Assembly (NCBI GenBank): GCA_002269645.1
Contig: NIVC01000315.1
Location: 1 to 50,531 of the forward strand
Length of the DNA stretch: 50,531 nucleotides
From: Macrostomum lignano
Taxonomy: Eukaryota
Direction: 5' to 3'
Shown one piece after another: positions 1 through 50,531 of this stretch (the first letter of the stretch is position 1; the number at the start of each line of letters is the position of its first letter). A program made the translations under genes and the position numbers. Under the pieces are notes generated by a model. The model saw nothing but the letters and a program-made list of their open reading frames with translations, had not been told where the DNA came from and ran no database searches.

Positions 1-358
1 CAGTTCCTGCAATTCTTGAAGTGAAACCGAAAATTTCTTCCGTTAACCAGACTATTTTTAGTCATGATGCCCATGCCAATATGTAGAGGACTGCTTTTGT
101 GTCGTTGGGCCAGCCAATCCCCCTCGGCAGCTGGCCACAGTCACCAGTGTACTCTGAGCTAAAAATAGCACAGGACTTCAGGGTCGGAATTTCCAAGAAA
201 TGGCCTGGCTCTTATTCACGAAAAGCTTATTAACCCCCTTTAACTGGCTGGCTTTAAGCAACAAGAATCTAATCCAAATCTAATAAAGCTTTAATAGAAT
301 TCGAGTCAATTAACTCTTGTCTTTCACACTCGCTTCCCCAGATCAAAACCCGATCATC

Positions 359-2022
359 ATGGCCAGCTCAAAGTCACGCAGACCGCTGATGAAGCTGTCG
401 ATCGTTGGTCTTCTGATCTGCGTTCCACTGATCTTCCTGATGGTCCGCCAGCCACAACGGCCGACCGGGCGCCGCCACAGGCGCTGAAAAGGACTGTCCA
501 GAGAAGTGCAACTGCACCGTCGGATGCGAAAGCACAGCGTCAAGAAGAATCAGGTGACCTGCCATGGCCTGTCCAGCATCCCGGACGGCATCCCGGTGAA
601 CACTCAGGTGCTCATTCTCAATGGAACAGCATCTCAAAATTAACGATGAGTTGAAGAATCTGTCCAAACTGGAGGAGCTGAGCATGGTTGACAACAAGCT
701 GGAGAAAATCGGACCTGGCAACCTCACCGGCTTGAGCAGTCTCAGCCGGCTCTACCTGACCAGAAATCAACTCAGCGAACTGGCCCGATCTGTGCGATGA
801 TGTCGGATCCAGCCTCACTCACCTGGGCATCGATGAGAACCTCCTCACTGGGTCGGCAGCGCCGGATTCGTATGCCAAGTGCAGAAAGCTGGAGTCTCTG
901 GTCCTCACCAAGAACACCTTCCCCAGCTCAGCAACGCACCCTGGCAGCCCTCGGTGCTGCTGGTTCTCTCAAATCCGTGAAGCTCAACAGCGTCAAGATG
1001 ACTGCCCTGGACCCCACGGCCCTGCTGCCCCTGGCTGATCACCTCACCAGCCTGGATCTCAGCCAGAACCCGGACCTGCCCGTCGAGCAGGTGGCGGCTG
1101 CCTTCAGCGCTGCCCGCTTCAGCAATCAGTTCTCGGCCTGACCCTGAAATCCACTGGCTGGACTGAGCTGCCCGACGGCTTCCTGCCGAGCGGCAACTTC
1201 CCCAGTCTGGACATCCTGCACCTGGACGGCAGCCAGAAGCTGTCGAGCATCCAGCCGAACGCCCTGGCTGGCGGCTCCAGCCTGACTCGCCTGTTCCTCA
1301 ACCAGTGCCCGCTGACGTCACTGGATGCTCAGCTGTCCAACCTGAGAAAGCTGACGGACATCAATCTGTCCGGGACCCGCCTGTCCAAGTGGACCCGGAC
1401 ACGTTCGGCCAGCCGACCCTTCGCCGACTCGACTTGTCCAACGCTGGCGTGACGACCATCGGCGGCTGGACGGCGTCAGCGAGAATCCGCTGCCCGGTCT
1501 GGCCAGCTTGGCTGACGGCGGCCTCCGGCTTGCTGGCAACCCGCTGGTGTGCAACTGCAGCCTGCTGTGGCTCAGCAAGCAGCTCGGGTCCGATGCCATT
1601 CGCAAGAAATTCTACAAGCTCGACCAGGTGACGTGTCGCGACCAGGCCAGCGGGAAGTCGATCAAACTGACCGACTGCAAGCCTGCCGATTGTAACTCTA
1701 CTACTACTACTACTGCTACCACTACTAGTACTGCTACTACTCAGAGTCCCACAGAGAATCCGGCCATTCCGGCAAAGCCAAGCTTGCTGCCTGGGTTCTG
1801 CCCGTGGCCATCTCTGCTGGAGTGCTGCTCCTGGCCGCACTGATGGCTGGCTCAGTCCTGCTAGCGCGTCGGTGCTCTATCCGACGCCAGCAGCAGCAGT
1901 TTGGCGACGGCGAGCAGCGACGCAGTCTGGTTCCAGGCGACGAAGACGATGACGATAGCAGCGTCAGCAACTGCTTCAAGTTGAGGAGTCGCCGTTCGCG
2001 TTCCGAGGACCCGTTGGCCTGA
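359..2022 (+). CDS. Intronless leucine-rich-repeat type-I transmembrane protein (signal peptide, LRRNT, LRRs, LRRCT, Thr-rich stalk, TM, short tail); reading frame broken by about 10 or more small indels
   Basis: Stitching frames from ATG 359 gives the hydrophobic leader MKLSIVGLLICVPLIFLMV and an LRRNT (DCPEKCNC...VTCHGLSSIPDGIPVNTQVLILNG). LRRs follow (LSKLEELSMVDNKLEKI, LSSLSRLYLTRNQLSEL, LTSLDLSQNP, LRRLDLSNAGVTTI), then an LRRCT (LAGNPLVCNCSLLWL...VTC...C), a poly-Thr stalk, the TM segment AISAGVLLLAALMAGSVLLA, and a stop at 2020-2022. Confidence 0.8.
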
Positions 2023-2740
2023 CTGACTTGAGTCATTGAGAGAAGGACATCAATCAATACGCTGCGCATGTACAACACTATTTATAATTTGGTTACTTAT
2101 GCTGACTGGAACCCATTTCTCTCGTAATGGCACTTAAAAAATCTTATTTGTTCGAGCCTACACTAGCTCAACACTTTGTTTGTAATCTAGGAGTATCTGT
2201 TTATTAAGGTGTTAAGTTACGGCTTCCTCTCGCTACATGCCCGATTCTACGCCCTCTATAGGCATTGCTAGAACAGCTTGATAAGAGACTGTCGGTTTGA
2301 ACTGTTGATGTTATTACACGCTTAAACACTTTTGCCTCGTTATCTCTCGCGGTCATTCAATGAATAAACAATTTTTCTGCAGAATTCAAAGTGCAGCCTT
2401 CAGCTGACGTGTAATTTCTTGGAAATTTAAGTTTTAAAATCTGTTAGATATGAGAGCCTGTTAGTTTCTCAGCAATACTTTCCAAGACACGTGTTAATTC
2501 TGGCTTGAACATTTTCGTACGATGATTGTAATAAACAAATTTATCTGATAGCAAATTCAACACTGCTTGTATTCTGAATTCAGTGACTAAACTTAATGCT
2601 GAATTACAAAATCTCTTGTGCAACAAAGTTTACCTATCGCTGCATGTAACTTTTCTTTGAAATCAAACTGAGATAGGAAATTTTCGTTTTTAAGACAAAA
2701 TTATCAATTAGCCAATTAGTCTGAAGTTTTTAGATGCTTT

Positions 2741-2814
2741 GTTGATTGATTGTTTGATTAATTGATTGATTGATTGATTAAGATTGATTGATTGATTGGT
2801 ATGTTGATTAATTA

Positions 2815-2857
<43 letters not shown>

Positions 2858-2971
2858 AATTGATTGATTGTTTGATTAATTGATTGATTGATTGATTAAT
2901 TGATTGATTAATTGATTGATTGATTGATTCATTGGTATGTTGATTGATTAATTGATTGATTGATTGGTATG

Positions 2972-3035
<64 letters not shown>

Positions 3036-3047
3036 TTGATTGATTGG

Positions 3048-3099
<52 letters not shown>

Positions 3100-3103
3100 T
3101 TGG

Positions 3104-3143
<40 letters not shown>

Positions 3144-3262
3144 TTGATTGATTGATTGGTTGATTGGTTGATTGGTTGATTGATTGGTTGATTGATTGAT
3201 TGGTTGATTGATTGATTGATTGATTCGTTAATTGATCAGTTTGTTGGTTGATTGATTGATTG
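2741..3262. repeat. (TTGA)n microsatellite with TTAA and TTGG variant units
   Basis: Direct reading; about 520 bp, roughly 130 tetramers. Confidence 0.97.
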
Positions 3263-3879
3263 ACTTGTCATGACTCTATGCTTATGCTTATTTGGCAATC
3301 GCATGTTAACGAAGCGGAAGGATGCCACTTTTGCAGCAATTCAAACTGCATTGGTGAGATTGAATGTCTTCAGTTTTTGAGCACTAATTCGAGTATATCT
3401 CGCCTTCTGTACTTCTAAATCTCAAACGGAGTCCGAGGCTTTGTTTTGTCCGAGGCTCTTATCAAACTGCGGGCTTTTTTTCTAGAATGCTACTTGAGAC
3501 CAGCGACTTTTTTAGATGGTGCGCGCTCGACCTTAAGGTGTTTGCTGCCATTTTTAATATCGGAATCGGTTACTACAAGTATCCACAAGATACTACTCGT
3601 AATTTGAGCAGTAGTCAGTTAAGTTTCACTAGTTTGGAAATTAAAATTTTTTCAGGTTAAGACAATTGTATTTTCTGAATAATATCTCAATAATAATAAT
3701 ATACTAATAAATTTGAATTGGATTGCTAATTGGTTATCAGGTAAAACGACAAGACTGGTAACTACGTAATTCATTTAAAAGCGAAATGCGAACGCAGTTG
3801 CTTGTTAGGTGATGAACGTCGACATGGTGGATGGTCTGGGATGGGAGTCGAATTTCAAATCAAGAATGAGGTCATCGGA

Positions 3880-4208
3880 TGCTAGGGAAGGGGTCAGGAT
3901 GGTTCAGGATGGGTCAGGATGGGTCAGGATGAGTCAGGATGGGTCAGGGTGGGTCAGGATGGGTCAAGTTGGGTCAGGATGGATTAGGATGGGTCAGGAT
4001 GGGTCAGGATGAGTCAGGATGGGTCAGGATGGCTAGGATGGTTAGGATAGGTCAGCATGGTTAGGATGGGTCAGCATGGGTCAGGATGAGTCAGGATGGG
4101 TCAGGGTGGGTCAGGATGGGTCAAGTTGGGTCAGGATGGGTCAAGTTGGGTCAGGATGGATCAGGATGGGTCAGGATGGGTCAGCATGGGTCAGCATGGG
4201 TCAGGATG
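3880..4208. repeat. 10-bp tandem repeat (GGATGGGTCA)n, about 33 units, about 70 bp beyond the MFS stop codon
   Basis: Direct reading. Confidence 0.95.
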
Positions 4209-4279
4209 CAGGAGTAATTACAGGATCAGAATGGCCTTAAAGACGCTTCACAACAGAGTCGGACGGCTCAGCGCTCGGA

Positions 4280-6414
4280 TCAGTGGTCCTCTAGATCGGC
4301 GTCCTTGGTCTCTCGGGACAGGCAGAAGGCCGCCAGCAGTACCACGACGACGAAGGCGCCCGCGTAGACCACGAGGCCAGCAATCCGGGACGCCGGCATG
4401 ACCACCTGGGCGATCAGGGGCGTCAGGATGCAGCCGCACTTGCCGGTGAGCTGGATCAGCCCGACGCCCAGCGCTCTCACCCTTGTGGGGAACGCCTCCG
4501 GCGCGTAGATGTTGCTGATGTTGATGGTCACCACGGCGGAGCCGCGGGCGAAGAACAGCAGGCTGACCAGCAGGGGGCGCTGCGGGGTGCCAGGCTGCTC
4601 AGCATGAGTAGCAGGGTGAAGCCACCAGCCAGGCCTGCGGTCACCTGCGCGGAAGGATTGTGGCAACTTTATCCACCATGAGCCTGCTGACTGCCGCCAT
4701 GCCCCAACATGATCCTACTATCCACTACTATGACCTGCTTCACTATGACCCCGCTATGACCTGCTCCACTATGATCTCGCTATGACCTACTCCACAATGA
4801 ATGAAGTTGATGATCCCTAATATGACATTCACCGTGTCTCCAACTGGATCCTAACCATGAACCCTTCACTGCGGCAATTCACACACGACACAGTGCCCAC
4901 AATGACCCCTTAGCAACTGCCGGTCCCAAACCACCTGCAGCATTCGCCGCCTTTCCAGGTAGGCGCTGACGGACAGAGCGATAACTGTGCCGGGCACCTC
5001 CGACAAGGCCGTCACCAGCAGGTTGACGTAGTCGCGCTGCGACAGCGGCCGGCAGTCGGCGCCGCCGCAGCTGGACTGCAGCACCTCGGCGACGCTGTTG
5101 CTCATGCCGGACTCCTGGACGAGCTGCTGGGCGAACAGAACGCCGCCGTAGTAGGTGAAGTTTGTCAGGAAGCTGATGGCAGCCAGGCCCAGCGTGAGGG
5201 AGCGAAGCCTCCTGCTGAACAGCCACTTGACGCGGGGCGCCTCCGCCGTCTTGGCCTCCTGGCTGATGCGCAATTTGTCCCAGTCAAAGTCAGACTCGCG
5301 ACCGTTCACCTTGGTGCGGTTCGGTTTTATCTGGCTTGTAAAACTTTGCCAATCGATTTCTGGGCAGAATCTTCCCCAAAATTCGAATCCCAGGAGAATT
5401 CAATTCACGTACATTAATTTCAATCATCTACAGTTACAATAATAAATTAGCAGAAGGGTTTTGGTCACCGTGGAGACATCCGTCGCACAGCCAGCGCTGA
5501 GGCAATTCTGCCCATTCCGCTGCCTCCTGAGCACAGACAAGCGCGTCAATACTGTACTCAGGCACAGCACTCGTACACACGCACACACGGGGTGTACAGC
5601 AGCGGCCCTTTGACTAATCTTCTCCAAAACAATTAATCCCCTAGCAACACACCCTGGCGATGTGCCTGAGCGAAGCCTTGCACTTGTCCATTTGGCCGTG
5701 CACCAGGTAGAACCGAGGCGTCTCCGGGACCAGCCAGTAAGCCCCGCAGCTGCCGATGATGGGCAGGGCAGACAGAATGACGAGGATCCGCCAGGTTTCG
5801 TTGCCGACGCCGGCAGCGTTGAGTCCCAGAGCGACGGCGAGCTCCAGCACGGGGCCGACACTCCAGACGACAAAGCCGATGTTCAACAGATAGGCCCTGG
5901 CGGTTGCCGGGCAGCACTCGACCATGTACACCAGGCCCTGCGGCGTGGTTGCCATGAAGGCTCCGGCCACAGTGCGCAGGAAGACCAGCCATTCGAAGCT
6001 GGGCGACAGCGCGGAGATGAGCATGTAGTAGCCGGTGAAGGCCATGCCGAGGATCATGACGCCCCGCCTGCCATGCTGATCAGCCAGGAAGCCCCACAGC
6101 GGGCAGAACAGCAGGAAGCCCATGAAAATGGCCAGCGAGAAGATGGCCAGCCTCAGATTGGGCAGTTGCCACTGGCACTGGATGGTGCGGCCCACAATTC
6201 CGATCAGAGTGATGCCCATGGACTCTCCTAGTAGAAGCAGGCCGGCAAACACCGTCAGGAGAGCTTGGAAGCGGCCAACACCGAGGGCGTCGATCACTTC
6301 GCCAACTTTTATTGTTGGTCCGTCTTTGTCGTCGTCGCCTCCAGCCGAAGCAGCGCTTGAAACCGCCGGCCTGCTGCGACGGACGAGCTCGGTCTTCTCG
6401 GTGGCTTCGGACAT
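4280..6414 (-). CDS. Major facilitator superfamily transporter, SV2/SVOP-like, about 500 aa. Exons 6414-5653, 5309-4935, 4644-4280; one 1-nt loss near 4590
   Basis: IDALGVGRFQ N-terminus, MFS motif A (GFLADQHGRR), WRILV...LSALP, VPETPRFYL, YAPEAFPTRVRALGVG, LSRETK C-terminus. Both introns are GT-AG and phase 0 (exons of 762 and 375 nt). Exon 3 is 365 nt, one base short of 122 codons, with a frame switch at CTG-GC-ACC. Confidence 0.9.
4725..4800. repeat. Short degenerate repeat (CTATGACC core) in MFS intron 2
   Basis: About 5 imperfect copies of ctatgacc(t/c)gctcca. Confidence 0.6.
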
Positions 6415-6475
6415 TGCCGGAGCCTCTCTTGTCCCTGTTGCCTCGTTCTTGTTTCCCTATTCAAGTCTTTGCGCT

Positions 6476-7737
6476 TGTGTCTTTGGTTAACTGTCGGAAT
6501 GCGTCTTTGGTCAGCTATCGGAATGCGTCTTTGGTTAACTGTCGGAATGTGTCTTTGGTCAGCTATCGGAATGCGTCTTTGGTTAACTGTCGGAATGCGT
6601 CTTTGGTCAGCTATCGGAATGTGTCTTTGGTTGACTGTCGGAATGTGTCTTTGGTTAACTGTCGGAATGTGTCTTTGGTTAACTGTCGGAATTCGTCTTT
6701 AGTTAACTGTCGGAATGTGTCTTTGGTTAACTGTCGGAATGCGTCTTTGGTTAACTGTCGGAATTCGTCTTTAGTTAACTGTCGGAATGTGTCTTTGGTT
6801 AACTGTCGGAATGCGTCTTTGGTTAACTGTCGGAATGTGTCTTTGGTTAACTGTCGGAATGCGTCTTTGGTTAACTGTCGGAATGTGTCTTTGGTTAACT
6901 GTCGGAATGTTTATTTGGTTAACTGTCGGAATGTGTCTTTGGTTAACTGTCGGAATGTTTATTTGGTTAACTGTCGGAATGTGTCTTTGGTTAACTGTCG
7001 GAATGTGTCTTTGGTTAACTGTCGGAATGTGTCTTTGGTTAACTGTCGGAATGCGTCTTTAGTTAACTGTCGGAATGTGTCTTTGGTTGACTGTCGGAAT
7101 GCGTCTTTAGTTAACTGTCGGAATGTGTCTTTGGTTGACTGTCGGAATGTGTCTTTGGTTAACTGTCGGAATGTGTCTTTGGTTAACTGTCGGAATGCGT
7201 CTTTAGTTAACTGTCGGAATGTGTCTTTGGTTAACTGTCGGAATGCGTCTTTAGTTAACTGTCGGAATGTGTCTTTGGTTGACTGTCGGAATGCGTCTTT
7301 GGTTAACTGTCGGAATGTGTCTTTGGTTAACTGTCGGAATGCGTCTTTAGTTAACTGTCGGAATGTGTCTTTGGTTGACTGTCGGAATGCGTCTTTGGTT
7401 AACTGTCGGAATGTGTCTTTGGTTAACTGTCGGAATGTTTCTTTGGTTAACTGTCGGAATGTGTCTTTGGTTAACTGTCGGAATGCGTCTTTGGTTAACT
7501 GTCGGAATGTGTCTTTGGTTAACTGTCGGAATGCGTCTTTAGTTAACTGTCGGAATGTGTCTTTGGTTAACTGTCGGAATGTGTCTTTGGTTAACTGTCG
7601 GAATGTGTCTTTGGTTAACTGTCGGAATGTGTCTTTGGTTAACTGTCGGAATGTGTCTTTAGTTAACTGTCGGAATGCGTCTTTGGTTAACTGTCGGAAT
7701 GCGTCTTTGGTTAACTGTCGGAATGCGTCTTTGGTTA
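6476..7737. repeat. 24-bp minisatellite (GTCTTTGGTTAACTGTCGGAATGY)n, about 52 units, starting about 60 bp upstream of the MFS ATG
   Basis: Direct reading; it accounts for the NCRNVSLV-repeat ORF. Confidence 0.98.
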
Positions 7738-7907
7738 GCCTAGAGGCAAAGCTTAAGCTTAGTGCTTAAGAGGAGCCGGCAGTGGAACTCGGAAACACAC
7801 CATATTAGCCTGTCTTTCTATTAAATGGAATTGAAAGCGCTGTTAGTAAAAGTGCAGAGCCAATTTTTCTTTCTAGGAGGAGCCAATAGCAACACGAGGA
7901 GTTGGTA

Positions 7908-7991
<84 letters not shown>
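7908..7991. repeat. (CT)n microsatellite
   Basis: Direct reading. Confidence 0.98.
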
Positions 7992-7994
<3 letters not shown>

Positions 7995-9802
7995 GAAACA
8001 ATTGGAAGAAGAAGACCTCAGTAAATTTCGTTTGCCTAAACGTTCTGTTACGCATTTGCGTATAGCCTGCCTGGTGTCTGTCTGCCCAACTTGAAGGCAG
8101 GAAGACTCTCAAACCAGTCACCCACCCTCCTCTAATCCGAGAACGCGTTTATTGAGCCAATTTGGGAGCCTCACCATGCCGAATTTCTCCTCGCTAGGAG
8201 AGGGGGCCACGCAGAGTAGCAACAGGTGCTGAGGTCGGCGGGATCAGGCCATTTCTGAGCACGCGCGGTCCTATGTCGAGGCTGTTTGTCTGTTTTCAAG
8301 TGCAGCCTGGCGTCACACTGTGGCTACACAGCGAGGGAGCCTGTTAGCCTTGCCAACAATTTTTGCAGCCCCACTGAGGCGTTGTTGGCACAGCCGGCTA
8401 AAAGTTACCTTTAGAGAAATCAGAGCGACAATTTCCAGAGCACTGGATTTTGGATTTTAGAAAGCTGATTTCGCGAGTGCACGCAGGTGGTGCAACAGAC
8501 AGACAGTTGTTGGGATTCGTATTAGACTCACTGCAAAGCATGAGAACTGCTGGAATGCAATTCTAACTTAGTTCTGATAATCCTATTAGCCAATGCAGTA
8601 TTTGCACTGTGCAGTATTTGCACAGTAGGAATTCGCTCTGACTCGGGTTGGGTGGGTGAGGGGTGAATCGAACTAACCAAACGGCGCCATCAAAACGTAC
8701 AACTGCCAGCCGTGTAAATTCCTCTACCATAAAAACTGCAGTGTTGACGATTATATTTGCTCTTGGAGTTGGCGATGTTGCAGACAGTTTCTGTTGCTGA
8801 GCTGTGCTCAAGTGTTTGTTGAATTAGAAAGTGTACAAGTGTGCGTGCTTGGACAATTAGAAAGTCAAAGGGCGCGCTTGCATGCGGTCCGTAGACAGCG
8901 GAGTGAGCAGAATTGCATGCAGTCACACAAAATTTAGCCACGTTTGATGGCTTTTTAGCCGACGTCCTTGAGGGGCCCGTAAAATTTACAAAAAAATTTT
9001 CTGCTTACTCTACTATAAGTAGGAAGCAAATTAATAATTGAAGTAGATTGAATTTGTTCTGCTAACTGAGTCAGAATCAGGCTCTATTTTGTCTGTTGCA
9101 AATGTCACTCGAAGAATCGTATTCCTCCATGTGACCGAGTTATACACGATCGGTCGCCGTACTTTGGAATTTAGTCCGCTCAATACCACAGAACACCTCG
9201 TATACACAGAATGCTCAATAAGACTCCTGCTGAAAATTCGCACAGTCTTCTCATTTTGAAAACTTAATTCTCAGTGGTACGAATTAGATTTCTGTGTATT
9301 CTGTGTACATGCAGTGGATAAAGAAATGTGATTCAGTCAGTTGCAGGTAAACGTTGAGAAGGAATTTTAGAAAAGAATCTATTTTTGCGGCGCCCAATCT
9401 GAGTTCACGATCAAAAAGTCTTATAGTGGTAGAAATTCTCGTCTGAACTGGCACTGCGGGTGAAACCGCGTTCCGGAAGCCCCTCTCATCCTCAGGCAAA
9501 AGCAACAATGTCAAACAAAACAAATAGCAATTTTTACATGTTTGCAACATCCGGGTTTGCACCGCTTCAGCTGCCATTGTTGCAACCCGCCATTGTTCTA
9601 CCGCTCGCTCCTCTGCATCCGCAGGCAAACTTTAGAACGAAAAATCGACAGATTCATTCTCGGAATTCATCTCCCAAAAATGCATAAATTCGGAAACAAA
9701 TGCGCACAGGGAATAGAGAGGCAAGCAGACCAACAGTCCAAAACCTGTAGGAGACCTTGGAGCCTGCAGCTCACAATAAACTGTAACTGATCTGATCCTT
9801 GA

Positions 9803-10561
9803 ATGCTGCTGCAAGCTGTGCTATCACTACTGCTGCTGTGGGTCCCTGCGGTGCTGTCCGAGTCCTGCAGCTCCGCCAGGCTGAAATTCCACCGAACCAC
9901 CGGACTGGACTGCGTGAGCTCCGACTTCACCAGCATCGTGTCCGGTCTGTGCACTCCGCTCGAATGCAGCTACGTCTGCGCTAGGAAGGACAAGTGTCAG
10001 GCCTTCTCAGTGCTGACAGCTGGAGCCTGTCAGTGCAAGCTGTTCCTGTTCGATGCGTGCAGTCACCGTGTGCAGTCTGTGCCGAGCTGCACTCATCAGG
10101 TGACTGTGTATGTGAGGTCTCTGCCCGGCGTACCTCCGGGTCGCCTGTGTCCGTCCGGATACGAGCACACGAGACACGGCACCTCGTACAAGCTGGTCAC
10201 GTCGGAGACACTCACCTGGAACAACGCCAACCTGTCCTGCAGTGCGGATCCCGGACTGACCAAGTTCTCTGATGCGATCGACCTCGATGAGGCTCTGCAC
10301 CTGAGGTCGCTGAAGCAGCTGATTGACAGCTCCTCCGATTTTTTCCTTGGCGGATCTGGAACTTCGAATGCGCACTCTGACTGGTTCTGGGCCGCCTGCA
10401 ACCTGCCCGTGAATGCCAGCGTATGGCACTCTGGAGAGCCGAACGGTGCCGCGTCATTGGAGTGCACCAATCTTTGGCATGGCCATTCAACTGGAGGCGT
10501 TGACGATGACTCCTGCAGCAGTGCTCGCAGGTACATCTGCGAGTGCCAGTCCGTGTTCTGA
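9803..10561 (+). CDS. Intronless secreted protein, 252 aa: signal peptide + PAN/apple-like domain + C-type lectin domain
   Basis: Signal peptide MLLQAVLSLLLLWVPAVLS. PAN-like C-x3-C-x5-C-x-AF pattern (CSYVCARKDKCQAF). CTLD hallmarks: CPSGY, TWNNANLSC, FFLGG, WFW, WHSGEPN, C...DDSCSSARRYICE. The ORF is intact. Confidence 0.88.
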   Translation: MLLQAVLSLLLLWVPAVLSESCSSARLKFHRTTGLDCVSSDFTSIVSGLCTPLECSYVCARKDKCQAFSVLTAGACQCKLFLFDACSHRVQSVPSCTHQVTVYVRSLPGVPPGRLCPSGYEHTRHGTSYKLVTSETLTWNNANLSCSADPGLTKFSDAIDLDEALHLRSLKQLIDSSSDFFLGGSGTSNAHSDWFWAACNLPVNASVWHSGEPNGAASLECTNLWHGHSTGGVDDDSCSSARRYICECQSVF

Positions 10562-11184
10562 AGCAGCGTCTTGAGTAGCAAAGAATTTACAAAAGAAGCG
10601 AGCGGTCTCGATGCAGTTCAGTGAAGCGTTTACGTGAAAATTTTTATGCCCAATTTAACTGCATCACGTCTAGGAAATTTTCGTCGAGTCTTTAAAACAC
10701 TCAGCAATAACTATATCTAACTCAAATAAAATATTGAGAATTTTCAGATAAATTTGATCTTTAAAAGGCCTGTCTGGTAAGCAGCAATAAACATGGGAAT
10801 GTTTTTAATTCATTTATTTATTTGTCGAGAGTTGTACTGGGTTGTTACCGTAGCTGTGAAAGTTAATAATCTACACAATAATTGAAACAAACATTCTACT
10901 TTTAACAAAATCAAGATCAAATTGAATTCAACGTCTGAGCCAGCTGAGCTGAGCTGGGCACGAGTCACGCAACTCAAGCTCTCAAAAGCAACAGGATAGC
11001 AACGGCATATTTACGAGTATGATGGAAGAGAGACCGCGCATTTGCCATCGAACTTTTTTCTTTTCTAAAACTACTGTCAGTAGCCCAAATTGATTGCAGC
11101 AATCTTTTTATTTATTGAATCTTTGAAAAGTATCAAAAATTGTTGGGAATAAGACTGCGGGAAATTCGAGCGTCCACTGCTGGC

Positions 11185-11852
11185 AAAAGAGTCGAGGTTA
11201 ACTGCCGCCAGCCATTCAGCGCGGCACCGCGGCACCAGCAGCCGGGAGCTCTTTGAGTTGAGTCCGCGGCCTCTCCACCGCCTCGGGTCGCGGCTGCGCG
11301 AGCTGTCAAGCCGGCGGGCGGGCGCCCGTCTCCTCTGCCGGGCCTGGCAGAGCGGCACCGCCCCTCCTGCCTGGACGGCAGTTGGGGTTCGGCTGCGGAC
11401 AGCCCCCCAGCCCACCCTTGCTTGGACTCAGCGCGCAGGAATGCGCCGCAGAGCTCGCGCCAAGGCAGGACTGGAAGCCGACACCGCAAAGCGACCCACC
11501 AAAGCCAGGCAGCCGGCCGGCAGGTCGCTCCAACCGTTCTAGGAAATTCCTGAGAGCGGAATCGCCTCGGTGCGATGGCTCCGCCAGCTCGACTCCCGCG
11601 GTCCCGCCCTCACGCCCGCTAAGGCGTGCGGGTAGGTCGCGTACTCGAATTCCCCGGCCAGCAGATTGCCGGCCAGGATGGCCGAGTTCGCCATGCCCGC
11701 ACGTTTTGGCCGAAGGCGGTTTCTGTCTCCGCTGGATGAGATCCGTGAAGTGCGGGGGTTCGAACCCGCGACCTTCAGAACCGAATCCAAGCGGAGGGTT
11801 GCGCGTCCACTCCGCGATGGGAGAAGTCGCTAACCACCCGGCTACGTGGGGA
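11185..11852 (-). mobile_element. tRNA-headed SINE-like or Pol III-type element (about 665 nt, GC-rich body)
   Basis: A-box-like TAGCCGGGTGG (11844-11834), B box GGTTCGAACCC (11766-11756) with a GCGGG/CCCGC T-stem, and a tRNA-like anticodon-to-T-arm segment. The first TTTT on this strand is at 11188-11185. There is no acceptor stem. Confidence 0.55.
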
Positions 11853-12585
11853 CTTGAGCTGTAGGGTGCTGGAGGTTCTAGTCGATTCATTTTTCAACCG
11901 TAACGGCTTTTTATAGAGTGAAAAGAGAGAGAAAGAATTCCAAGCCGATCTGCAATTGAAAGAAATTTCCTTTTTCAATAGCGTGGAATGAGATCAATCG
12001 TGTTAATAGTTGTAGGGTTGACCGCATGGCCTCAACGTCTAAATTTTTCCAGGAAATGGCATTGCATTGTAACCCCAGTGCATGCCACACTGAAGTAATC
12101 TCCTTTCACTTAACGGCAGATGGTTCATTTTGGTTTTTGCATGGCATCTTTTATGCTACCTAAGTAACAAGGACTATTGGGGGTCTTTGGTCTCGCTATT
12201 GGTTAGCGGAACGGACAGCGATGCCTATAGCTTCAGGAACAGCTGCAGCTATCCTGGAGGACGCAGCTAGCATCCTGGGACCAAGCCCTGGTGTGCCCGG
12301 GGTACACTCTTAATCGTGCAAGACGCTTTCAATCATCGGGCTACGTTCCCCATTAAGCGACTCGGAGTCGTCTCTTCTGCGCCTCATACAATCTACTGGC
12401 CCAGCTCTACTCCGGCTTCAACCCAGTTCTGCACAGCGGTACTCATTTTCATGATACGGCACGTCTCTTTACCTGTCCCGTTCGGACCAACCAACCTTGA
12501 GCCGGTCGACCTCTGGCTTAGACCGTGTGACGTTGCAAACTTTTTGCAGTTGCCTTGCTGTCATGATTCCCAGATTCCAGGTTAA

Positions 12586-12587
<2 letters not shown>

Positions 12588-12629
<42 letters not shown>
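12588..12629. repeat. (CA)n microsatellite
   Basis: Direct reading. Confidence 0.97.
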
Positions 12630-12631
<2 letters not shown>

Positions 12632-14517
12632 CATAAAGATACGTACGTTACATGTAGAGGTTACGCACTTGCACAAGGCGCAAAGAAAGCTCTGAATTTC
12701 TCATCGCCACGCAAGTACAAGCAAGAATATCATATTAACCCCCAAAATGTTAGGCCACGACAATAGAAAATTCTCCATAAGCAATACATGGAAAAATTAC
12801 ATGGTCCATTTGAATTTTGAAAGTTTGAGAGATGAGTGTGTGTTCGATCCACTTCTTATAAAATTAAACACAATTTCGTGAAAAAAAATTTTCTCTGATG
12901 TGCATTTTTGCCTGGAACTAGCATCCAAAGATCTTCTTAGAAGCGAAGCTTCTCCTTCTACTCAATTTGTCCTTGATATCGTCCTTGCATCGAATCCAGG
13001 TACATGTACCTTGGCTCGAGAGTAGGACATGTTAATTAAAAATGTACTTTGTTGCAGGGTTTCGGCCTTTTGACCCCTCTAGATCTGCCATTGATCAGCA
13101 AGAACTCTTTCATATGACTGATATGAGTCAGATTTCAAATCACTTAAATTATGTTGGACCCCGTCCGCAAGGATAACGCTATTTGCTTTTTATTAATATT
13201 ATCGTGGACGCGGTCGCCGTTCCTAGAAAGGCGTGCTTAAGCACGCATGAATGAGCACTTGCACAGAAACATGGTGGCTTACATAGCCTCATGTTGTTAA
13301 TTTTGTTTGACCTATAAGAGATGGTTAGATATTATGTAGTTGAGAGCCTAGTTTAGTCAATTTAGTTATAGTTACGCTGTGCAGAAAATAAATTTTACCC
13401 ATGCCAGGGCATTATGAAGTGAATTAGTGAATAATATTTTTTGAGATCTATTGGATATTTTACATGAATGAACACAAAAGATCAAATTTTAATAGCTAAT
13501 GTGTATTAGTTACTGAAAATCACAATCACTGCTACCTTTAATTAAATAAGCAATTTTTATAATATTGAACAAAATGTTTATTGAGGACCTAATTGCTAAT
13601 GCTATGCTAATTGCTAACTATAATTTTAATTTTGATAGCCACAACATATATCATTTAGATAGGCTTATGCTTTGTTACTAATCTATAAAAAATCTTTTAC
13701 AGTAAGCAAAACATAGAAAATGAAAGATATAACTTAGCTTTTTATTTATTAATTCTTAGGCTTAAGGGGTTGCAAATGTTTTAATATTTTAATTTTATTT
13801 TTTTTAAATAAATTGTACTTCACATTTTGTTCAGTTTGATATTTATTCCATAATAGTTTAATATGATTATGTCATTGTTTGATTACTTTGCAAATTCTTT
13901 GTTGTAATAAAATGTCCTATAAATATTAATATATCAAGAAAAATAAGAATTTATTAATTATTAGGCCTAATTATATACAAATTTCTAAAAAACCATACTC
14001 AATAAAGTGGCCTGCATGCCAGAATTTTGATGAATAAGATTTTGCATGAAATATTTAATGCTTGCTGATATTTTTCATAAGAATATTTATATATGCATAT
14101 AAATATATTCATTATATAATTTATCTATTTATAAATTATTTTGGTTTTTCTTATATATCATGGCATATACCATCATAACAAAGTTATCCATAGAAGTCCA
14201 AAATTTAGACCTTAGACTTAAAGCTAGATATATTTTAATTTGATCCTATATTGGGATTTATGTTTCATTTGAAATATCTTTATTTTCATAATTTTTAGGG
14301 TTCTTAGGACTTTTTCAACTTTTGTTAAATATGAAAAATGGTTAGGTATTTTATCTTTTGGTATACAATATGCATGTGCCTATGTAGTTTTTAGACTATA
14401 TCATATATGCTTGTACCATTAATATACTATCTCTAGGTAGGATAGATTCCCTAATCCCAAAATCCAAAGATCCCAGCAAAAATAAAGATCCTGATCCTGC
14501 TCAATCTCAAAGTCTAT

Positions 14518-15306
14518 GGGCAATTCCATATAAGCATGGTCGTAACATGACAGGCTATTTTTACTTATAAAATGAAATCTAATAATAGAATACACTAAAC
14601 CAATATTTTAAATGAAAGATTTTTTTGTCAAGAATATTTTTATAGAGTTTCATGTAGATATCATCATTAATATAGATGCTATTAAACCTTGAATGGCACT
14701 TCTGGTCGTAATGACAGGATTTTTGACAGATAGAAACTAAAAGGTAAAAGTCTTATAACATTTTTCATTTTTGATATTTTGCAATAATTTTTTTAAAATT
14801 TGACTAAGAACATCTTCAGAAATCATACTCTTTTTGTAGAATATATAAACTCAAAAAGGCAACAAAGATACAAAAGAAAAGGCAGCCTTATGGTCGTAAC
14901 ATTCTGGTCGTAACATATTTTGTTCTGTCAATTCAGTAACTTAGAGGTACCAATATATTAAAAATATAATTGATTATTTGTTCATCAATACTTTTATCTG
15001 ATGATGCAAGTACTATACTTTTATCTATAGTTTGTTTCAACCTTCCAAAGCTTTCTATTTGTTTTTAAAAGGTTCACAAACTTAATGATGTCTTTTGCTT
15101 AAAAAACTGTCCAAATTTTTACAAAAATTACTTTTTGCCACTTGATAACATACTAATCTAACATTTTATCATTCATTTATTCTTAGATTATAGATGTTAC
15201 ACATAAAAAACATTTGGTAAAAAAATTGGCTAATCAGGCAGTGGCAAGCAAAAATATTGACTTTTTTCTATTTTCCAAATATGTCCATCTTATATGGAAT
15301 GAGCCC
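14518..15306. mobile_element. Non-autonomous TIR element (MITE), PIF/Harbinger-like, 789 bp
   Basis: The left end GGGCAATTCCATATAAGCATGG matches the reverse complement of the right end, GGGCTCATTCCATATAAGATGG. Both ends are flanked by TAT (14515-14517 and 15307-15309). The interior is AT-rich and non-coding. Confidence 0.7.
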
Positions 15307-15582
15307 TATACTACTCATAGTATAAGCCTTTACTACTCATAGTATAAGCCTTTACTACTCATAGTATGGTCAAACACTCAAGTGTGAAACATATCTTTCT
15401 ATACATATCGGCAGAATAAAGTTCATTGCATATAGACTGCAGCATTTTTATATTGATGATTTTTATACATATCACATTAGCCAAGCTATTAAAATGTAAT
15501 TAATATTTCACTGCTTCAGTCTGCAGAAGAAGGAGAAGCAGAAGCAAGAGGAGCAACTGCAGCTGTCGCCACCTGCACGGCT

Positions 15583-18500
15583 ATGGCGGCCTGCGACTAT
15601 CGCGCCTGGCACGAGCGCCTCCGAGCAGTGGCGCCAGAGACTCGCGCAGTCCCACTGAGCGAGTCCTTCATCAGCTACCTGCTGGCCGATGGCATGCAGC
15701 TGCCGCCCCATCATCAGGCCGGTGTCAATGGCGTTGCCAATGGCAACGATAGCGACGATAGCAACAGTCAATCCAGCTTTGCATTGAGCGATGACGATGC
15801 AGACCTCAGGCAGGTTGGCAACGATCCCGACAGCTTGTTTCCCGAGCTCAAAGCTGAGGTACACGAGGGTGTTTGAGCAGGTCTTCTTACTACTCAAGCT
15901 TGCTTGCTTGCTTCTAGCAGTGTGTAGATTATCTTTCTCTGACAGATCTTTACGATTCTATATTGCAATCTTTTTTCATCGCTATTAAACTTAATCACAG
16001 GCACTTTGAATGCCACATATCCAATAATCCATGATCCCAGACAGTGAGATCCCATATCCAATAATCCTCAACCCCAGACAGTGAGATCCCATATCCAATA
16101 ATCCTTAATCCCAGACAGTAAGATCCCATATCCAATAATCCTTAATCCCAGACTGTGAGATCCCATATCCAATAATCCTTGATCCCAGTCAGTGAGATCC
16201 CATATCCAATAATCCTTTATCCCAGACAGTGAGATCCCATATTCAATAATCCTCAACCCCAGACAGTGAGATCCCATATCCAATAATCCTTAATCCCAGA
16301 CAGTGAGATCCCATATTCAATAATCCTTAATCCCAGACATTGGGATCCCATATCCAATAATCCTTAATCCCAGACAGTGAGAATCCCATATCCAATAATC
16401 CTTTATCCCAGACAGTAAGATCCCATATTCAATAATCCTTAATCCCAGACAGTGAGATCCCATATTCAATAATCCTTAATCCCAGACATTGGGATCCCAT
16501 ATCCAATAATCCTTAATCTCAGACAGTGAGATCCCATATCCAATAATCCTCAACCCCAGACAGTGAGAATCCCATATCCAATAATCCTTGATCCCAGACA
16601 GTGAGATCCCATATCCAATAATCCTTAATCCCAGACTGTGAGATCCCATATCCAATAATCCTTTATCCCAGTCAGTGAGATCCCATATCCAATAATCCTT
16701 GATCCCAGTCAGTGAGATCCCATATCCAATAATCCTTAATCCCAGACAGTGAGATCCCATATTCAATAATCCTCAACCCCAGACAGTGAGATCCCATATC
16801 AAATAATCCTTAATCCCAGACAGTGAGATCCCATATCCAATAATCCTTTATCCCAGACAGTGAGATCAATGATGAATGATGATAATACCCCCAAAATCGG
16901 CAACCCGAATCCCTAAAATCCCATTTCCTGCAGGTGGAATCCGCCATCGCCACCCTGGGCGGCAGCGCCTTCCCCAAGCTGACCTGGACGGCGCCGAAAG
17001 ACGCTCGCTGGGTGAGCTTCGATAACAGCCTGCGCTGCGGCTCCTTCTTAGACGTCTGCATGCTTTTGAAATCTTCGGACGACTGCGCGCACGACCTGCT
17101 CCGGGCGCTGCCGGCCTGCCGCTGCGACTGCGGCGACGGCATCGATGAGACTGAGCACTGCTGCTCCAGGCAGCCCTACGGCCACTGCCTGCTGCTCAGG
17201 CGGTGGGTTGACGTGCCCGAGTCCGGCGAGTTTCGCTGCTTCTGGCGTCGGGGTCGCCTTGCGGCCGTCTGTCAGCGAAGGCTGGCCGCCAGCTATCCTC
17301 ATCTGGCCGATGCGGCCGGCGTTGACCGCCTGCTTGACCGGTAGGGGCTGCTGAGGGCGGGAGGTCATGCGAGGACAGCTTGGTTGCTATAGTAAATGCC
17401 AGTCAGTTGGACAGAACCTGATCTCAAGTTTCTGCGTCCTCACTCAGCCCCAGTAGGGTTACCTGAGTTAACTGAAGTTACCTGAGTTTAGGAAGGTCAT
17501 TAGGCCTCATAAATTAAACAGTTAAAAATTAAGTTATTTAAAGCCAGGAATCAATTAATTTGGGGTCACCTAAAGACAGTAATGAATCTATTTGGGGTCA
17601 CATAAGGACAGTAATGAATCTATTTGGGGTCACATAAGGACAGTAATTAATCTATTTGGGGTCACATAAGGACAGTAATGAATCTATTTGGGGTCACATA
17701 AGGACAGTAATGAATCTATTTGGGGTCACCTAAGGACAGTAATGAATCTATATGGGGTCACCTAAGGACAGTAATGAATCTATATGGGGTCACCTAAGGA
17801 CAGGAATGAATCTATATGGGGTCACCTAAGGACAGGAATGAATCTATATGGGGTCACCTAAGGACAGTAATGAATCTATTTGGGGTCACCTAAGGACAGT
17901 AATGAATCTATTTGGGGTCACATAAGGACAGTAATTAATATATTTGGGGTCACATAAGGACAGTAATGAATCTATTTGGGGTCACCTAAGGACAGTAATG
18001 AATCTATTTGGGGTCACCTAAGGACAGTAATGAATCTATATGGGGTCACCTAAGGACAGGAATGAATCTATTTGGGGTCACATAAGGACAGTAATGAATC
18101 TATTTGGGGTCACCTAAGGACAGTAATGAATCTATTTGGGGTCACCTAAGGACAGTAATGAATCTATATGGGGTCACCTAAGGACAGTAATGAATCTATT
18201 TGGGGTCACCTAAGGACAGTAATGAATCTATTTGGGGTCACCTAAGGACAGTAATGAATCTATATGGGGTCACCTAAGGACAGGAATGAATCTATTTGGG
18301 GTCACATAAGGACAGTAATGAATCTATTTGGGGTCACCTAAGGACAGTAATGAATCTATTTGGGGTCACATAAGGACAGTAATGAATCTATATGGGGTCA
18401 CCTAAGGACAGTAATGAATCTATTTGGGGTCACCTAAAGACAGGAATGAATCTATTGGGGTCACATAAGGACAGTAATGAATCTATTGGGGTCACCTAAG

Positions 18501-19079
18501 GACAAAAATGAATTTATTTTGTGTCACCTAAGGACAAGAATGAATCTATTTGGGGTCATCTGAGGACAGGAATGAATTAATTTGGGGCCACCCGAGGACA
18601 AGGATCAGTCATAATTGCAGCAGGCCACCCCAGGGCAATAAATAAATTAAATGTTATGTGAGTTCGAATTCCAATCTTCCCGCAGCATTTCTGCCTTCCT
18701 GTCTGACCTCGCGCCCGCCTGCCTGCCGCCGGCCCTCGCGCAGTCCGGCTGCGTATTTGACCTCTATTTGACCTCTGACTCGCGCGACTCCTGCCGCCTA
18801 TTGGACTTGGCGCCTTGGGGCCCGCCAACTGATTCGCTGTTGTTTGACTGGCCGGAGCTGACGGCGGCTGAGGCGCGGCAGCGGCGGCCGCTGTTCCGCC
18901 GGCTGACGGACGACTCGCAGGCCGAGCTGCGGCCTGTCGCCGCCATGCCGCTGGACTTTCACTGCCTGCTGGGCCGCGGCGGCGGGGCGGCAGACGGCGA
19001 CCTCGCCGAGATGCTCCGGCTGGCTGAGGCCCGACAGCGGGCTGGAGAGGAAAGCTCATCCGCCTCCTCTGATGGATGA
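15583..19079 (+). CDS. CDC123: CDC123/D123 family ATP-grasp protein (eIF2 assembly factor), 358 aa. Exons 15583-15858, 16934-17340, 18686-19079
   Basis: FISYLLADG, LFPELKAEVESAIATLGGSAFPKLTWTAPKDARW, MLLKSSDDCAHDL, LRRW...EFRCF, VFDLY...LLDLAPW...TDSLLFDW. GT-AG introns of phase 0 and 2 join in frame (276+407+394 = 1077 nt). Confidence 0.95.
16015..16867. repeat. 37-bp minisatellite (AGATCCCATATCCAATAATCCTTAATCCCAGACAGTG)n, about 23 units, CDC123 intron 1
   Basis: Direct reading. Confidence 0.97.
17558..18600. repeat. 32-bp minisatellite (TATTTGGGGTCACCTAAGGACAGTAATGAATC)n, about 32 units, CDC123 intron 2
   Basis: Direct reading. Confidence 0.97.
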
Positions 19080-19109
19080 CGGCTGTGCGGTGCATTTGCT
19101 ACGGAAACT

Positions 19110-19520
19110 TGAGATTTTGATTTCGAAGGGGTGAGATTTTGATGATTGAGATTCTACTAGGCTGAAATTTGTACTTCATAGGGGTGAGATTTTGATATCT
19201 GATTGAGATTCTACTAGGGCGATATTTTATTTTCAAAAGGGTGAGATTTTGATTTCGTATGGGGTGAGATTTTAATTTCTGAGTGAGATTCTATTCAATA
19301 CTAGGGTGAGATTTTAATTTCAAGAAGGGTGAGATTTTGTATTCGTAGGTGAGATTTTTATTTCGTAGGGATCAGTGTTTGATATCTGAGTGAGATTCTT
19401 TTAGGGTAAGATTTAATTTCACAGGGGTGAGATTTTGATTTCGAAGGGGTGAGATTTTAAAATCTGAGTGTCATTATGCTACTAGGGTGAGATAAGATTC
19501 TAAAGGAATCTTTAGGGTGA
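19110..19520. repeat. Degenerate repeat with GGGGTGAGATTTT core, immediately 3' of CDC123
   Basis: Many imperfect copies of (g)ggtgagattttgatttc with variable spacing. Confidence 0.8.
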
Positions 19521-20034
19521 GAATCGTTAAATTGTAATATTTATCATTTAAGTTGAATTTCTTAACCTGAAATTAATTTGCTTATTGAACTTCATCAATA
19601 TTTGCATTTTTGTTACAGCTATAATACAGGTACCATTGGTGAAAGTAAATAAAAGCTGCAAATTTCTACTGAATTGAATCAAGCAGTAATATACATCGCG
19701 TATGTTTTTATTTATTTTTTATTACTTTAAAAGAAATTGAGAGAATAATAGAGCCTTGGTTTCGGGAGGCACTTGGCCTCGCGTCAGCGGAACTTCGGTG
19801 AAATCTGGTTAGATATTGACAGTATAACAGTCCAAGTTGTTATTTATTTATATGGATTGTGGATTATTATCATAGGATCAAAATTGGTAGGCAGGTAGGC
19901 ACGCATTTTGCAGACAAATGGTAAAGGGCTTGTGTTAGTTAGGCATAAAGAATGGGGCTATGGCTTCATCTATTTCATTAATTGAGAAGATAAGCTTATA
20001 CATGCCATTCCCTGAGAACAGTGTTGGGTAGATA

Positions 20035-20262
20035 TCCCCAGTGAGTCTGAGCTGTCCCCAATCAGTGAGTCTGAGCTATCCCCATCAGTGAGTCTGAGCT
20101 ATCCCCCATGAGTGAGTCTGAACTATCCCCCATCAGTGAGTATGAGCTATCCCCCATCAGTGAGTCTGAGCTATCCCCATCCAGATGAGTCTGCGCTATC
20201 CCCCATCAGTGAGTCTTAGCTTTCCCCCATCAGTGAGTCTGAGCTATCCCCATCCAGATGAG
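20035..20262. repeat. 24-bp tandem repeat (CCCCCATCAGTGAGTCTGAGCTAT)n, about 9 units
   Basis: Direct reading. Confidence 0.92.
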
Positions 20263-21641
20263 TCAGGCATTGGCAAGTAGTCACAGCGGGATGCAATCCA
20301 CTCTAACAGCTGTAGGCATAGAAAACTTTATTAGTTAACGTACAGAACAATTTGCGAAACATTTGCATAACACAGACCTACATAAAGGCAGTTGTCAGTT
20401 GCAGATATTTTATGCAGTTTCGAATATGAACACAGATTTTAATAGCGGCTTACACAAATGTACCAGGAGGCAAATAAAAGAACAAAATAACTATTCAAGT
20501 ATACGCACCTAAGGGTAGAGCTAACTACAATAGCAGTGATATTTTGGGTGCTGGACATTTGAGGAGAAAGTTTAGGTTACAAAAGATTAAATCCAAACCA
20601 AAGAAAGAAGCGGACTAGAGGTGGGAATCCAAGATTTTAAAGAGTTTTAGATTTCTTGTTAATTTAGACGGGCGATTTTCGTTAAAAATTGTAGCAAAGA
20701 AATTTCTTAATAATCTTCAATTACTATCATTGTGCGTACAACAATTGCCTGATTGTCCCCACAAAAAGTTTCTGTGTAAGAGTAGTGCAGAAAAATTCAT
20801 CTTTGCGATCAAATAAACTAATAGGCTAGTATATATAAGTGACAGGGAAGAAATAAAAACTGTTATAAGCATTGTCGTGTTCGATAAGTTCACAAGGAAT
20901 ACGAAAAAGTATCATGAAAAAACGAGAATAAGATTCCAGACGCGTAATTCGATTTGGAATTAGGAAGATGGGAGAGCGGTATCGTGTGACAGCTTGTTTT
21001 GTTAAAACATCTTGTAATTGTTAAAAATCAGAAATCATGCAAAATAAAATTTTTTAGTAACCGTAAGTTACAAGAGTAAAATTGCAAATACATTTTAATT
21101 GGCTGGCTAATATGGATTGAAGTAACAACTTCAGGTTATAAAGATTCTGAACTGAAAGCCAATCAAAATCTAGAAAGGGGAAGGATTCTTATTGAGAGTT
21201 GTGCCAGCCAGTTTGGGAGGGTCAGGGCAGAGGGTTTGGGCCAGCCAATGAAGATTCAAGAAGGAGCAATGTACACCGACGCTTGGGTAAAGGGGGCTAG
21301 AGAGTATGAGGTTGGCATCGCTACTGGGGTAGAGGGTATGGCTGCTGCAATTTGATTGGATGCTGCAGGGGCTGGCTTTATATATGGTGCCATGTTGGAT
21401 AAATCGCTAAAGTCAAATTGTACGTGATTCAGACTGCGTTGTAACAATAATTACAATTCATGCGACGATCATTGAGATAGAAGTAAAGTTTGTACAAATG
21501 CGCCCGAAGCTGCTGCTGTTTAAAAAATAAGCAAACAGATTTTTTCAAAGTTCCTTCCTATTGCGACTTCGGAAATCGCATTTTCCCTGCGAGTCAGAGA
21601 TGCACAAGTCGGGTATAGTGAGGTCAGGCACTTCCACATGA

Positions 21642-29419
<7,778 letters not shown>

Positions 29420-29439
29420 TCAAGCTAGTGTTTCGGCAG

Positions 29440-29943
29440 GGCGTAAGGTCTCTCTGGAGGGGGTCAAGTCTCTTTGGAGGGGGTCAAGTCTCTTTGGAGG
29501 GGGTCAAGTCTCTTTGGAGGGGGTCAAGTCTCTTTGGAGGGGGTCAAGTGTTTCTAAAGGCGGTCAAGTGTCGCTGGAGGGGATCAAGTCTCTCTAGAGA
29601 GGGGTCAAGTCTCTCTAGAGAGGGGTCAAGTCTCTCTAGAGAGGGGTCAAGTCTCTCTAGAGAGGGGTCAAGTCTCTCTAGAGAGGGGTCAAGTCTCTCT
29701 AGAGAGGGGTCAAGTCTCTCTAGAGAGGGGTCAAGTCTCTCTAGAGAGGGGTCAAGTCTCTCTAGAGAGGGGTCAAGTCTCTCTAGAGAGGGGTCAAGTC
29801 TCTCTAGAGAGGGGTCAAGTCTCTCTAGAGAGGGGTCAAGTCTCTCTAGAGAGGGGTCAAGTCTCTCTAGAGAGGGGTCAAGTCTCTCTAGAGAGGGGTC
29901 AAGTCTCTCTAGAGAGGGGTCAAGTCTCTCTAGAGAGGGGTCA
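29440..29943. repeat. 20/21-bp tandem repeat (GGGGTCAAGTCTCTCTAGAGA)n preceded by GGGGTCAAGTCTCTTTGGAG units, about 100 bp upstream of the CDKL ATG
   Basis: Direct reading; the 21-mer block is almost perfectly homogeneous. Confidence 0.97.
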
Positions 29944-30674
29944 AATCCAGGTGATATGTATAATGAGAATATGCTATTATTGGAACAAAAAAATGCAAAG
30001 AAACAACCAGAAGTGCTCGCAAATTAAAGATTCTTCTCCAGTCTCTTTCTGCCGAAGTTTTTATTTTATTTTATTTTTTTACTTTTATTTTTTTAAGATG
30101 TAGATCCAACCGCGGCCCAGCTCATGCCAATCAAGTTTAATTAGCCCCTTTCAATGCCCCCCTCCTAGCCCCAATCCCCAATCCCCTAGGGAGGTATTGG
30201 GTTCGCTTCTGCACTTTTAGAGTCGGATCCCAAATCCCTAATTGAGCTGAAGTCTCAGCTTGCCAAAGCTCCTCTCTGCTCTAATTAGTTTTCAACTGCA
30301 TGGCAACTGGGTAGCTTTAATTAAAAAACGTGAGGGCCGAGATAGCCATCATCGCTCATTAAGGTTTTTTGCTACGGGCGACGCAAGGCGACGCGTCTGT
30401 AGCTGAGAGTCAGCGAGGATATGGGATCAGGATCCCTAGAACAGATGCTAAGCAATGTGCTGTGAGAGGGCAGAGTGGGAACTGTGCAATGGTCAGTCTC
30501 TGTATTCAGAGCGATATTTTTTCATGACTGCCTTTTTCACGAGATAAATGTTACACTTGTGACTGAGGCACTGCAGCTCCTGAAGGGTTCATTTGGTGCA
30601 TCAAATCGGCTTTCAATCACCTTGAGTGGCGCTGCAGTGAAGCCCTGCAGTATTTTGTGTCTTTGGAATCTCAG

Positions 30675-31290
30675 GGTCCTTGGGTAACCTCAGGGTTCTT
30701 GGGTAACCTCAGGGTCCTTGGTGAACCTCAGGGTCCTTGGTGAACCTCAGGGTCCTTGGGTAACCTCAGGGTTCTTGGGTAACCTCAGGGTCCTTGGGTA
30801 ACCTCAAGGTCCTTGGGGAACCTCAGGGTTCTTGGGTAACCTAATGGTCCTTGGGTAACCTCAGGGTCCTTGGTGAACCTCAGGGTCCTTGGTGAACCTC
30901 AGGGTCCTTGGCTAACCTCAGGGTTCTTGGGTAACCTCAGGGTCCTTGGGGAACCTCAGGGTCCTTGGGTAACCTCAGGGTCCTTGGGTAACCTCAGGGT
31001 CCTTGGGTAACCTCAGGGTCCTTGGTGAACCTCAGGGTCCTTGGGTAACCTCAAGGTCCTTGGTGAACCTCAGGGTCCTTGGGGAACCTCAGGGTTCTTG
31101 GGTAACCTAATGGTCCTTGGGTAACCTCAGGGTCCTTGGGTAACCTCAGGGTCCTTGGTGAACCTCAGGGTCCTTGGGTAACCTCAGGGTCCTTGGGTAA
31201 CCCAAGGGTTTTAGGGTAACCCCAGGAGTTTACGGTAACCTCAAGGTCCTTGTATAACCTCAGGGTCTTTCAGTAACCTCAGGGTCCTTG
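30675..31290. repeat. 19-bp tandem repeat (GGGTAACCTCAGGGTCCTT)n, about 32 units
   Basis: Direct reading. Confidence 0.97.
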
Positions 31291-32314
31291 AGAAAACTAA
31301 ATTCGTTTGGTAACCTCACGGCACGCGCTAAAATCCTCAAGGCAATACTCGTAGAGTATGTCACTGCCACTGAGTCGTGGTCGCTGTACACCCTACATGA
31401 GCGCGTGCCTGCGTACATTCAGATATCACGTGTTGGTGCTCAGGGATCAGCGGAACGCGCATGGCTGCTAGCCGCGGGTTGACTGTCGCTTTGGTTCGCG
31501 GCAGTGGCAGAGGACCCAGGGGAAACCCTTTGAAACTCTTGTGGTGATATTTGAGAGCTTTCTTTACCCAGGCCTGTGTCTGGCAAAGCTGCCGCCGTTG
31601 TTGTTGTTCGCAGCGGTGGAGTTCGCCAGCAGATGCGGATTCCCCTGGCCTGAGAGCCACATGCTGCCTCAGACCTGCCAGTGAGGCGTCTCCACTGACG
31701 AAGATAACTTGAGGATCTGCTGGTTGCGGCTTCCAGGTGTGCTAAGTCCGGCCAGGCCTCCTCACGGAGGTCCCATAGCGACGATATTCCGCGCGCAAAA
31801 ATTGAATTCTTTTTCTTTTTCTGCTTCCGCTGCTCTTTCAGCTGCTGCCCTTCTGTGTCTCTTTCTCTCTCCTCTTTCGCTTTCCATCGCTGTGAGTATT
31901 GAGTTTGGTTTAAATTTGACCGCACAGGCGTGGGGGAGGGAGGCAACTTCGGCTTTCTCGTCTGGCCAATGGGAGTCAGCAGCGGTTTCTGCCTGGTCTC
32001 TGAGGCCAAAGAGACCCAGAACCAGAGCCTGGAGTTTCTGACCCCCTCATCAACACCCCCCATTTTAATTAGACATCTCTAGGCTGACTGCAACCTTTCA
32101 GTTTGAGCACACAAATTGAAGCTACTAAGAATTTACTCAAGCTTTAAACTGAGAACAAGTTCACAAAAAACTTCAGTGAGGGTTGCTACGGATAGATACT
32201 GACTGATCTGATCGAACAAAGATGTCATGAACAAAAGCTAGGCGAGTTGGTGCGTCACTATAATAAACTTTCACTAATAAGCTGCCGTCACTTCAATTTG
32301 GTTGAACCAATTTT

Positions 32315-33005
32315 TGTTCAGATCAGTCAGTATCTATCCTTAGCAACCCTCCCTGACGTTTTTTTCAGATCAGTGAGTGTCTATCCTTCCCTAGCAACCC
32401 TCCCTGAAGTTTTTATTCAGATCAGTGAGTATCTATCCTTAGCAACCCTCCCTGAAGTTTTTATTCAGATCAGCGAGTATCTATTCTTAGCAACCCTCCC
32501 TGAAGTTTTTATTCAGATCAGCGAGTATCTATCCTTAGCAACCCTCCCTGAAGTTTTTATTCAGATCAGCGAGTATCTATTCTTAGCAACCCTCCCTGAA
32601 TTTTTTATTCAGATCAGCGAGTATCTATTCTTAGCAACCCTCCCTGAAGTTTTTGTTCAGATCAGTCAGTATCTATCCTTAGCAACCCTCCCTGAAGTTT
32701 TTGTTCAGATCAGTCAGTATCTATCCTTAGCAACCCTCCCTGAAGTTTTTGTCAAGATCAGTCAGTACTGTACCTATCCTTAGCAACCCTCCCTGACGTT
32801 TTTTTCAGATCAGTGAGTATCTATCCTTCCCTAGCAACCCTCCCTGACGTTTTTTTCAGATCAGTGAGTATCTATCCTTCCCTAGCAACCCTCCCTGACG
32901 TTTTTTTCAGATCAGTGAGTATCTATCCTTCCCTAGCAACCCTCCCTGAAGTTTTTGTTCAGATCAATGAGTATCTATCCTTCCCTAGCAACCCTCCCTG
33001 AAGTT
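32315..33005. repeat. 48/52-bp minisatellite (CAGATCAGTGAGTATCTATCCTTAGCAACCCTCCCTGAAGTTTTTATT)n, about 14 units
   Basis: Direct reading. Confidence 0.95.
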
Positions 33006-34178
33006 TTAGTAAAGATCTGATCTCCCTGGCTTGGCCTCAGTTTTCTTCCGCTCAAGCCAGACTTTTTCTGGAGCCAGATTTTCTTATCTAAAGCTGGGGG
33101 GGGGGCGGCAGCTACACGCAGGCAGCCACCTGCAGTTTTTGGGGCTGCAGCCGGGGTGGGGGGGGGGGTCGCGAAATGATTTGGGGCAGTCGGAAGCCCC
33201 CCCCCCCCCCTATGCTCAGGCCTTCCTGTCAGGCCAGCTGAGCTCAAACACTGCAGGCTGCTGCAGCTGGAACAACTCACTCAAGCTGCCCCCCCCCCAT
33301 CCAAAGCTCACTTTCGCCCAGAGCTGCTAGTCGCAGGCAAAATTAGGGGGAGACAGAGAGAGGGAGCGGCCCGTGCTGAACTGCTGTCTTTTTCTTATTC
33401 ACTTCTTTCTGCTTCTGCAAAGCAGCAGCCAAGGCAGGCTGAGCAACCTCATCCTCCGCTCCGCATGTGTGGGAACTGGGGCTGGGGGCTGTGCAAAGGT
33501 TAATGGGAGAGGCTTTTGAGCCAGTTTGCTTACAGAGGGAGGAGGAAGAGGTTGGGGCCGCTTTCTGCTTCTGCCAGGTGTGGCAGAAGTGCACAGCGAA
33601 AATTTCTTGCCCATTTTTGCAATGTTGCCATGCCAACCAGGCACACGGCGGCAGGGAGAGAGAAGGCATGAGGGCCGGTTCCCAGAGTCAATAAATAAAG
33701 TGAGTGTAAGGAGAGACAAAGAAGGGTCAAAGGCTCGATTAAGAGCTTCTAAACTTGATGCTTTGACATTTTTTAAACCAATTATACCACTTTATAACTT
33801 TATATCACTAGAAATAGGATGTTCTGGCATTCAAAATGGACACACAAACACGCACAAAATTTCCAGTGTTGAGTGCTTCTTATTTAGCTTTCAATTTCAA
33901 ACAAATTATGTCAAGTCAAGTGCAAGGACAGCTTCTTTTGGATCGGCCTACAATCCAGAAAAGTTAGTGGAAAAGTTTTAAAAAGCTTAAAAGCATCAAA
34001 GCAATACAATTCTAAGATTCAATGCAAGGTCTGACTGAATAGTCAGGGAGAGTGAGGCCCTTGCAGAAGTCATCTTCCTCTATGCTACTACCAATAGCAA
34101 GTAGGTAGGTGCACTGGCGAAGCGTAAAAAAGGAGCTTTATTAAACTGTTGATTTTTAGCAGTAGAACTAGCAAGGAG

Positions 34179-34915
34179 AGCAATGCAGGCATATGAAATT
34201 CCAGAACACGGGCTACCTTTTTGTTGCGCACCCCCTCGAACAAGAATCAAGTCGCCAGCCCTCTGGACCGTCGAGATATTCCACGATTCTGCCAGAAGGT
34301 CGGATTTTCCTCATAAGCGCCAGTGTATTCAGTACACCCCTGTGCGCCAATCAGCACCGCGCCTCAGTTCAGCCTTGCCAAGCCTCCAAATTTCATCAGC
34401 ATGTCTGCATCAGCTCTGACTTCGTTGGTCACTGGCCTTCACCCAGGCAGAGCTTCTGGACCCTCAAAAGGTGGCACCAGGTGACTATGGACACGCTGTT
34501 GTGAATTTCTCAAGGTTCGCTGATCAAGCCTCGACAGTGGGCAAGCCTTGACTGTTGGACATCCTCAGCTAGTCTCTCAAGCATTCAGTCATCACCCCGA
34601 TGAAATCGGCACCTTCAACGAGTGACACCAAGTGGCTATGGATACCCGGTTGCAACTATGTAAGATTTTTCTTATCAAGCCTCAATAATAGGCAAGCCTC
34701 AACTGCTAGGTATCCTCAACTAGTTTCTCAAACATTCGGTGGTCATTCAGACGCCGTCAGCACCTTCAACGGACAACAAAGCTGCACTAAGGCGCAGTGC
34801 TGATTGGCGCACAGGAGTTTATTGTCCAGAGAGCTGGCGACTTGATTCTTGTTTGAGAAGGTGCGCAATAAAAAGTTAGTAAAGTATGTCTTTGAATTTC
34901 GTGTGCCTGAGTTGC
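34179..34915. mobile_element. Foldback-like element with long imperfect inverted arms and an internal tandem duplication
   Basis: 34215-34267 (TTTTTGTTGCGCACCCCCTCGAACAAGAATCAAGTCGCCAGCCCTCTGGAC) is the inverse match of about 34824-34875. 34338-34378 is the inverse match of about 34777-34815. CAGGCA-AYGAAATTC matches at both outer ends. No TSD identified. Confidence 0.65.
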
Positions 34916-37627
34916 ACCATTCTGGCGCAGCCAAAATTTTCAAGAATAATTCGACAGGTGGAAAAATGGCTTGGTAATTTCTACTGTTGGAGCCAAAAGT
35001 GGAAGCAGAATTTTTAATAATTTGATGTTTCGATCGGGGTTATTTCAAGGTAGCACTTCTATATATGCGAAATTAAAAGCAGCACCATTTGAAAACAAAT
35101 ACAAGTACAAATGAACTAAAATAGTGAGAGGAATTGTCACTTGCTCTCAAAAGCTAAAACTGCTGCCTTATCCTAAGATTTATTGGCAAGAGGCAGTTAA
35201 ACTAAAATAATAAATGGAAGCATTTATCAGCACATGTAAAACACATAATAGACAAAAAGTTAAAAGCCAAATTCGAAAATAAATAGTAGAAGACAGATTA
35301 CCGAAAAGTTCCAAAAGATAGACTGATTCAGACTGAAATATTGATTTATTTGCCTATTAGTGGGACACTGAATTGCCGAATCCTAATATGCTTTTCGATA
35401 AAAATGTTATAGGGCAATTGAGAGAGTCAATTATTTGAAAGTTAGGCACGCTGATTCTTGCCTTTTGAAAATTGGAGACAGAATTTTACACACTTTGATG
35501 CGCCGATTGTCGATGCTACTATTCCAATATGACTAGAAAAAAAGACTAAGAAAATATGAAAAAAAATCAAAGATCGAATATGTCTTAGGGTTAATGGAGC
35601 AAACATAGGAAAGCTATTAAGTGAAAGCCGGTTATCAAAGGTAATTTTGCGCGTAATGTATTGTACGGAAATTTCTACGATCTTATCATCTCTTTTACAA
35701 TTAACACCAGAAACTGGTTACAAAAGCAGCTAACTTACCCCCTGTCTCTTTCTCGTTGGGGCGAAATTTTTATGTCTTTTAAGCAATGAAACAAAAATGT
35801 CCAGTTGTTTGCGTGGCAATTTTTTAGTTAAGAGTAAAACAGCTCATGAAAAATTATAACTTCATTTCCGACTTCTGAACTTTTTAAAACAATTTTAGTA
35901 AATGGTAAACAGAAAAATAACTTAGCTTATCGTCGCCTTATCGGGTTGCCAAATATTCAGTTATGTTTGTATTAAAAGTAGCAACCACTCAATATGAAAT
36001 TACAGTAAAAAATAAATTAGGATAAACAGAAATATTTTTAATCAACAAAAATAGATTATTAGTTAAAAATTATATTTTTAAAACAAATTTTTACATTAAA
36101 GAAATAGAAACTTTGTTTAATGTCTTCGGTTTTTTCCTGCACGGACAAATTATTACCTTTCTAAGAACAACGAACGCTATGAAATCCAGCATGGATAATA
36201 AATGGATTGATTCAACTTTAAGATACTTTTGAGTTGAGCGTTGATATTGATTCCTCAGCGTAAGCATGAGAAAAATAAATCAATGAGAGAAAAGTTAGAA
36301 TAACATTTCTATTTATAGTTAAGTTTTATGCTGAAGTGTTAAGAATTAAGAATATACTTGTAGGATAAAAAAATAGTTCTCAAAACCTTTAGACTTTAAA
36401 CAGTAACAAAACTCAAACAAAAATCTTTGGAATGTGAGGCGTTACTTTTTTGCAAATGATTCAAGTAAATATTTTCTATAAAAGTAAGAATATGAGAAGC
36501 AAGTATCTGAATGAAAAGAATATCTGAATGAATTGAAAAGAACATGTTCTTCTCTTCATTGACATTAGTTTAGAATTATATTATCAATATTTTTCATACT
36601 ACTACTAATACTACTATACTAGTATAAAGTTATTATTTTGTATGTGAAAATGCTTTAAATGCTTTATCTGTTCCATTGTCTAGATTTTGCTTAATGTATT
36701 TTAGAGTGAAAACTGAAAAGTGACACCTAGACTCTAGATGTCATTTAAAAAATGGTAGGCCAAGGTAATAACTTATTTATTGAATTATAGTTTATGAGAG
36801 TTTCCTTTTTACAAACACTGTTTTAGACATGTTATCTATGAAGAATAATGAACATTTATTAAGTCATTAAAATTTATTGCATTACAAATCTTCAACTTTA
36901 AATATAAATTATAAAATTATTATTAAGACATTTATCAATCTATTTCTATGACATTTTTGTTTAATAATTTTATAGATGTGTAGATTAAGAAATTCATATT
37001 CCTATATATATGCAAACCTTAGCCTTTGTAAAAAATAAGCCAAGTGTTGGTATAATATAAATATTTTTGTGTACAATTTTGTGTACAAATACAATTCTAG
37101 TTCCAATCATGCACAATCTTCTAGCTAGGGATCAACAAGTCATAGCACAACCAAAGCAAACTAAAATTGCAACAAATCAGTGCAGATATAATAAAGCCAT
37201 GTAATAAAAATGGTCAAACAATAAACATGATAAAACAAAGCTTAAAAATCACTAAAAATTACTAGTCTTGGTAGTATTAATACTAATTATTCTGTGTTTA
37301 AATTAAAATGTATATTATAAAAAAATTCATGGTCATGCACAGTTTCATGCACAGTCTAGTTCCAATCATGCACAAAAAATCGTGGTTGGTTGATCCCTGC
37401 TTCTAGACAGTATGTTTTGATTAACTTATTAACTTTTGATGTATGGCTTAACCATTTTTTTCAAAAATGTATAAATGTTTATATTTGGGCCTGATTAGAT
37501 GAATAGGGGCAATGCTTTTTGATAGTATCAATTTTCTATAAAGGTTTATTATCTAGTATTTTTCTTCCTAGTTGCTAGCTTGCCCCTAGTTAATCTCTAA
37601 CAAATCTAACAATATTTCAGAGCAAGC

Positions 37628-40600
37628 ATGCATGACAGTGGGTTGCTATTGGTTACCCAGGCCATCACCCGCCATCACCTGCAGCGTCTGCTTCGCCTGG
37701 CTGGTGAGCGAGTGCGCGGCCGCCTCTATCTCTGCCTGGAGCGAGCGCCCCTGACCCCCAGAACCATCAGCCTATGCTATAGCCAGCCCACCCGTCCCGG
37801 CCTGGATGTTCGCTACCTGCACTCGGACTGGCCGAAACATGCTGGCCGAGTCTGCGACCTGCTCATGCATGATTGTCCGAGCTTGTCACCTGGGCAGGCT
37901 GTTGACTTGGCCAACAGGTACCTAGCTGGCCGGCCCGGGATGGCAGAGGCTCTGACGGTGAGCTTGAATGCAGATCTTCCCACATCTTCGTGTAATCTTC
38001 CTGCTTATTTTCATATCTTTCCACATTTTGCGTCTATCTTTTATAATCTGGCATCTTTTAAGCTTCCCATATCTTTCCACACCTTTCCGTATCTTCCCGT
38101 ACTTTCCCGCATCTTTCCGTATCGCTTGTATCTTCCCGTATCTTTCCGCATCTTTCCGTATCGCTTGTATCTTCCCGTATCTTTCCGCATCTTTCCGTAT
38201 CGCTTGTATCTTCCCGTATCTTCCCGTATCTTTCCGTATCGCTTGTATCTTCCCGTATCTTTCCGCATCTTTCCGTATCGCTTGTATCTTCCCGTATCTT
38301 CCCGTATCTTTCCGTATCGCTTGTATCTTCCCGTATCTTCCCGTATCTTTCCGTATCGCTTGTATCTTCCCGTATCTTTCCGCATCTTTCCGTATCGCTT
38401 GTATCTTCCCGTATCTTCCCGTATCTTTCCGTATCGCTTGTATCTTCCCGTATCTTTCCGTATCGCTTGTATCTTCCCGTACTTTCCCGCATCTTTCCGT
38501 ATCGCTTGAATCTTCCCGTATCTTTCCGTATCGCTTGTATCTTCCCGTATCTTTCCGTATCGCTTGTATCTTCCCGTATCTTCCCGTATCTTTCCGCATC
38601 TTTCTGTATCGCTTGTATCTTCCCGTATCTTTCCGTATCTTTCCGTATCTTTCTGTATCGCTTGTATCTTCCCGTATCTTTCCGTATCTTTCCGTATCTT
38701 TCTGTATCGCTTGTATCTTCCCGTATCTTTCCGTATCTTTCCGCATCTTTCTGTATCGCTTGTATCCTCCCGTATCTTCCCGTACTTTCCCGCATCTTCC
38801 CGTATCGCTTGTATCCTCCCGTATCTTCCCGTATCTTTCCGCATCTTTCTGTATCGCTTGTATCCTCCCGTATCTTCCCGTATCTTTCCGCATCTTTCTG
38901 TATCGCTTGTATCCTCCCGTATCTTCCCGTATCGCTTGTATCTTCCCGTATCGCTTGTATCTTCCCGTATCGCTTGTATCTTCCCGTATCCCTCCGCATC
39001 TTTCCATATCTTCCAAATCTTCCCAAATCTTCCCATATCTTCTCGTATCTTCCCGTCTTTTTGACCTGCAGAATCTTCTTCAGTCACCTGTAAAATTGCC
39101 CTCAATTCTCAAAGGAAAATCGCCCTCAACTACCTGTAGAAACTCATATTTTTATAATCATATAATTTTTTATTGTGTAATCTGACCGCAACTTCTCGTA
39201 TATTTTTTAATCCTTCCCATCCGAATCCCCCATCCCAGGTGGAGCACCCGGAGCCCGAGGAGCCCGAGGAGGACTTGGCCGACCCGGACTGGCGGCCCGA
39301 CCAGTTTGCCAACGTGGCCCTTGGCGGCACCTTCGACCGGCTGCACTCAGGACACAAGATCCTGCTCGCCACCGGGGCGCTGCTCGCCAGCCGGGTGCTC
39401 ACAATCGGCATCACCGGGCCCGGGTTGCTAGGCAACAAAGTGCTGCCGGATTTAATTCAGTCGTATCGAGAGCGGGCGGCCGCTGTAGTGGACTTCCTGG
39501 CCGACACCCGGCCGGACGGGCCCGTGTATCATGTGACCGAGCTGGCCGAGCCGCTGGGCCCGCCGGCCCGCCAGGCCGACTACCAGGCCCTGGTGGCCAG
39601 TCCGGAGACCCGGTCGGGCTGCGGCCGGATCAACGCGGCTCGGACAGCGGCCGGGTGGCCGGAACTGCCCGTCCATTGCGTGCCCTTTGCCCAGGAGGAG
39701 GAGGGAGCGACTCCGGCACCGATTAATGGTGAGGGAGCCTGTTCACCCTAACCTGTTCACCCCAACCTGTTCACCCAACCTGTTCACCCTAACCTGTTCA
39801 CCCCAACCTGTTCACCCCAACCTGTTCACCCCAACCTGTTCACCCCAACCTTTTCACCCCAACCTGTTCACCCAACCTGTTCACCCTAACCTGTTCACCC
39901 CAACCTGTTCACCCTAACCTGTTCACGCCAACCTGTTCACGCCAACCTGTTCACACCAATCTGTTCACCTCAACCTGTTCACACCAACCTGTTCACCCTA
40001 ACCTGTTCACCCCAACCTGTTCACCCCAACCTGTTCACCCCAACCTGTTCACTCCAATCTGTTCACCCCAACCTGTTCACCTCAACCTGTTCACACCAAC
40101 CTGTTCACACCAATCTGTTCACCTCAACCTGTTAACCCCAAGCTGTTCACCTCAACCTGTTCACCCCAAGCTGTTCACATCAACCTGTTCACCCCGACCT
40201 GTTCACACCAACCTGTTCACCCCGACCTTTTCACCCCAACCTGTTCACCCCAACCTGTTCACCCCAACCTGTTCACCCTAACCTGTTCACCCCAAGCTGT
40301 TCACCCCAAGCTGTTCACCCTAACCTGTTCACCCCAACCTGTTCACCCTAACCTGTTCACCCAAGCTGTTCACACCAAGCTGTTCACCCTAACCTGTTCA
40401 CCCCAACCTGTTCACACCAATCTGTTCACCTCAACCTGTTCACCTCAACCTGTTCACACCAACCTGTTCACCCCGACCTGTTCACCCCAACCTGTTCACC
40501 CCAACCTGTTCATCCCAATCTGTTAACCCCAACCTGTTCACCTCAACCTGTTCACCTCAACCTGTTCACCCCAACCTGTTCACCCCGACCTGTTCACCCC

Positions 40601-42198
40601 GACCTGTTCACCCCGACCTGTTCACACCAATCTGTTAACCCCAACCTGTTCACCTCAACCTGTTCACCCCGACCTGTTCACCCCGACCTGTTCACCCCGA
40701 CCTGTTCACACCAATCTGTTCACCTCAATCTGTTCACCTCAACCTGTTCACCCCAAGCTGTTCACACCAACCTGTTCACCCCGACCTGTTCACCTCAACC
40801 TGTTCACCCCAACCTGTTGACACCAACCTGTTCACCCCGACCTGTTCAACCCAGAGACGAAGCTCAGCTCCTCAACCGGTCGGTACCGCCTGCTGGGCGC
40901 GCCGCTCCGTCCGCCGCTCCGCCCGCCGGTGCCCGGACGGCCTTATGTGCTCGGCCTCACGGGCGGCTCCGGCTCGGGCAAGAGCAGCGTCGGCCGCCGC
41001 CTCGCCGGCCTCGGCGCCCGCGTCGTCGACTGCGACCGGCTCGGCCACGCCGCCTACGCGCCCGGCACCGCCTGCCATCGCCGCCTGCTGGCCGAGTTCG
41101 GGCCAGAGATCGCGCCGGACGGACCGGACGGCGCCATCGACCGGAAGGCGCTTGGCCGGCGCGTCTTCGCTGACCAGTCGGCCAGACAGCGACTGAACGA
41201 CATCGTCTGGCCGGAGATCCGGCGCTTGGCTTTAGAGGTCCGTCATGCAGAATCCGCCGCTGCCACCTGGAGAATCTCCCTCAGCCACCTGTAGAATCTC
41301 CCTCAGCCACCTGTAGAATCTCCCTCAGCCACCTATAGAATCTCCCTCAGCCACCTATAGAATCTCCCTCAGCCACCTCTAGAATCTCCCTCAGCCACCT
41401 ATAGAATCTCCCTCAGCCACCTGTAGAATCTCCCTCAGCCACCTATAGAATCTCCCTCAGCCACCTCTAGAATCTCCCTCAGCCACCTAGAGAATCTCCC
41501 TCAGCCACCTGTAGAATCTCCCTCAGCCACCTGTAGAATCGCTCTCAAATCTCATACTCATAGGAGAATCGCCCTCAAATCTCGTAGGAGAATCGCCCTC
41601 AATTCCCATAGGATAATTGCCCTCAAATCTCATAGGAGAATCGCCCTCAAATCTCATAGGAGAATCGCCCTCAAATATCATAGAAGAATCGCCCTCAAAT
41701 CTCATAGGAGAATCGCCCTCAAATCTCATAGGAGAATCGCCCTCAAATCTCATAGGAGAATCGCCCTCAAATCTCATGGGAGAATCGCCCTCAAATCTAA
41801 AGATAATCGCCCTCAGCCACCTAAAGAACCGGAACAAAATCGCCTACCCCCAGGCTGTGCACTCCGGCCCCCAGTCGGCCAGTCCAGACGTCGTGGTCCT
41901 TGACGCTGCCGTGCTCCTAGAAGCTGAGTGGCAGTGCCTCTGCCACGAAGTGTGGCTCTGCCTCATCCCGAAGCGGGAGGCGGTCAAGCGGCTGACGGAG
42001 CGGGACGGCCTGACGGAGGAGGCGGCGCAGGCTCGACTGGCCGCTCAGCTGACCGATGCGGACCGGCTCAGCTGGGCTAGCGTCGCTTTGTGCACCCTGT
42101 GGGAGCCGGAGGCCACCCAGGCTCAAGTTGAGCTGGCCTGGAAACGGTTGCTAAGGGAACGATTGGGCGCTACTCCGGGTCCGCAGTCGAATTTGTAG
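37628..42198 (+). CDS. COASY: Bifunctional coenzyme A synthase (phosphopantetheine adenylyltransferase + dephospho-CoA kinase), 515 aa. Exons 37628-37957, 39239-39728, 40855-41237, 41854-42198
   Basis: VALGGTFDRLHSGHK (HxGH motif), ALVASPETRSGCGRINAAR, TKLSSSTGRYRLLG, PYVLGLTGGSGSGKS (P-loop), VVDCDRLGHAAY, IDRKALGRRVF, LNDIVWPEI, DAAVLLEAEW...HEVW. GT-AG introns of phase 0, 1 and 0 join in frame (330+490+383+345 = 1548 nt). Confidence 0.96.
37975..39060. repeat. Composite array of 9-10-bp monomers (ATCTTCCCGT, ATCTTTCCGY, ATCGCTTGT), COASY intron 1
   Basis: Direct reading. Confidence 0.96.
39737..40850. repeat. 14-bp minisatellite (AACCTGTTCACCCC)n, about 80 units, making up essentially all of COASY intron 2
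   Basis: Direct reading. Confidence 0.98.
41249..41830. repeat. Adjacent 22-bp (AGAATCTCCCTCAGCCACCTRT, about 13 units) and 24-bp (AGAATCGCCCTCAAATCTCATAGG, about 11 units) arrays, COASY intron 3
   Basis: Direct reading. Confidence 0.96.
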
Positions 42199-42234
42199 AT
42201 CAGTTTTGTTTTTTGTGTTCATTGATTCCGCTGT

Positions 42235-43128
42235 AGAATCGCCCTCAGCTACCTATTGGAGAATCGCCCTCAGCTACCTATTGGAGAATCGCCCTCAGCT
42301 ACCTATTGGAGAATCGCCCTCAGATACCTATTGGAGAATCGCCCTCAGCTACCTATTGGAGAATCGCCCTCAGCTACCTATTGGAGAATCGCCCTCAGCT
42401 ACCTATTGGAGAATCGCCCTCAGCTACCTATTGGAGAATCGCCCTCAGATACCTATTGGAGAATCGGCCTCAGCCACCTATTGGAGAATCGCCCTCAGCT
42501 ACCTATTGGAGAATCGCCCTCAGATACCTATTGGAGAATCGGCCTCAGATACCTATTGGAGAATCGCCCTCAGATACCTATTGGAGAATCGCCCTCAGCT
42601 ACCTATTGGAGAATCGCCCTCAGATACCTATTGGAGAATCGCCCTCAGCTACCTATTGGAGAATCGCCCTCAGATACCTATTGGAGAATCGCCCTCAGAT
42701 ACCTATTGGAGAATCGCCCTCAGCTACCTATTGGAGAATCGCCCTCAGATACCTATTGGAGAATCGCCCTCAGCTACCTATTGGAGAATCGCCCTCAGCT
42801 ACCTATTGGAGAATCGCCCTCAGCTACCTATTGGAGAATCGCCCTCAGCTACCTATTGGAGAATCGCCCTCAGCTACCTATTGGAGAATCGCCCTCAGCT
42901 ACCTATTGGAGAATCGCCCTCAGCCACCTATTGGAGAATCGCCCTCAGCCCCTATTGGAGAATCGCCCTCAGCCCCTATTGGAGAATCGGCCTCAGCCCC
43001 TATTGGAGAATCGCCCTCAGCTACCTATTGGAGAATCGCCCTCAGCTACCTATTGGAGAATCGCCCTCAGCTACCTATTGGAGAATCGCCCTCAGCCCCT
43101 ATTGGAGAATCGGCCTCAACCCCCTATT
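42235..43128. repeat. 25-bp minisatellite (AGAATCGCCCTCAGCTACCTATTGG)n, about 36 units, about 36 bp after the COASY stop
   Basis: Direct reading. Confidence 0.98.
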
Positions 43129-43648
43129 CAAAATTGAAGTGACATTGCTATTCAATAATTATTTACCTGATTTTTGGCTGCAATGTTGTACTGTTGAAAA
43201 TGTCCAAATCTTTTATATACCTTACTGTCATAATGATGATGAAATTCGTACAGAAATACAACAGGTCATTTGTTTCGTCTGCAGTTGCTTGATTTCTACT
43301 GATTAATTTGTTCACAAAGCTATTAAGAGCAATCTGCTCTGTGTTGAATATTTAATTTATTTTCTCTGATTATGTGTTTACCTTGATTTCGAAGGGAAAA
43401 GTAAAAATTCCGGTATACTACTTAGTTATCCGTGGTTTAGTAGCCTGCCAAGAATGCAAGTGTTGCTTTGTCCTCAATGATCGTGAGATCTCTTTAACAG
43501 AGTCAACTTTTTGGCGGGCGAAACAAACTCACGAGGGCTCAAAAGCCAACAATTCGCGCAAATACAAAATACAAACTCATATTGAAGCGAGCAAAAGCAA
43601 CACAACACAACAAGGGTACTAATATCGAGTTCATCAACAACAGTTACT

Positions 43649-45412
43649 TCAGCTGTAAGTCAGTCGCTCAGGTGCAGCGCACTTCCTCATCGAACGGCGA
43701 AGATGCAGCATGGCGTCTGGCTACGCCTCAGCAGCAGCACCGTCAGCAAAAACTTCAAGTGCGTCCTTCGGCACCCATCGCACTGCGGCACCGCTGCCGC
43801 TGGTGTGGCTTGGTCGGAAGCTGACTGACCGCGGCCGGCTTGAGCACCTGGTCCACGTGCCTGTGTGCGTCTCTGCCGTCATCGAACCGGCACGTGAAGT
43901 CGGCCGCACCAGAAATGTCTCCAGCGTCCGTCACTCGCGAAGTCTCGCGCCAGCACCGAGTCGCCGACATTAATGCGACAGTCGTGCGCGTGGGCGTCGT
44001 GCTGCTCCTGCAGTGCCTGCTGTACGGCCACCCGGGCGGGCAGGTCAGGGCGGACTCGGTCGAGCAACGATTTCAGCCTTCGCCCCATCAGCAACTCGCA
44101 GGAAGCCCTCCCGGTAGTCGCATGCGGCGTGACTCGGTACGTCAGGAGGAACCGGGAGACTCGCTTCTCCAAAGAGCCGCTTCGCTGCTTGGCCAGCTCA
44201 CGCTTCAGAGTCTGAACTGCTCGCTCTGCCTGGCTGTTGGACGCCGGGTGGTACGGAGCCGTGCGCACGTGCCGGATGCCGTTCTTGCTCAGGAATGTCT
44301 CCATCTCCGCGCTGACCAGGTTCGGACCAAGCTGGACCGCAGCTTCTCGATAGTCGCAGTCGACAACGTCGAAGGCATCACATACACGTCCATCCATTTG
44401 GAGTGGGCGTCAACGACAACGAGCAACATCCGGCCTTGGACCCGCCCGGCGTAGTCAATGTGCAGGCGCGACCAGGGCTTGTCCGGCCACGCCCACGGCT
44501 GCAGTGGAAACGGACCCGCCGACTTCTGCATCTCCTGGCACTCGGTGCACGCGGTGACCAGCCGCTCGATCGCCTCGTCCAGCTTGGGATACCAGAAAAC
44601 GCTTCTAGCCAGCGCCTTCATTCTCGTGGCGCCCTGGTGCCCCTGGTGCAGGCAGTGCAGCAGCGCCTCCCGACCGGCCTCGGGAACTACGACTCGGCAG
44701 CCCCAGAGCAGACAGCCGTCTTGGGTGCTCAGCTGGTCGGCTCGCGTGCAGTACGGCTGCAGCTCAGGTGGCGGCCGCTCCGGCCAGCAGCCGGTCTCGG
44801 TGAAGCGCAGAACTCGGGACAAGTCCGGGTCTGTCCGAGTCCAGGCCCGGATGGGCCGAGCTGTCACCGGTCCCTCGTCCAGGAAGTCCATGAGTAGGAT
44901 GACTTCAGCTGGAGTTAGCGCTTCCTTCGGCTTCTCCGGCAGCGGCAGCCGACTCAGCGCATCGGCTCGGAGCAGCGACTTGCCCGCTCGGTGGACCATG
45001 GAGTACTGGTAGCCGGCCAGGAGCAGCGCCCACCGCTGGATTCTGCCAGAAGCCAGTGCTGGTATCGGCTTGGACTGGTGCAGCAGCCCGAGCAGCGGCT
45101 TGTGGTCGCTCACCAGCGTCAGCGTGAAGTCTCGGCCGTACAGGTACATGTGGAATTTCTTATCTCCGTAGATGATCGCGAGCGCCTCCTTCTCGAGCTG
45201 TGAGTATCGGGTCTGTCGACTCCGTTGATCCGTCGGCTGATGACGGCGCCGATGCCGTAAAGCGAGGCGTCGCACTCGAGCACCAGCGGCTTCTGACGGT
45301 CGAAATGCCCGAGCACCGGTGCCGGCTGAGTAGCGACTTGCACCTGCGAAAAGCTTCGTCCTGCACAGCGTCCCATCGCCAGGGGGCGCCCTTGTTCAGC
45401 AGCAGCAGCCCT
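43649..45412 (-). mobile_element. Degenerate Ty3/Gypsy LTR-retrotransposon pol fragment (RT connection/RNase H, zinc-binding, integrase core, C-terminus); 5'-truncated
   Basis: LECDASLYGIGAVI, YSQLEKEALAIIYG, SDHKPL, ADALSRLP, LHQGHQG...WYPKL...CTECQ (HHCC), PWSRLHIDYAG, VDAHSKW, APYHPASNSQAERAVQTLK, RRHVDQ, and a terminal LRRSMRKCAAPERLTYS-stop. Multiple frameshifts and internal deletions; no LTR recognised. Confidence 0.93.
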
Positions 45413-46207
45413 TCGCCACGCTCCCTCTCTTATCTCCCTTCTCCCCACTCTCGCTTTTCATCTCCCTTCTCCCTGGCAGTCTGCGTTCTCTAAAAATTGC
45501 GATGGAGACGCGCTCAGCATGACAGCATCGCAGAACCATTAGCACTGCGGCTTTGCAACCTTAGAGAACATTTCCACTCTAATCCCCTATTCGCCCTCTG
45601 TTGTCCATTTTCTGCTTTGCATTGAGTGAAAGAGCTGGATTTCGGATGCAGGGGCAGGGAGTTTGCAGTGCTTGAATGCCGTAGTCTAGCTGGGAGAATC
45701 AGCTGGGTTAGATAGGCGAAAGCCGACGGTGCACTCTGCACTTTGCCTGTGTATTGCACTGCAGTTCGAGCCCCAGCTGGACTGGCTGTGGCTGCCTGGG
45801 GGAGGGGAAAGGAGGTGCTGCCGTTGCCGCAAGACTGTACCGGCTTTGCAGTTGCGCACACCGGGAATGCCTGGGGCTGGATGCCTATGCAGATCTGCAA
45901 GGAGGGCCGGCAGGGGATAGCAGGGGAGAGCTAGGGAACCGCTAGCCATCCCCTCAGCCCCATGGCTCCCAGCCTTCGTGTCACGGTGGATCTTTGCTGC
46001 AAAACGAAGGAGAAAGTTTTCAGTGTCCCCAGCAACCGCCCCAACCCTTCGGTCCATATTGCCTTGGTCCGACCAAGCAGCCCCCGGCCTCGTAGTTCAA
46101 AGTAGCCGATAGACTTTGTGAAGCAATTCTCTTATACTCTTAAGGAGGAATTCGATTCCCGATTTCCCGACGACAGCAGCAGAGCACTGCTTGATCTGCC
46201 AGGAAAC

Positions 46208-49200
46208 ATGCAGCAATTCGGGCAGCTGTTGCTGCTGCTGCTAGTGGTAGTTGGCTGCTGCTGCGGTACAGGTAAGAAGCTGCACTAGTACTTCATGACA
46301 TTACATAATTTCACTCAATACACAGCAACTCATTCACTTTCATCAGGAAGTTTACTACGAGTCCTTACCCAACTCCAGAAACCTCTGCCTTACTCCGGAT
46401 TGTCATGCCACACTCTCCACCCCACTCTTACCCCATTCCTTATCTTCTCTAGCCCTGTCTGAAGCCTCTCCTCACTTCACACCTCGCCTCTCCACCCCAC
46501 TCTTACACTATTCCTTATCTTCTCTAGCCCTGCCTGAAGCCTCTCCTTACTTCACACCTCGCCTCTCCAACCCACTCTTACACTATTCCTTATCTTCTCT
46601 AGCCCTGCCTGAAGCCTCTCCTCACTTCACACCTCGCCTCTCCACCCCACTCTTACCCCATTCCTTATCTTCTCTAGCCCTGTCTGAAGCCTCTCCTTAC
46701 TTCACACCTCGCCTCTCCAACCCACTCTTACACTATTCCTTATCTTCTCTAGCCCTGCCTGAAGCATCTCCTCACTTCACACCTCGCCTCTCCACCCCAC
46801 TCTTACACTATTCCTTATCTTCTCTAGCCCTGCCTGAAGCATCTCCTCACTTTACACCTCGCCTCTCCACCCCACTCTTACACTATTCCTTATCTTCTCT
46901 AGCCCTGCCTGAAGCCCAATTCACACTTCGTCCTCAATCTATCCATAATTATTTATCTCCACCTTCATTACGAAGCGCACGGTATCTATGGGAAACTAAG
47001 ATTTCAATATCGACTTCCGCAGCCAGTGCCAAGTGCTCCTACAACGGCATCCAGTACGATGAGGGCGACGCCATTGACACGGGCAAACCGTGCCAGGACT
47101 GCTTCTGCAGGGGAGGCGCGGTAGCCTGCAGCAATCGCAGGTGCAGCCCAGTAAGAGACTGCAACAGACTGGAGACCCTGCCGGGCGAATGCTGCCCAGT
47201 CTGCGTGGGTGAGTGCGGCTGCTTTTGTTGCAACGAAAACATTTCCTGAGTAGAAGAGAAAAAGAGTTTCAGTAGCCCAAGCTGGGATTCTGCTTTTATC
47301 TTCCTTCATTTAATGCAGTGCAATACATTTATTGGGTGAGATTCAGCATCAATGGGTGAGATTCAACATCTGCGGGTGAGATTCAGCATCAATGGGTGAG
47401 ATTCGGCATCTGCGGGTGAGATTCGGCATCAATGGGTGAGATTCAGCATCAATGGGTGAGATTCGGCATCAATGGGTGAGATTCAGCATCAATGGGAGGG
47501 ATTCTGCATCAATGGGTGAGATTCAGCATCAATGGGGGAGATTCAACATCTGCGGGTAAGATTCGGCATCAATGGGTGAGATTCGGCATCAATGGGTGAG
47601 ATTCGGCATCTGCGGGTGAGATTCGGCATCAATGGTGAGATTCAGCATCAATGGGTGAGATTCGGCATCAATGGGTGAGATTCAGCATCAATGGGAGGGA
47701 TTCTGCATCAATGGGTGAGATTCAGCATCAATGGGGGAGATTCAACATCTGCGGGTAAGATTCGGCATCAATGGGTGAGATTCGGCATCAATGGGTGAAA
47801 TTCGGCATCAATGGGTGAGATTCAGAATCAATGGGTGAGATTCAGCATCAATGGGAGGGATTCTGCATCAATGGGTGAGATTCGGCATCAATGGGTGAGA
47901 TTCGGCATCAATGGGTGAGATTCAGAATCAATGGGTGAGATTCAGCATCAATGGGAGGGATTCTGCATCAATGGGTGAGATTCGGCATCAATGGGTGAGA
48001 TTCGGCATCAATAGGAGGGATTCTGCATCAATGGGTGAGATTCGGCATCAATGGGTGAGATTCGGCATCAATGGGTGAGATTCGGCATCAATGGGAGGGA
48101 TTCTGCATCAATGGGTGAGATTCAGCATCAATGGGTGAGATTGGCATCAATGGGTGAGATTCGGCATCAATGGGTGAGATTCAGCATCAATGGGTGAGAT
48201 TCGGCATCAATGGGTGAGATTCAGAATCAATGGGTGAGATTCAGAATCAATGGATGAGATTCAGTCTCAATTGCTAGTGCGCCACATTCGTAAACGTGAA
48301 TCTCTAAATTTCAGACCGACCGTCACCACCAGTGGAGTTCACCACACCTAAGCGAATTGTGAGCAATTTCTGTTGCACGAGCTGCAGTCCGACTTACAGA
48401 CTTTCTCTTTTTTATGCCTAGCATGCAAATTCTGATCCCTACTTTGCATTCCTTTGCACTTTTAGACTACAACACCAACGACAACTACTACTACTACGAC
48501 TACCACAACACCAACTACTACTACTACGACTACCACCACACCAACAACTACTACTACGACTACCACACCTACTACAACCACTACTACACCGACGACTACA
48601 ACAACAACTACTCCGAGAACTAGGCCAACAAGAGCTCCTCAGGTAGGGTGCCGACGTTTCAGATAATTTTTTCTCAGCCAATCAACGTTCTTGATTATCA
48701 CTATTCTGAAATTCTCAATATTAATAAATTACCAATGTACATTCATCGTCAACTAATGTACATTCACCCTCAACGACTGTACATTCATGCTCAACCAATG
48801 TACATTAATCCTCAACCAATATACAATTATCCTCAACCAATGTACATTAATCCTCAACCAGTGTACAATAATCCTCAACCAATGTACATTCACCCTCAAC
48901 AAATGTACATTCACCCTCAACCAATGTACATTCATCCTCAACCAATGTACAATTATCCTCAACCAATGTACATTCATCCTCAACCAATGTACATTCATCC
49001 TCAACCAATGTACATTCATCCTCAACCAATGTACATTCATCCTCAACCAATGTACATTCATCCTCAACCAATGTACATTCATCCTCAACCAATGTACATT
49101 CATGCTCAACCAATGTACATTCATCCTCAACCAATGTACATTCATCCTCAACCAATGTACATTCACCCTCACCAATGTACATTCATCCTCAACCAATGTA

Positions 49201-50064
49201 CATTCATCCTCAACCAATGCACATTCATCTCAACCAATGTACATTCACCCTCAACCAATTTCGCAGCCCAGCGGAGCCAAAGGCCCCCTAATGCGGTCCC
49301 GCTCTATGGCCTCCTTGCGGGCCCTGAGCGCCCGCCCGGCCAGGCCGGACCCAAGGGCGCGACCGGACCGGAAGGCCCGGCTGGAGTCGCCGGCGAGCCG
49401 GGCATCCCCGGCTACCCCGGCCTGCACGGCATCGACGGGTGATCGGGCCGCAGGGCGACCGGGGACCGCGAGGCCCCCCCGGGGACCGGGGACCGGCCGG
49501 GTCGCCAGGACCAGTCGGCTACCCGGGCCAGCCGGGCATCGTCGGCGCCAACGGCTTGCCTGGTGGCGCCGGTGACAAAGGCGCCAACGGGACACAGGGC
49601 GGCGCGGGGCCGATGGTGACAAAGGCGACCCGGGCACGCCGGGCACGAACGGCGGCCGGGATCGTCCGGACAGCCCGGCGACCAGGGACCGGACGGAGTG
49701 ACCGGACCGCCCGGCGATGATGGACGGCGCGGATCGCAGGGCCCGCCTGGCGCCGCCGGCGCCCCTGGACCGGCGGGACCGCCAGGCCCTGTCGGCCAGG
49801 CGGGTGGCTTGGGAATGAAGGGTGCCAACGGCGCCAAAGGACAGCGCGGCGGGCCCGGCGTCAAAGGCGGCCCCGGGCCGAAGGGCCCAGTTGGCAAGGC
49901 CGGGAAGAAGGGCGACGCCGGACCAGCCGGTATCGACGGGCTCCCCGGCGCCCCCGGCGACAAAGGAGAGGCGGGCGACGTCGGCGCGGCCGGCGCCACC
50001 GGGCAGCAGGGCGGCGCCGGCGCCAAGGGATCGAAGGGTTCGCCTGGAGAGCGCGGCGCGCCAG
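46208..50064 (+). CDS. Fibrillar-type collagen alpha chain, 5' part (signal peptide, VWC domain, Thr-rich linker, Gly-X-Y helix). Exons 46208-46271, 47023-47208, 48315-48358, 48466-48642, 49267-50064 (frameshifted); continues beyond the window
   Basis: Signal exon [24 protein letters not shown] exon [12 protein letters not shown]...[14 protein letters not shown]...C...C...PGECCPVC. Then a poly-Thr exon and long G-X-Y tracts in successive frames. GT-AG phases 1, 1, 0, 0 are consistent. The fibrillar assignment is inferred from the VWC plus a long helix; the COLFI domain is not in the window. Confidence 0.85.
46400..46915. repeat. 75-bp pyrimidine-rich minisatellite, about 7 units, collagen intron 1
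   Basis: Period verified 46471 to 46546. Confidence 0.96.
47334..48265. repeat. 20-bp minisatellite (ATGGGTGAGATTCGGCATCA)n, about 46 units, collagen intron 2
   Basis: Direct reading. Confidence 0.98.
48725..49258. repeat. 21-bp minisatellite (CCTCAACCAATGTACATTCAT)n, about 25 units, collagen intron 4
   Basis: Direct reading. Confidence 0.97.
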
Positions 50065-50214
50065 GTAGAGATTTCTGATTCGGAATTCGCCGGTTCCTCA
50101 GTGCTCGACTCCCGAAGGTTGCCTCGCTTGGCCGCTGTCTTCTTTTTCTTTCCTGTTGCTTTTCTCCCCGCTTCATCTTCTATCATGAATCTATTGTCTT
50201 CTTATCCTACTTCA

Positions 50215-50531
50215 TGATAGAATATGGGAATGAAACGGGATAGAATGGATAGAATGGGGATAGATTGGATAGAATGGGATGGAATGGGGATAGAATGGGG
50301 AAGATAATGGGAGGAGAATGGAAATAGATGGGTGGAGAATAGGAGAGAAGGGGAGAAATGGGGGATTGAATGGGGGATAGAATGGGCTGATAGAATGGGG
50401 ATAGAATATGGGGATGGAATGGCGGATAGAATGGTGGGATAGATTGGGGATTAGAATGGCGATGCAATGGGGATAGAATGGGGATAGAATGGGGATAGAA
50501 TTGGGATTAGAATGGGGATAGAATGGGATGG
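50215..50531. repeat. Degenerate 10-11-bp repeat (GAATGGGGATA)n, collagen intron 5, runs off the window
   Basis: Direct reading. Confidence 0.9.

What the first reader, a model, noticed from the sequence alone, without database searches (positions are those of the whole stretch)
39070..43128. One short a-b-a seed appears three times around COASY: unamplified in intron 1, amplified in intron 3, and as a third array after the stop
Seen in the sequence: intron 1 carries a single 68-bp a-b-a block: AGAATCTTCTTCAGTCACCTGT (22 nt, 39070-39091), AAAATTGCCCTCAATTCTCAAAGG (24 nt, 39092-39115) and AAAATCGCCCTCAACTACCTGT (22 nt, 39116-39137). Intron 3 has the same order amplified: a x about 13, b x about 11, a x 1, with a last degenerate AAAATCGCC running into the acceptor. 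The 3' flank has a 25-bp derivative of a, x about 36. All are in the same orientation and separated by intact exons. Inference: a short sequence was copied to several sites of one gene and then amplified independently. That points to a small mobile or gene-converted minisatellite seed and is the best clue in this window to how the intronic arrays originate.
Basis: partly seen in the sequence, partly recalled or inferred. Interest (0 to 1): 0.72.

Follow-up and report, generated by a model that had tools for sequence, protein, structure and literature searches.

The report
Flatworm minisatellite family copied within COASY
A short run of three diverged 22-24-bp repeat units sits once in intron 1 of the flatworm Macrostomum lignano COASY gene, and the same units have grown into long tandem arrays in intron 3 and after the stop codon. 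This is a clear but ordinary example of how minisatellites are seeded locally and then expand, with no sign of function.

Summary
The window is a complete 50.5-kb contig of Macrostomum lignano, and the gene is COASY with three introns.

- **Homology.** The intron-1 block (39070-39137) aligns without gaps to a collapsed copy of intron 3 (one a, one b, the last hybrid unit) at 56/68. The score is 46 against 7.7±1.4 for shuffles. Homology extends to 78 bp and then stops.
- **No element hallmarks.** I found no target-site duplication, no inverted ends and no shared flanks.
- **Stability.** The block is identical and single-copy in three assembled haplotypes. The arrays differ between them: a 5-13 exact units, b 11-16, c 36-44 with different variants.
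- **Interpretation.** Copying followed by independent amplification is supported. "Mobile" is not shown.
The 3' unit c is a hybrid of the b head and the a body, not simply a derivative of a. The other COASY arrays (10-bp in intron 1, 14-bp in intron 2) are unrelated. A probable further member lies inverted at 25584-26004, in an intron of the neighbouring kinase gene.
- **Limit.** Genome-wide spread could not be tested with these tools.

Verdict: a new member of a known kind, namely a minisatellite family that follows the dissemination-then-amplification model. Interest is modest.

The parts
37628..37957 (+). COASY exon 1 (start codon to donor CTGACG|GTGAGC)
   Evidence: The gene model gives a 515-aa ORF. 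The annotated protein PAA94075.1 aligns 505/506 without gaps across the junctions.
37958..39238 (+). Intron 1
38063..39054 (+). Unrelated array in intron 1, built on a 10-bp unit (GTATCTTCCC type, with higher-order periods of 39 and 49 bp). It is about 1 kb here, 0.25 kb in L001 and 2.4 kb in L009.
   Evidence: TRF. Unit similarity to a and b is not above shuffles (p about 0.9).
39064..39141 (+). 78-bp patch homologous to collapsed intron 3: ACCTGC (tail of a preceding unit), then u1 (a-like, 39070-39091), u2 (b-like, 39092-39115), u3 (a'/c-like, 39116-39137), then AGAA (head of the next unit). It is single-copy.
   Evidence: 64/78 identity. The 68-bp core is 56/68 with z about 27. The core is identical in L001 and L009.
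39239..39728 (+). COASY exon 2 (PPAT domain)
39729..40854 (+). Intron 2. It is 99% filled by an unrelated 14-bp array (CCTGTTCACCCCAA, about 80 copies, 39738-40853). The acceptor AG lies inside the last unit.
   Evidence: Not related to unit a (p 0.29).
40855..41237 (+). COASY exon 3 (start of the dephospho-CoA kinase domain)
41238..41853 (+). Intron 3. After the first 11 bases it consists entirely of units of the family.
41249..41270 (+). Degenerate leading unit x (AGAATCCGCCGCTGCCACCTGG). Its tail ACCTGG corresponds to the ACCTGC that precedes the intron-1 block.
41271..41534 (+). a array, 22 bp x 12 (AGAATCTCCCTCAGCCACCTnn). There are 13 exact units in L001 and 5 in L009.
41535..41802 (+). 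b array, 24 bp x 11 (AGAATCGCCCTCAAATCTCATAGG). There are 11 units in L001 and 16 in L002/L009.
41803..41824 (+). Single hybrid unit a' (ATAATCGCCCTCAGCCACCTAA): b-type head with a-type body.
41825..41853 (+). Degenerate terminal units (AAGAACCGGAAC, then AAAATCGCCTACCCCCAG) that supply the 3' splice site.
   Evidence: Read directly from the sequence; junction confirmed.
41854..42198 (+). COASY exon 4, ending in the stop codon TAG
42235..43130 (+). c array in the 3' flank, 25 bp with 36 heads (AGAATCGCCCTCAG[C/A]TACCTATTGG), plus a few 24-bp GCCCCT variants near its 3' end. L001 has 44 heads. L002/L009 have 39 units, nearly all the 24-bp variant.
25584..26004 (-). Probable further member of the family: a 23-24-bp array (CGCATCCCCTCAGATACAAAATGG, about 14 copies with decayed edges). 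It lies in an intron of the neighbouring minus-strand protein-kinase gene, inverted relative to COASY.
   Evidence: At unit level, 3 of 40000 shuffles reach the score against c, and 0 of 40000 against the c GATAC variant. Sequence; kinase orientation. A profile built without this array does not detect it.

Best explanation
This is a lineage-specific minisatellite family of Macrostomum lignano. Its units are 22-25 bp and share a 13-14-base head, AGAATC[G/T]CCCTCA(G).

An old, short and internally diverged proto-array of at least 3.5 units (tail-a-b-a'-head) came to exist at two places in COASY, because a patch of about 80 bp was copied at the DNA level between introns. The mechanism was most likely ectopic templated repair or gene conversion, or reinsertion of a small circular by-product. 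This step is inferred.

A derivative unit (c) was seeded just after the stop codon, and probably another in the neighbouring gene's intron. Each site then followed its own course.
- In intron 3, units a and b were each multiplied head-to-tail by slippage or unequal exchange. The nearly identical heads of neighbouring units offer the misalignment points.
- Unit c did the same in the 3' flank.
- The intron-1 copy stayed at one copy per unit.

The arrays keep turning over, with gain and loss of units and spread of variants, much faster than the flanking DNA changes. Nothing points to a function. The DNA is spliced out or lies outside the coding region, and it behaves as neutral repetitive DNA.
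For: **Shown.**
- Homology of the block to collapsed intron 3: 56/68 ungapped, z about 27, unique in the window. It extends to 78 bp, with partial units at both ends.
- Units a, b and c are related far beyond shuffles: z 12.6, 11.1 and 7.0; a versus b p = 3e-4.
- The block is identical and single-copy in three contigs (window, L001, L009), while array sizes differ. Exact a units number 12, 13 and 5. b units number 11, 11 and 16. c heads number 36, 44 and 39, with haplotype-specific variants. The a arrays of the window and L001 differ by one inserted unit although the flanking exons are 100% identical.
- u2 shares rare variants with edge or minor b units.
- No TIR, TSD, tRNA, Rfam match or flank homology.

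**Context.** Simple and tandem repeats make up 15% of the Mlig_3_7 assembly (PMC5730564). The dissemination-then-local-amplification model for tandem repeats is published (PMC4935994).
Against: - The copying mechanism is inferred only. At 18% divergence, no junction microhomology can be read.
- The direction of copying (intron 3 to intron 1, or the reverse) is unknown.
- The probable relative at 25.6-26.0 kb is inverted and lies in another gene. That fits a dispersed family as well as local copying, and the rest of the genome could not be searched.
- Copy-number differences between contigs of a PacBio-based assembly may in part be assembly error.
Confidence: 0.6

Rival explanations
1. The units are the internal repeats of a dispersed transposable element (a MITE, SINE or Helitron-type element carrying a tandem-repeat core). 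The sites in and near COASY would then be independent insertions that later expanded.
For: A probable member lies inverted in a different gene 16 kb away. Many minisatellite and satellite families are known to derive from transposons (own knowledge). The genome is very rich in repeats.
Against: - Homology ends inside repeat units at both sides of the intron-1 patch.
- No shared non-repeat flanks (p 0.25-0.97), apart from one weak match that does not survive five tests: the 3'-flank lead-in against the intron-3 5' end, p 0.015.
- No TSD, no inverted ends, no tRNA or Rfam-related part.
- No further convincing match in the other roughly 45 kb of the window, so three to four same-family sites within 17 kb look clustered rather than random.
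Confidence: 0.15
2. The intron-1 block is not an unamplified seed. It is what remains of a once longer a/b array that contracted to one unit of each type.
For: Arrays of this family gain and lose units quickly. Contraction to single units is possible in principle.
Against: - The block is 18% diverged from the present consensus and keeps variants that are rare in the b array.
- It is identical in three haplotypes whose arrays all differ.
- Independent collapse of both a and b to exactly one copy each is less parsimonious.
Confidence: 0.15
3. Introns 1 and 3 are paralogous introns. One arose from the other by intron transposition (reverse splicing and reverse transcription) within the same gene, which would explain the same orientation and the intact exons between them.
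For: - Same gene and same strand.
- All three COASY intron positions are absent from Branchiostoma and Asterias, which share at least four positions with each other.
- Both introns begin with ...ATGCAGA(A)TC within 20 bases of the donor.
Against: - Homology is confined to 78 interior bases.
- The 5' ends (p 0.065) and 3' ends (p 0.25) are not significantly alike.
- The array after the stop codon and the one in the kinase gene are not explained.
Confidence: 0.04
4. Chance resemblance, or convergence of pyrimidine-rich intron sequence.
For: - Units contain acceptor-like CCCTCAG.
- Unrelated DNA can share the 13-base head. A giant-virus-like coding repeat and an array in an unidentified animal contig were found in metagenomes.
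Against: An ungapped 56/68 match with the unit order preserved. None of 5000 shuffles and no other sampled 68-mer of the window comes near it.
Confidence: 0.01

Closest known systems
Classical minisatellites / VNTRs (for example human hypervariable minisatellites)
   Same: Head-to-tail units of 22-25 bp. Internal variant units arranged in blocks. Degenerate units at the array edges. Rapid change of copy number between alleles while the flanks stay the same.
   Different: Several related arrays and an unexpanded three-unit copy lie within 4 kb of one gene, which gives a before-and-after view. Two of the introns consist almost entirely of array, and the terminal unit provides the splice acceptor.
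Dissemination-then-local-amplification model of tandem-repeat evolution (Ruiz-Ruano et al. 2016, PMC4935994)
   Same: Short arrays act as seeds at several loci, and only some of them are amplified into long arrays. Families of related units diverge between loci.
   Different: The scale here is a single gene and its neighbour (4-17 kb), not chromosomes. The seed is a heterogeneous block whose individual units were amplified separately. Genome-wide dissemination has not been shown.
Transposon-borne tandem repeats (MITE- or Helitron-associated satellites; own knowledge)
   Same: One repeat family at several nearby sites, possibly in both orientations.
   Different: No terminal inverted repeats, no target-site duplications and no conserved non-repeat part.
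Sequence-similar introns within one gene, attributed to reverse splicing in Oikopleura (Denoeud et al. 2010; own knowledge, not read here)
   Same: Similar sequence in two introns of the same gene, in the same orientation, in a lineage whose intron positions differ from other animals.
   Different: Only 78 interior bases are shared, not whole introns. Related arrays also lie outside introns of this gene.

Membership tests
Minisatellite / VNTR | Head-to-tail tandem units of about 10-100 bp | tested here: met
   TRF: a 22 bp x 13.0, b 24 bp x 10.9, c 25 bp x 35.5, at 91-96% matches.
Minisatellite / VNTR | Copy number varies between alleles or haplotypes while the flanks are conserved | tested here: met
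   The window, L001 and L009/L002 differ in every array, while exons are 98.8-100% identical. Caveat: these are assembled contigs, not reads.
Minisatellite / VNTR | Variant units in blocks, with degenerate units at the edges (concerted evolution) | tested here: met
   Unit listings. The L002/L009 c array is almost entirely the 24-bp variant, which is rare in the window.
Disseminated tandem-repeat family (seed then amplification) | The same unit family at several non-adjacent loci, with short and long arrays coexisting | tested here: met
   Intron 1 (single units), intron 3 (two arrays), the 3' flank (one array) and probably 25584-26004.
Disseminated tandem-repeat family (seed then amplification) | Presence at many loci across the genome | not testable with these tools
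   No M. lignano genome collection is searchable here. A protein search with the array translation found nothing. A transposon-protein search returned no M. lignano loci.
Transposable element carrying tandem repeats | Defined ends (terminal inverted repeats or other termini) and target-site duplication | tested here: not met
   No inverted repeats bound any site. Homology ends inside units and there are no flanking direct repeats beyond unit periodicity.
Transposable element carrying tandem repeats | A conserved non-repeat part shared between copies | tested here: not met
   Flank comparisons are not above shuffles, except one at p 0.015 that does not survive five tests.
Transposed or duplicated intron (reverse splicing) or introner-like element | Homology over the whole intron, including both ends | tested here: not met
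   5' ends p 0.065, 3' ends p 0.25. The intron-1 10-bp array is unrelated.
Transposed or duplicated intron (reverse splicing) or introner-like element | Intron at a lineage-specific position | tested here: inconclusive
   None of the three positions is shared with Branchiostoma or Asterias. Intron 3 lies about 8 residues, and one phase, from a Branchiostoma intron. Only two outgroups were compared and no flatworm.

The most novel reading that the evidence does not exclude
The repeat family may be more than passive filler. Each unit carries a ready-made pyrimidine tract plus CAG. A degenerate terminal unit supplies the real acceptor of intron 3, and the same holds for the unrelated array of intron 2. 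All three COASY introns also sit at positions not seen in two deuterostomes. In M. lignano, tandem-repeat seeds might therefore help to create or propagate introns, an introner-like role for minisatellites. The intron 1 / intron 3 similarity would then be a trace of that process.
Probability: 0.06. Interest if true: 0.8.

Novelty: new member of a known kind. Interest (0 to 1): 0.3.

Why it matters
The locus shows three stages of minisatellite birth side by side in one gene. There is a stable, diverged three-unit block, the same block with two of its units separately expanded, and a derived unit expanded elsewhere. Three haplotypes serve as natural replicates. It could be used to measure what makes a short repeat start to expand in a genome where tandem repeats are 15% of the DNA and hamper assembly. 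It does not reveal a new kind of element or a function.

Tried and rejected
1. **Protein search with the translated c array**, hoping to find other loci whose arrays had been called as ORFs: no hits.
2. **Protein search with the retrotransposon pol fragment**, to collect more M. lignano loci as a genome sample: the best hits were 55% identical and none was named as M. lignano. The genome-wide test therefore could not be done.
3. **Metagenome scan with a tandem-head pattern**: four contigs.
   - Two are an AT-rich, virus-like coding repeat (LESPSPPQ).
   - Two are an array in an unidentified animal contig that shares only the repeat.
   - I treat these as unrelated or uninformative. Prokaryotic genomes gave 0 hits.
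4. **Idea that all COASY arrays descend from one unit**: rejected. The intron-1 10-bp array gives p 0.9 and the intron-2 14-mer p 0.29.
5. **Idea that the degenerate array at 19.1-19.5 kb (AAAATCTCACCC heads) belongs to the family**: only p 0.01-0.04 before correction, and p 0.5 against the block. Not accepted.
6. **Whole-intron homology of introns 1 and 3**: not supported.
7. **Rfam, tRNA and inverted-repeat scans**: nothing.
8. **Wasik et al. 2015 genome paper**: not held in the library.
Full report
**What the window is.** The predicted protein from four exons on the plus strand is 100% identical to a Macrostomum lignano protein (BOX15_Mlig014823g1). It is about 40-50% identical to bifunctional coenzyme A synthases of many animals. 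Pfam finds the dephospho-CoA kinase domain. The 90% cluster of that protein includes BOX15_Mlig011444g1 on a contig of exactly 50,531 bases, so the window is a whole contig of the Mlig_3_7 assembly.

The gene model is:
- exon 1: 37628-37957
- intron 1: 37958-39238
- exon 2: 39239-39728
- intron 2: 39729-40854
- exon 3: 40855-41237
- intron 3: 41238-41853
- exon 4: 41854-42198

The transcript-based GenBank protein aligns 505/506 to this model without gaps at any junction.

**The observation.**
- Intron 3 holds a degenerate leading unit, 12 a units of 22 bp, 11 b units of 24 bp, one hybrid unit, and degenerate remnants that end in the acceptor.
- After the stop codon there are 36 heads of a 25-bp unit c (TRF 35.5 copies).
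- The 68-bp block of intron 1 aligns without gaps to "one a + one b + the hybrid unit" at 56/68.
- Its local score is 46. Five thousand dinucleotide shuffles gave 7.7±1.4 (maximum 17). No other 68-mer sampled every 17 bases across the window, on either strand, exceeds 17.
- With flanks included, the homology is 78 bp (39064-39141, 64/78). It starts in the tail of a preceding unit and ends in the head of a following one.

The ancestral object was therefore itself a short array of already diverged units. Unit c has the head of b (13/13) and a body like a, so "derivative of a" is only half right.

**What it is not.**
- The flanks beyond the 78 bp share nothing above shuffled controls. One comparison reached p 0.015, which does not survive five tests.
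- There are no bounding inverted repeats, no target-site duplication, no tRNA and no Rfam match.
- The other two arrays of the same gene are unrelated to the family: the 10-bp-based array of intron 1 (p 0.9) and the 14-bp array of intron 2 (p 0.29).
- Among 25 main array consensus units of the window, only a, b and c stand far out in an all-against-all comparison (z 7-12.6). A few other pairs are borderline.

**Natural replicates.** Three other contigs of the same assembly carry the locus: L001, L002 and L009.
- The block is identical and single-copy in L001 and L009, the two that include intron 1.
- The arrays differ between haplotypes:

| Array | Window | L001 | L009 (L002 agrees where it overlaps) |
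|---|---|---|---|
| Intron-1 10-bp array | about 1 kb | 0.25 kb | 2.4 kb |
| a (exact units) | 12 | 13 | 5 |
| b (units) | 11 | 11 | 16 |
| c (heads) | 36 | 44 | 39 |

- The c array of L002/L009 is almost entirely a 24-bp variant that is rare in the window.
- The window and L001 are 100% identical from the 3' part of intron 1 through exon 4, yet their a arrays differ by one inserted unit. The arrays therefore turn over much faster than the flanks. The caveat is that these are long-read assemblies.
- Unit u2 of the block carries AATTGCC and CAATTCTCA, variants found only in a few neighbouring minor b units. That fits a state older than the homogenisation of the b array.

**Is the family confined to COASY?** Probably not. 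A 23-24-bp array at 25584-26004, read on the minus strand (CGCATCCCCTCAGATACAAAATGG), matches unit c.
- Three of 40,000 unit shuffles reach the observed score, and none does for the GATAC variant of c.
- After allowing for about 100 comparisons, this remains around 0.01.
- A profile built without this array does not detect it, so I call it probable.
- It lies in an intron of the neighbouring minus-strand protein-kinase gene, inverted relative to COASY.
- I could not sample the rest of the genome.
- A scan of metagenomes found only unrelated look-alikes, and prokaryotic genomes gave none.

**Mechanism.**
- *Shown:* common descent of the sites, independent and continuing amplification, stability of the unexpanded copy, and absence of transposon hallmarks.
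- *Inferred:* a DNA-level copy of about 80 bp between introns (templated repair, ectopic conversion or reinsertion of a small circle). Unit-wise expansion then followed, by slippage or unequal exchange at the nearly identical heads of adjacent units.

This is a small-scale case of the published model in which short arrays are disseminated and some are later amplified (PMC4935994). It occurs in a genome where simple and tandem repeats are 15% of the assembly (PMC5730564); they are 29% of this window. Whether the intron-1 block never expanded or collapsed, and which site was the source, remain open.

**Side result.** None of the three M. lignano COASY intron positions is shared with Branchiostoma or Asterias, which share at least four positions with each other. 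A Haliotis copy has no introns. Introns 2 and 3 are 98-99% array, and their acceptors lie in terminal repeat units. This keeps alive, at low probability, a link between repeat seeds and intron origin. The lack of end-to-end homology between introns 1 and 3 argues against simple intron transposition.

**Verdict.** This is a new member of a known kind, with no indication of function. Interest is modest (0.3).

Noticed in passing
window 1-50531: About 26 separate tandem arrays with mostly private units (periods 2-75 bp) cover 29% of this contig. Most lie between GC-rich exons of at least five genes: D123/CDC123 on the plus strand at about 15.5-19.1 kb, a protein kinase on the minus strand at about 22-29.9 kb, COASY, a collagen at about 49.3-50.1 kb, and others.
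   Followed up: partly
window 37958-41853; L003, L004, L010: All three COASY introns are at positions not shared with Branchiostoma or Asterias, which share at least four positions with each other. The Haliotis rubra COASY-like gene has no introns. This suggests heavy intron turnover in the M. lignano lineage.
   Followed up: partly
window 39729-40854 and 41238-41853: Introns 2 and 3 are 98-99% tandem array. In both, the 3' splice site AG lies inside a degenerate terminal repeat unit. Units a and c each contain an acceptor-like CCCTCAG, so dozens of potential cryptic acceptors precede the real one.
   Followed up: no
window 16016-16867 vs 26427-27391; 19114-19460 vs 47333-48262: Two further pairs of arrays share unit cores: ATCCCAGA[C/G]AGTGAG in the first pair (inverted; p about 3e-4) and GGGTGAGATT in the second (p about 1e-3). 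Both are borderline after correction for 300 comparisons. Local sharing of seeds may be more general.
   Followed up: partly
window 43879-45448, minus strand: Fragment of an LTR-retrotransposon pol (RNase H, integrase zinc-binding and integrase core domains) split over at least two reading frames. It is 99.9% identical in L002 but only 92% in L001.
   Followed up: partly
window 36000-46400 vs L001, L002, L009: Mosaic relationship. The window is 100% identical to L001 from the 3' part of intron 1 through exon 4, but downstream of the c array it matches L002 (99.9%) better than L001 (92-98%). This suggests recombination between haplotypes or homeologues, or chimeric assembly.
   Followed up: no
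L002 1060-1100: Exon 3 of the L002 copy has a 2-base length difference (a frameshift) relative to the window. L009 aligns over exon 3 without gaps. It may be a sequencing or assembly error, or a disabled copy.
   Followed up: no
L006 13092-13341; L008 3-239 (JAAUXT01 contigs): An unidentified animal contig (with LRR-like and GPCR-like ORFs) carries a 25-bp array, AGAATCTCCCTCAGAACCTGCAGTG, whose first 14 bases equal the head of unit a. Nothing else on the contig matches the window.
   Followed up: partly
L005 12358-12611; L007 13390-13571 (Ga0129324 contigs, 24% GC): A coding 24-bp repeat (LESPS[P/Q]PQ) at the start of a gene in AT-rich, giant-virus-like contigs contains the same 13-base head. 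I take this as a chance match.
   Followed up: partly
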